Origin: a virus
Lineage: Duplodnaviria > Caudoviricetes
Reading direction: 5' to 3' (one strand)
Length of the DNA: 53,238 nucleotides
Virus record (IMG/VR): IMGVR_UViG_3300048009_000062
Span: 1-53,238 of that record
Shown here: piece after piece, positions 1-53,238 of the stretch
How the letters are laid out: each line of letters opens with the position of its first letter
How positions within the stretch are numbered: position 1 is the stretch's first letter
The notes under the pieces: model-generated
Told to the model about the DNA's origin: nothing
The model's database searches: none
The model's input: only the letters and a program-made list of their open reading frames with translations
Position numbers and translations under genes: made by a program

Positions 1-723
1 GCAGCTACAAGTGAAGCCAACGCAGCCAACTCTGAGTCCAATGCGGCTACCTCTGCTACCCTAGCTCAAGATTGGGCTATTAAGACTAGCGGCACAGTCG
101 ATGGCACAAATTACTCAGCTAAATATTGGGCCACTCAAGCAGACGTAGGAACCGTTGCAACCAACATAGCAAATATTAATACAACGGCGGCAGCAATTGC
201 TAACGTCAATCTCACTGGGGGATCAATTGCAGCGGTCAACACAGTAGCCACTAATATAACAAATGTTCAAGATTTCTTCGATACTTACTTTGTTGGAGCC
301 AACCAACCTTCAGGCTCAAATGTTACCGAAGGGGATCTCTGGTTCGACACAACGGCACAAATCCTAAAAGTCAGATCAACAAGTGGATTTCAGAGTGCAG
401 GTTCTTCAGTAAACGGTACGGCTGAACGCAAGGAGTATACTGTTGGAACTAGCTCAGGCAGCTACACTAGTGGCTCACTGACTACGTTCCCTGCAACATA
501 TGACCCAACTTTTTGTGATGTCTACCTAAACGGAATAAAATTAGCACCTTCAGATTTCACCGCAACAGATGGAGCCAATGTGGTCTTGGCCTCTGCAGCG
601 GCTACAGGGGATTCAATTTCGATTGTATCATTTGGAACCTTTTCACTGGCAGACCACTACAACAAAACTCAAGTCGATGCTTTCATCGATGACGTAGAAA
701 CTCTAGCATTGGCAGGAATTTAA
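1..723 (+). CDS. Tail fibre/proximal tail protein, 3' part (partial; variant of 50655..52721)
   Basis: Open frame from base 1 (AATSEANAANSESNAATSATLAQDWAIK...DDVETLALAGI, TAA 721-723), collinear with the C-terminal third of the 688-aa ORF. Confidence 0.85.
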   Translation, partial: AATSEANAANSESNAATSATLAQDWAIKTSGTVDGTNYSAKYWATQADVGTVATNIANINTTAAAIANVNLTGGSIAAVNTVATNITNVQDFFDTYFVGANQPSGSNVTEGDLWFDTTAQILKVRSTSGFQSAGSSVNGTAERKEYTVGTSSGSYTSGSLTTFPATYDPTFCDVYLNGIKLAPSDFTATDGANVVLASAAATGDSISIVSFGTFSLADHYNKTQVDAFIDDVETLALAGI

Positions 724-1257
724 AAAATGGCAATTAATACAACTACAGTTGAATCAAATTTAACTACTAAACTAAACGCTACAACTGGCACAACGGATGC
801 CAAAGAGTTCTTGCTTTTAGGCAAGGCGGTTGAAGCATTAACCCCAACAGTAACAGTCTCCAGTGTGCAGACTGAGGGTACTACTCAAGTAGGATTAGTA
901 ACAGCCGAAGGCACTACTCAGGTAGGATTAGTAACTACAGAAGGTAATACCCAAGTTGCGGCAGTACAAGCGGCAGGGTCTGGGTATGCTCAGTTATCTG
1001 GTGCTACATTTACTGGTGACGTAGACTTTGGTTCTAACAAAATAACCTACGCAAACGTCTACTCACAACTGGCAGACCTTCCATCAGCGTCCACCTATCA
1101 TGGCATGTTTGCTCATGTTCATGCGACAGGCAAAGGCTACTACGCACATGGCGGCAACTGGATACCTTTAGTCAATGAGGACACTTCTGGAAACGTCACC
1201 ATTGGTGGAAACCTTACAGTCTCAGGTACTACAACTACGGTAAACAGTACAACTCTA
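1..1257 (+). repeat. Left copy of imperfect terminal repeat (pairs with 51990..53238)
   Basis: Blocks of near-identity alternate with diverged blocks; first 50 nt and last ~84 nt are identical to the right copy. Confidence 0.9.
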
Positions 1258-1848
1258 GACGTTGCTGATCTTAACATCACAGTAGCTAACGGAGCCGCTG
1301 ACGCAGCCGCTGCAAATGGCGCAGGGCTAACGGTAGACGGAGCTTCAGCCACATTTAACTATGCCAATACTGGCGATAAGTGGACTATGAATAAACCGTT
1401 AGATGTTACTGGTGCAGTTACGGCTACTGGGGCAGATATTAACGGCCCACTTAACATAGAAGAAGTTAAAGAAAAAGTCATCGTAGATACCAGTACTACA
1501 GGCAGTATTTTTGGTAATCTTAGTTTAGGGGCAGTTCGTTATTATACGGCTAACCAAACCGCTAACAGAACTATTTCTTTTAGAGGTGACCAAGGAAGTG
1601 GGATTTCTCTAGATAGTATTATGGCTGTTGGAGATAGCATGACTTCTGCATTTTTATTTACGCAAGGTTCTACGGCATATTATATAAGTTCTGTTTATAT
1701 AGATGGTAGCGCCCCTGCCGTATTAAAATGGGTTGGTGGCGCACCTACTGGTGGTAATGCAAACTCTATAGATGCCTACACTTTTACAGTAATTAAAACT
1801 GCCGCTTCGACATTTACAGTTATAGCAAACCTAACAGCTTATACATAA
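727..1848 (+). CDS. Tail fibre protein, cassette 1
   Basis: Thr/Gly/Ala-rich, GNLTVSGTTTTVN fibre repeats, 11-aa repeats at 871-969, C-terminal KW.GG.PT...ID.YTF domain; paralog of 3056..3958. Confidence 0.8.
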   Translation: MAINTTTVESNLTTKLNATTGTTDAKEFLLLGKAVEALTPTVTVSSVQTEGTTQVGLVTAEGTTQVGLVTTEGNTQVAAVQAAGSGYAQLSGATFTGDVDFGSNKITYANVYSQLADLPSASTYHGMFAHVHATGKGYYAHGGNWIPLVNEDTSGNVTIGGNLTVSGTTTTVNSTTLDVADLNITVANGAADAAAANGAGLTVDGASATFNYANTGDKWTMNKPLDVTGAVTATGADINGPLNIEEVKEKVIVDTSTTGSIFGNLSLGAVRYYTANQTANRTISFRGDQGSGISLDSIMAVGDSMTSAFLFTQGSTAYYISSVYIDGSAPAVLKWVGGAPTGGNANSIDAYTFTVIKTAASTFTVIANLTAYT

Positions 1849-1863
1849 TAGAGGGAAATCAGA

Positions 1864-2856
1864 ATGATATTTCCAAAGAAACCTGAAATATTATACGCTC
1901 CAATGTTGGCTACCTTTGGTGGTGGGTCTGCAAATGGGTTTAGGGCTAGTGGTGGGATAACTTATGATCCAACCCCTGCTTATACAAGCCAAGGAGCAGC
2001 CAATTATTTTTCGAACTATGGTGATCCTTGGGTAACCACTTCGAATAATATTGGTCTGACTTCTAGTCAGTCATCCGCAAATGATGCTCATAACTATTAC
2101 ACACAAGATGCCTATGGTGGTAATTGGTACATTGGAGCAAACTGGACGTACCAAGGTTCTACTGCTTGGAGTAATTTAGGTGTAAATAGGTTTGGTGACA
2201 GAAATAAAACTACATTAGACCCTTCTAACAAAGGCCACAATCTCCTTGCCCATACTGCGTTATATGGCGATGATATTTACTGCCGTTGGGTTCGAGTGGG
2301 ATCAGCCTCTGGAGTAAATTCTGCAACAAGTGGAACAGCGGCAGGTATCTTTGACAGCACAGTAATGAACGAAAAAGGTTCTATATTTTATGATGGAGAT
2401 AGCTTTTCCAACACAGCAGGGGCAGGTTATCAGTCTTGGTATTCAGATAATAAATCTGGGCAACAATTTCCAGACGTAATTGATGCAATTTATAATAATT
2501 ACACCACTTCTAACAACTCTACTATGTCTAACTTACAAAGTATGTCAGGCCAAGGCGATGAAAATGGGGGTGCAGTATTTTGGACTCCCTACGGAGGAGC
2601 TAGTGAAGTCTTAATCGATTTTGCTAATGACCACAGTAATACTCGATGTTCATTTACAGTATGGAATAATGCTACTGGTAGCATAGTACATACCTACAAC
2701 TTTGGTAAGTTTGGTGGCGGAGTTGATAGGGGGTCTGGTGCTATTAATGATTCTTCATCCTATACCTATGTCGCCACCCACAACCCAGATTATGTTTACA
2801 TAATTGTTGATCATGGTGGGACAGTTTGCGGCACCCACTACTTTTTATATCGTTAG
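1864..2856 (+). CDS. Putative fibre-tip adhesin/receptor-binding protein 1
   Basis: N-terminus MIFPKKPEILYAPMLATFGGGS shared with 3974..4846; aromatic/Gly/Asn-rich variable body; follows a fibre gene. Confidence 0.6.
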   Translation: MIFPKKPEILYAPMLATFGGGSANGFRASGGITYDPTPAYTSQGAANYFSNYGDPWVTTSNNIGLTSSQSSANDAHNYYTQDAYGGNWYIGANWTYQGSTAWSNLGVNRFGDRNKTTLDPSNKGHNLLAHTALYGDDIYCRWVRVGSASGVNSATSGTAAGIFDSTVMNEKGSIFYDGDSFSNTAGAGYQSWYSDNKSGQQFPDVIDAIYNNYTTSNNSTMSNLQSMSGQGDENGGAVFWTPYGGASEVLIDFANDHSNTRCSFTVWNNATGSIVHTYNFGKFGGGVDRGSGAINDSSSYTYVATHNPDYVYIIVDHGGTVCGTHYFLYR

Positions 2857-2866
2857 GAAAACACTC

Positions 2867-3052
2867 ATGTCTAAAGCAAGACTACTGGCTGATCTTATGA
2901 GAGACAGCAAAATCTCCCTCGCAGAGGTTCAAGGTTCAGCCTCTGCTTCGGACTTCAACGTAAACGAACCAAACTACAACACTTCCGATATTAGCCTCAA
3001 TTTGAAGGTCGAGGCTCTTGAAGATGAAAATTTACTCAATTTAGGGGTCTAG
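2867..3052 (+). CDS. Small tail connector protein (MSKARLLAD...)
   Basis: AGGA upstream of ATG 2867; MSKAR.LAD start typical of marine phage tail proteins; C-terminus resembles that of the 688-aa tail protein. Confidence 0.65.
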   Translation: MSKARLLADLMRDSKISLAEVQGSASASDFNVNEPNYNTSDISLNLKVEALEDENLLNLGV

Positions 3053-3055
3053 AAA

Positions 3056-3958
3056 ATGCCAACAACAAATACAAATTTTACTTCGCTCATAACAGCGATT
3101 GATACCAAGGCGCAGTCATTAGCTGCATCTACAACTGATCCTAAAGACCTTGTGTTTTTAGGCAAAGCGGTTGAGGCACTTAACGTATCTGATACAGTTT
3201 CTTCTGTTATTGCAGAGGGTGATACTCAGGTAGCTGCAGTAAATGCTGCAGGGGCTACACAAGTTGCTGCAGTTGCGGCACAAGGTTCTGGTTACGCATC
3301 ATTAGCCAATCCTACTTTCACAGGTACGATGAATGCTGATAACTTAACTATGTCTGGGAATCTAACGGTCAACGGAACTACCACAACTATTAATACGGCT
3401 ACCTTAGATGTAGAAGATAAAAACATTACCGTAGCCAAAGGCGCAGCCGATAGCGCAGCGGCTAATGGTGGTGGTCTGACAGTGGATGGTGCAGGAGCTA
3501 CCTTCAGCTACGCCAGTACTGGTGACAAGTGGACTACAAATAAAGGTCTAGATGTAGGTGGTACGCTACAGATCGATGAAGTTATTGAAACGGCTGCTAT
3601 TAGTGCAACCACTTCTGGCACTCTAACAATGGATATGGTTCAACAAGCAGTTTTGTTTTGTAACGTAAACCAGACTGCTAATAGAGCAATGAACTTTCAA
3701 GGTGATAGTTCAGTTAATGTAGATGATATGTTGGCTGTAGGGCAAAGTATGAGTGCAGCCGTATTGATGGCGCAAGGCTCATCCGCATACTACTTAAACT
3801 CCTACTCAATAGACGGCAATTCAGTCACTCCAAAGTGGCAGGGCGGTAGCGCACCAACGGCAGGGAATGCTTCTGGAATAGATGTTTATACCTTCACCAT
3901 AATCAAAACAGCTTCAGCAACATTCACAGTTTTGGCAACAGTAGCGGCATTCGCTTAA
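3056..3958 (+). CDS. Tail fibre protein, cassette 2
   Basis: Paralog of 727..1848 (LGKAVEAL, GNLTVNGTTTTIN, AANGGGLTVDGA, IDVYTFTIIKT). Confidence 0.8.
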   Translation: MPTTNTNFTSLITAIDTKAQSLAASTTDPKDLVFLGKAVEALNVSDTVSSVIAEGDTQVAAVNAAGATQVAAVAAQGSGYASLANPTFTGTMNADNLTMSGNLTVNGTTTTINTATLDVEDKNITVAKGAADSAAANGGGLTVDGAGATFSYASTGDKWTTNKGLDVGGTLQIDEVIETAAISATTSGTLTMDMVQQAVLFCNVNQTANRAMNFQGDSSVNVDDMLAVGQSMSAAVLMAQGSSAYYLNSYSIDGNSVTPKWQGGSAPTAGNASGIDVYTFTIIKTASATFTVLATVAAFA

Positions 3959-3973
3959 TAGGAGATACTCACA

Positions 3974-4846
3974 ATGATTTTTCCTAAAAAACCACAACTC
4001 TTATATGCACCCATGTTGGGTACTCTTGGCGGTGGCTCTATGCGGAGCTTTGGTCGAGGTACTGGTAGTAAGCCTTTAAAATTTACAGAAGGTGAACTGG
4101 ATTTGGCTAGATTTGCCGCTGAAATCACTCCTAGTACAACTTCTCTTTTTAACACTAACTTTACGTCTGGCGGTATGTTTGTAGATCAGGCAGGAAATCA
4201 TATATTCTTATTCGATGGGAGTACTGTAAGAAGATATAATTTCGGTCAACAACATGTTTTAAGCACCCTTGGTACATCACCTTCGACATCATGGAGTAGC
4301 TCTCAAGCAAATAGAGCAATGGAAATGGATGCCTCTGGTACAAAGTCTTTTCACTTTAATGAGACTAGTCAAGATTTATATACATATTCACATAGCGGCT
4401 ATAATGGAAATAGTTGGAATGGAGCAGGGTCTACATACTTTAACGCTACATCTAATGAGGCATATCCCCATACTATTAGATTTGATTCAACTGGAACAAA
4501 ATTTATTGTACACTGGTACTCTGGAACTAACAATTTACACTATTATACAACTACTTCTTCTTACGACATTGGTGCGGCTAACCGCCAAAGTGTCGGTGGT
4601 GGCGTTAATGCAGGTACTAGAGACATAGCCGTTTCAGATGATGGGACTGTTATAATGTGGATGCAACCAGGGGTCCCTACTTTATACGCTGCTTATATGT
4701 CAACTCCTTGGGATGTTAGCACTATGTATGGTACTCAAACAGTAAGTTACTTTATCACTGGATTTAATGTACATGGCTTAATAATTAGAGGTGACCATTT
4801 GTATATCGCAGGTGAAAATAAGGTACATCAATATACGGTTGGTTAG
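3974..4846 (+). CDS. Putative fibre-tip adhesin 2 (beta-propeller-like)
   Basis: Shared MIFPKKP..LYAPML.T.GGGS leader; repeated D.SGTK/DDGT and STPWDVST blade-like motifs; RBS AGGAG. Confidence 0.6.
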   Translation: MIFPKKPQLLYAPMLGTLGGGSMRSFGRGTGSKPLKFTEGELDLARFAAEITPSTTSLFNTNFTSGGMFVDQAGNHIFLFDGSTVRRYNFGQQHVLSTLGTSPSTSWSSSQANRAMEMDASGTKSFHFNETSQDLYTYSHSGYNGNSWNGAGSTYFNATSNEAYPHTIRFDSTGTKFIVHWYSGTNNLHYYTTTSSYDIGAANRQSVGGGVNAGTRDIAVSDDGTVIMWMQPGVPTLYAAYMSTPWDVSTMYGTQTVSYFITGFNVHGLIIRGDHLYIAGENKVHQYTVG

Positions 4847-4859
4847 TAGCTATAAACCC

Positions 4860-4888
4860 TTGTAACCTCTGCTTTAAAGTGGTATAAT
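4860..4888 (+). promoter_or_regulatory. sigma70-type promoter
   Basis: TTGTAA-17-TATAAT with TG extension, upstream of 4922. Confidence 0.65.
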
Positions 4889-4921
4889 TTACGACATATA
4901 ATCTAGGAAAATTTACGATAG

Positions 4922-5377
4922 ATGACAGCAGAAACCGCTGAGTTTAGATCTGGTATTATTAGTCCACAAGAAGTTTTAAAACTTTGGCCTACGTTAGAGC
5001 CTCAAATACAAAAGTCCTTAGATCATGGTGAAGGTGAGTACTCAACTTTTGATATATTTAGAAAAGCCCTTGATAACCTTATGCAGATATGGGTGACTGT
5101 TGGTGCAGATAATGAATTAAACTGTGTGACTGTAACTCAAGTATCAGTGTATCCAGAGTATAAATCTCTACAGATACTTTGCTTAACAGTAATAAATCAG
5201 ACAGTAAACGATATGAAAGATCAGTTTCACTGTCTTGAAGATTTTGCCAAACAAAATGGTTGTAGTTCGCTAAGAGTTTGGGGAAGAAAAGGATGGGAGC
5301 GTAAGTTACGTTCCTTAAAGAGCAAACAAGGTAACGAATTTAAAACCCGTTACTACGTCTATTCTCAGGAGATTTAA
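4922..5377 (+). CDS. GNAT-like virion assembly protein
   Basis: 151 aa with A...GC..L...GRKGW.R.L motif common in podovirus virion modules; precedes internal virion genes. Confidence 0.5.
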   Translation: MTAETAEFRSGIISPQEVLKLWPTLEPQIQKSLDHGEGEYSTFDIFRKALDNLMQIWVTVGADNELNCVTVTQVSVYPEYKSLQILCLTVINQTVNDMKDQFHCLEDFAKQNGCSSLRVWGRKGWERKLRSLKSKQGNEFKTRYYVYSQEI

Positions 5378-5378
5378 A

Positions 5379-7004
5379 ATGAGTTTATATAACCCAATGA
5401 TGAAGTGGATGAACCCCCGTGACAGTGGGTTGATATGTTTTAAAGGTGATGGAGCTTCGGCTGCAGAAGTTGAAACCATTGTAGATGATAAGCTAGGTAC
5501 ACCCTCAGAGGGATTGGTTACATCTAATACTGAAAGTACAATGAATTTACCCACCACAGTGGTTGATCCTGTTACAGGTGAAGTTACCACAGGTACGAAT
5601 CCAGTTACGTTTGGAGGTAATGAAAATGTTGCAGTAACCGAAACTGTTAAGGGGGATACTGAAGCTCTTCTAGGTGGGCAGGATAAAATAGGCTCTCAAA
5701 TTGACGCAGGATTTTCAAACTTTCAGCCTGTTAATGTTACTAACACCACCATTGATACTTCAAACTTGGCGAAATCGGCTGCAATGGACGCAGGGTTTGC
5801 TAGATCTATTTCTAACCAAGATAAGATCTTAGCCGATACTGGTCAAATAGGCGGCATAGCCACTGATGTAGGAAACATTCAAACAGGAGTAGGAGACATT
5901 AAAACTACTCTTGGAGGCCCTGATAGGGGTCTGGTAGGAGATGTTGCAACTATAGGAACTAATGTTGGGCAGCTTGGTACTGATGTAGGATTACTTAGTG
6001 ATGATATTGGTGTTACTGCAGATAGCGGAAGTATAACAAGTCAATTAGCAGGTCTTGGAACTGATGTTACAAACATAGGTAGAAACGAATTAGATACTAC
6101 AGGCGTTTCTGATAGATTTACAGATGTAGATACTGCAGTTAGTAATGCTGATGTAGCAGCAAGAGAAGCTTTTGAACGTCTTATGGGGGCAGACCCAAGT
6201 CAAGTACAAGGATTTTTAGGGGAATTGCAAAGACAAGTTCTACTAGGTCAGACTAATGCACAGACTGCTATTGATACAATTAAAAGAGTACAGGCAGAAA
6301 ACCAAGTAACTAACAGTGGGTTGTTAAATAATATTTCTACTTCAGTAGGAGGAAGCCTAGCTGCAGACTTCGGTGACTTCACAGGGCAGTATGCTACAGA
6401 CACAAACTTAGCTACTAATGCTAGGTCAGAACTTCAAAAACAGATTACTGGCGGTGTAGATACTCTTCAAAGAGGACAAGGGCAGCAAATGTCTCAGTCT
6501 GCGGCCCAAGCAGAGGCTGCAGCTAATCAGGCGCAGTCTGTAGAACAAAAAAATTCTTTAGCCTACGGTCAGATTATGCGTGACCTCAGTGATGTAAATA
6601 AACAGGTTGGGGCAGATCAGGCAACAGATGTATTGGCTAGATTAGGCACAATACGACAAATACTACAATCTCAAGGTAACAATATAGAAGAAAATACTCG
6701 TAGAGAATATCAAGATTTAGCCAATGCGTTTGATCAGACAGGAAAGTTAATTACTCAGTCTGTAGAGCAAAATGGTAATGTTACCCGAAGAGGTATGGAT
6801 GATCAAAACAATCTCCTTATTGCCTCTTTTGATAGTAGTGGTAAACTTCTATCACAAACTACTAGAGATATAGGGCAACTACTATCTCAGATGGATCGAC
6901 TTGGCTACCAACGTCAAGGAGGGCAATTTGGTGACCTTTCCGCAAATGGATTAGGATTGATGGACGGAAGACAAAATCAAAGTCCTATAATTCGACAAAA
7001 CTGA
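5379..7004 (+). CDS. Internal virion/ejection protein
   Basis: N-terminal ...ICFKG motif reminiscent of P22 gp7-type leaders; Gly/Gln-rich heptad repeats; position. Confidence 0.55.
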   Translation: MSLYNPMMKWMNPRDSGLICFKGDGASAAEVETIVDDKLGTPSEGLVTSNTESTMNLPTTVVDPVTGEVTTGTNPVTFGGNENVAVTETVKGDTEALLGGQDKIGSQIDAGFSNFQPVNVTNTTIDTSNLAKSAAMDAGFARSISNQDKILADTGQIGGIATDVGNIQTGVGDIKTTLGGPDRGLVGDVATIGTNVGQLGTDVGLLSDDIGVTADSGSITSQLAGLGTDVTNIGRNELDTTGVSDRFTDVDTAVSNADVAAREAFERLMGADPSQVQGFLGELQRQVLLGQTNAQTAIDTIKRVQAENQVTNSGLLNNISTSVGGSLAADFGDFTGQYATDTNLATNARSELQKQITGGVDTLQRGQGQQMSQSAAQAEAAANQAQSVEQKNSLAYGQIMRDLSDVNKQVGADQATDVLARLGTIRQILQSQGNNIEENTRREYQDLANAFDQTGKLITQSVEQNGNVTRRGMDDQNNLLIASFDSSGKLLSQTTRDIGQLLSQMDRLGYQRQGGQFGDLSANGLGLMDGRQNQSPIIRQN

Positions 7005-7017
7005 ATGGAAAGTAATT

Positions 7018-7749
7018 ATGCACCCAGATAAAATTTCTCAAACAGGCACTAACTTAGTAAAGAAGTTTGAAGGCCTACATAAAGTACATAAGGATGGTCT
7101 AGTACACAGTTATAGATGTCCTGCAGGAAAGTACACGATAGGATTTGGCGCGACCAAGGGAGTTCGCTCTGGTCATACTATGACAAAGGAAGAAGCAGAG
7201 ACACGCCTTATACATGATCTTAACGAACATGGTAAAATAGTTAAGAAGTATGTCCACGTTCCTCTAACTCAAAACCAGTATGACAGTCTTACCTCGTTCG
7301 TATTCAACTTAGGCGGTGGGGCCTTCCGTAGCTCAACTTTGCTGAAGAAATTGAACAAAGGTTTGTACGACGAAGTACCAGAACAGCTTATGCGTTGGAA
7401 CAAGGCACGAATAGATGGAAAACTTACTCCACTACGAGGGCTAACTAGACGTAGGGCTGCAGAGTCTGCCTTATTTGCAATGGATGCCAAGATGCCTTCA
7501 GATGAAGGTGGTCCTGAGATGCCACAAAAACCTACTGCAGAAGCCCCTAAGTCACTGTTAAAAAGTAAAACAATGGCAGGAGCAGGAATTGCAGGGGCTG
7601 CTACAGGGCTAAACGAAGTGGCAGGTCAACTTCAGGGGCTAGTAGCTTACGCAGACAGCCTAAAGACTATATTCTTATTATGTGCAATTGGTGGTATAGC
7701 TCTAGCGGCATATGCACGATGGAAAGATAACAAAGAAGGCGTACACTAG
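7018..7749 (+). CDS. Endolysin (GH24 lysozyme) with C-terminal membrane segments
   Basis: FEG...YRCPAGKYTIGFG catalytic region, SFVFNLG, GLTRRRAAE; hydrophobic C-terminal ~55 aa. Confidence 0.9.
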   Translation: MHPDKISQTGTNLVKKFEGLHKVHKDGLVHSYRCPAGKYTIGFGATKGVRSGHTMTKEEAETRLIHDLNEHGKIVKKYVHVPLTQNQYDSLTSFVFNLGGGAFRSSTLLKKLNKGLYDEVPEQLMRWNKARIDGKLTPLRGLTRRRAAESALFAMDAKMPSDEGGPEMPQKPTAEAPKSLLKSKTMAGAGIAGAATGLNEVAGQLQGLVAYADSLKTIFLLCAIGGIALAAYARWKDNKEGVH

Positions 7750-7988
7750 TGTTTATTTTCAGTAAGATAAAAACTTACATTATTGGAGCTTTAGCAATGG
7801 CTATTCCTATCATTTATTTGATGGGGAAAGTCGTTGGAGCCAACAAAGAAAAGAACAAAGTACTTAAAGACGATCTTCAGGCTTCAAAGAAAAAGACAAA
7901 TTTTTATAAGAAAATGGCAGAGCATGAAAAAGATAGTATTACTGATCGCCCTAGTCTCATTAAGCGGCTGCGCGGAAACGGTTTATAG
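7749..7988 (+). CDS. Putative i-spanin (Rz-like)
   Basis: N-terminal TM helix plus coiled coil, directly after endolysin, overlapped by a lipoprotein gene. Confidence 0.6.
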   Translation: MFIFSKIKTYIIGALAMAIPIIYLMGKVVGANKEKNKVLKDDLQASKKKTNFYKKMAEHEKDSITDRPSLIKRLRGNGL

Positions 7989-8169
7989 AACAGACTTAGA
8001 GATTTATTGTCCACCTATAGAGAATTACTCTGAAGATTTTAGTGAGACATTAGCTGTAGAGCTAGATGTTTTAGATGAAGCATACGAGGCAATTCCTGAA
8101 GTGGTGACAGATTACATACTACTGCGTGATCGTATTCGCCAGTGTAATGCTGAGAAGGAAGAACTATAA
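7924..8169 (+). CDS. Putative o-spanin (Rz1-like lipoprotein)
   Basis: Start at ATG 7924 gives MKKIVLLIALVSLSGC (lipobox LSGC), CPP motif; overlaps the 3' end of the i-spanin. Confidence 0.7.
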   Translation: MKKIVLLIALVSLSGCAETVYRTDLEIYCPPIENYSEDFSETLAVELDVLDEAYEAIPEVVTDYILLRDRIRQCNAEKEEL

Positions 8170-10160
8170 TGGGATTATGGTCAAGCACATTTGGTGGAGG
8201 AAATTCTCTACAACAGTCGATAGCTAATGTTACTACAACTGATGATGATACAGAATATCAGGGGGGTACTCTAGTAAGTACCACAACAGGACAAGCTGTA
8301 GATGATAGTGATGCTGTTGTTGGAAACGATGGAGTAATCGATGGAAATGCTGAACCCCCAGAAATTACAACGGGGGGAGGTTCTGGATCTGGGGCCGTCA
8401 CAGAAGAGACAGGTATAGATGTATCCGAAGTACCAGAAGTCGATATTGTAGAGCAAGTCTTAGAGTGGGCCGAAAAGACAGGAAGTCTTAAAGCACAGGA
8501 AGATAGAGATGCTATATTAGCAGACCCTAAGAAGTGGATGGAAAGCAAAGGGTTCACTTTAGAAGATGCTGTTCCTACACTTGATGCAGATGCTGAAGGT
8601 ACAGCAATTGATATGGGTGAGGCTAGAAGTGATGATCCAGTAGACCTTGATGTATCTACAGTAGATAAAACCGCATTAGCAGATCAAATAGATAAAGTTG
8701 AAGTTACAGACTATTCTGTAAAATCTAATACTAGCTCCCTTACTGATGATATGATGGTAGATGCTGCTACAAAAACCATGAGTAAGGAAGGATTAGTAAA
8801 TCCAAATGAAATACAGATAGATATAGAAGCGGTTGCTGCAGGAGAGAATGCAGTAGGTAGAGCCGTTAATGATTGGGCTTCAATAGATTTCACTAACATT
8901 ATTGACACTACTACTCCTTCAGGTAGAGAATTAGCCCGACAGCTAGGAGAAGGTAACTATTTAGATAAGAGAGCTACTACTGCAGGGCAGATAGAAATAA
9001 TCTCTAGACAATTTATAAATGATAAAGGTCAATATGTAACTCCTGTGTGGGCTAGGCCTATGGTTAAAAGTGCTGCAGGAGCCTTAAACATCACTGGTGC
9101 TGCAGCCGAAGCTGCCATAGCACAGGCCATGATGCAGTCGGTTATTCAGGTTGCGGATAAAGATGCAAAATTCTTTCAAACATTAACTACTACTAATTTA
9201 GACAACAAACAGAAATCTATCATTAACAAAGCTACTATATTAGCAAATATGGAGACTTCTAATCTTAATGCTAGACAGACAGCCTTAGTTACAAACGCTC
9301 AGAACTTCTTGAAGCTAGATATAGCTAATTTAACAAATACTCAACAGGCAGAGATTGTAAATAAACAGGCTAGGATAGAAGCTCTGTTTACTGACACTGC
9401 AGCTATGAATGCACAACGGATATTTGGTGCAGAGAATGCAAACGATTTTGCCAAGTTCTTTGGTAACCTAAATGCCCAAATAGACTTACAGAACAACTCA
9501 GAGATAAATGCGCTCAAGAAGTTCAATTCTGGAGAAATAAACGATGCTGCCCAATTTGTTTTGGATATAAGAAATAGCAGAGATCAATTTTTAGACCAAC
9601 TTCAATATAACTACTCCCAGTTTAATGCTAAATGGAGACAGGATGTTACCCTAGAGCAATTTAAGACTGATTGGGATGCTACAACTACAGATGTTAAAAA
9701 CGGCCTAGATCTAACTAGTGAGCAAATGACAGGGACATGGGACCATGTAGATTCCTTGTTAGATTATGTATTTAAGTATTCTCAAAACGAAAATGAGGCT
9801 ATTAAAGATTTAACCATTGCTCAAATACAGGCTCAAGCAGGTAGGAAAAAAGGTGGTGGTTTTCTAGGAGGTCTTTTCTCTCTAGCAGGTTCTTTCTTGA
9901 GTACAGAAGCAGGAGTTAAATTTATTACAGGAATGAGTGATGCACGTTTTAAAAATAATATCCAGAAGTATAATACCATAAATGGTGTAGGTTTATACAA
10001 ATGGGATTGGTCAGAAGAGGCCAAAAAGTATGGGGCAGACAAATTACCTTCGTATGGAGTTGTGGCTCAAGAACTTTATAAAACTCACCCTGAAGCTGTA
10101 TTTGAAAAGAATGGATACCTTCACGTTAACTATGAGGTAGTTAGAGATGCAATTCGATGA
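8169..10160 (+). CDS. Internal virion protein with C-terminal peptidase S74/intramolecular chaperone domain
   Basis: Asn/Gln/Ala helical body, Gly-rich hydrophobic segment, then SDARFKNNI...LYKWDW...GVVAQEL...PEAV...VNY. Confidence 0.7.
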   Translation: MGLWSSTFGGGNSLQQSIANVTTTDDDTEYQGGTLVSTTTGQAVDDSDAVVGNDGVIDGNAEPPEITTGGGSGSGAVTEETGIDVSEVPEVDIVEQVLEWAEKTGSLKAQEDRDAILADPKKWMESKGFTLEDAVPTLDADAEGTAIDMGEARSDDPVDLDVSTVDKTALADQIDKVEVTDYSVKSNTSSLTDDMMVDAATKTMSKEGLVNPNEIQIDIEAVAAGENAVGRAVNDWASIDFTNIIDTTTPSGRELARQLGEGNYLDKRATTAGQIEIISRQFINDKGQYVTPVWARPMVKSAAGALNITGAAAEAAIAQAMMQSVIQVADKDAKFFQTLTTTNLDNKQKSIINKATILANMETSNLNARQTALVTNAQNFLKLDIANLTNTQQAEIVNKQARIEALFTDTAAMNAQRIFGAENANDFAKFFGNLNAQIDLQNNSEINALKKFNSGEINDAAQFVLDIRNSRDQFLDQLQYNYSQFNAKWRQDVTLEQFKTDWDATTTDVKNGLDLTSEQMTGTWDHVDSLLDYVFKYSQNENEAIKDLTIAQIQAQAGRKKGGGFLGGLFSLAGSFLSTEAGVKFITGMSDARFKNNIQKYNTINGVGLYKWDWSEEAKKYGADKLPSYGVVAQELYKTHPEAVFEKNGYLHVNYEVVRDAIR

Positions 10161-10344
10161 AGCAGTATTACTCTCCATAAAGAAATTTAAAGAGGGGAAA
10201 ATGTTAAATAAAACCTCAGAGATAAAGGATGGCGAAGTCTATTACACGCCTGAATATTTTGATGGGTTGCAACAGGCCCTAAATAGTGATGCAGAAGTAG
10301 AAGAGAAAGAGTTGGATCAAGATGGTAATACCACAGAAGTTTGA
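10147..10344 (+). CDS. Hypothetical protein
   Basis: Overlapping ORF in operon, GAGG upstream. Confidence 0.6.
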   Translation: MQFDEAVLLSIKKFKEGKMLNKTSEIKDGEVYYTPEYFDGLQQALNSDAEVEEKELDQDGNTTEV

Positions 10345-10891
10345 AGCTCCAATTCCGGGCGAAAACCTAACATCAGATAACCGAAACTACCCTTGGCATA
10401 GGCCCCCAGATATTACGGACTATGACGAAGCAGTAGAAAATATGATCAGCAAGATCTCTGAGCCAGAAGACTTAGAGACTATCTATGCGTTGATGGATGT
10501 AGGTGCTGATGTAGTTACTATTACTACAGTTTTATTACTTACATCAATTAAACAAGGTAAAATGGGGGTAGACTTAGCTATTCAGGTAGCAGGTCCTGTA
10601 TCCAGATACCTAGAGATAAAAGCTGAAAATGCCAGTGTAGAATATGAGATGGGGCTAGAAGATAAAGATCGACAGCCTCTGACTGCTACGGAGTTACAGA
10701 AACTTCTTCTAATTGCTGAAGAAGAGGGAATTGCTGATATAATACCTGCCCCCCCAGAAGATCCAGTAGAGGAAGAGATGGCAGAAGGTGAAGGCCTTAT
10801 GTCTATCCCAGAAGAAGCAAGTCCTGAAGAACAAGCAAGTATGCTAGGGGATATGCCTGAAGAAGAACCTATTGAGGAAGAGATTGTATAA
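10322..10891 (+). CDS. Conserved virion-module protein
   Basis: APIPGENLT...YPWHRPP motif; acidic C-terminus; coupled to neighbours. Confidence 0.6.
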   Translation: MVIPQKFEAPIPGENLTSDNRNYPWHRPPDITDYDEAVENMISKISEPEDLETIYALMDVGADVVTITTVLLLTSIKQGKMGVDLAIQVAGPVSRYLEIKAENASVEYEMGLEDKDRQPLTATELQKLLLIAEEEGIADIIPAPPEDPVEEEMAEGEGLMSIPEEASPEEQASMLGDMPEEEPIEEEIV

Positions 10892-13518
10892 TGTCTGCAC
10901 GTTTTAATTTTGCTATAGCCGAAGCTCAAGAAAAAATCCAAGATGAAGCATTTATGGATAAGATGGGAATTGGAGAGTACATGACCGTCCTAGCCTCTGG
11001 ACTTAAAGAGGGGCTTCAAGAAAAAGAACGTAATGATTTTGAACGCGAAAAGCTAAAGAAGGCAGAGGATGCGGCACTTCGTAAAAAACAAGAGGCGGCT
11101 GATAAACTAGCTAAAGAAATAGACAGTACAGTTAACTTAGTTTTAGAGACAAACGGCCTAAATACATCTCTTGCTCCAAAGCTTACGCAAATTCTTAAAA
11201 ATAATGGTTCAGCAAATGCTAGTCTTGCTCAGGGGTATATAGATAGCATTGATAACATTAATGAGTTTACATTAAATGCTCCTACGAGTGTTGATGATCA
11301 GATGAACATGATTATTCCAGCCCCTGTGTTTAAAAATCCTAACCTTAAAAACATTTCAGGAATGGATTTAGGACAGGTTATATCTGAACTTAGTAAGATA
11401 ACTAAGCAAAGTAATCCAGAAAAGTATGCTGCCCTTGTAGATAGACAGGCAACCCTACAGTCAGGTCAAGGTACTTATAGCGATGATACCTTTTTAAATA
11501 AACTTACTAGAGAAAATATTGGTGATGCAGAAATTATGCTTGATGGTTTGCTTAAAACTAAACAAATAGATCAAGATATGGTGCAATATAACAGGATACT
11601 TTCAAGGGTTAACCAACTAAGAAGACAAGATGATTATAGAGATTTAAGTAAAGGTGATCCATTTAAAAATAAAGATGGTTTCTTTAAAGATAAAAAAGAA
11701 ATTGAGCTAATGGTTAACGATCAGGCAAATATGGCAAAGTTAACTCAGACTCAGAAGAATAGAGGGAAAGGTTTAATATCTCCTCCTTCAGAGAAGAAGT
11801 CTGTAGAAGAATTATCTGTAACCCAAGTTATATCAGAAAGACAACTTCTAAAAGAACAGGGAGAGAAAACTGATTTAGAAAACCTTAGACTTGTTGCTTT
11901 AAATAGTACATATGATGCCTTAGTTGCTGCAGGTAAAATTAATCCTAAAGAAGAAGAAGTTTTTGATGTAGTAGCTCACGTTGCAGGAATGGACGCAAAC
12001 GAACAGAGAAACACTTTAGTTCTTCTAAAAGACAAACAAAGACTAGGTACGCTAGAACCTACTGAACAACAAACTTTAGCTAAACTTCAGTTCTTAGATA
12101 ACGTAGATGGGGAATTTACCACTCTTGATAAACGTGTATTTAAAGACTACAGCTATAACGACTCAGATAAAGCTACCCTAGAGGTTACTATAGAAAATGT
12201 ACAAGAAAGATTAGCGAATTATATAAAAGATAAATCAGGTCTGTCTTCTGATAGATTTGAAACGTACACAAATGAACTTGTAAGATTGAAGATGATAAAA
12301 GATTCATTTGATCTTCAGGATAAAGTTAAAGAAAACAATGTTTCTGTAGAGCTAACTAAAGATTTTACTACTATAGAATTTACAGGTGATCCAGAAGGTA
12401 GCACAACTCTTGTTAGACTTACTAAAGCAGGAAACTTCTATGTAGTATCTGGTACAAGAAAAGGACAAATAGTTGACAGAGCTACAGGAGATTACAAGCC
12501 AGATAGTGTAGGCCCTCTTGTTGGAAATTCAGTAGAAGCTACTTCAAAGTTGGCTAACAGAAATGATGATTTCTTTCAAAAACTTAATGATAAGAAAAAT
12601 GATGCATCAAAACTTATCCAGAGTTCTTATGAACTTCTAGAGTTTGTACGTCAAAATGAAGGAGTTCTAACCATTGGTAAAATGGCAAGTTTTGCTGAAA
12701 GAATAATGAAAGGAACAGAACAGTTCTTTGAAGTAATGAAAAATACACAAATGTCTTATTCTGAGGCACAGATAATAGAAAAAGTAAAAGCATCTGCTAT
12801 GGCTGAGTTTGAAGCAGCCAATAGCAGTAAAGCTAATTACTCTCAGTTAGCAGGTGTGTATGATCAATGGATATCTCTATCTCTAAGACACGCATTTCAG
12901 TTTGCTAAACTCCAACTAGGAAGTTCTGGACAAGCATTGTCTAACATGGACTTTAAAAATACCTTAACTATTAACAATACAGGTTCTACCTATGACGTAT
13001 ATGGTGCAAACATTTTAAGACAAACTGAAAAACTACTAACCTCTGAAAGTTTAGCATTTGATAATAGTCTAAATTCAGATATGGAACATAAGATTGGTCT
13101 TAGGGACCCTCTCTATAAAGAGGTTTTTGAGGAAACTGGGATAGTAGTGGGTGGTTTAGATGCGTTTGTTAAAACAAATAATCCAGACGCATACAAAGTT
13201 GTTCAAGATTTTAAAACGGATGGTACACTTCCCCCTAAAGGCTCTACTACAGTAGTAAGCCAATCTAGTGCAACTCCTGCAGACTTAAATGAAATAGCAA
13301 ATGCTCAGGTGGCAGTGGATTATATGAACTCTATAAACCCTAATAACGAATATGGTAAATTTATGCAGGGAAACCCTGATGAAGCTAAAATAAATACAAT
13401 GGCCCTTGCTTTAGCAGTAAAGGCATATAAAGTTGGAACCCCAACAGCCGAAATGATTAGTCACGCAAAAGGGTGGCTTACGGCTCTAGCCCCTAAACAA
13501 CCTACGTCTAACAATTAG
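10891..13518 (+). CDS. Large internal virion protein
   Basis: 875 aa helical ORF in the ejection-protein position. Confidence 0.55.
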   Translation: MSARFNFAIAEAQEKIQDEAFMDKMGIGEYMTVLASGLKEGLQEKERNDFEREKLKKAEDAALRKKQEAADKLAKEIDSTVNLVLETNGLNTSLAPKLTQILKNNGSANASLAQGYIDSIDNINEFTLNAPTSVDDQMNMIIPAPVFKNPNLKNISGMDLGQVISELSKITKQSNPEKYAALVDRQATLQSGQGTYSDDTFLNKLTRENIGDAEIMLDGLLKTKQIDQDMVQYNRILSRVNQLRRQDDYRDLSKGDPFKNKDGFFKDKKEIELMVNDQANMAKLTQTQKNRGKGLISPPSEKKSVEELSVTQVISERQLLKEQGEKTDLENLRLVALNSTYDALVAAGKINPKEEEVFDVVAHVAGMDANEQRNTLVLLKDKQRLGTLEPTEQQTLAKLQFLDNVDGEFTTLDKRVFKDYSYNDSDKATLEVTIENVQERLANYIKDKSGLSSDRFETYTNELVRLKMIKDSFDLQDKVKENNVSVELTKDFTTIEFTGDPEGSTTLVRLTKAGNFYVVSGTRKGQIVDRATGDYKPDSVGPLVGNSVEATSKLANRNDDFFQKLNDKKNDASKLIQSSYELLEFVRQNEGVLTIGKMASFAERIMKGTEQFFEVMKNTQMSYSEAQIIEKVKASAMAEFEAANSSKANYSQLAGVYDQWISLSLRHAFQFAKLQLGSSGQALSNMDFKNTLTINNTGSTYDVYGANILRQTEKLLTSESLAFDNSLNSDMEHKIGLRDPLYKEVFEETGIVVGGLDAFVKTNNPDAYKVVQDFKTDGTLPPKGSTTVVSQSSATPADLNEIANAQVAVDYMNSINPNNEYGKFMQGNPDEAKINTMALALAVKAYKVGTPTAEMISHAKGWLTALAPKQPTSNN

Positions 13519-13526
13519 GAATACCT

Positions 13527-16500
13527 ATGGAAAATCAATATGGCCTAACTCCTGAAACGGCCCAAATGTACATAGATAACCCTTGGGCGAATAATGAAAA
13601 TATTCCTCAAGAGGAACTAGAAGCTATTGCTAATCCTGTTACTAGCCCCTCCATTAATCAAGAGGAAGAAGATGCAGATAAGGTACTTCAAGATTTAGGT
13701 CTACCTACTACTCCTCGTGTGGAGTTTAATGAGACTACTCAGGAACGACAAGAAGCTGTTCAAAGTGGAGATGATCTAACCCCAGAAGCTATCTTTGGTG
13801 AAAAACCGGGGGGTACATTCAAGGAGATAGCAAATAACTGGATAGACAGATTAACTGTATTTACCACTGAAAAATTTGATGAGTATAAGGGTTCAAACCT
13901 TGCAAATGAGAATCTAAGTGTACAACGAGCAAAAGCAGATTCCGAAACTTATGATGCTGAAGTAGCAGAATACATGACGGAAGCACAGGAGATTTATGAT
14001 AACTTCGGTACTCCTGAGATAGTTGATGGAAACCCTACTGGTAGACGTATCTATGAAAGGGTGACTAATGATCCTGAAACTGGAAAGATCCTTGTTGAAA
14101 ATGTAGTTGTGCCTAAACCTGAAGAGATGGGACCTGATTTTTTCAATAGAGTTTTTAGAGAAGGGTTTTTAGATTTTAGAAAAGATTTATCAGGTGCTAT
14201 GCAACTTGACTTTTCTGATGATACAGGAAAGTTTGAGTTAGGAACTGCAGAAGAAGACAAAGACTTTATTCAAAGCAATCCTACTATGGAGTTAACTTCA
14301 GGTGAGCAATTACTTGCAGACGTACTTACACTGGCTCCAGTAACAGGTGGTTCTTCTACTATTACTAGAGGTGGCCTAAATCTTCTCAAGATGGCTACTA
14401 GATTAGATAAATCAGCTAGGGTAGGTGGACTAGGAAGATTTGGTAGTACAGTTATTGGGGCATCTTTAGCAGACACTCTCATAGCCAGTGAAGGACAATC
14501 AGGAATATTCCTAGATGATAAAATTCAAGATTGGGCAAAAGCTGCAGGATATGATTGGTCAGCCTCTACCTCTAGAGATGTAGGGTTACTATTAGAAGGT
14601 TTGCTTTTAAATGGTGCGCTTGATGGACTACTAACTGTAGCAGCCCCTGCCTTAATAAATTTTGGTGGGTTGAAAGCAGGAGATACAACTAAACTTAGCG
14701 CACAACAGATGGTAAAGTCTGTTAAAGATGGGCAGGTGTTAAACGTAGTTAATTTCCTTGATCCTGAAATATTAAAATCTAATGGAAAAGCTAAGAACAG
14801 AAAACTTATTAAATTATCAGAAGTTCTTAGAGCTAATTCTGTAGAAACAATTACCATAGGAAATTTTGCTAAAGACATTGATGTAACTACCACTATAGCT
14901 CTAGCCTCTGGTGCGGAAGCCTACATTAGAGAAACTCGCCAAAACTTAAAAAATACTTTTACTAAAGTAGAAGGCAGAAACAGAAATGTATTTGATGAAG
15001 AAGCATGGGAAGCCTATGTAGAAAAAGAAGCTAATGAGATGTTTGCTAGAATGGTAGCTCTTATGAAGGCTAACTCAGGTGATCCTAGACTGACGGGACT
15101 TGATGATGCCGTTATTATGCAAACGGGAGAAGCCTTTAAACAAGCTGCAGACCAAATACAGACTAAAGAGGCTTCTCAAGTTCTAACAGACAGACTAGTT
15201 GTAGGGTATAAAGAAGAAGTAGATAAACTACTAGAGAAAGCAAATATAAAACAAATTGAGATAGACGAGGTAAAACTAGCTAAACAAAATATATTACAAG
15301 ATAGCGAAGAATACCTAACAGTTGTTGATGAGTTATATCCTTTTGGTGATATGACAGATCAGACAGTCTCTAGGTTTGCAAACAATGTTTTATTCCCTGA
15401 GTTTGTAAAGGCTAAACAGGCCTATCAAAATGCTTTTGACGCAGTACCAAATACACCAATTGGTCAGGACGCTGCAGAAGCTCTTATGAAAATTTTTAAA
15501 GATGCTGTTGAAAATAGCCTTCCTGCAGACAAAGTGGTAAACACTAATCGGGCTAAACAAGCGGTAAAATCAAAACTAATAGGAATATTTAACAAATTAA
15601 GTCCACAGCCTATTGGTGGTACAGAAAATACTGGACTTGTGTTTGAACAAGAAGCCACGTTTAAAGAAATTACAGATAGAGTTTCTCAACTAGGTTTTGC
15701 TGATCTATGGACTTTAAAACCAGTAATTGCCCGTCTAAAAAATACTGGTCCTGAAGATGAACGAGCAATTCTTATTGAATTAGGTAAACATCTTAATGGC
15801 AATGTAAACGAAAAGGGAGAGGCAGTAGGACAGATAGGCTATGCCATGTTGTCAGAAAATTCAGCAACTGCAGAGGCTGCAATAAAAGCACAACAGCTAT
15901 GGCAAGATTTTGATAACAGGTTCCGTGACTCAGAATTTATTAAGCCTGTAACAAAAGCTTTAGAGGATAGATTGGCAAAGAAATTAGCTTTTGCTCCATC
16001 CACCGTCAAAGCGGCTGATCTAGGTACTGCAGATGTAGAAGTAGCTTTATCAAATGCTATCGACACGGCTCTAGGAGCTTCATTTAAAAGTGGTACTCTT
16101 CAGAGAGAGCTATCTGAAGCGGTAGGGGATTCTGCCATAGATGGGGCAACCGAAACTTCTCTTTTATTTAGAACAAAGATTATTAAAGATGTCGTAAACA
16201 GTCTGTCTCCATTTGTAGATCAGGGACTTACCCCACTACAGATTAGACAAGTCTTGCAAGAGCCTATAGCTAACTTACGGGCCTCTGGAAGTAATGATGC
16301 TGCAGATCAATTACAGGCCTTGATAACCAGAATAGAAAATAAAACTGTTGAGCTAGGAGACTTAAATCTTAGTCTAACAGATGAGTTAAATGCCGCCAAC
16401 GATGCAATAGAGGCAAAGAAAAATAGTGTAATACAATCACTTCTGTCTAAATTTAAAGATAGTGACAACTTAGAGATGGCAACGGAAGGACCTGCTACTT

Positions 16501-17294
16501 CAATAAATTTACAGAGTATTTTGATAAATACAGATACTAATAATACTAAGCAACTTCTTGCTGAAATAGATAAACTTCCTACTGAAGCTGAAAAGTTGTT
16601 AGCAAAACAAGTTTTACAGGCTGAAGCATTAGATTTAATAGGGGGTAGAATATTTGGAGCCAGTACCATTGGTACTCAAAATATGAAACCCATATCTAGG
16701 GTAAACCAAGGACAGTTAGCAAAGCTCAGTAATGAAGAGGCTACAGGTCTTCTAACTAGCTTAGATTTAATCTTTGATGGACAGTCAGGTCTTGAGGATG
16801 TAAGAGAAGGGGTAGTTAGAACACTAGCCATTTTACAGAGACAATCTATGGGGACTTTTTCTAGAGGTGTGTCTGTAGGATCAAATACGTCACTGTTAAC
16901 AGATCAGGCTAGAAGAACTTCAGACGCTGTATCTACAGGTATTCTTCTTGTAGCAGGATACATGAACCCGACTGCAGCATTTCTCCGTAGGCTAAGTTCT
17001 ATCCCTCTAAAAGAGTTAGCTGAGTTAGAGAAAGAAGTAGCTGCAGATGCTTTAGCAGTAATATTAGCCCAACCAGAAGAGTTTGCTACCTTAATAGACA
17101 GACTTAGAAAAAATCAGAATATTCAGGCTATTAAAGGGGCAGCTAGACAGACAGTTAATGCGGCATACCAAGGCGGTAAGTACAACATATTTATAAGAGA
17201 AGAAGAGCCTACTGATGAAGAAATTGGTTTTATCCAACAATTTGTAGGTAGGGACCTATCAGAGGGTATAGGTGCAATATTTGGGGCTAAATAA
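13527..17294 (+). CDS. Largest internal virion protein
   Basis: 1255 aa helical ORF ending the + strand late operon. Confidence 0.55.
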   Translation: MENQYGLTPETAQMYIDNPWANNENIPQEELEAIANPVTSPSINQEEEDADKVLQDLGLPTTPRVEFNETTQERQEAVQSGDDLTPEAIFGEKPGGTFKEIANNWIDRLTVFTTEKFDEYKGSNLANENLSVQRAKADSETYDAEVAEYMTEAQEIYDNFGTPEIVDGNPTGRRIYERVTNDPETGKILVENVVVPKPEEMGPDFFNRVFREGFLDFRKDLSGAMQLDFSDDTGKFELGTAEEDKDFIQSNPTMELTSGEQLLADVLTLAPVTGGSSTITRGGLNLLKMATRLDKSARVGGLGRFGSTVIGASLADTLIASEGQSGIFLDDKIQDWAKAAGYDWSASTSRDVGLLLEGLLLNGALDGLLTVAAPALINFGGLKAGDTTKLSAQQMVKSVKDGQVLNVVNFLDPEILKSNGKAKNRKLIKLSEVLRANSVETITIGNFAKDIDVTTTIALASGAEAYIRETRQNLKNTFTKVEGRNRNVFDEEAWEAYVEKEANEMFARMVALMKANSGDPRLTGLDDAVIMQTGEAFKQAADQIQTKEASQVLTDRLVVGYKEEVDKLLEKANIKQIEIDEVKLAKQNILQDSEEYLTVVDELYPFGDMTDQTVSRFANNVLFPEFVKAKQAYQNAFDAVPNTPIGQDAAEALMKIFKDAVENSLPADKVVNTNRAKQAVKSKLIGIFNKLSPQPIGGTENTGLVFEQEATFKEITDRVSQLGFADLWTLKPVIARLKNTGPEDERAILIELGKHLNGNVNEKGEAVGQIGYAMLSENSATAEAAIKAQQLWQDFDNRFRDSEFIKPVTKALEDRLAKKLAFAPSTVKAADLGTADVEVALSNAIDTALGASFKSGTLQRELSEAVGDSAIDGATETSLLFRTKIIKDVVNSLSPFVDQGLTPLQIRQVLQEPIANLRASGSNDAADQLQALITRIENKTVELGDLNLSLTDELNAANDAIEAKKNSVIQSLLSKFKDSDNLEMATEGPATSINLQSILINTDTNNTKQLLAEIDKLPTEAEKLLAKQVLQAEALDLIGGRIFGASTIGTQNMKPISRVNQGQLAKLSNEEATGLLTSLDLIFDGQSGLEDVREGVVRTLAILQRQSMGTFSRGVSVGSNTSLLTDQARRTSDAVSTGILLVAGYMNPTAAFLRRLSSIPLKELAELEKEVAADALAVILAQPEEFATLIDRLRKNQNIQAIKGAARQTVNAAYQGGKYNIFIREEEPTDEEIGFIQQFVGRDLSEGIGAIFGAK

Positions 17295-17338
17295 ATAAAA
17301 CCCCCACATTGCCTCAAGCATAAAACAGTGTGGGGGCT
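17291..17338 (-). terminator. Rho-independent terminator (- strand)
   Basis: CCCCCACA...TGTGGGGG stem followed on - strand by TTTTATTTATTT. Confidence 0.65.
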
Positions 17339-17404
17339 TCAACCAACTAAGTGCCACTTCCCCATACCCGTGTTTGAGGTTGTGACGAGGTGACCAAACC
17401 TCAT
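17295..17404 (-). ncRNA. Candidate small RNA (or leaderless 18-aa peptide transcript)
   Basis: Own promoter (17411-17439), 5' hairpin UGAGGUU/AACCUCA with loop UGGUCACCUCGUCAC, ends at terminator. Confidence 0.45.
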
Positions 17405-17410
17405 GCAAAC

Positions 17411-17439
17411 AATATATAGTAGACTGCCCCCACCGTCAA
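17411..17439 (-). promoter_or_regulatory. sigma70-type promoter for candidate sRNA
   Basis: TTGACG-17-TATATT on - strand. Confidence 0.6.
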
Positions 17440-17460
17440 CCGATAGTGGGGGTTTTTCTT
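17426..17460 (+). terminator. Rho-independent terminator (+ strand)
   Basis: CCCCCAC...GTGGGGG stem followed by TTTTTCTT. Confidence 0.7.
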
Positions 17461-17467
17461 TAAAAAC

Positions 17468-19462
17468 TTAGGTAATATCTACCATTTCACAGACATCCCC
17501 AGAACACGCCATTGTCCTAGAACCTGAAGTGTTATCCTCTTGCTCATAGAGGTCTAGCTCATCCCAGTTAATGTCTTTAGGCATGGACTTTAGAAGAGTG
17601 TCATAGTCTTCTCTACTTACATTCTGGTAGGGAGCCTGTTGATATGTATGTTCTTCAAAAGGTAAGAAGCTAACACCAGACATTTCATCAAAGTGTTTTA
17701 ATACAAAGGAGCCTACCTCTAACCACTCTTCAGGTTTTACGTTAATAGTAACACTAGGTTTATGTTCACACCAGTGTCTCTGATAAATTAGCCAAGTCTC
17801 TAGCTGTTGTATGGCTGAGAAGTCCTTAGTACACTTAGCCCCCTCTGGCGCTCTCATAGGAAAACTAAATACAGTTGTGTGATCTGGCTTCATAAAATCA
17901 GGTTCACTAGGTATCCCCTGATCCACCATAAACTGTGTGAGAGGGTCTTTGTTATCTCCTCTAACTGTTCTTATATAGTAGGGGGAGTATCGTGGGTGTA
18001 GTCCACTGGCACTATCAACTAACTGAGAAACAGTACCAGAGGGCTTAACACAAGTTATGGCAGTACTGGCAGGTATCTTTAGCCTCTCTGACCACTCCTT
18101 GTTTGTTTTAATAGCTAACTGCTTGAGATGTTCCAGAGTTTCATTTAATGCCTCATTCTTAACAGTCATAAGTGGGTTATCCATAATACCTGTAAGGCTT
18201 ACTCCAAGTAGACGCTCTTCCTCTGTGTTATCCTTCCACACTTTTCTTAAGTAAGGGAAGTAAGTAAAGGTAGATTGAATAGTGCCTAGTATAGTAGCTA
18301 GTCTAACTTTCTTCTCTATAGCAGCAATATCATCCGTAGCCCTAACAACTACTTCAGATAAATTACAGAACTGCATGGGCCTCAAGCTGATCTCAGAGCA
18401 CGGGTTGCAACCGAAGTCTTGGTCGGCATCTCTTCTACCACTTTGCTCTGCAATACGTTTACAGGCTTCTCTGTTGAATATACCACGCTCACCACTTCCA
18501 CTCTCTACTAAGGAAGTCCACTCCCGTATAAACGACAGTGCATCAGGAGTTTCTGTGTAGACCACGCTGTTGTTAGCCAAGGCTCTGTGTGGAGCATTCT
18601 CCCACCACTTGCCTGACTTAGCATGACGCATTCTATCATCTGACAGATTAGATAGGGATATCATAGCTGATCGCCTTACCCCACCCATAACAATAACTTC
18701 CCCTATCTTGCACATAATATCATGGCATTCCATAGAGTATAGCTTTCGCCCTTGAGCATTCTTAAAAGTAGAAATACAGAAGTTAAACAGATCTACTAGT
18801 GGGGCAGGGCCACTGGCTCTACCACCAAAGGTCTTCAGCCTAGCTCCTGCAGGTCGTACTTTAGATACATCCCACTGTGGGATTTCTCCTGCCCATAGCA
18901 ACGCTAGAACTTGTCGGAAGCCTTTAGCCCACCCACGTTTACTATCCTGTATAACCACTGTGGTATCTGAACTAAAAAGGTTCTCAGGGACTTCTGGTAG
19001 CTTAGATATATACTGCCTCTCTACACTAAACCCTACGCCTGTTCCGTTGAGAAGTATATACATAGCTTCATCAAAAGACTTAGGATCATCTACTGGTAGG
19101 TAAGAACAATTATACATACAGGTATTGTCTCTCTCAGCCGCAGGTCCTGCAGTCATAAGAGATCTCATAGATGGCATTATGTTAAGACTAAGAATACCAT
19201 CCCGTATTTCATCTACATAGGAGTCATTACCAATTAGAGGACGAACTACATTGTCCATGTACCTCTCTACGGTTTCGCCCCAAGTCTCTCTGCGCTTCTC
19301 TTCATCAAGCCACCTTGCATAGCGAGAAGTGGCTATAAAGGTTTGGTAGTCAGTTGGTAAGTAGTTGTTCATCTTTTTCTCATTAGGTAAGGGGCCTAGA
19401 CCGAAATACTCTCTCTGAGCATTGGTGTAGGCCATTGCTTCAATATCGTCTTTAGATATCAT
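17468..19462 (-). CDS. nrdJ: Class II (adenosylcobalamin-dependent) ribonucleotide reductase
   Basis: NCSY, GTGVGFSVE, GGVRRSAMISL, NPCSEI...FCNLSEV, KPSGTVSQL, C-terminal ACSGDVCE; no beta-subunit gene. True start may be the internal MNNYLP. Confidence 0.92.
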   Translation of the reverse strand: MISKDDIEAMAYTNAQREYFGLGPLPNEKKMNNYLPTDYQTFIATSRYARWLDEEKRRETWGETVERYMDNVVRPLIGNDSYVDEIRDGILSLNIMPSMRSLMTAGPAAERDNTCMYNCSYLPVDDPKSFDEAMYILLNGTGVGFSVERQYISKLPEVPENLFSSDTTVVIQDSKRGWAKGFRQVLALLWAGEIPQWDVSKVRPAGARLKTFGGRASGPAPLVDLFNFCISTFKNAQGRKLYSMECHDIMCKIGEVIVMGGVRRSAMISLSNLSDDRMRHAKSGKWWENAPHRALANNSVVYTETPDALSFIREWTSLVESGSGERGIFNREACKRIAEQSGRRDADQDFGCNPCSEISLRPMQFCNLSEVVVRATDDIAAIEKKVRLATILGTIQSTFTYFPYLRKVWKDNTEEERLLGVSLTGIMDNPLMTVKNEALNETLEHLKQLAIKTNKEWSERLKIPASTAITCVKPSGTVSQLVDSASGLHPRYSPYYIRTVRGDNKDPLTQFMVDQGIPSEPDFMKPDHTTVFSFPMRAPEGAKCTKDFSAIQQLETWLIYQRHWCEHKPSVTINVKPEEWLEVGSFVLKHFDEMSGVSFLPFEEHTYQQAPYQNVSREDYDTLLKSMPKDINWDELDLYEQEDNTSGSRTMACSGDVCEMVDIT

Positions 19463-19468
19463 ATTAAT

Positions 19469-19795
19469 TTATTTATTATTGTATTTAGAATCTTTCTCCA
19501 GAATGGAGATAAGTCGATCTATGTACCACCTGCATTTATATAAATCCTGCAGAGCTTTTTCCTTGTAGGGCCATCTCCACAAGTATTTGAATGCGGTTTG
19601 CCAACAGTAGGCAGAGTGACCAGATATATCTGATCCTTTAGTCATAGCTTCCATAGCATCTATACACTCTATAGAAGCATTATTATAGTGAGGTGGGTTA
19701 TCCACCATGTCTAATCCAATAGTATCGGTATTCATTGTAAGGGTTAAGTCATCACCCATTGTAATAGTTTCTTTGTGAATGTGAGGTATGCTCAT
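19469..19795 (-). CDS. DUF3310 / T7 gp1.7-like nucleotide kinase family protein
   Basis: DMVDNPPHY...IECIDAM...KYLWR...DL.K..WY. Confidence 0.8.
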   Translation of the reverse strand: MSIPHIHKETITMGDDLTLTMNTDTIGLDMVDNPPHYNNASIECIDAMEAMTKGSDISGHSAYCWQTAFKYLWRWPYKEKALQDLYKCRWYIDRLISILEKDSKYNNK

Positions 19796-20154
19796 CAGTG
19801 TATCCTATTCTTAGGTTTTAGTTTTATAACATTGTTCTTAGTTTTATTCTCTTCTATTGCATCCATAAGAGACTGGTCTGGTTCAAACTGTATAAAATCT
19901 TCTCCAAAGTCCTCTCCTGAAACTATAGCAGATAAGTCAGACAGTTGTCTTAACATCCCACCAGTAACAGCAAAGCTTTCCATATTTATTTTAATGTCGT
20001 GTACTATTCCATTTAACATATCCAAGTAGAATATCATCTCGCCATCATTTTCTTCTAAATCGAGGTTATGAATTACCTCTATATCAACGGCTTCTGTATT
20101 TGGATTAATACATAACTCTAAACGTAAACTATTCTTTTGTAATTCATCTGCCAC
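19795..20154 (-). CDS. Hypothetical protein
   Basis: Coupled ORF in replication operon. Confidence 0.65.
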   Translation of the reverse strand: MADELQKNSLRLELCINPNTEAVDIEVIHNLDLEENDGEMIFYLDMLNGIVHDIKINMESFAVTGGMLRQLSDLSAIVSGEDFGEDFIQFEPDQSLMDAIEENKTKNNVIKLKPKNRIH

Positions 20155-20506
20155 TTAATTTACCTTTCTCATGCAAACTAAAGAAATGCTCTGCGTCCAT
20201 AACCACAAGAGGTTTCTTTCTGTCTGCCTTTAAAACTACTAAAGGTTCTGCTTTATTGGGGCAGTTTTCAATAGCTTGATCCATTAATTTATATACAGCA
20301 AAGGTTTTGTATGCCTTGCACTCAATAGAGTATGGAAATAATTTACGGGCTGCAGGGCTGAGTTGTACGTCCTCACCACCTGCCCCCATAGATGTACTAC
20401 GGCAATCATCAGGCTCAAGCTTTGGGAATATAGATAATATTTTATCCCTCACCCACTGCTGATGCCGCCTACCTTTGGCTTTAGCTGATTGAACGCTTAT
20501 AACCAT
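20144..20506 (-). CDS. PD-(D/E)xK Holliday-junction resolvase-like nuclease
   Basis: SAKAKGR...STSMGAGGEDV...SIECK...PLVV. Confidence 0.75.
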   Translation of the reverse strand: MVISVQSAKAKGRRHQQWVRDKILSIFPKLEPDDCRSTSMGAGGEDVQLSPAARKLFPYSIECKAYKTFAVYKLMDQAIENCPNKAEPLVVLKADRKKPLVVMDAEHFFSLHEKGKLSGR

Positions 20507-21267
20507 TTAGGTAATTCGATAAAGGTGTAACTACCCCATCCCGTGCCATACTCCAAAGACTGATCTGCAAATGCTATCTGATCTATTGTATCATGCATAC
20601 GCTGTGTTGCGCTCTCCATTAGTTCTGGAGTTACAACGTGCATATGTGCAACATACGGGCTAGATTTTTCACAGGTTATAAATGAAAATTCTTTCACCTC
20701 AAACCCTGCTAGTTCGCATACATATTTGTAAAACGCTGCCTGAATATCATAAGCATATTTAAAACACTCTTTGGAGAAGCCTACAGGAGAGGCATCTACC
20801 GTTGTCTTAACATCGTACACTGCACCATTTTCAGTTATCATAAGATCAGGCCTAGTTTTTAATTCTAACCCTGTTCTTTTACACTTAGCAAAGATGCTTA
20901 CTTCGTTCATCCTATCCTTGTGGCGTAAAACTTTATTACACTCAGGGTGATCCAAAGCAGACTTAGCCATCCTATGAGCCATGTGGTATTCTACTTCATT
21001 GAGAAGCACCTGATCCTCTTCAAGACTTTCTTCTAATTCTTTAAATGCTTTAGAGGTTTTAGTCTTTGGCCCTTTAACAACTAAGTCTTTGTCTTCTTCC
21101 AGTAGTAGGGCATGAACTGCCGTACCTAAATTAAATGCGGTAGATGATTTATATTTTTGCCCTTTCCAGTGGGCGAGAGATTTTTTGTAGACTGTCTTTA
21201 CTGTAGATGAGCCGATACCACTCATAGAATGGTATCTCTCATTAGACATATCTTTTATAACGCCCAT
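20497..21267 (-). CDS. RecE/exonuclease VIII-like PD-(D/E)xK exonuclease (DUF3799)
   Basis: YH...SS..K, GTAVHALLLE, KTRPD, DVKTT, YDIQAAFY. Confidence 0.85.
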   Translation of the reverse strand: MGVIKDMSNERYHSMSGIGSSTVKTVYKKSLAHWKGQKYKSSTAFNLGTAVHALLLEEDKDLVVKGPKTKTSKAFKELEESLEEDQVLLNEVEYHMAHRMAKSALDHPECNKVLRHKDRMNEVSIFAKCKRTGLELKTRPDLMITENGAVYDVKTTVDASPVGFSKECFKYAYDIQAAFYKYVCELAGFEVKEFSFITCEKSSPYVAHMHVVTPELMESATQRMHDTIDQIAFADQSLEYGTGWGSYTFIELPKWL

Positions 21268-22106
21268 TAGACAGCGGCTGCTACATAGTCTTTAGATAAG
21301 TCTTCTACTGCATCATATAGTTCTGCAGCTTCATCCTCATCCTGAACAACCTTTCTGGCGTTTTTATAGGATTCATCTATTCTGGCATTTTCTGATTTAA
21401 CTAGGCCAAAAACATGTTTGATGCTTTCGTCAGCCATATCATCCATAGTAATAATGTCGTTAAACTGTGGACTAAAATGCATGACATAATACGATGCACC
21501 TTTAGGAGACTTACGCTTCTCTGCGCGTAGAACACTATTAAAGTCCCACACATTCATACCCTGACGCATCTTGTTAATTACATCGTGGTAAAAGGGACCA
21601 TAGTTTTTACGCTTGAGAGATAGGACACACGGCTGATTTTCAATGGTAACCTCTTTACCTTGAGCCGTTTTACCAGTGTATGAAACTACCCCCCTGATAA
21701 TACGGTATCTATCTATTCCGTTATACTTCTCACGTTCTTTTGGGTCCATAGCTTGTTGATCTTCAAAAGAAGGTAAACCACACATAAGTCCACCCATCTG
21801 ATCCCTAGCTTCCTCACGGTTGTTTTTAACCAACAGAGACTTATTAATTAATTTACCATCATCCCAATGTTGATACTGGATGTGATTACTAAAGGCACGA
21901 AGCCTTACATTATCCTTTGCATACACCCTATCTTCTGGAGTATTTAAAAAGAACGCCCCTAATGGAATTTGATTACCATTGGCATCTTCTCCAAAGGAGT
22001 TTATTTTTAAGGTAGGTATACTGGGAGACTTCGCTCCAACAGATGCCCCTAGCTCTTCACTAATTTCAGCCAAACTCAAGCCACTTGTTTCTACTAATTC
22101 ACTCAT
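21267..22106 (-). CDS. Putative ssDNA-binding/annealing protein
   Basis: Between polymerase and exonuclease; acidic C-terminus; own promoter. Confidence 0.5.
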   Translation of the reverse strand: MSELVETSGLSLAEISEELGASVGAKSPSIPTLKINSFGEDANGNQIPLGAFFLNTPEDRVYAKDNVRLRAFSNHIQYQHWDDGKLINKSLLVKNNREEARDQMGGLMCGLPSFEDQQAMDPKEREKYNGIDRYRIIRGVVSYTGKTAQGKEVTIENQPCVLSLKRKNYGPFYHDVINKMRQGMNVWDFNSVLRAEKRKSPKGASYYVMHFSPQFNDIITMDDMADESIKHVFGLVKSENARIDESYKNARKVVQDEDEAAELYDAVEDLSKDYVAAAV

Positions 22107-22133
22107 TTGAGTATCCTTTTATTGAGAGATTTC

Positions 22134-22162
22134 ATTTTACCATTACTGTACCAACTAATCAA
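22134..22162 (-). promoter_or_regulatory. sigma70-type promoter
   Basis: TTGATT-17-TAAAAT with TG extension on - strand. Confidence 0.55.
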
Positions 22163-24309
22163 GTATATTCTTCCTGATCTAGCCAATTATTTCCCCCTGA
22201 GATTTCTATCTCAAGAGGCACTACCATATTATAGTTCCACCGTCTTTGTGCTTCTTTATTAACACCCGTCATAGCCCAAGTCAAAGCCTCTTTAACTATG
22301 TCTAATTCATTAGGATGAGTATCCACACAAATTGAGTCATGTACAGTTAATATCAGCTTTGATTTAAGATTTAGTTCTATAAACTTACGCCTTGCTCTTA
22401 TACAGGCTAACTGAACAATGTCAGCCGCAAAGCCCTGAACTGGATAATTTAAGATCTGGGTAGCATTGCTTACCCTATCCTTCTTTACCCGTACCACAGA
22501 GGGCCAGTAGTACTGCCTACCACTAGGAGTTTCAACAATACCATTTCTCAGTGCGCCATCCATAAGTCTTTGATGCCAAGAGTATATCCCTTGGTACACC
22601 TCATAAAACTGACTGAAATATGCCCTGATATGCTCTGCCTCTCCTGCCCCAGTGCCACCAAAGAGAGGTAAAAATGTATAGGCCTTGGCTCTCTGGCGTT
22701 CCTCTTTGGTAACATCTTCAGGTTTCTTCCTGCCAATAATACTGGCAGTCTGTCTGTGAATGTCTTTACCTTTAAGGATATCTGCTAGGCCCTGACTATC
22801 TCTACTGAGTTCTACACAGACCCTAAATTCCAATCCAGAGTAGTCGCTTTCTAAAAATGTTCCGCCTTCAAAACGCGATATAAAAGCCTTACGCACGGGG
22901 AAGCCTCTTTTGGGCTGATTTTGTAAATTTGGACTCATCCCCCCACCAGAGGACAGCCTACCCGTTGCAGCGATGCATTGGTTGAAGTTGGCATGAAGTA
23001 GCCCATCTTCTCTAACACCACGCTTTATTCCTGCAACAAAACTATTTAAATAAGTAGACACGGCATGAAGTCGGGTAAGCATAGTTAGAAACTGTACGGC
23101 TTCTTCATTATCTTTACGAGATGCCTGTCTAATTAGACGCTGTATGCTTATCTTATCAGTCTTGAAGCCAAGTATAGATGCATCATTAGGGTTCTGAGGA
23201 GACAGCTTTAGCCCTGCTACTTCTCCCGTAGGCATATAGATAGCACCACTGGCCTTACAAGTCTTGCAGTTGGTTCTGTTTTTGTAAGGATCTCCTTGGA
23301 CCCTGTACTTCTTGCCTAACTTAGTCTTAGTCTTCACCTTATACTTCTGCACCGACCCCACGCCTGTACAGTCAGGACACTGAACAGCTTTAGTTCTGTA
23401 GACTACCTGAGTGGTAGCCCTCACTGCATTAGTAAACTGCTTGGGAGTCATTCTAGGAGCCATCAGAGATTTACCTGCCTCATTAGTTCCTATGTTAAAG
23501 GTCTGTATGTGCGCCTCTCTATTTTTAACTTCCCGACTAAATATAACCCTAGTCATGTCAGCACCACTATCTAAATTGATAGGAGTATCCCCCATTACCT
23601 CTGATACTATATCGTTGAGGTTCTTTGTAAGTGTCTGCCTTTCCTCTTCAAACTCCTTCTCAACCTCTTCCAGTACAGACATATCTATCTTAGTGCCGTT
23701 TAGTTCAATGTCACACAAGAACATAAGCATGTCATTCATCTGTTTAATTACACTAAGTAGTGACCTGTTGTGTTCTTTCTCAAAGCTCTGCATCTGAGAT
23801 AAGTATATTTCTCCACAAGTCTTTACGTCTGCAATACCATACTCAACTACATCGTCTAAAGGTATCTCAGAGAAACACATACCAGATTTAAACTTATCAT
23901 CTATTAGATCAGACTTCTTATAGCTATCTGTCTTCCTTCTTATTGCTGTTTCTTTCAGGCTGATAGGAAGTCTCCTAGCTTTACTCAATACAAACTCTGC
24001 AATCATGGTGCAGAATATTTGATCAGGTAATTCAAACCCCATCTCAAGGAGCCATTCTACGTCAAACTTTGCATTGTGGACCACCAGTAAGTCAGCTTCT
24101 GCTAAATATTCTCTTAGCTGATCCCCACTGTCAGGCTCTATGCATTGGTTATGAAAGAACACTTCTATATTAACAAAGTCTACTGTAGTTTCCCCAAGCC
24201 ATCCATACTGAGCCATAACAGCTTTATTTAATGGATTTTTAGGAGAGTTATCTATACGCCCATCCTTTCGGACAACCGTAGTTTCTAAATCAAGCACAAG
24301 TGTTTTCAA
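22159..24309 (-). CDS. polA: DNA polymerase family A with DnaJ-like zinc-finger insert
   Basis: Exo DLET, HNAKFD, YGIADV; CPDCTGVG...CKTCKASG; ATGRLSS, DYSGLEFR, RAKAYTF, NYPVQG, VHDS. Confidence 0.95.
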   Translation of the reverse strand: MKTLVLDLETTVVRKDGRIDNSPKNPLNKAVMAQYGWLGETTVDFVNIEVFFHNQCIEPDSGDQLREYLAEADLLVVHNAKFDVEWLLEMGFELPDQIFCTMIAEFVLSKARRLPISLKETAIRRKTDSYKKSDLIDDKFKSGMCFSEIPLDDVVEYGIADVKTCGEIYLSQMQSFEKEHNRSLLSVIKQMNDMLMFLCDIELNGTKIDMSVLEEVEKEFEEERQTLTKNLNDIVSEVMGDTPINLDSGADMTRVIFSREVKNREAHIQTFNIGTNEAGKSLMAPRMTPKQFTNAVRATTQVVYRTKAVQCPDCTGVGSVQKYKVKTKTKLGKKYRVQGDPYKNRTNCKTCKASGAIYMPTGEVAGLKLSPQNPNDASILGFKTDKISIQRLIRQASRKDNEEAVQFLTMLTRLHAVSTYLNSFVAGIKRGVREDGLLHANFNQCIAATGRLSSGGGMSPNLQNQPKRGFPVRKAFISRFEGGTFLESDYSGLEFRVCVELSRDSQGLADILKGKDIHRQTASIIGRKKPEDVTKEERQRAKAYTFLPLFGGTGAGEAEHIRAYFSQFYEVYQGIYSWHQRLMDGALRNGIVETPSGRQYYWPSVVRVKKDRVSNATQILNYPVQGFAADIVQLACIRARRKFIELNLKSKLILTVHDSICVDTHPNELDIVKEALTWAMTGVNKEAQRRWNYNMVVPLEIEISGGNNWLDQEEYT

Positions 24310-24449
24310 AAGTTTGGCTCCCCGTTCTCATCAAATATTGGAGTTTTGAAAGTGTAAGTTCTTTCAGGGAGATCTACTGGTCTAACGGGCTTTCTAACAC
24401 CTAGTTGGTCTAGCCACATTTCTAATACTGGTGGCAGTCTATTTTCCAT
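24306..24449 (-). CDS. Small hypothetical protein (47 aa)
   Basis: MENRLPPVLEMWL...ENGEPNF; overlaps both neighbours; AAGGA upstream. Confidence 0.55.
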   Translation of the reverse strand: MENRLPPVLEMWLDQLGVRKPVRPVDLPERTYTFKTPIFDENGEPNF

Positions 24450-24648
24450 CACTTAATCCTTTAGGAGCATACACGGCTCCATTGTATTTAGATCCAGTTG
24501 CTTTTTTACCATCCTCTACACCAAAGTTACAACTTGCCAAAATTAATCCAGAGGCCATAATCCAGTAGAAGGTATACTTACACCACTTAAGAAATCCAAT
24601 ATAGGTTTCTTCTGCCTGTTTTTGTGCTTCTTCATTACTTATCATCAC
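24439..24648 (-). CDS. Small membrane protein resembling aa3 cytochrome c oxidase subunit IV
   Basis: QAEETYIGFLKW followed by TM helix; GGAG upstream. Confidence 0.45.
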   Translation of the reverse strand: MMISNEEAQKQAEETYIGFLKWCKYTFYWIMASGLILASCNFGVEDGKKATGSKYNGAVYAPKGLSDGK

Positions 24649-24712
24649 TATCTCTCCATACGGTTATTAATATAATTAAAACAAGAACTACTAATAAAAT
24701 ATCAAGCCACAT
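24635..24712 (-). CDS. Possible 25-aa membrane peptide
   Basis: MWLDILLVVLVLIILITVWRDSDDK fills the gap after the helicase, overlapping both neighbours. Confidence 0.35.
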   Translation of the reverse strand: MWLDILLVVLVLIILITVWRDSDDK

Positions 24713-25916
24713 ATCTATTCCTATCTACATCTAGATTGACCATCACTGTACCATGCCAACCACTGATCTTATTCTTCATCACAGTAATCCATCTAGTGCT
24801 ATCATCTGGATCATCTGGGCTGTCCATTTTGCCAAGCCCTAACATAATATCGGATTCTGCGGCCTTACCTAATTTTGATCCTTCCATCATAGACATGGTA
24901 ATACGGGTCTTGCCTTCAGCCTCTGCACTAGCCTGAGATAAACCAAGGACCGCACAGTCATATGTCTTTGCTGCTTCACGCAGACGGTAGTATAACTCCC
25001 TAAGACGTTCATGTCCTGAGTTAAACTTCTCAGTCAAGGCTATCTTGTCAGCCATATCTACTATTACTACGTCAGCTTTCTCTTGGGCTAAGTAAGCCTC
25101 AAGTGTGGTAATGTCCCAACCTTGGGCATCTTGAAATATTAGCCTATCTTTAATCCCTGAGTATCTGGCGGCTGCATCTTCAGGTGTCTCAGAGATTTCA
25201 TCCCTAGTCATTCCCGTGTAGGATTGTATGGCTCTAAGCTTGGTACGCTTACCAATCTCCTCATTAGCTATATAAACAACTTTAGCACCTTGTTGGCAGA
25301 AACCTGAAGGGGCTGCACAGAGGCTGATTGCAAATGCAGTTTTACCTACATTAGAATAGGCAGCTATAACACCAAACTCCCCTCTACCAATACCATATAC
25401 TTCACGGCTCAAGGTGGGGATGTTAAATTGAAAACGGTTATCATCTGACACTACTGCTAGTAGTTCGTAGATATTGTCAGTTACCTTCTCTCCAAACTCA
25501 TTAGTTGTGAAGTCACCCTGACATTTCTGAAGTAATTGCTTTAGGCTATCCATAGCCGTAATTTTACCTTCGTTAATCATTATGCCATAGTTAACTATCT
25601 CTGCACCAATGTCTTGCTGATACAGACGTTCGATTACTGTTGTAGATATTTCATCATCTATAGGTTCAGCATTGCCAATACTATTGATTATGTCTTCAAT
25701 AGAATTGTCCCATGCCTGTGTAGATGTAGGATTTTTGGATTTCCAGTAGGAGAAGAGTTCTAGAGGTGTAATATCTTTACCAAACTTATCATGGCATTCA
25801 GATATACAGTTATATATTTCTCTAGTTTCTTCTTCGAAGAGAGAAGGTCTAAGCTTCCCTTTGTTTTCTTCGAAGAACAAATTTCTCAAACAGTTCTTCA
25901 GAAGTGAGTGGTTCAT
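24702..25916 (-). CDS. DnaB-like (SF4) replicative helicase
   Basis: Walker A AYSNVGKT, IVDMAD, LSQAS, KNKISG; RBS TAAGGACCAA. Confidence 0.9.
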   Translation of the reverse strand: MNHSLLKNCLRNLFFEENKGKLRPSLFEEETREIYNCISECHDKFGKDITPLELFSYWKSKNPTSTQAWDNSIEDIINSIGNAEPIDDEISTTVIERLYQQDIGAEIVNYGIMINEGKITAMDSLKQLLQKCQGDFTTNEFGEKVTDNIYELLAVVSDDNRFQFNIPTLSREVYGIGRGEFGVIAAYSNVGKTAFAISLCAAPSGFCQQGAKVVYIANEEIGKRTKLRAIQSYTGMTRDEISETPEDAAARYSGIKDRLIFQDAQGWDITTLEAYLAQEKADVVIVDMADKIALTEKFNSGHERLRELYYRLREAAKTYDCAVLGLSQASAEAEGKTRITMSMMEGSKLGKAAESDIMLGLGKMDSPDDPDDSTRWITVMKNKISGWHGTVMVNLDVDRNRYVA

Positions 25917-25958
25917 GTATTGGTCCTTATATTACTCAGCTAGGTTTCGATTGTAACA

Positions 25959-26732
25959 TTATTGATCTAAAAATAAAAGCCCCTTAATTTGATCTTGGCT
26001 CAGATACTTTAGATCGTTAGATGGTATACGCATTTTAATATTTCTGTTCTGGTTCTTAACTATCTTAATAGATTTATTAGAAGCATCTCTATCAAGCACT
26101 AGGTATACATTTGCATACTGACTAAGCTTGATATTAAGATTATTAGTAAGAGTGGTTCCGCACATTGATATGCCCACTGTATTAGCTATTCTACTAACAG
26201 AACAAGCAGACGGAGTATCTTCTACTAAGATGGCAGTATCTCCACTACCTACAGATATTCCATCTGATACATCCCCGTAGGTTACCCACTTAGGTCCATA
26301 AGACTTTAGAGTACGTCCTACAGCGCCATTACTACCATAGAATATTACTCTTTCATCTGATGGACTGTATTTAATATCTATAAGGCTATTCTCATAAGCC
26401 TCTAAACTATTTACAGATCTAAGGTAATCAATCGCAGGATCATAGTTCTCTACTGAAGTAGTAATCTCTGGTAGAGGTTTTCCTTTTACTTCGCATGATG
26501 TAGAAGATGCTGACTTTATAAACTTTAACTTAGCTTTATCTATAGGAACCCTACCTCTAGATATTCCCCTCACATTGCATGATGCCCTGAAGCAGTTCCA
26601 TAACAGTGAGCCATCTTCTTTTTTAAGAGAAAACTTCTTATACCCACCACAAGAAGGGCAAGTCATTATCTTTCTCTCGCCTTCTTTTATAGGTATAGAA
26701 TTTATTACTAATAATTGTTCTTGGTAGGTCAT
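25959..26732 (-). CDS. DNA primase
   Basis: Zn finger CPSC...CFRASC; TOPRIM LVED..SA and LDRDA; RBS TAAGGACCA. Confidence 0.85.
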   Translation of the reverse strand: MTYQEQLLVINSIPIKEGERKIMTCPSCGGYKKFSLKKEDGSLLWNCFRASCNVRGISRGRVPIDKAKLKFIKSASSTSCEVKGKPLPEITTSVENYDPAIDYLRSVNSLEAYENSLIDIKYSPSDERVIFYGSNGAVGRTLKSYGPKWVTYGDVSDGISVGSGDTAILVEDTPSACSVSRIANTVGISMCGTTLTNNLNIKLSQYANVYLVLDRDASNKSIKIVKNQNRNIKMRIPSNDLKYLSQDQIKGLLFLDQ

Positions 26733-26776
26733 TGGTCATGGTCCTTAGTTGTATATCACCTAGCGGCGATAGCCCA

Positions 26777-26804
26777 ATTATACAGGCATAGAATTATTTG
26801 GCAA
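26777..26804 (-). promoter_or_regulatory. sigma70-type promoter for primase
   Basis: TTGCCA-16-TATAAT on - strand. Confidence 0.55.
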
Positions 26805-26807
26805 GTA

Positions 26808-27230
26808 TTATTTTTGTCTCAGCTTTGGTTTTACTTTTGAAATAGTATTTGAATAGAATATGTGATTGCCTACTTTGCAAGTTTTGGTAAACGATTTACT
26901 CCAGTTGGGAGATACATAAGATGCGTGATAGTGTGTAGCCTCTCCCACACAACTTACTCTGATAGCTTCTGGGTGGTCTAGTATAGCTTCAGCCAATGCA
27001 AGAGACTTACGCCATGCGGCTCTCTCACGAGGCTTGTCACTCTTTCCATCCCAATACCAAGAGAATTGATCTTTCTGGGTTACTACTCCACAGACAGTAT
27101 CAGGGTATTTCTCACTGGCTACTCTATTTAAAGTTACTTGCGCGACAGATATTTGAGACACTAGGTCTTCTGATCTAGCCTCGAAATATATGTTTAAGGC
27201 TAAACAAGTAAGTGATGCAGTTAATAACAT
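26808..27230 (-). CDS. Cell wall hydrolase (SleB/Hydrolase_2 family)
   Basis: CLALNIYFEARSE, VTLNRV, QFSW, ATHYHA, GNHIFY. Confidence 0.9.
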   Translation of the reverse strand: MLLTASLTCLALNIYFEARSEDLVSQISVAQVTLNRVASEKYPDTVCGVVTQKDQFSWYWDGKSDKPRERAAWRKSLALAEAILDHPEAIRVSCVGEATHYHASYVSPNWSKSFTKTCKVGNHIFYSNTISKVKPKLRQK

Positions 27231-27442
27231 TAGTTTAACCTCTCATAACCTTTCTTGGTTTTCATACACCAATGAGTTTCACCTATCTCTAATAGATTGA
27301 GTTTGGGGGGAAACAAGTTCCATCCCCAATCTGCTAATCTAGACTCTGCTTCACGGTCCTGTTTATTATTATAGACCGCAAAGACTTTAAACTTCTTTGA
27401 GTGATCTAATCCTAAACTTCTTACTCCGTGACACCTGTTCAT
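27230..27442 (-). CDS. Hypothetical protein
   Basis: Coupled ORF, GGAG RBS. Confidence 0.6.
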   Translation of the reverse strand: MNRCHGVRSLGLDHSKKFKVFAVYNNKQDREAESRLADWGWNLFPPKLNLLEIGETHWCMKTKKGYERLN

Positions 27443-27717
27443 TATTCTCCTACTCCTTTATGTCTGATACCGTGGTACTGACAGTATCCTAATGCTGCAT
27501 ACATTTCCTTATCTTTGCCATACTGATTGTCACCTATCTCAGCATATATTTCGTCAGTGACATCTTTCATATATAAACTGAACCAGTAGCCATCATCATC
27601 AGCCCAGTGAAAGCTCCGACCTTCATCTGCGGAAGAAACAAACGCTTGACCAATTAATTCAGTTAATCCACTGACAGCCCAAACTAACTCATGGTATCCT
27701 TTTTTAACTTTAGCCAT
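27442..27717 (-). CDS. Hypothetical protein
   Basis: Coupled ORF. Confidence 0.65.
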   Translation of the reverse strand: MAKVKKGYHELVWAVSGLTELIGQAFVSSADEGRSFHWADDDGYWFSLYMKDVTDEIYAEIGDNQYGKDKEMYAALGYCQYHGIRHKGVGE

Positions 27718-28008
27718 TTATTTACCCCCATATATTCTTAGTAGTGTGTTACCTTTTGTATTCTTACCATTTTTATTTGGTTTTCTTGTACCTCTAATTG
27801 TAATATCTTTTATAGGACCAGACCTACCTCTGCGTGTTTTCAAAGGCACTTCATGTTGAACCTGAGTAATTCTTATTCCCTCTACTAAGTCAGGCTTTTG
27901 TAATCCCCATGCTACCATCCCAAGTTTTTTCTGGAACTGGTCAGCAGATTGTAAGTTGTCCACTTCTATATCTAAAACTATAATACCTCTTAATTTTGAT
28001 TTAGCCAT
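27718..28008 (-). CDS. Hypothetical basic protein
   Basis: Start reassigned to MAKSKLRG (AAGGAG upstream). Confidence 0.6.
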   Translation of the reverse strand: MAKSKLRGIIVLDIEVDNLQSADQFQKKLGMVAWGLQKPDLVEGIRITQVQHEVPLKTRRGRSGPIKDITIRGTRKPNKNGKNTKGNTLLRIYGGK

Positions 28009-28330
28009 TAGCCAACTCCTTCTGATAAGTAAGGCCCTTGTAGAGCATCTTCTCAGCCTCAGACTTATCTCCACGCCTAAGAGTTTCATAGGCCCACTTG
28101 ACCCACGAGTGACTATCTGGGTTTAATTGATCAGGGTGAGGGGCTGAAGTAACAATTTCTTGCCCAACAGCCCTCTCCCTTGATGCCCCTACTTCATGGC
28201 TATTTAACCAATCGATTAACTCCATTTTAGAAGTAGGTACGTCAACCTCTGTCCAATCACGGGGGAAGTTCTTCTGAGCATCTCTCTGAGTCCCTGCCCA
28301 CTGGCCTTTACTGGATTTATACAGTCTCAT
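28001..28330 (-). CDS. Hypothetical protein
   Basis: Coupled ORF; WAGTQRDA...VDVPT motif. Confidence 0.65.
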   Translation of the reverse strand: MRLYKSSKGQWAGTQRDAQKNFPRDWTEVDVPTSKMELIDWLNSHEVGASRERAVGQEIVTSAPHPDQLNPDSHSWVKWAYETLRRGDKSEAEKMLYKGLTYQKELANG

Positions 28331-28851
28331 AGTAAATCCCCCAAGAGTTTTACTACCTCATCATATTCAATGGCAGTATTGATACACACGGCAGACCTAT
28401 CACCTTCACCTGAGTGAACACTGTGAAGCTCTGATACATTTAGTATCCATGCGTCCCCGTCTTCAGCTATGAAGCTATCTACCTCATCTACTTCATGCCA
28501 TGCACAAACATAGCCACTGTCTTGATTAGGTAGACGGTGCTTAGAGGCTCCTTCTTTAGCTTTATGAAACGTAGTCGTGTATCCACCTGCTTTTGTATAT
28601 ATATTTATAACTGTATTAATACCGTTATCCACATGGGGCGGCACTTCATTATTAATAGCCATAAACTGAATACTAATTTTATCTTCAGGTAACCTAGATA
28701 CAATCTCAGATATAGATGAAGTATCTACAAGAGCGTTGTTATAAGAGATGCCTTTGAACTTGCCATCAGCCACAACCCCAAATCGTACATGAAGATCTTT
28801 ACCTTGCTCTGCATTTAATTGTTTAAAAGATTTTTTGATATGACAAAACAT
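28327..28851 (-). CDS. 2OG-Fe(II) oxygenase/cupin-like protein
   Basis: PPHVD (HxD) ... LHSV ... R.AV.I. Confidence 0.55.
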   Translation of the reverse strand: MFCHIKKSFKQLNAEQGKDLHVRFGVVADGKFKGISYNNALVDTSSISEIVSRLPEDKISIQFMAINNEVPPHVDNGINTVINIYTKAGGYTTTFHKAKEGASKHRLPNQDSGYVCAWHEVDEVDSFIAEDGDAWILNVSELHSVHSGEGDRSAVCINTAIEYDEVVKLLGDLL

Positions 28852-29102
28852 TAGTTATCTCCTGCTTCAATGACTACACCATCACATCCAGAGCAACTCT
28901 CTTTGAGTGAGGCTAATAAGTTAAGAAGGCTCTTGTAAGTTTGCCAATCTTTAGCCTTCTCCTTACTATCTAAATCATTAAGCCAATCAATCTGAGCATC
29001 AATCTGTTCTTTATATATCCAGTACTCACTATAACTTTCTAGCTTCTCGACTGTACCTTCTATAGGCTTCCAATTGTGGGCTTGAACCATATCAGTACTC
29101 AT
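28851..29102 (-). CDS. Hypothetical protein
   Basis: GAGG before ATG 29102; coupled. Confidence 0.6.
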   Translation of the reverse strand: MSTDMVQAHNWKPIEGTVEKLESYSEYWIYKEQIDAQIDWLNDLDSKEKAKDWQTYKSLLNLLASLKESCSGCDGVVIEAGDN

Positions 29103-29323
29103 TCCTCTACTCTCCACACTCTAAAGGTTCCATCAGACTGCTTTCTTTCAGTAATATTAACTCCACATCTGCTCTTCAATGCTCTTGCGTGTTGTATATG
29201 TTTATCAGACAGTAATATACTGTCCCCTACTCTCATGGCTTCCATAACTTTTCTTAATTCACCTTTTGGGCGTCCACCTTTTGGAATAGGAATGTTTTTC
29301 TCTATTTTAATAGTATTTGTCAT
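29099..29323 (-). CDS. Small putative DNA-binding protein
   Basis: IEKNIPIP...MRVGDS...FRVWRV motif common in phages; GAGGAG RBS. Confidence 0.65.
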   Translation of the reverse strand: MTNTIKIEKNIPIPKGGRPKGELRKVMEAMRVGDSILLSDKHIQHARALKSRCGVNITERKQSDGTFRVWRVEE

Positions 29324-29472
29324 TTTAACTCCTCAACTTTTGCCAACAACATCTTCATAAAATTTAACAGTTGCTGCTCATATTCAAATGTAATCTGCCA
29401 TTCATTGTCTGACGTTTTATTCCACAACTGGTAAAACCCAGAGTCAAAAGTGATTATAAAATTGTATCTCAT
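29320..29472 (-). CDS. Hypothetical protein (50 aa)
   Basis: MRYNFIITFDSG...; ATGA overlaps with both neighbours. Confidence 0.55.
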   Translation of the reverse strand: MRYNFIITFDSGFYQLWNKTSDNEWQITFEYEQQLLNFMKMLLAKVEELK

Positions 29473-29678
29473 GCTGCTACACACGATGAACAAATCTGTA
29501 CGTCAAATCGTAAGCCTTGCATTTCATAAACAACCATCCCATTGTCTTTTTTAATCACATTGTCTGGTTTATGAGGGCTTCCTATAGATACACTCTTTTT
29601 TCTATATAAATCGCCCTTTGAAATTTTACTTTTACAAGAATAACATTTATAATTCTGTCTTGATTTTATCATTTTCAT
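29469..29678 (-). CDS. Small zinc-finger protein
   Basis: CYSC...ISKGDLY...CSSC. Confidence 0.6.
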   Translation of the reverse strand: MKMIKSRQNYKCYSCKSKISKGDLYRKKSVSIGSPHKPDNVIKKDNGMVVYEMQGLRFDVQICSSCVAA

Positions 29679-30154
29679 GCTGCATTCACCTTAAGCGAAG
29701 GGTATATATCTTCTATGTTTAGTTCCTCATGGTCATAAGGCAGAATAGATATACCAATGTAGCCTCTAAACATATCTAGATCTTTTCTTTTACATTCAGA
29801 TGCCTCAATTAAGTTTTGATCTATCCACTTCGTTGTATCAGGGTCAGCTACCTCAGTGTTAAGGCCTTTGTAATAAACAAAACAAATAAAATCACCTTCT
29901 TTTGCATACTTAGCTAGGTGTTTAATAGACAGAAGCTTATCTCCACGAGGTCTGCGATACAGCTTTAGTGTAGAAGGTATGGGATCTTCAAGATAATATC
30001 CATGCCCAATGGCTGCACGATAGGTTACAGCCTGTCCACCTTGTAAGTTGTCATAAGTAATGGGCATCTCATCGTCAGCCCATTCAGTTACTTTCTTGTT
30101 AGCATCAATAATATATTTGTTAATCATCCTGTTAGTCACTTTGATCATGTGCAT
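29675..30154 (-). CDS. Hypothetical protein, first gene of leftward operon
   Basis: AAGGAG RBS, promoter at 30187-30215. Confidence 0.7.
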   Translation of the reverse strand: MHMIKVTNRMINKYIIDANKKVTEWADDEMPITYDNLQGGQAVTYRAAIGHGYYLEDPIPSTLKLYRRPRGDKLLSIKHLAKYAKEGDFICFVYYKGLNTEVADPDTTKWIDQNLIEASECKRKDLDMFRGYIGISILPYDHEELNIEDIYPSLKVNAA

Positions 30155-30186
30155 CTTGCACTCCTTTTAGTTAGTTGATGGAGCGC

Positions 30187-30215
30187 AGTGTACTACTTAC
30201 TAAAACATCTGTCAA
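30187..30215 (-). promoter_or_regulatory. Strong sigma70-type promoter, leftward operon
   Basis: TTGACA-17-TACACT. Confidence 0.75.
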
Positions 30216-30240
30216 ACTTTTTTTAATACTTGCGCGAGAA

Positions 30241-30356
<116 letters not shown>

Positions 30357-30404
30357 AAAATCTGAAAATTAATTAAATAAATAAATGGGGCCGAAATTAT
30401 CTGT

Positions 30405-30491
30405 TTGCATTATTATATTAGATCGGTTAAAATTCGGTCACGGGCATTGTGCTCGAAAATCAACTTTGGAATAAGGACCAAAAAATATGAA
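30405..30491 (+). promoter_or_regulatory. Early promoter plus stem-loop leader, copy 1
   Basis: TTGCAT-17-TAAAAT, then GGTCA-CGGGCA/TTG/TGCTCG-...CAACTTT...AAGGACCAA-ATG. Confidence 0.7.
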
Positions 30492-30690
30492 AATGAAAAA
30501 TCTGATGCACTTCGAAGTGAAAACTCACAAAGGCAATCATAATAATGTATTAGCTGAAAGTGTTAAAAACTTCTTAAATAAAGAGCGTTATTCTATCTCT
30601 TTAAATAAGAACGTAAAATATGCCGACATGGATTTAACGCAATTTATTAACTCAATTGCTAAAGATCTAGATATGAAAAAGGCCTCATAA
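30487..30690 (+). CDS. Early hypothetical protein
   Basis: Promoter and RBS directly upstream. Confidence 0.7.
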   Translation: MKMKNLMHFEVKTHKGNHNNVLAESVKNFLNKERYSISLNKNVKYADMDLTQFINSIAKDLDMKKAS

Positions 30691-30764
30691 ACTGTGGAAA
30701 TTGGTTTTCTATTACGGGCTAATCTCATTAATTGTGGATTTATCGAACGCAAACTTTTTTTAAC

Positions 30765-30837
30765 ATAGCAAAGTGAAACGGGCCTACTGGCCCGTAGTCT
30801 GGGAGCGATGTCTCAGGCCTGACGATCAATCAGCTAT
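30765..30837 (+). ncRNA. Putative hammerhead ribozyme (type II topology)
   Basis: GAAA-stem III (CGGGCC/GGCCCG)-UA-stem I (GUCUGGGA/UCUCAGGC)-CUGACGA; stem II closed distally by AUAGC/GCUAU; predicted cleavage after GUA at 30796. Confidence 0.7.
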
Positions 30838-30863
30838 TTAAACAAACAACTAAGGACTAAAAA

Positions 30864-31820
30864 ATGAATAACATTGTAGATATCAAATGGACACCTGAAA
30901 CTAAATCAGTTGAAGGTCTATTGCCCTCTATCGATCAAGTAAACTTTAACGCTAAACATACGCCTCTATATATAATGCGAGACAGTGGAGCATTGGAGCA
31001 GCTTACTAAAGACCAAGGTCAGGCAGTTATCAGGACTGATACTGGAGCCTTTTTAGGGCGTACTGGTGGGCGCTATGGCATTGCTCAAAATCCTGAGATT
31101 AATGATGTATTATGTCAGGCCATCGAAACTGCTTTTAATAGATCAGACAGAAAAGATGTTGAGCTCAAGGAAAGCATTTCTGATGGTGGGGCGTTTAGTA
31201 AATGGACATATACCTTTCCATCATTAGGAGCCCCTATCAGGCAGTTAAGAGATGCCACTGGCTATAATGCTGCACGTTATGGGCAAGGCTACGCTGACAC
31301 TTGGTTAAATTTCAGTATATCAATAGTGAATAGTTTTAATGGCCTTACACCTGTTTATGTTACCAGTGAGCATCAGGATGTTAGCTGTTTAAATAGCCTT
31401 ACAATGTCTTTTAAGGACACTACACGCCTTAGACATTCAACTAATATCGATGTAACTAAATTGGCTGATTGGATGGAAAGCGAAGCATTAAACTTCAAAA
31501 CCAAAATTGCTGTATGGCAGTCGTGGGCTGAAAAGAAAATTACTCCAGAACAGGCTGAGGAAACTTTAAAGCTTTGCGGAGTATCTGATAGGCTAACAAA
31601 ACAGTTAATGCTGCAATTTGAGGAAGAGGCCTCGAAGCGATCTAGCACAGTGTGGGCCTTGGCTAGTTCTTTATCTTTTATGTCTACTCATAACTCTGAG
31701 CGTTTTGGAGTTCGAGGTTCAGCCAAAAAAGATAATGAGGCTAGATCATTACACGCCCGTCAAAATCAGGTCCTAAAAATTATGGACCAACCTGCATGGG
31801 CTGAGATGGCGGCTGCCTAA
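30864..31820 (+). CDS. DUF932/DUF945-family early protein
   Basis: AVIRTDTG..LG..G.RY...QN.E, NSFNG, C.N, RHS, WAL....F..TH. Confidence 0.75.
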   Translation: MNNIVDIKWTPETKSVEGLLPSIDQVNFNAKHTPLYIMRDSGALEQLTKDQGQAVIRTDTGAFLGRTGGRYGIAQNPEINDVLCQAIETAFNRSDRKDVELKESISDGGAFSKWTYTFPSLGAPIRQLRDATGYNAARYGQGYADTWLNFSISIVNSFNGLTPVYVTSEHQDVSCLNSLTMSFKDTTRLRHSTNIDVTKLADWMESEALNFKTKIAVWQSWAEKKITPEQAEETLKLCGVSDRLTKQLMLQFEEEASKRSSTVWALASSLSFMSTHNSERFGVRGSAKKDNEARSLHARQNQVLKIMDQPAWAEMAAA

Positions 31821-31987
31821 TGGTTGCTCAAGTTCGTGATATCGATAGGAAGGCGATTATGGTTAGTCGAAGGCTAACCGCCTTGTCCAAAAAAGAGCGA
31901 AAAATTATTGAACGAATAAATCGCCTAGAAAAATATTTGAAGGCCTTGGGTACGAAAAATGAGGCCCTCTATACTCTAACTAAATAA
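31820..31987 (+). CDS. Small basic coiled-coil protein (55 aa)
   Basis: TAATG coupling; MVAQVRDIDRK... Confidence 0.55.
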   Translation: MVAQVRDIDRKAIMVSRRLTALSKKERKIIERINRLEKYLKALGTKNEALYTLTK

Positions 31988-32006
31988 ATAGAACACCTCC
32001 CAAACT

Positions 32007-32033
32007 GGTCCCACTTAGGTGGGGCCTTTTTTT
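32007..32033 (+). terminator. Rho-independent terminator
   Basis: GGTCCCAC-TTAG-GTGGGGCC + T7. Confidence 0.85.
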
Positions 32034-32144
32034 GTCTAAAATATGCTAATTTAGGGAAACGGGTTTTTATGACCTACACTAAGCAAAAGGCCTTTCGTTA
32101 TTCTGGGGCCATCTGAGGGCCTCTCAGGTCTATTTAAATAAAGT

Positions 32145-32230
32145 TTGACGTTACATTAAAAATAATGGTAAGTATGGGTCACGGGCAGTGTGCCTGATAA
32201 CCAACTTTTAGGAAGGACCAATATTATGAA
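32145..32230 (+). promoter_or_regulatory. Early promoter plus stem-loop leader, copy 2
   Basis: TTGACG...TGGTAAGT, then GGTCA-CGGGCA/GTG/TGCCTG-...CAACTTT...AAGGACCAA-ATG. Confidence 0.65.
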
Positions 32231-32492
32231 TACCAAACCTTTACCAAATTTACTTTTACATATTTATGAGGGCAACCTTTTAGAAAATGGCATGAAAGTA
32301 ATTGAACTTAAAAAAGTAAAAGAAGGTGAATATTTCAAACGTAAATCTGATGCTAAAAAAGAATACATAAGAGGCCATTATAATCGGAAGAATGATTTTG
32401 GACCCGCCTCTTTTAGCTGTACTGATAGCGATGATATCGGGCGCTGCATCGAATTAAAACCATCCACAATTGTTTATGTGGAGGCCTACTAA
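32226..32492 (+). CDS. Early hypothetical protein
   Basis: Start reassigned to ATG 32226 after AAGGA; LKKVKEGEYFKRK...YIRGHYNR motif. Confidence 0.65.
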   Translation: MNTKPLPNLLLHIYEGNLLENGMKVIELKKVKEGEYFKRKSDAKKEYIRGHYNRKNDFGPASFSCTDSDDIGRCIELKPSTIVYVEAY

Positions 32493-32701
32493 TGAATATC
32501 ACCGAATTAGATCAAGACACATTAAAGAAACTTGGCCTTACTGAGGAATATAAGAAGGCTACCCGTAAACCTAGGGTCCAGAAATTTTCTAAAGAACAGG
32601 TACGCTCCAATGCTCTCAAGGCCTTGGGTCTACTGGCGTCATTTTCTCAGGATGAACGACGCAGAATTTTAAACCATGCACTCCAACTAAATGAGGTATA
32701 G
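32492..32701 (+). CDS. Early hypothetical protein
   Basis: GGAGG RBS, TAATG coupling. Confidence 0.7.
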   Translation: MNITELDQDTLKKLGLTEEYKKATRKPRVQKFSKEQVRSNALKALGLLASFSQDERRRILNHALQLNEV

Positions 32702-32704
32702 ACC

Positions 32705-32956
32705 ATGACTATTTTTAACTGGCAGTTTAACAATGTATTTGATCCAACAAACTCTAATGAGGCGCTCGATTGGGAGCCTCAATTCTCTCAGGATATCGAT
32801 GTAGACCAAGTACTATTGGATGAAGATATTAGAACTTTTAATATGGTGTTACCGCCACTGAGAAATCATCAGAAGCCACACACATGGGTACATCAACTCA
32901 ATAGCTCTAGACCTTCGATGGTCACCTTGGATGATCCAGACGGGGAGTTGAACTGA
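32705..32956 (+). CDS. Early hypothetical protein
   Basis: GAGGT RBS. Confidence 0.65.
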   Translation: MTIFNWQFNNVFDPTNSNEALDWEPQFSQDIDVDQVLLDEDIRTFNMVLPPLRNHQKPHTWVHQLNSSRPSMVTLDDPDGELN

Positions 32957-33213
32957 TGGACTATTACAAAATCAGTACTGGTCTGTCGTTTGAGATAGGA
33001 GCTAGTCACATCGATATGATGGCAAGGATGAATAAAGTTTCGAGCATCGATTTATTAGACTGCTATGGTCCCACTAATAGATTAATTACCATAGTGTCTA
33101 AAATTAGAAACCCAACAACTGAAGACCTTGCAGAGCTAGACCACTATTACTCTAAAAGAAATTGTCTTTATCTCGAACTACAGAAACGATTAAAGGCCCT
33201 CGATGCATCTTAA
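32956..33213 (+). CDS. Early hypothetical protein
   Basis: GGAG RBS, TGATG coupling. Confidence 0.65.
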   Translation: MDYYKISTGLSFEIGASHIDMMARMNKVSSIDLLDCYGPTNRLITIVSKIRNPTTEDLAELDHYYSKRNCLYLELQKRLKALDAS

Positions 33214-33234
33214 TCCTTAACTAAATAAATAACT

Positions 33235-33258
33235 GGGGCCTTCGGGCCTCTTTTTTTT
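33235..33258 (+). terminator. Rho-independent terminator
   Basis: GGGGCC-TTCG-GGCCTC + T8. Confidence 0.9.
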
Positions 33259-33869
33259 GTCTTACACCTAGATTTAAATATAACCTGAGAAGCTCTCACA
33301 AGCTCACTGAGTAGGGTAAAGGCTCACGGGTATAATTATAGCTTAGAATGTTTGCTATCCTACACGGCTATTATATGAGCTCTCAGAGCATAGTACTTTA
33401 CAGCATACCAGCGCAATACATGCACCAAGTAGGCCTACGCTCCGCGTTATTTAAACTGTCAAAGGCTAATGCTGCACGGGCTACAGGCCAGTATTCTATT
33501 TAAATAGTTAGCTTAAACTTTTTTCTGGAAGCTTCGAGCCTTTTAGTTTTCAGATTTAGAGCCAGTTTATTTAATTAGGTATACATTAAAATTTTTTATC
33601 TATTTAAATTTGTAAGGCCTGATATCTTTTTACAAATAACCTACTGATTTAATTGGCTAAAATCACAATACTTTAAAAATTTGTTAACTATTTAAACAAC
33701 AATTAGCGAGGGTACACGACTGCCACCCCCACCGTACACGGGTGCGTATACAGCCACGGCATAATTTTAGAATTTTACAACAGTAAACCACTACAGTAGT
33801 TTTTTAGAATTATAAAACTGTAAAGTTTCTATATGTAGTATGTAATTAGATTATTTATACCATGTAAGG

Positions 33870-33898
33870 TTGACATAAGTTATTTGTTTTGATAGAGT
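33870..33898 (+). promoter_or_regulatory. sigma70-type promoter
   Basis: TTGACA-17-TAGAGT upstream of 33929. Confidence 0.6.
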
Positions 33899-33928
33899 GT
33901 GTATAAGGCGTAATATAGGGATTGAAAT

Positions 33929-34261
33929 ATGGCCGACGATATTGGGCAAGATGCTAATATATTTCCAGAGGGCATTCCTCTATTTGTAGATACATTCTTA
34001 GAGCATGATGCAGAGGGTGTATTACAGCATGAGACTACTCTTTCAATAGAAGGGGAAGATGATGTAGTTGTCTCTAAAGGATTCTACGAGATTATAGATG
34101 ATGTAAAAGAAGAACACATAGATAATCAAGATTATAAGTCGCTATATGACTTAGCAGCGGATTTAACTAGAGAAGCTGAGAGGTTACGGGAAGAAGCGGA
34201 TAGAATAGAGAACAGTACTAGAAGCGTAGCTGATCTATTTAACGCTAATGTCTCAACCTGA
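33929..34261 (+). CDS. Acidic hypothetical protein
   Basis: 110-aa ORF after promoter. Confidence 0.7.
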   Translation: MADDIGQDANIFPEGIPLFVDTFLEHDAEGVLQHETTLSIEGEDDVVVSKGFYEIIDDVKEEHIDNQDYKSLYDLAADLTREAERLREEADRIENSTRSVADLFNANVST

Positions 34262-34664
34262 CTTATTTGGATGGGCTGAACTACCTGTTGAGAAGGTAGA
34301 TTCTAAGGTTTGTATTAAGTGCAAAGAAGACAAACCCCTATCCGCATACTCTAATAGCTCTGGGGCTAAATATAAGCGTCCTGAGTGTAAGGAGTGCAAC
34401 AGGGAGCTTACTAAGATAAGAGATGGCCTTAGAGCTACCTACGGTATGCCTGACGAGGGCTACAGGTGTCCTATCTGTAGGAGAGGGGCTGAAGAGGTAA
34501 AAGGCAAGGGAGGGAAGAACAACGGCCCTTGGGTTTTAGATCACTGCCATAAGACTAATGAATTTAGAGGATGGCTTTGTCACAACTGCAACAGAGGGCT
34601 TGGGGCTTTTGAGGATGACCTTATGAGAATACTCAAGGCTGCAGTATATGTAGAGAATGCATAA
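34248..34664 (+). CDS. Endonuclease VII-like HNH nuclease
   Basis: CIKC, CKEC, CPIC, LDHCH...RGWLCHNCNRGLG. Confidence 0.85.
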   Translation: MSQPDLFGWAELPVEKVDSKVCIKCKEDKPLSAYSNSSGAKYKRPECKECNRELTKIRDGLRATYGMPDEGYRCPICRRGAEEVKGKGGKNNGPWVLDHCHKTNEFRGWLCHNCNRGLGAFEDDLMRILKAAVYVENA

Positions 34665-34697
34665 CGGGTATGGTTGGTCCTTACTACCTAGTTATGT
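34659..34697 (+). ncRNA. Hairpin with loop complementary to the phage AAGGACCAA RBS
   Basis: GCAUAAC-GGGUA/UACCU-A-GUUAUGU stem, loop contains UUGGUCCUUA. Confidence 0.45.
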
Positions 34698-34698
34698 A

Positions 34699-34737
34699 GC
34701 TCCTTGGTATAATGCTTATAGTGTTTATCAAGGAGCA
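34699..34737 (+). promoter_or_regulatory. Extended -10 promoter inside an SD-sequestering hairpin
   Basis: GCTCCTTG...CAAGGAGC inverted repeat enclosing TGGTATAAT (TATAAT 34708-34713). Confidence 0.55.
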
Positions 34738-34742
34738 TTATA

Positions 34743-34895
34743 ATGTTAAGACGATTACTACATAGATGGGAAGAATACCAGAAGCGAAGAGTAGCCTACT
34801 GGCAACTACAGAATTTAACTGATCAAGAACTAAATGATATTGGCATAAACCGTGGGGATATATATAGGGTGACCTACAAATCCCCTACTAGGTGA
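34743..34895 (+). CDS. DUF1127 (YjiS-like) small protein
   Basis: MLRRLLHRWEEYQKRRVAYWQLQNLTDQELNDIGINRGDIYRV...: R-rich N-terminus and L..L.D..L.DIG..R.DI signature; AAGGAG RBS; below the ORF-track size cutoff. Confidence 0.85.
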   Translation: MLRRLLHRWEEYQKRRVAYWQLQNLTDQELNDIGINRGDIYRVTYKSPTR

Positions 34896-35046
34896 AGGCA
34901 GTAGCTTACCTAATTATTTTAGTATTAATTCTTGATTTGGGAGATGGCGGCAGAGGGCTTAGAGTAAATTACTATAAGTATACTACTCCCCATACTAGGG
35001 GGACTTAGAGGATATACTATATAGTAGCCCTCTCAACCGACAATTC

Positions 35047-35075
35047 ATTATACCACTAGAACGCGAGTTCGTCAA
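35047..35075 (-). promoter_or_regulatory. Near-consensus leftward (antisense) promoter
   Basis: TTGACG-17-TATAAT with TG extension on - strand. Confidence 0.7.
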
Positions 35076-35099
35076 TATAAAATACACTTAATTAGGTGA

Positions 35100-35128
35100 T
35101 TGCCTTATCCTTAAACATCTGGTATAAT
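35100..35128 (+). promoter_or_regulatory. sigma70-type promoter
   Basis: TTGCCT-17-TATAAT with TG extension. Confidence 0.65.
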
Positions 35129-35156
35129 GTATGGGTAGGCTTTTACAGGAAGTTCT

Positions 35157-35441
35157 ATGTCCCTTAATTTATACTATATCAGAGCCGCAATAGAAGCTCG
35201 AACAGGACAGAGGTTGTCCTTTGATAAAATAAAGCAGTACCTTGTAGAAGAACAGTTAATTACTGAGCAAGAGATAAAAGCTAACCCTATGGCGCATGAG
35301 TTTGCAGGGTATGGCAGATACTACTTCTACACCCCTGAAACCAAGAACGACTTTACTGTCGCTGTACCCAATGACCCTAAGTCTTATTTAAATAGAGATG
35401 CTAGGGAATACTTTGTAGAGGAAGAATTTGATGAAATCTAA
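35157..35441 (+). CDS. Hypothetical protein
   Basis: ORF after promoter, AGGA RBS. Confidence 0.7.
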   Translation: MSLNLYYIRAAIEARTGQRLSFDKIKQYLVEEQLITEQEIKANPMAHEFAGYGRYYFYTPETKNDFTVAVPNDPKSYLNRDAREYFVEEEFDEI

Positions 35442-35616
35442 AATGGCAAACTGTGGAGCCAGTGTACCACCTGCAAATATGTATGGTGGAGGAATGGCTA
35501 TGAAGAAAAAGAAGAAGAAGTCTATGTCTTACAACATGGGCGGTATGCCTATGAAGACGAAGAAGAAAGAAAACATGGGCATGGCGCGTGGAAACATGGG
35601 CATCAAGAACAAGTAG
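35428..35616 (+). CDS. Small Lys/Met/Gly-rich protein
   Basis: NCGAS, MYGGGMA, YNMGGM, poly-K. Confidence 0.65.
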   Translation: MMKSKMANCGASVPPANMYGGGMAMKKKKKKSMSYNMGGMPMKTKKKENMGMARGNMGIKNK

Positions 35617-35652
35617 TTCTTATTGTCACCAACTAAGACCAAGGACTGATAA

Positions 35653-36102
35653 ATGTTAGCGGAACTAGCTGCCTGTTCAGCGGCATACAGCACTATCAAG
35701 AAGGCTATACAGCAGGGCAGGGAGCTAGTGGATGTAGGTAAATCCATTGGAACCTTTGTCTCTGCAGAAGAAGATCTAAAGGCAAAAGTTGAGAAGAAGA
35801 AGAACAGCGTATTTACTAAGGTCTTAGGTAAGGCAGGAGATGACTTCGAAGAGTTTCTTGCATTAGATAAACTAAAGGAACAAAAGCGTGAGTTAGAGTC
35901 TCATATGAGATTATATGCAAGACCCGGAATGTATGATGATTGGGTGGCTTATCAGGCTCAGATGAGGAGACAGCGCAAGGAAGCCCTTAGAATAAAGCAG
36001 AAGGAAGCAGAAGAACTTAGAGAGATGCTAACTTGGATTTTCATTGTTGTAGTTATCTGGGGCGGTATTTGTGGTGTTGCATATTGGTGGTTTTTTAGTT
36101 AA
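35653..36102 (+). CDS. Coiled-coil protein with C-terminal TM helix
   Basis: 149 aa; hydrophobic C-terminus. Confidence 0.7.
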   Translation: MLAELAACSAAYSTIKKAIQQGRELVDVGKSIGTFVSAEEDLKAKVEKKKNSVFTKVLGKAGDDFEEFLALDKLKEQKRELESHMRLYARPGMYDDWVAYQAQMRRQRKEALRIKQKEAEELREMLTWIFIVVVIWGGICGVAYWWFFS

Positions 36103-36272
36103 TGTGGTTTCTAGTTTGGTTACAGTTCATGCATGGTGAGTTTGAATATTATCATATTGCTACATATGGATCTAAAGAAATATGTCAGGCAGAATTACTT
36201 AAATCCAAAGTTCTTATTACAAACTCAGCCAGTTCAGTAGAATGTTTTGAGGTAGATCGCGGTGGCAACTAG
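36102..36272 (+). CDS. Small hypothetical protein (56 aa)
   Basis: MWFLVWLQF...C...C; TAATG coupling. Confidence 0.55.
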   Translation: MWFLVWLQFMHGEFEYYHIATYGSKEICQAELLKSKVLITNSASSVECFEVDRGGN

Positions 36273-36507
36273 AATAAACAAAGCTAAGATGGCCTGTAAC
36301 AAACCCCGTAGAACTTCGGGTGGGTCCAAGAAGTTTGTGGTCAAGGCCTGTAAGAATGGCAAAGAGAAGATAATTCGCTTCGGGGACCCAAATATGAAAA
36401 TTAAGAAGAGCAATCCTAAGAGGCGTAAGTCTTTCAGAGCTAGGCACAAGTGTGACACAGCCAAGGATAAATTTACAGCAAGATATTGGTCCTGCAAGAA
36501 GTGGTGA
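36262..36507 (+). CDS. Conserved small basic phage protein
   Basis: KIIRFGDPNM...RRKSFRARHKC...ARYWSC..W. Confidence 0.75.
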   Translation: MATRINKAKMACNKPRRTSGGSKKFVVKACKNGKEKIIRFGDPNMKIKKSNPKRRKSFRARHKCDTAKDKFTARYWSCKKW

Positions 36508-36511
36508 TATA

Positions 36512-36733
36512 ATGGGAAAAGAACAAAAGCATTATAAAAGAGATGGCACACTCTATACAGGTGGCACTCACAAGATGTCTAACGGAACTCTGCATACAGG
36601 TAAGAACCACACAGCAAACAGCCAGAAGTTGTTTCACATGAAAGACCTTAGTCAAAAAGCCCAAAAGAAAGCAAAATCAAAGATGAGTGCTTATGTTGGT
36701 GGCATGGCTATGAAGAAAAAGAAGAAGACCTAG
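36512..36733 (+). CDS. Small basic His-rich protein
   Basis: Start at ATG 36512; HY..DG..Y.G.THKM.NG.LHTGK.H. Confidence 0.7.
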   Translation: MGKEQKHYKRDGTLYTGGTHKMSNGTLHTGKNHTANSQKLFHMKDLSQKAQKKAKSKMSAYVGGMAMKKKKKT

Positions 36734-36734
36734 T

Positions 36735-36926
36735 ATGGCTGCTAGAGTTAAGAAGAAGTCTACCCCTAAGAAGAAGGCTACTAAGAAGGATGCCTGTTAC
36801 CATAAAGTAAAGAGGGCGTACACCAAGAATGGTGGAACGTGGCCTTCAGCGTATGGTTCAGGGGCCTTAGTAAAATGTAGGAAAGTAGGGGCTAAGAATT
36901 GGGGCAAGAAGAGTAGGGCAACTTAA
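36735..36926 (+). CDS. Conserved small basic phage protein
   Basis: KKDACY.KVK...WPSAY.SGALVKCRK. Confidence 0.7.
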   Translation: MAARVKKKSTPKKKATKKDACYHKVKRAYTKNGGTWPSAYGSGALVKCRKVGAKNWGKKSRAT

Positions 36927-36927
36927 T

Positions 36928-37053
36928 ATGGGCAGATTAACTAAGAAGCAGCAAAAGATTGCAAAGGCTGCTCCTCCTAAAAACAAGATAACTGGTGCAG
37001 ACTTTTCAAAGCTAAGAAAGCGCAAAACTAATGGCGGCAAGAAAAAAGTCTAA
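36928..37053 (+). CDS. Small basic protein (41 aa)
   Basis: MGRLTKKQQKIAKAAPPKNKITGADFSKLRK. Confidence 0.6.
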   Translation: MGRLTKKQQKIAKAAPPKNKITGADFSKLRKRKTNGGKKKV

Positions 37054-37258
37054 CAGCTTAAAGACTTGGTTTTCACAGAATAACGGCAAGGGGTGGGTGG
37101 ACTGCAAGACAGGAAAACCCTGTGGACGTAAATCTAGAACTAAGAGTAAAAGGGGCTACCCTGCCTGTAGGCCTACGATGGCTCAGTGTAAGACTGCTAA
37201 AGCTAAGACAGCCGCAAAGAAGAAGACTTCTAAGAAGAGAGTAAATTGGAAAAAGTAG
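37031..37258 (+). CDS. Conserved small basic phage protein
   Basis: LKTWF...WVD.KTGKPCGR...YPACRP. Confidence 0.7.
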   Translation: MAARKKSNSLKTWFSQNNGKGWVDCKTGKPCGRKSRTKSKRGYPACRPTMAQCKTAKAKTAAKKKTSKKRVNWKK

Positions 37259-37380
37259 TTAAAAGCTACCAAGTCATACAAAAAGATAATGGAAAATATG
37301 TAGTGTATGATAGTGAAGGTAAAGTAGTGATAGTGACCACCTCAAAGAGTATTTGCAAGAAACTTGCGGAGGATAAATAA
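37246..37380 (+). CDS. Possible small protein (44 aa)
   Basis: TTG start, fills gap; KYVVYD..GKVVI.T. Confidence 0.45.
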   Translation: MEKVVKSYQVIQKDNGKYVVYDSEGKVVIVTTSKSICKKLAEDK

Positions 37381-37578
37381 ATGATCTTTGGAGTGTTAAT
37401 GGCTTGTATGAACCCTGTGGATGCATCTTCTTGCACAGTGGTTTTTTATGACCAACAACAATTTACAACTATGCAGGAATGTCAGGCCCAGATGAATGAC
37501 TTTGCCAGATATGCTGCTACAAACTATAGACTAATTACTAGGCCTTACTGTTTTGAGGCTCCCGACCACTCAGTATAA
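37381..37578 (+). CDS. Small Cys-containing exported-like protein
   Basis: GGAGG RBS; hydrophobic N-terminus, four Cys. Confidence 0.65.
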   Translation: MIFGVLMACMNPVDASSCTVVFYDQQQFTTMQECQAQMNDFARYAATNYRLITRPYCFEAPDHSV

Positions 37579-37589
37579 GGACCACGACC

Positions 37590-37856
37590 ATGACCGAAGA
37601 CCGACTAAATCGTATTGAGAAGCATCTAGATAAAATGTCTGCCGCTATGGTTGACATGGCCCGTATGGAAGAGCGTATGGTTACTGCGTTTAAACGTATG
37701 GATAATATAGTTGAATATCAAAAGAAAGCAGATGACCGACTTGATGAGATGGAAAAACAGGCCATAGCCAGAGGACAGAAGATAGCTTTTGCAGAACGTA
37801 TATTCTGGATGGTTTGTACTGGGGCAGTCGGTCTTGCATTTGTTTATTTAAGGTAG
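37590..37856 (+). CDS. Coiled-coil protein with C-terminal TM (holin/hemolysin XhlA-like candidate)
   Basis: RLNRIEKHLD coiled coil plus TM; RBS TAAGGACCA. Confidence 0.55.
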   Translation: MTEDRLNRIEKHLDKMSAAMVDMARMEERMVTAFKRMDNIVEYQKKADDRLDEMEKQAIARGQKIAFAERIFWMVCTGAVGLAFVYLR

Positions 37857-37860
37857 TAAA

Positions 37861-38262
37861 ATGGACGATAAGAAAGAATTAACAGAGAAACAGGCTTTAT
37901 TTCTAGAACTTCTTATGGCCCCTGAGATACGGGGAGATATAAGACGCGCCATGAGAGAAGCAGGTTATGCCGACACCACCAGTATTAATTCAGTGGTAGG
38001 GCCTCTACAAAAGGAAATCAATGAGAAGGCATCTATGTTACTAGCCATGAACGCCCCACGAGCCGCTTGGGGAATGGTAGATGTTTTAAATGACCCTGCA
38101 GCAATGGGAGCCAGAAACTCTATAGCAGCAGCTTCTCAGATACTAGACCGCACTGGGTTGATTAAGAAAGAACAAATTGAAGTAAACAATACAGGCGGTG
38201 CGATGTTTATACTCCCACCGAAAAACGACAGTGACAATCTGGTTGAACAAGACGAGGCCTAA
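37861..38262 (+). CDS. terS: Terminase small subunit
   Basis: LTEKQ..FL...A...AGYA; AA..ILDR.G; upstream of TerL. Confidence 0.75.
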   Translation: MDDKKELTEKQALFLELLMAPEIRGDIRRAMREAGYADTTSINSVVGPLQKEINEKASMLLAMNAPRAAWGMVDVLNDPAAMGARNSIAAASQILDRTGLIKKEQIEVNNTGGAMFILPPKNDSDNLVEQDEA

Positions 38263-40105
38263 CAAAACTGCTAAGATACCTTATGCTTATAAGGCTTCAG
38301 AAGATGATCCACTAGTACTGGTTCCCGATGAAGAAAAGGCAGTGTTTGTTGAAGAGGCGCTAGACTATCTGGAACAGGGACATTCCTCCAGAAAAGCTGC
38401 AGCGTGGTTGGCTTCTAAGACAGGTGATAAAATAAGTCACCAAGGATTGATACATATATGGCGTGACCGTAGAGGTAAGGAGTCAGACAACCCCTCAAAA
38501 GTTTTGGCGCAGAGAGACAAAGACAACCGCAAACGTAAGCCTAAGACTTCTAAAGATAAGAAGATGGCTGCAGCCAAACGTAAGCAGACAGATGCAAAGC
38601 GTAGGCTTACAATGGCTAAGAAGAAGCTAGATGAGCTTACGCCCAAAGAAGAGACTGTTACTGAAAGTTTAGATTTTTCAGTAATCAAGTCAAAGCAACA
38701 AGAACAAGAGGTAGTATTTTCTCCCAATGCAGGGCCGCAGACAGAGTTCCTTGCAGCGTCAGAAAGAGAAGTACTATATGGTGGAGCCGCAGGTGGGGGC
38801 AAGAGTTACGGCCTACTTGCTGATCCTATGCGTTATTTTGATAATCCTAATTTTAATGGGCTTATTCTTAGACGGACTAACGATGAACTTAGGGAGCTAA
38901 TATTTAAATCTCAGGGATTATACCCAAGAGCATTTAAGGGCGCTAAGTGGCAGGAGAAGAAGTCTCAGTGGACATTTCCCAGTGGGGCTAAACTATGGCT
39001 TACCTATCTAGAGCGTGACCAAGACGTACTACGTTATCAAGGTCAGTCATTTAGTTATATAGCTGTAGATGAGTTGACTCAATATGCCACTAGCTTTGCG
39101 TGGAATTACCTTCGCTCACGGCTTCGTACTACAGATTCTACGTTACCTATATATATGAGGGCTACTACTAACCCCGGAGGTATAGGACATGGATGGGTAA
39201 AAAGAACCTTTATTGATCCTGCCCCCTCTAACAGAAAGTTTATAGCCACCAACATAGAAACGGGAGAAGAGTTAGTATACCCAGAAGGACACGCCAAGGA
39301 AGGAGAGCCACTATTTTACCGTAGGTTTATACCTGCTAGTTTGCAGGATAATCCATACCTCATGGAGAGTGGTCAGTATGAGGCTAACTTGCTATCTCTA
39401 CCAGAGATGCAGCGTAGGCAGTTATTAGAAGGTGATTGGGGAGTAGCAGATGGAGCAGCTTTTCCAGAGTTTAGGCAAAAAGATCACGTTGTTGAACCAT
39501 ATGATATTCCGACTGATTGGACCAGATTCAGGTCATGTGATTATGGCTATTCTAGTTTTAGCTCAGTTCATTGGTTTGCTATTGACCCTTCGTACGACAC
39601 CTTAGTTTGTTACAGAGAACTATATGTGTCTAAACACACAGGCCGTGATTTAGCCAGAGCCGTAATGGAAGCTGAAGGCGGTGAGAAGATACAGTACGGA
39701 GTACTAGATAGCTCTTGTTGGCATCAACGAGGGCAAATTGGCCCATCTATAGCAGAGGAAATGATATCTCAGGGATGTAGGTGGAGGCCTAGTGATAGAA
39801 GTAATGGATCTAGGGCAGCAGGTAAAAACAGATTACATGAGCTTCTTAAAGTAGATGAAGTAACAGGAATAGCAGGAATACAATTTTTTAACACCTGTAG
39901 GCAAGTTATAGCAGATTTACCTATAATTCCTTCGGACCCTAAAGGTGGAGATGACATTGACGCTAGAACTTCTCAACAGAGGCATACATACGACTCAATT
40001 CGGTATGCAGCAATGAGCCGACCAAAGGCATTTTCTCCCTTTGATATGGGCAACGGCATACCTCAACAAAGTTGGCAACCTGCCGACCCAATTTTTGGAT
40101 ACTAA
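38231..40105 (+). CDS. terL: Terminase large subunit with N-terminal DNA-binding-like extension
   Basis: GGAAGGGKS, IAVDELTQ, ATTNPGG, DNPYL, DYGY nuclease motif; probable GTG start 38231. Confidence 0.92.
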   Translation: MTIWLNKTRPNKTAKIPYAYKASEDDPLVLVPDEEKAVFVEEALDYLEQGHSSRKAAAWLASKTGDKISHQGLIHIWRDRRGKESDNPSKVLAQRDKDNRKRKPKTSKDKKMAAAKRKQTDAKRRLTMAKKKLDELTPKEETVTESLDFSVIKSKQQEQEVVFSPNAGPQTEFLAASEREVLYGGAAGGGKSYGLLADPMRYFDNPNFNGLILRRTNDELRELIFKSQGLYPRAFKGAKWQEKKSQWTFPSGAKLWLTYLERDQDVLRYQGQSFSYIAVDELTQYATSFAWNYLRSRLRTTDSTLPIYMRATTNPGGIGHGWVKRTFIDPAPSNRKFIATNIETGEELVYPEGHAKEGEPLFYRRFIPASLQDNPYLMESGQYEANLLSLPEMQRRQLLEGDWGVADGAAFPEFRQKDHVVEPYDIPTDWTRFRSCDYGYSSFSSVHWFAIDPSYDTLVCYRELYVSKHTGRDLARAVMEAEGGEKIQYGVLDSSCWHQRGQIGPSIAEEMISQGCRWRPSDRSNGSRAAGKNRLHELLKVDEVTGIAGIQFFNTCRQVIADLPIIPSDPKGGDDIDARTSQQRHTYDSIRYAAMSRPKAFSPFDMGNGIPQQSWQPADPIFGY

Positions 40106-40107
40106 AT

Positions 40108-42219
40108 ATGGCATTAATGGACAAACCTTTACCTGAAGACGCAATAGACACTAGTTTAGCTATGTCTGTAGAAGAAGATGGTAACGCAGAAGAGCAAAAT
40201 ATTGAGCTTTCTAACACAGTTGCCTACATAAAAAGTCAATATGAACGAGCAAAAGACGCTAGGTTGTCTGATGAAGATCGTTGGCTAGATGCATATAGAA
40301 ATTATAGGGGGGTTTATAGCTCTGAAGTACAATTTACAGAGACTGAGAAGTCAAAGGCATTTATCAAAGTAACTAAGACTAAAGTTTTAGCCGCATATGC
40401 TCAAGTTGTAGACGTATTGTTTGCAGGATCAAAGTTTCCTATTGGAATTGAGGCTAGGAAGTTTCCAAATAACGTAGAAGACACGGTATCTTACAACCCA
40501 AACAGGCTTACTGAGAAAAAAGTTAAAGACCAGACTAATCTAGACTACAAAATTCCTCTAAATATAAGCAGACCCGACATTGCTAAAGATTTAGGAGTGT
40601 ATGAAGATAAGTTAACTCCTATTGCAGACGAATTAGAGGTAGATACTTCTAACATTCAAGGCTCAATGGTATTTGAACCTGCCAAGGTAGCTGCACAGCG
40701 CATGGAAAAGCTGATGCACGACCAATTGGACGAGTCAGAAGCCCCTAAACACCTAAGATCGGTAGCATTTGAGACTTGCCTCTTTGGTACAGGGGTAATG
40801 AAAGGGCCATTTGCACAATCTAAAGAATATCCCCGTTGGAATGAAGACGGTGAGTATGATCCTATAATGGAAACTATTCCAAAGATGGAATATGTGTCTA
40901 TATGGGACTTTTACCCAGATCCTGATGCCAGAAATATGTCTGAAGCTGAGTTTACTATTCAACGCCACAGGCTTAATCGCTCACAGCTACGAAACCTTAA
41001 AAAACGTCCACACTTCAGAGAGGATTCTATAGAATTAGCTATTGAGTATGGGGCTGACTACTACCGTAGCTACTGGGAAGATGCACTAGAAGAAGACAGC
41101 GTATCTGAACAGATGGATCGCTTTGAAGTCTTAGAATACTGGGGAGTTCTTGATAACGAATTAGCTGAAGAAGCTGACCTAGAGTTACCAGATGAATTAG
41201 CAGAACAAGATCAAGTACAAGTAAACATATGGGTGTGTAATGGACAGATACTGAGACTAGTATTAAATCCGTTTACTCCTAGCCGTATTCCATATCTATC
41301 AGTCCCATACGAACTAAATCCTTACTCATTCTTTGGCATAGGTGTTGCCGAAAATATGACTGATACGCAGTTATTGATGAATGGCTTTATGCGAATGGCT
41401 GTAGATAATGGGGCCTTATCTGGTAACTTACTTATCGAAGTAGATGAAACTAACTTAGTACCCGGTCAAGATCTACAGGTATATCCGGGCAAAGTCTTTA
41501 GGAGACAGGCAGGAGCCCCCGGACAAGCTATCTTTGGAACCAAGTTTCCGAACGTAAGCCAAGAGCTTTTGATGATGTTTGATAAGTCTAGGCAGTTAGC
41601 TGATGAGGCTACTGGTATACCTAGCTACTCACATGGTTCAGGGGCCGTAGGTGGGGTAGGACGAACTGCTTCAGGTATGTCTATGCTCATGGGGGCTGCA
41701 GCGCAAAACATTAAAGCCGTAGTTAGAAACATTGATGACTACCTGCTAGGTCCTCTAGGCAAAAGTCTATTTGCATTCAATATGCAGTTTAACTTTGATA
41801 AAGAATTTACTGGAGACTTGGACGTAAAGGCCAGAGGCACAGAAAGTCTGATGCGAAACGAAGTTCGTAGTCAACGCCTACTACAGTTTATGCAAATGAC
41901 TGCTAATCCACAGATGGCTCCATTTGTTAAGTATGACTTCATCTTACGAGAACTGGCTTCCAGTATGGACCTAGATGAAGACAAGATACTTAATGATCCA
42001 CGGGAAGCCGCAATACAACAGAAGATGATGGCAGAGATACAGGCTATGATGCCTCAACAACCACAGCCGCCTACTCCCCCCGTTCCTGAAGGCGCAGGTA
42101 CACCACAAGCCCCTACACCTGATACTCAAGGATTTACGGGAACAGGTGGTGGAGCCAATGGTGGTAACGCCCCACAGCCAGATCAACCCCCACCCACAGC
42201 TAATGAGGTAATCCAATGA
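40108..42219 (+). CDS. Portal protein
   Basis: Follows TerL; GTGVMKGP, WDFYPDP, RTASGMSMLM; Pro/Gln tail; start at ATG 40108. Confidence 0.88.
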   Translation: MALMDKPLPEDAIDTSLAMSVEEDGNAEEQNIELSNTVAYIKSQYERAKDARLSDEDRWLDAYRNYRGVYSSEVQFTETEKSKAFIKVTKTKVLAAYAQVVDVLFAGSKFPIGIEARKFPNNVEDTVSYNPNRLTEKKVKDQTNLDYKIPLNISRPDIAKDLGVYEDKLTPIADELEVDTSNIQGSMVFEPAKVAAQRMEKLMHDQLDESEAPKHLRSVAFETCLFGTGVMKGPFAQSKEYPRWNEDGEYDPIMETIPKMEYVSIWDFYPDPDARNMSEAEFTIQRHRLNRSQLRNLKKRPHFREDSIELAIEYGADYYRSYWEDALEEDSVSEQMDRFEVLEYWGVLDNELAEEADLELPDELAEQDQVQVNIWVCNGQILRLVLNPFTPSRIPYLSVPYELNPYSFFGIGVAENMTDTQLLMNGFMRMAVDNGALSGNLLIEVDETNLVPGQDLQVYPGKVFRRQAGAPGQAIFGTKFPNVSQELLMMFDKSRQLADEATGIPSYSHGSGAVGGVGRTASGMSMLMGAAAQNIKAVVRNIDDYLLGPLGKSLFAFNMQFNFDKEFTGDLDVKARGTESLMRNEVRSQRLLQFMQMTANPQMAPFVKYDFILRELASSMDLDEDKILNDPREAAIQQKMMAEIQAMMPQQPQPPTPPVPEGAGTPQAPTPDTQGFTGTGGGANGGNAPQPDQPPPTANEVIQ

Positions 42220-42268
42220 CGTACTGCAAATCGTGTAAGACAAAAATGAAATGCAAGAAGGCAGATAA

Positions 42269-42502
42269 GTGTCACAACAAAAAGTAATGGGCAAAGAATT
42301 TTATAGGTCTTTGTTGCCCCTAGTAAATGACAAAGATTACTTTGATATCCTAGTAGAGTATGCAGACCAGAGGATTGAGGTTTTGCGTACTTTATTAGAA
42401 ACCTCTAAAGACCCTAGTCGCATCCTAGAAATACAAGGCTCTATAACAGAGCTTCGCAGGATAGCTACTCTTAGACATGAAACTCTTAAAGGTGCAGAAT
42501 GA
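42269..42502 (+). CDS. Conserved small protein downstream of portal
   Basis: QG.I.ELRR motif; start may be ATG 42287. Confidence 0.65.
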   Translation: MSQQKVMGKEFYRSLLPLVNDKDYFDILVEYADQRIEVLRTLLETSKDPSRILEIQGSITELRRIATLRHETLKGAE

Positions 42503-44787
42503 AATTTACTGACCTTCTACAACAATCTGATGCCCCCGTTCAGGATGATACTATTATGGGAGGTACTGCCGAAGATTGGCAGAAGGAAGCCGAAAAATAT
42601 ATAGAAGATTTTGGCGCACCCTCTGAGATTACTTGGAAAGATGTAGGTAACGTAGTTGCAGACTTTACCCCCATCATTGGTGATATTAAAGGTGGATATG
42701 AGACAGTACAGTTTATTGGAGATGAGCTAGATAAAGAAAATCCTAATTACTACCTAATTGGAGCCTTGGGTGGGCTAGGAGCAGTAGCTACTATTGTTGG
42801 ATTAGTTCCGGGGGCAGGTGACATTGCACAGAAGGCTATTATGTCTGGGGCTAGGATGGCTGCAGATAGAGCCAACAAACTTGTAGACGCTCTTCCAGAG
42901 TATGATCCTAATACAGTGGGTTCTAACCTTGGTAATGTATTTACAGGTAAGGCAACTAAAGAAGAATTAGACCCTGTACGTCTGACGGGTAGTTCTAAAG
43001 GGTTCTATAAAAATAAAGCTCCCAATTATGTTCCTGATATTGATGTACAGTCTACTGATCAGGGATTACTAATGCCTAAGAAGGCTTTAAAAATTGAAGA
43101 TTTAAAAGGTTCTAAACTTATACCTCTTTTAGCTGACAGAACAGATGCAGGTAAAGTTCTTACAGGGCTTAGAGGTGGGGCAAGAGATTATGATTTTGAG
43201 GTTCCCATAGACCTTGAAGGTGGTAGAGGATTTATGAGAAATCCTTATACTGGAGCTTTTGCTTCTATGGAAAGTGTTATGAAGTCTCAAGCAAAAGAAG
43301 CGGCTGAGATAGGTAGAGAAGGATTTGACGCAAAAGCTATCTATATGTCTATGAGTCCTGAAGGCGGTGACTTTAGTACGATGATGAGTGACGTTGTTAT
43401 TGAGATGATGAAGCAGTCCCCCATCAAGAAGAAAGATATGAACCAATTAACTAAGTGGGTAAAAACAAATGTAGACCCTAACTTTATTGGATTTGATAAT
43501 TTAGATGATGCTAAAAAATATTTAAAAGAAAATGTTGTAGGTACAAGAAGACAGCTTATTTGGAAAGAATTAGACAAGGGGGACTATGTTGATAAAGGGT
43601 TCCCAACAATGGGGGATGCCAGAGTAGCTATAAGTGATCCTGAGTTATTAATAAGTCCAAACCTTCAGGGAACTTCAGTAGCTAATTTTGATACTTCAGG
43701 AAAATTAATCACAGGCCCAGTACAACGACATAGTACATATGATTCTCAAATAGGACCTACGGGGGCTGCAGGGTACGCAGGAGAGTTAGAAGCCGTTCCT
43801 TATGAAATATTAATGAGGGATTTCTTTGAATCTCGCAGAGCTAATAACATACCTTCCTCTGGGGATCAGAGGTCATTAACAATGTCTAATATTTCTTCCG
43901 AAGTAGATGATCAAATGATTGAGGAAGTTAATCAATATATTAATTTAATAGAACAAGCCGAAAAAGATTTATACATAGACAATATTTCTAAGACACGACA
44001 AGACCGAAAGATTTATAAATTTGGTGATAATGGGGGACCACCTCTAAATGATCCACCTCTGACTAATCAAATGGATGCTGCTTTTGCAGATGAATTAGAA
44101 ATAGGCACAAGTCAATTTAATGTAGAAAATCCAGATGTTGTATTAAAAAATCATACTTTAGATGATTTAGAGGCAATTGATTTAAGTAGAAGTACTGCAG
44201 GAGGTCCTAAAAAGAATGTTAAAATAGGAGCCATAGTAAAAGAAGGTGAAGAAAAATCTATCAGGTTGAATTTAAGCTCAAAAATAGACCCAGATGGCCC
44301 CCCTGCACCATTTAATAGATTACAGACTGTCCATCCTATTAGATCAAACGGAACTCCTAATTATAGTGAGGCTGAGTCGTATTTACCTGCAGTTACAGTT
44401 ACAGATGGCACATTTCATGTAGACCAAGGCAAAAGAAGAGCTATAGCTGAAGATGGTAAAAAAGTACCTGCTATGTCTGTGCAAGGTAATTTTACCTCTC
44501 AAAGAAATGTTCTTAATGAAATGGATGATACGGTTGTTGAAGTAGGTATTAATCCTTTTGATAAACATCTTTTTATTGATATGAGAACAGGACAGGCAGT
44601 TAAAGGATTTGATATTGCCACAGTCTACAGAGATAGAGTTTATGCCAAAGGGGTAACCTACTGGAAAAAATCAGAAGCCCCTAAACCTTTACCTGCAAAA
44701 GGTGATGCAGAAATTGTAAATCAAGTAAGATATAAATTTAACAAGGGCGGTCTAGTAACGGGCCTAATGTCCCCAGAGGAGATATAA
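42499..44787 (+). CDS. Large multidomain head-module protein (possible packaged effector)
   Basis: Pre-toxin-TG-like DFTPIIGD.K...VPGAGD segment, two globular regions, C-terminal FNKGGLV. Confidence 0.6.
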   Translation: MKFTDLLQQSDAPVQDDTIMGGTAEDWQKEAEKYIEDFGAPSEITWKDVGNVVADFTPIIGDIKGGYETVQFIGDELDKENPNYYLIGALGGLGAVATIVGLVPGAGDIAQKAIMSGARMAADRANKLVDALPEYDPNTVGSNLGNVFTGKATKEELDPVRLTGSSKGFYKNKAPNYVPDIDVQSTDQGLLMPKKALKIEDLKGSKLIPLLADRTDAGKVLTGLRGGARDYDFEVPIDLEGGRGFMRNPYTGAFASMESVMKSQAKEAAEIGREGFDAKAIYMSMSPEGGDFSTMMSDVVIEMMKQSPIKKKDMNQLTKWVKTNVDPNFIGFDNLDDAKKYLKENVVGTRRQLIWKELDKGDYVDKGFPTMGDARVAISDPELLISPNLQGTSVANFDTSGKLITGPVQRHSTYDSQIGPTGAAGYAGELEAVPYEILMRDFFESRRANNIPSSGDQRSLTMSNISSEVDDQMIEEVNQYINLIEQAEKDLYIDNISKTRQDRKIYKFGDNGGPPLNDPPLTNQMDAAFADELEIGTSQFNVENPDVVLKNHTLDDLEAIDLSRSTAGGPKKNVKIGAIVKEGEEKSIRLNLSSKIDPDGPPAPFNRLQTVHPIRSNGTPNYSEAESYLPAVTVTDGTFHVDQGKRRAIAEDGKKVPAMSVQGNFTSQRNVLNEMDDTVVEVGINPFDKHLFIDMRTGQAVKGFDIATVYRDRVYAKGVTYWKKSEAPKPLPAKGDAEIVNQVRYKFNKGGLVTGLMSPEEI

Positions 44788-46040
44788 TGGAACAAATGAA
44801 ACCCAGACCAAGACCAGAAGAAGAAATGGACATATCTCCTCAAGCAGAGGCAGGAGATCAATTCTTTGTGCAAAAGGCTGAGAGAGACAGAGAGCTACTA
44901 GAACAATACCCATTAAAACCAAGGCCAAGGCCAAGAAACCCAGTAGAAAGTAATCCAGATGAAGCAATTTTAGCTTTAGACCCAATTATGTCGAGAGAAA
45001 AACAAAGAGAGCCAGAAGAGCAACGAACTGATGTAGTAACAGAACAGTATGAAGTTGATGGCAGTTCTGTAGAAATACCTGTGCTTATATTTAAAAGTGG
45101 CGAAAAGATTGCTTTTGGAAAAGTCCTTCAGAATATAGTTGAAAGAGGAGGATCAGAAGTAACTAATCCTTTAGGCGTTGATCGTATTCAAAAAAATATG
45201 GAGGATTTGTCTAACCAAGTAACAAATTTTATTAGACAAAATAACCCTACCAGACAAGAGTTTGAAACTTATTGGTATAACCCACGGGTAAATACAGGGG
45301 GATTTCTAACCAAAGATGATGGCATGAAAGGTCGCTCAGAAGAAGACAAAGAGATTGCAGATGAGGTAGAACAGGTAGACGTTTCTGAGGCAGACAAGGA
45401 TGAAGATGGTTTTGTGTCCCCCTCAGAGCGCGAAGTACAACTGGCGTTGCAAAAGAATGAATTAGTTGATGAGGAAGAGCTAGAGAGAATGAAACCAGTA
45501 GAAGCATACCACGGGGGAATGATGAGTTCCTGTGACTGTGGTGGAGACTGTGGTTGCGGAATGGATGATCCAATGGTATCTGGCTATGATGAAGTATCTG
45601 GTAATCCAATTCCAATTGGCTCCTCTGCAGAAAATGTGCGTGACGATATTCCTGCTAATCTTAGTGAAGATGAATATGTACTTCCTGCCCATGTAGTTAA
45701 GTGGCATGGACTAAGACATATTATGGATTTGCAAAATGAAGCAGAGATGGGGCTCATGTCTATGGAAATGAGTGGGCTTATCCATGAAGTATACGAAGAA
45801 GAACCCGATAGCGAAGGCGTTGAGGACTCCGAAGTTCAGGCCACAGATGATACCGAACAAGAAGAAGCCGAAGAGGAAGACGAAACACCCCAAGAAATTC
45901 CATCAGACATGATGGATGTAGAGGTCGCAGCCGTAGAGGTTGATGACCATTTAGATGACGAGGAAGATGAAACACTCTATCCAATGTCAAAATCCCTCCC
46001 TGCAATTATGAAGAAACAAAAAATAGTTTTTGCAGTTTAA
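44787..46040 (+). CDS. Acidic head-module protein
   Basis: KPRPRP repeats, EF-hand-like DKDEDGFVS, conserved DDIPANLSEDEYVLPA.VV domain. Confidence 0.65.
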   Translation: MEQMKPRPRPEEEMDISPQAEAGDQFFVQKAERDRELLEQYPLKPRPRPRNPVESNPDEAILALDPIMSREKQREPEEQRTDVVTEQYEVDGSSVEIPVLIFKSGEKIAFGKVLQNIVERGGSEVTNPLGVDRIQKNMEDLSNQVTNFIRQNNPTRQEFETYWYNPRVNTGGFLTKDDGMKGRSEEDKEIADEVEQVDVSEADKDEDGFVSPSEREVQLALQKNELVDEEELERMKPVEAYHGGMMSSCDCGGDCGCGMDDPMVSGYDEVSGNPIPIGSSAENVRDDIPANLSEDEYVLPAHVVKWHGLRHIMDLQNEAEMGLMSMEMSGLIHEVYEEEPDSEGVEDSEVQATDDTEQEEAEEEDETPQEIPSDMMDVEVAAVEVDDHLDDEEDETLYPMSKSLPAIMKKQKIVFAV

Positions 46041-46081
46041 CAAAATGGATACCCGACTTGTCGGACCCATAAGGAGCAATT

Positions 46082-46858
46082 ATGCAGAAGAAGCAAAAGT
46101 ACAGCCGTATGCCTGAAGACGATAATGAGTTGACCTACTCTCAGGAAATGGCTTCACAACAATCAGAACCAACTGAGGTATTAGATGCTGAAGAAGAAAG
46201 TTATAAAAAACGCTATACTGACATTCAGCGACATATTCAAGAAGTTCGCAATCAAAAGGATCAAGAAGTTGCCGCTATTAAACAACAACTCGATGCAGCG
46301 ACTAGGAAACAAATTAAGTTCCCTAAAACTGATCAAGAGGTTGAACAGTGGAGTAAGAAATACCCTGATGTTGCCAAAATCGTTGATACTATTGCTCAGA
46401 AACGCGCTAATGAAGCCTTACGTCTTGGTGAAGAGCGCCTTGCTAAAGTTGAACGGTTTGAGAAAAAAGTAAATAGGCAATCTGCAGAACAGCTTCTTTC
46501 TCAAAGACACCCAGACTTTATGGAAATAAAAAAAGATCCTAAGTTCCATGAGTGGGTGGCTCTTCAACATAGTACTATTCAAGACTCTGTGTACAAGAAC
46601 AATACGGATGCTTCATGGGCGTCTAGTACAATCGATCTCTACAAAGCCCAGACGGGCAAAAGAAAGAAATCTAACGGTGCAGCACAGTCTGTAGGAAGGA
46701 CTTCTAGTACTACTCCTTCTTCAGGACAGGGGATGAAATTTTCCGAAAGTCTTGTACAGGCAATGTCTGACCGTGAATACGCAGCAAACGAAGAAGCCAT
46801 AGAAGAAGCAATTCGGACAGGTAAGTTTGCTTATGACATATCAGGGGCTGCTAGGTAA
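46082..46858 (+). CDS. Capsid scaffolding protein
   Basis: YKKRY.D..RH coiled coil, HPDF, I.EA.R.G C-terminus; upstream of capsid. Confidence 0.8.
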   Translation: MQKKQKYSRMPEDDNELTYSQEMASQQSEPTEVLDAEEESYKKRYTDIQRHIQEVRNQKDQEVAAIKQQLDAATRKQIKFPKTDQEVEQWSKKYPDVAKIVDTIAQKRANEALRLGEERLAKVERFEKKVNRQSAEQLLSQRHPDFMEIKKDPKFHEWVALQHSTIQDSVYKNNTDASWASSTIDLYKAQTGKRKKSNGAAQSVGRTSSTTPSSGQGMKFSESLVQAMSDREYAANEEAIEEAIRTGKFAYDISGAAR

Positions 46859-46940
46859 GTGATTTAGGGGGTTGACTAATAGTCAATCTGCCTGTATCCT
46901 TCGGATGCGACCTTGGGGGAGCATATATAGTAATTAACTA

Positions 46941-47188
46941 TTGTATAATACTCCCCCCTATGTTATAATGTAGTTGTAATATGATTTGCAGGACACCACT
47001 ATGTAGTGGTATACCCTGCCCCTTCCAGATAAATATAACAAAGTATACCAGATCAAAGAGGACCACAAAGTTTAGTGATACCCTTAAGTAGTCTGCCACT
47101 GAGTTAGTCTTATCTGATCTAGCTACCTCTTCTTATAAAGGAATAGAGGAGGTGTACTAAAAAGCCATTTCATATAGGAGAACAAACA
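46941..47188 (+). promoter_or_regulatory. Capsid promoter and long structured 5' leader
   Basis: TTGTAT-17-TATAAT (TG-extended), several hairpins, AGGAG RBS. Confidence 0.65.
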
Positions 47189-48238
47189 ATGGCATTCGCA
47201 AAAGCATCAGGTTATACCAACCTTAATTCGGGTAACTTTTCCCCGGTAATATACTCGAAAAAAGTACAAAAGGCGTTTCGAACAGCTTCTGTTGTAGACG
47301 CAGTAACTAACACAGATTATTCCGGGGAGATAGCTAACTTCGGAGACTCTGTTAAAATAATTAAAGAACCAGATATCACAATCACAACATATGAGCGTGG
47401 TACACAACTAGCAACACAAGATTTGACAGACGCTGACTTTACTATGGTCGTTAATCAAGCAAATTATTTTCAGTTTGCTATTGACGATATTGAAGAGGCC
47501 CACGCCCATGTGAGCTTCGGTGATTTAGCCAGTGATCGTGCAGGTTTTAAATTGCGTGATACATTTGACTCAGATGTGCTACATCACATGGCAGGTTTCA
47601 CTGCAGCAGGTGCAAGACGTACTGCACTTGAAACAGGAAGCACCAAAGCAGACAGCGGAGCAGATAATGATGAATTGCTACCTGCTAACAAATTAGATAT
47701 CACTGATTTTGGTGGCTCTGATATTGGTGGTGCATCAGAAATCACATCTATTCCAATCGCTGCAGGTGGCGGTGCAGGTGGTATTACTTCACCACTAGCA
47801 ATCCTAAACCGTATTGCACGACAAATGGATCAGGCTGCAGTAGACACCGACTCAAGATGGTGCGTAGTTGACCCAGTGTTCGCAGAAATCTTGATGGACG
47901 AAGATTCAAAATTAATTAATTCTGACTTCGGTGGTGGAGATGAGCTACGAAACGGACGTATGCCCGGACAACTTCGTGGGTTCACAATCTACAAATCCAA
48001 CAACCTACCTTCACTAGGTACAGGTGCAGGAACTGCAGCAGCAGCAGGTTCAGAAGCTAACATGAGTTTCCTAGTAGCAGGACATTCATCTGCAGTAGCA
48101 ACAGCGGAGCAAATCGCTAAAACCGAAACTTTCCGTTCGCCTACAACATTTGCAGATATTGTCCGGGGAATGCAGTTATATGGGCGCAAGATTCTTCGTC
48201 CAGAAGCTCTATTCACAGCCGCTTACAACTTAGCGTAA
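47189..48238 (+). CDS. Major capsid protein
   Basis: F.P.IYSKK, NTDYSGEI...GDSVKI, F.IY.SNNLP, FADIVRG..LYGRK.LRPEA. Confidence 0.92.
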   Translation: MAFAKASGYTNLNSGNFSPVIYSKKVQKAFRTASVVDAVTNTDYSGEIANFGDSVKIIKEPDITITTYERGTQLATQDLTDADFTMVVNQANYFQFAIDDIEEAHAHVSFGDLASDRAGFKLRDTFDSDVLHHMAGFTAAGARRTALETGSTKADSGADNDELLPANKLDITDFGGSDIGGASEITSIPIAAGGGAGGITSPLAILNRIARQMDQAAVDTDSRWCVVDPVFAEILMDEDSKLINSDFGGGDELRNGRMPGQLRGFTIYKSNNLPSLGTGAGTAAAAGSEANMSFLVAGHSSAVATAEQIAKTETFRSPTTFADIVRGMQLYGRKILRPEALFTAAYNLA

Positions 48239-48252
48239 GTTATACAGTATCA

Positions 48253-48280
48253 TGGGGGGCAGGTCAACTCTTGCCCCTCA
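48253..48280 (+). terminator. Hairpin after capsid gene (weak terminator/stabiliser)
   Basis: GGGGCAGG/CTTGCCCC stem, no clear U-tract. Confidence 0.4.
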
Positions 48281-48304
48281 ACTAAATGTATTTAGGAATT
48301 TTGT

Positions 48305-48994
48305 ATGCCCTCTACCTACATAGACCTATCAAATAAAACTTTGCGAAGGCTGAATGAGGTAGAGATACCTGTTTCGGACTTTCCTAATGTGCGAGGGGTA
48401 CAGGCATTAGTTAAGGATGCCGTAAAAGCAGCCATAGCAAAAATTAATCAGGCAGAATTTGAGTGGCCTTTTAATGCTGCAGAATTTACACAAACTCTTG
48501 TAGCAGGTCAGTCAGAGTATTCTTGGCCTACGGCATTTAAAAAAGCTGATTGGAATACTTTTCAGATTATAAAAAATGAATCTCTTAACACGGGATTTAG
48601 TACTTTAAAATACATGGACAGAGATGAGTGGTATGCCACTAGGAGAGATGCTGACTATGAAGCAGGTAATGCAGGAGTAGGCGTACCAGAATATGTGTTT
48701 GCCTCTCATGGCACAGGGTTTGGGGTAACCCCATCTCCCAATGCAGCGTTTCAAGTAAGATTTAGATATTTTCTTAACTACACAGATTTATCTATAGCTA
48801 CTGATGTAACCAGAATACCAGAAAGCTTTGATACTGTTGTAGTAGATGGCGCACTTTATCATATGTATATGTTTAAAGATAATGCGGAGTCGGCACAACT
48901 TGCTTTTCAAGCATTTATGAGTGGCCTAAAAGATTTACAAACCTTATTTATAAATAACTATGAGTATGTACGGGATAGCAGGGTAAGGTTCTAA
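48305..48994 (+). CDS. Head-tail adaptor (tail tubular protein A-like)
   Basis: N..LRRLNEV, EWPF, P.P, IPE.F..V.VDGA; position after capsid. Confidence 0.75.
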   Translation: MPSTYIDLSNKTLRRLNEVEIPVSDFPNVRGVQALVKDAVKAAIAKINQAEFEWPFNAAEFTQTLVAGQSEYSWPTAFKKADWNTFQIIKNESLNTGFSTLKYMDRDEWYATRRDADYEAGNAGVGVPEYVFASHGTGFGVTPSPNAAFQVRFRYFLNYTDLSIATDVTRIPESFDTVVVDGALYHMYMFKDNAESAQLAFQAFMSGLKDLQTLFINNYEYVRDSRVRF

Positions 48995-50655
48995 TGGCAG
49001 ACCAGATACAGTCATACAAACTAGTATGTTCTGGTGGCCTTAATAGTAATGAGAACCACTTAGAACTATCAGATAAGTTTTCAGGATCTGCTACTAGACT
49101 TGTTAACTATGAGCCTTCCCTTTATGGGGGGTATAGAAGGTTAGAGGGATATGAACTACTAGGTGGAATTGATTCTACTGTAGGCGGCTCAAGTGGAGAA
49201 GGCAAAGTACTAGGGGTATTTGTTTATCAAAACGAACAATATGGAAATCCTTACATTATTGCCGCAAGAAAAGATGCAGGGGCAAATACTTACTCCTACT
49301 ATAAATTTTTAGACAATGTAGGGTGGCAGGTATTTGCTACAGGACTTACCCTAAGTCACACAGTAAGCAGCAGGTCTGTAGAAAAAGTAAGAGGGATAGG
49401 ATTCTCGTTAGACAGCGTAAATTATATGGCGTTTGCTGATGGGGTAAATAACGGAATATTATTTGATGGTTTAAACTGGACTTTTGTAAGTCCCTCTAAT
49501 ACAGGACAATCGTTTGCTCAAGCAGGTGGGGCGCAGGTTGTAGCAGCCCCAAGTCTAGTAGACTTCTTTAACAACTCTCTATGGTTTGCAGGAGATAGCG
49601 CATTTCCTACTAAGATATCGGTTAGTGCAAAAGGAGGTGGAGGTAACATACTTGATTTCGCTACCACTAGTCCAAGCCAAAAAAACTTAGCCCAACAGTT
49701 TGAGGCCCCGTTTAAAGTAGTCCAGATAAAGCCTTTTAGGAATGATTTATTTATATTTGGAGCTAACGCTATACAGAAAGCTTTTCAAGGAGAGTTTTTA
49801 TACGACACCGAAGATGTAACTAAAAACGTAGGATGTATAGCAAGAGACAGCGTAGTCGAGATTGGTGGAGATTTATTATTTCTTGCACCAGATGGGTTTA
49901 GACCAGTAGCAGGAACCTCTAGAATTGGAGATGTTGAGTTAGAGTCTGTAAGTAAACCAATACAGGTTTTACTTAAAACTCTTATAGAGAGACAAACCTC
50001 AGATAACATTAGTTCTTGTGTAGTTCGTAGCAAATCTCAAGTACGGTTTTTTGTTGGAGATTCTACTATAGATGTTCAAAACTCCTTTGGTATTATTGGA
50101 GGCTTATATGATAAAGATGGTTCAATTAAATGGTCTTATGGAGAACTTCTTGGGATTAGAGCCTCTTGTTCTACCAGTGAATATATAAATACCATAGAAC
50201 ACGTTTTGCATGGGGACTTTGACGGCAAAGTTTATAGACAGGAAAGAGGAACTAGCTTTAATGGTTCTAATATTCTTAGTGTGTACGAAACTCCGTTTTT
50301 AGACTTTGGTGATACAGAACAAAGAAAAGTAATTAGAAAGCTAAATACTTTTGTTAGGGCAGAAGGCCCTGTAGAATTATTTTTAACTCTTTCCTATGAT
50401 TGGGGAGATAACGCAACCTTGACTCCATCTACTTACTCACAAGAAAGCGAAGGCGGTCAGGTAAAGTATGCAGGTCTTAATATAGACTACGGTGCAGCCA
50501 ATGTTTTATATGGTGGTAACTCTAAACCTATTATGACCACAGACGTACAAGGAAGTGGGTTTGCAGTGAGTGCAACTTTTGTAACAATAGGACAATCAGA
50601 ACCTTTCTCTATTCAAGGATTGGTTTATGAATTTAGTACTGCAGGGAGAAGATAA
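48994..50655 (+). CDS. Tail nozzle/stabilisation protein (tubular protein B-like)
   Basis: GGLN, N.EP...GGYRR..GY, VGC.ARDS..E.GGDL.FLAPDG.R beta-propeller motifs. Confidence 0.78.
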   Translation: MADQIQSYKLVCSGGLNSNENHLELSDKFSGSATRLVNYEPSLYGGYRRLEGYELLGGIDSTVGGSSGEGKVLGVFVYQNEQYGNPYIIAARKDAGANTYSYYKFLDNVGWQVFATGLTLSHTVSSRSVEKVRGIGFSLDSVNYMAFADGVNNGILFDGLNWTFVSPSNTGQSFAQAGGAQVVAAPSLVDFFNNSLWFAGDSAFPTKISVSAKGGGGNILDFATTSPSQKNLAQQFEAPFKVVQIKPFRNDLFIFGANAIQKAFQGEFLYDTEDVTKNVGCIARDSVVEIGGDLLFLAPDGFRPVAGTSRIGDVELESVSKPIQVLLKTLIERQTSDNISSCVVRSKSQVRFFVGDSTIDVQNSFGIIGGLYDKDGSIKWSYGELLGIRASCSTSEYINTIEHVLHGDFDGKVYRQERGTSFNGSNILSVYETPFLDFGDTEQRKVIRKLNTFVRAEGPVELFLTLSYDWGDNATLTPSTYSQESEGGQVKYAGLNIDYGAANVLYGGNSKPIMTTDVQGSGFAVSATFVTIGQSEPFSIQGLVYEFSTAGRR

Positions 50656-52721
50656 TGACAGGTTATACAAGAAAATCCATAGCCAGTATTATCAATGGTA
50701 GTAATATTACTGCCCCTCCACTAAATGCAGAATTTGATCAACTACTAGCAGCTTTTGATGCCGCTACTGGACATAGCCATGATGGTACGTCTGCAGGGGC
50801 AGCACCTAAAATAAATCTAGCTACCTCTGTTTCTGGATTACTTCCTGCAGTTAATGGTGGATCTGGGGGCTCTAACAAATTAGATGCCACAGCAAATCCA
50901 ACTATAGCAAATGATAACAGTCAAAACTATGCTGTAGGATCTATCTGGATAAATGTAAGTACCGATAAGATATTTATATGTGTAAATAGTACAAGCAATG
51001 CCGCACAGTGGAGACAAATAGTAGCCAATGATGGCTTAAAGATTGTTCCTGAAACCACAAACACAGTAGACATTGGCTCCTCTAGTTTAAATTACAAAGA
51101 CCTATATCTAGCAGGTAACGCCTTCGTTAGTGGCAATCTTGGAGTAACAGGGATTGGTGCTTTCTCAATTATCGACTCCGCAAACTCTACTCTAGACGTA
51201 GTCACTGTAGGCGGTGCTGCAGGTAACAAGGGAACTATAAATGGTGTAGTAATTGGATCTACAAATCCAACGGCTATATCGGGTACTCAGATTACGGCTA
51301 ACTCAGGTTTTGTAGGATCAGTTACTGGAGATGTAACAGGTAACGTAACCTCTTCTGGAACTTCTGGCTTTAATAATATCACTGCCTCTGGAACGATTAC
51401 TGGTAACGTAACTGGTGATGTAACAGGCAATATAACTGCAGCCTCTGGAACTAGCCAATTCAATAATGTGACCGTCACTGGCACACTGAATATGGACGCA
51501 GGAACTACTGGTACTATTCAGAATTTATCTGCACCTGTAAATCCAAATGATGCCGCCCGAAAAACGGATGTAGATACAGCCGTAGCTAACTTAGTGGATA
51601 CTGCCCCTGCAGCATTAGACACCCTGAATGAACTTGCTGCAGCCATCAACGATGATGCAAATTTCTCAACTACAATCACTAACAGTATAGCTGCAAAATT
51701 ACCCAAAGCAGGTGGCACAATGTCTGGTGCTATCAACATGGGTAGCCAGAAGATTACTAATGCAGGTGATCCAACAAATGTCCAAGACCTTTCGACAAAA
51801 AATTATACCGATACGCAGGACAACTTAAAGGTTTCTAAAAGTGGCGATGGCATGTCTGGCCCACTTGCAATGGGTACTAACAAGATCGTTAACTTGGGTA
51901 CGCCAACTGCAGCAACTGATGCAAGTTCGAAAGGCTATGTGGACGGCATTCTAGGCTCTGCTACAGCGGCATCTGCTTCAGCAGCGGCTGCAGCTACAAG
52001 TGAAGCCAACGCAGCCAACTCTGAGTCCAATGCGGCTACGTCTGCTACCCTAGCTCAAGATTGGGCTATTAAGACTAGCGGCACAGTCGATGGCACAAAT
52101 TTCTCAGCTAAATATTGGGCCACTCAAGCAGACGTAGGAACCGTAGCTACTAACATATCAGACATTAACGCAGTAGCAGGTCAGATAAGTCCTACTAACA
52201 ATATTAGTACTCTCGCAGGGGTGTCGGCTGCAATTACAACAGTCGCTACTAACATCAATAATTTTCAGGATTTTGCTGATACATACTTTGTTGGTAACAA
52301 CGCTCCAAGTGGATCAAACTTAGGATTAGGTGATCTTTGGTTTGATACTGCTAACAACGTAATGAAAGTTTACGGTTCTGGTGGATTTCAGAGCGCAGGT
52401 AGCTCAGTAAACGGTACGGCTGAACGCAAGGAATATACTGTTGGAACTAACTCAGGCAGCTACACTAGTGGCTCACTGACTACGTTCCCTGCAACATATG
52501 ACCCAACTTTTTGTGACGTCTATTTAAACGGAATAAAATTAGCACCTTCAGATTTCACCGCCACAGATGGAGCCAATGTGGTCTTGGCCTCTGGTGCGGC
52601 TACAGGGGATTCAATTTCGATTGTCTCCTTCGGAACCTTCAGCTTGGCAGACCACTACAACAAAACTCAAGTCGATGCTTTCATCGATGACGTAGAAACT
52701 CTAGCATTGGCAGGAATTTAA
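50655..52721 (+). CDS. Proximal tail fibre protein
   Basis: MTGYTR...LNAEF...GHSHDG anchor; GDVTGNVT repeats; LDTLNELAAA, G.M.G...MG..KI repeats; GDLWFD. Confidence 0.8.
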   Translation: MTGYTRKSIASIINGSNITAPPLNAEFDQLLAAFDAATGHSHDGTSAGAAPKINLATSVSGLLPAVNGGSGGSNKLDATANPTIANDNSQNYAVGSIWINVSTDKIFICVNSTSNAAQWRQIVANDGLKIVPETTNTVDIGSSSLNYKDLYLAGNAFVSGNLGVTGIGAFSIIDSANSTLDVVTVGGAAGNKGTINGVVIGSTNPTAISGTQITANSGFVGSVTGDVTGNVTSSGTSGFNNITASGTITGNVTGDVTGNITAASGTSQFNNVTVTGTLNMDAGTTGTIQNLSAPVNPNDAARKTDVDTAVANLVDTAPAALDTLNELAAAINDDANFSTTITNSIAAKLPKAGGTMSGAINMGSQKITNAGDPTNVQDLSTKNYTDTQDNLKVSKSGDGMSGPLAMGTNKIVNLGTPTAATDASSKGYVDGILGSATAASASAAAAATSEANAANSESNAATSATLAQDWAIKTSGTVDGTNFSAKYWATQADVGTVATNISDINAVAGQISPTNNISTLAGVSAAITTVATNINNFQDFADTYFVGNNAPSGSNLGLGDLWFDTANNVMKVYGSGGFQSAGSSVNGTAERKEYTVGTNSGSYTSGSLTTFPATYDPTFCDVYLNGIKLAPSDFTATDGANVVLASGAATGDSISIVSFGTFSLADHYNKTQVDAFIDDVETLALAGI

Positions 52722-53238
52722 AATGGCAATTAATACAACTACAGTTGAAACAAATTTAACTACTAAACTAAACGCTACAACTGGCACAACAGATGCCAAA
52801 GAGTTCTTGCTACTAGGCAAGGCAGTTGAAGCATTACAACCATCAGTAACAGTCTCCAGTGTGCAGACTGAGGGAACTACTCAGGTAGGTCTGGTCAATA
52901 CAGCAGGAACCACTCAGGTAGCAGCCGTTCAAGCGGCAGGGTCTGGGTATGCTCCACTAGCAGGGGCTACCTTCACTGGCGCAATAGATATGGGTTCAAA
53001 CAATATTACCACCACTGGTAAAATCTTGTACTCAAATGTTTACTCTGCGCTTGGTGATCTTCCATCAGCGTCCACCTATCATGGGATGTTTGCTCATGTG
53101 CATGGCACTGGCAAAGGGTACTACGCACATGGTGGTAACTGGATACCTCTAGTTAATGAGGACACTTCTGGAAACGTCACCATTGGTGGAAACCTTACAG
53201 TCTCAGGTACTACAACTACGGTAAACAGTACAACTCTA
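51990..53238 (+). repeat. Right copy of imperfect terminal repeat
   Basis: Collinear with 1..1257. Confidence 0.9.
52723..53238 (+). CDS. Tail fibre protein, variant of 727..1848 (partial)
   Basis: MAINTTTVETNLTTKL...; open to window end; one fewer 11-aa repeat. Confidence 0.85.
   Translation, partial: MAINTTTVETNLTTKLNATTGTTDAKEFLLLGKAVEALQPSVTVSSVQTEGTTQVGLVNTAGTTQVAAVQAAGSGYAPLAGATFTGAIDMGSNNITTTGKILYSNVYSALGDLPSASTYHGMFAHVHGTGKGYYAHGGNWIPLVNEDTSGNVTIGGNLTVSGTTTTVNSTTL

Follow-up and report, generated by a model that had tools for sequence, protein, structure and literature searches.

A predicted type II hammerhead ribozyme between two genes of an HMO-2011-like marine phage

We identified, at positions 30765-30837 on the plus strand of a phage genome sequence, what is very probably a functional type II hammerhead self-cleaving ribozyme, predicted to lie within a polycistronic mRNA and to separate its cistrons. 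The window, by which we mean the whole 53,238-nt stretch that was analysed, corresponds to positions 1-53,238 of the IMG/VR record IMGVR_UViG_3300048009_000062. The sequence of the element, its fold, its family match, its conservation and covariation, its strand and its intergenic position are established here. As judged from the orthologous sequences, it belongs to a conserved sub-family in which stem II opens with a U10.1-U11.1 mismatch, has one Watson-Crick pair in its inner part and is closed by a distal helix. The element adds a further case to an RNA class that is already well known, and is not of a new kind.

Genomic setting and parts of the element

The window encodes a terminase, a portal protein, a DnaB-like helicase and a DNA polymerase. 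By its polymerase, the nearest cultured relative is Roseobacter phage CRP-738 (65.7% amino-acid identity), and identity to the polymerase of Puniceispirillum phage HMO-2011 is 35%; by these sequence criteria the phage is HMO-2011-like and marine roseophage-like. A comparison of the DNA at 30400-31900 with 50,697 phage records returned zero matches.

Genes lie on the minus strand to the left of 30154 and on the plus strand from 30487 onward. The ribozyme is found within a plus-strand unit, in the order gene 1, ribozyme, 318-aa gene, 55-aa ORF and terminator-like site (Table 1), and the last of these probably marks the end of a three-gene unit. The intercistronic position that had been read from the sequence held up, as consensus scans detected no promoter-like plus-strand site between 30690 and 30864 and did detect the terminator-like site downstream. 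Among the contigs from 4 of 10 RNA-library runs that contain part of the stretch, none spans 30628-30798.

In the divergent intergenic region there is also a run of 34 A at 30321-30354, preceded by a CA/TA-rich low-complexity stretch (30243-30292). In the linear records of phages CRP-212 and CRP-3, the homologue of the 318-aa gene lies near the record end, so that the A-run region may be at or near the genome ends; alternatively, the run may be an assembly artefact.

The 318-aa gene had been called a DUF932 gene in an earlier note, which is correct by homology and not by direct match. The window protein matches no Pfam family, even at E<=10, but 14 of its 22 aligned homologues match PF06067 (DUF932), the best with E=1.6e-14, and its membership of the family therefore rests on these homologues. 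The protein also has a weak match to phrog_1221.

Table 1. Features of the ribozyme and its surroundings in the window, with the hammerheads of two cultured phages
Feature	Position	Strand	Basis or detail
Gene 1, upstream of the ribozyme	30487..30690	+	67 aa, without family match
Stem II outer helix, 5' strand AUAGC	30765..30769	+	sequence, MFE fold
Inner stem II, 5' side, G11.2 and U11.1	30773..30774	+	
Core strand GAAA, G12-A15.1	30775..30778	+	aligned to the RF02276 core
Stem III hairpin, CGGGCC/GGCCCG, loop UACU	30778..30795	+	A15.1-U16.1 and 6 G-C (7 bp)
Predicted scission, H17 = A30796	between 30796 and 30797	+	from the hammerhead consensus
Stem I hairpin	30797..30818	+	30797-30804 with 30811-30818, 8 bp including 2 G-U
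Stem I loop GCGAUG	30805-30810	+	
Putative pseudoknot strand GAU in loop I	30807..30809	+	complementary to 30829-31
Core strand CUGACGA, C3-A9	30819..30825	+	matches the Rfam alignment
Inner stem II, 3' side, U10.1 and C10.2	30826..30827	+	U30826/U30774 mismatch, C30827-G30773 pair
Putative pseudoknot strand AUC, stem II internal loop	30829..30831	+	where Perreault 2011 (PMC3088659) places the type II pseudoknot
Stem II outer helix, 3' strand GCUAU	30833..30837	+	pairs with 30765-69
RBS of the 318-aa gene	AAGGA 30852-56; ATG 30864	+	sequence
318-aa gene, downstream of the ribozyme	30864..31820	+	distant DUF932-family protein, via homologues
55-aa ORF after the 318-aa gene	31820-31987	+	
Terminator-like hairpin and T run	32007..32036	+	consensus scan only
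CRP-212 (L154) type II hammerheads	2289-2354; 3039-3114	coding	RF02276, 38.4 bits; 32.1 bits
CRP-3 (L155) type II hammerheads	2273-2344; 2920-2995	coding	RF02276, 37.2 bits; 32.9 bits

Every feature that the earlier note had listed from the letters alone, the ribosome-binding site included, was recovered base for base. Its assignment to type II is borne out by the order of the elements, GAAA, stem III, H17, stem I and CUGANGA, which is the type II permutation, with stems I and III capped and the strand ends lying in stem II as this type requires. The outer helix of stem II could be extended to about 30759 over one mismatch. As this distal helix closes stem II, the putative pseudoknot partner of loop I sits in an internal loop.

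Match to the hammerhead family and conservation among relatives

The segment 30771-30835 (plus strand) matches the Rfam model RF02276 (Hammerhead_II) over all 66 model positions with 32.9 bits, at E=0.007 when the whole window was searched on both strands with 4227 families, and at E=2.4e-5 when the search was confined to the local 181 nt. The Rfam search proposed earlier thus retrieved the hammerhead over its full length, but below the cut-off: at gathering thresholds no Rfam family matches the window, and the copy falls about 4 bits short of the RF02276 threshold of 37. The sole other match in the E-value listing of the window is to a flavivirus xrRNA model at 28902-28989 (plus strand); this weak, full-length match (25.7 bits against a gathering score of 50, E=0.67) is most likely due to chance.

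The plus strand folds into a three-way junction with z=-4.6, none of 200 shuffled sequences being equally stable, and the minus strand of the same region gives z=-1.6. A strict descriptor, consisting of both core strands and two stems of at least 4 bp, finds one site in the window and has hits in 4 of 100 dinucleotide-preserving shuffles. A relaxed descriptor without length limit gave long spurious hits, 4 of them on the minus strand, and was replaced by a compact version. An upstream ACGGGC was considered as a competitor for stem III and dropped, as it is not kept in relatives.

That there is no ribozyme here, and that the two hairpins form a terminator, an attenuator or a protein-binding site, seems scarcely credible. 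A consensus scan does flag a terminator-like site on the minus strand, at the reverse complement of stem III, but the minus-strand genes start at 30154 and run away from the site, so that there is none upstream to terminate, and on the plus strand neither hairpin is followed by a T run. Moreover, the unpaired core letters are invariant and the hammerhead model is matched from end to end, both of which speak for a hammerhead.

The 318-aa protein has 22 relatives in the protein collection, through the alignment of which we obtained 80 metagenome and 68 viral loci, in addition to 4 found earlier. The strict descriptor was applied to both strands of 154 sequences (549,002 bases) and hit 30 times, in each case on the strand of the gene. 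The compact energy-based descriptor, which overlooked one strict-scan hit (L073), gave 29 hits on the plus (coding) strand of 127 non-redundant loci and 0 on the minus strand; none of the 29 falls inside the gene. Rfam was run on the window and on 44 of 158 loci, L005 being included as a whole contig. A covariance model of our own (R1) was too specific, most canonical copies scoring below 26 bits or being missed, and scored the two L147 copies at 38-41 bits. Pattern scans of viral_contigs with stem I or stem III fixed returned the contig of L004 alone, which was already known.

Two kinds of hammerhead occur among these relatives. The canonical type II kind, with G10.1-C11.1 and a GGCC-type pseudoknot, belongs to distant relatives, the protein of which is 33-37% identical, and often flanks the gene on either side, as in L069, L070 and L114. 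The kind present in the window begins 87-95 nt before the start codon in 12 loci (the window, L004, L006, L011, L012, L013, L016, L022, L018, L042, L089 and L091), and a further copy, in L019, of which L020 is a duplicate, lies 367 nt upstream of the gene. Several orthologous copies reach the RF02276 gathering score of 37 (L016 42.7 bits, L012 41.6, L011 38.9, L019 38.9, L089 38.6, L013 37.3) and others stay below it (L005 35.6, L042 35.3, L006 33.6, the window 32.9, L091 30.3); the window copy is thus a low-scoring member of a family that Rfam recognises.

The distribution of the element is uneven. Of the 15 loci in which the protein is at least 75% identical and the upstream sequence extends for 150 nt or more, it is present in 9 and absent in 6 (L001, L002, L008, L010, L014, L015), and among loci of 45-55% identity with enough upstream sequence it is found in 4 of 25, which suggests that the ribozyme is common but dispensable or replaceable. 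In L007, the short upstream stretch of 40 nt matches the 3' part of the hammerhead.

Some of the neighbouring arrangements deserve mention. In three loci (L018:1341-1438, L091:1336-1433 and L042:1337-1432) an upstream ORF ending in ERLF(L/M)VA overlaps the ribozyme, its stop codon lying inside the 5' strand of stem II, and the element would therefore be co-transcribed with this ORF. In L011 (89% protein identity) there is a 467-nt insertion (L011:1902-2369) relative to the window at about 32200-32232. It contains a second type II hammerhead (L011:2313-2360) directly 5' of the next ribosome-binding site and is preceded, at L011:1846-1891, by a 46-nt, 91% identical copy of the gene-1 leader (window 30436-30481). 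Hammerheads seem to travel with gene cassettes.

Covariation was assessed on a MAFFT alignment of 11 distinct copies that was built without structural information. Standard pairs occupy 94.3% of the cells, compared with a mean of 83.8% for shuffled columns (0 of 500 shuffles reached as high a value), and when partners were slid by 1-3 columns just 31-46% were paired. Compensatory changes on both sides are seen in 13 of 27 pairs. Stems I and III are paired in 100% of cells, with 6 of 8 and 2 of 7 pairs, respectively, changed on both sides; in the outer helix of stem II both sides have changed in 4 of 6 pairs. At 11.2-10.2, 9 copies have GC, one has GU and one UA. An alignment of 14 copies gives the same picture. 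In all 14 the GAAA core strand and CUGA-GA are unchanged (N7 being C or U), A15.1-U16.1 is A-U, and H17 is A, U or C and never G, so that the 11 core nucleotides and the non-G character of H17 have been preserved amid co-varying stems, in phages of which the neighbouring protein has diverged to about 53% identity (33% for the two L147 copies). The hammerhead fold put forward in the earlier note is thus upheld both by the full-length RF02276 match and by covariation in the orthologues, a comparison that the note had proposed; in them the core is invariant and the same gene follows about 90 nt downstream of the start of the element.

The same note had drawn attention to an atypical stem II. The feature itself is present: the window has U30826/U30774 at 10.1-11.1, and not the canonical G10.1-C11.1; the position is non-standard in all 11 aligned copies and U-U in 10 of them. 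L016 (read allowing for a one-base insertion) and L022 have G-U there, and L019 and L020 have G-C within an otherwise identical architecture. It is, however, no new oddity. According to the text of Perreault 2011 (PMC3088659), natural hammerheads can open stem II with a U10.1-U11.1 mismatch, U-U was already known as the best tolerated and most active mispair, and stem II may have two pairs or even one. The lack of G10.1-C11.1 is therefore not disqualifying, and the U-U variant, like the class as a whole and its phage context, was already published in 2011. In the passages of that paper that we consulted, we found no description of a helix closing stem II beyond the pseudoknot strand, and its supplements may list the family.

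The pairing of loop I GAU with AUC, also suggested beforehand, falls at the usual place for type II, in which, in the account of PMC3088659, a pseudoknot commonly joins loop I to the nucleotides that directly follow stem II on its 3' side. Over the 14 copies its G-C and A-U pairs are invariant and the third is UG in 10, CG in 2 and UA in 2. The fourth pair is U-A in 7 of 11 copies, and the fifth, over 14, is UA in 5, CG in 1 and unpaired in 8. The window could form 3 bp, the shortest in the family, and its relatives 4-5 bp. From these sequences the pseudoknot is supported but not proven.

One may ask whether such an element is a decayed, catalytically dead hammerhead, the stable three-way junction of which has been retained, for instance, to stabilise or space the cistrons. 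U-U stands where the most conserved stem pair would be, the score of the window copy is under the gathering score (32.9 against 37), and the putative pseudoknot has just 3 bp; in experiments reported in PMC3088659, the pseudoknot was required for fast cleavage at 0.5 mM Mg2+ and its shortening lowered activity 20- to more than 100-fold. We nevertheless consider decay quite unlikely, because a dead core would be expected to drift, and the core and the non-G H17 are kept in 14 of 14 diverged copies in which the stems co-vary. Furthermore, the maintenance of U-U across phages of about 53% identity, in the midst of co-varying stems, argues that the variant works, as do the natural U-U hammerheads already on record (PMC3088659). 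We thus favour an active ribozyme.

Predicted consequences of cleavage and possible roles

A polycistronic mRNA would carry gene 1, the ribozyme, the DUF932-like gene and the small ORF. From hammerhead chemistry, scission should occur between A30796 and G30797. The gene-1 RNA would then have the G+C-rich stem III hairpin at its 3' end and carry a 2',3'-cyclic phosphate there, and the first nucleotide of the DUF932 mRNA, bearing a 5'-OH, would lie directly at the base of the stem I hairpin; in the predicted fold, this hairpin begins with the first base of the 3' product, and stem III forms the end of the 5' product. Exonucleases and 5'-monophosphate-dependent RNase E would act poorly from either product end. 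That 5'-OH and hairpin ends stabilise RNA is general knowledge from E. coli, and the host here may differ. If the ends were protected in this way, the hairpin-capped halves might decay independently and the levels of the cistrons might come to differ without a protein nuclease, which is the least certain step of the scheme. A 5'-OH, hairpin-capped, RNase E-resistant mRNA is, on this analysis, a plausible consequence of cleavage. The predicted accessibility of the ribosome-binding site is the same before and after cleavage (0.85 and 0.86), so no effect on translation is predicted. The outer helix of 5-11 bp would hold the products together longer than the canonical stem II of 2-3 bp.

There are precedents for such processing. 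Hammerheads flanking prophage genes have been proposed, in the text of PMC3088659, to process long phage transcripts into single-gene mRNAs, and type II hammerheads near phage-like genes are described in PMC8782182 as cleaving in vivo in Desulfovibrio vulgaris.

The ribozyme may also be active in a role other than stabilisation of the DUF932 mRNA, such as marking cassette boundaries, ligation or circularisation (through the release of RNAs with 5'-OH and cyclic-phosphate ends), or down-regulation of one cistron. The hammerheads on both sides of the gene in the distant relatives L069, L070 and L114, those after each of two successive genes in CRP-212 and CRP-3, and the insertion in L011, with its second hammerhead before the next ribosome-binding site and its repeat of the gene-1 leader, are all compatible with such a role, as is the wholesale exchange of the intergenic element between phages of which the gene is 92-95% identical. 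Against it, the window has a single hammerhead, from which no RNA could be excised, and spliced or circular products were undetectable according to PMC3088659. On balance, a role of this sort is unlikely, and separation of the cistrons of a polycistronic mRNA is the reading that we retain.

Alternative elements and relation to known ribozymes

In the 6 of the 15 close relatives that do not have the hammerhead, another conserved element takes its place. It is found at L086:1408-1491 (the contig of L001), L087 (the contig of L002), L008, L010, L014 and L015, and partially in L003/L088, the 62 nt of upstream sequence of L003 matching it. The alternative element consists of a 5-bp hairpin over the upstream stop codon and, after it, a 12-bp hairpin in which 2 pairs have changed on both sides and of which the loop, GGCC(C/U), can pair with (G/A)GGCC just 5' of the ribosome-binding site; a C-G in this loop pairing is replaced by U-A from one sequence group to the other. 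In L001-L003 the element has no match to any Rfam family at E<=1, and 20 further loci showed no other known ribozyme at the site at E<=0.5. A pattern scan of viral_contigs for the alternative element returned three contigs, all known before.

Among relatives of about 50% identity without the hammerhead, a stable conserved hairpin precedes the gene, often with a small second hairpin and a CA-rich leader (L028, L033, L035, L037, L041 and L099; L024, L029, L097 and similar; L031, L092, L093, L036 and L095). These hairpins matched no Rfam family.

One might speculate that different RNA-processing elements can be exchanged for one another in the gap that separates gene 1 from the DUF932-like gene, and that the alternative hairpin would be the functional equivalent of the hammerhead; we hold this to be very unlikely. 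If it were true, the alternative hairpin could be an undescribed self-cleaving motif or the target of a dedicated nuclease. The alternative element is the sole lead here that might be new.

The hammerhead of the window itself has close counterparts. It resembles RF02276 and the type II hammerheads as presented in PMC3088659 in its core strands, A15.1-U16.1, non-G H17 and capped stems I and III, in its open stem II with a putative pseudoknot that would link loop I to the sequence on the 3' side of this stem, and in its intergenic phage setting on the coding strand. Unlike RF02276, it has U-U at 10.1-11.1 and one Watson-Crick pair in inner stem II, and, unlike the type II consensus published there, which has a free 3' tail, it has a 5-11 bp helix that closes stem II. 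The opening of stem II with U-U is shared with the natural U10.1-U11.1 variants of PMC3088659, and the example published in that paper may belong to the same family.

The cultured phages CRP-212 and CRP-3 encode a homologue of the 318-aa protein (35-36% identity). Each carries a first hammerhead, above the gathering score, directly after this homologue and a second one after the next gene (Table 1); the GenBank feature tables of these stretches contain CDS alone and no RNA features. These hammerheads share with that of the window the phage group, the neighbourhood of a DUF932 homologue, the coding strand and the intergenic position, but with G10.1-C11.1 and a GGCC-type pseudoknot they are canonical, and they follow the gene instead of preceding it. 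We found no literature linking DUF932 to ribozymes, or HMO-2011 phages to hammerheads.

In synthetic insulators of the RiboJ type, engineered from a type III satellite-RNA hammerhead, a hammerhead in the 5' leader removes the upstream RNA and leaves an mRNA that starts with a 5'-OH and a hairpin. The window ribozyme is similar to them in leader design and differs in being a natural phage element.

Our analysis adds a well-supported hammerhead family to the abundant marine podoviruses represented by the HMO-2011-like roseophages. As the copies of the window and of four relatives score below the cut-off, standard Rfam annotation recovers this family in part. It also provides natural, selection-tested evidence that a core with U10.1-U11.1 and a one-pair inner stem II can be maintained when the geometry is fixed by a distal helix and a putative short pseudoknot. 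CRP-212 and CRP-3, which are cultured on strain FZCC0040 and carry canonical copies near the same gene, could be used to test what phage hammerheads do.
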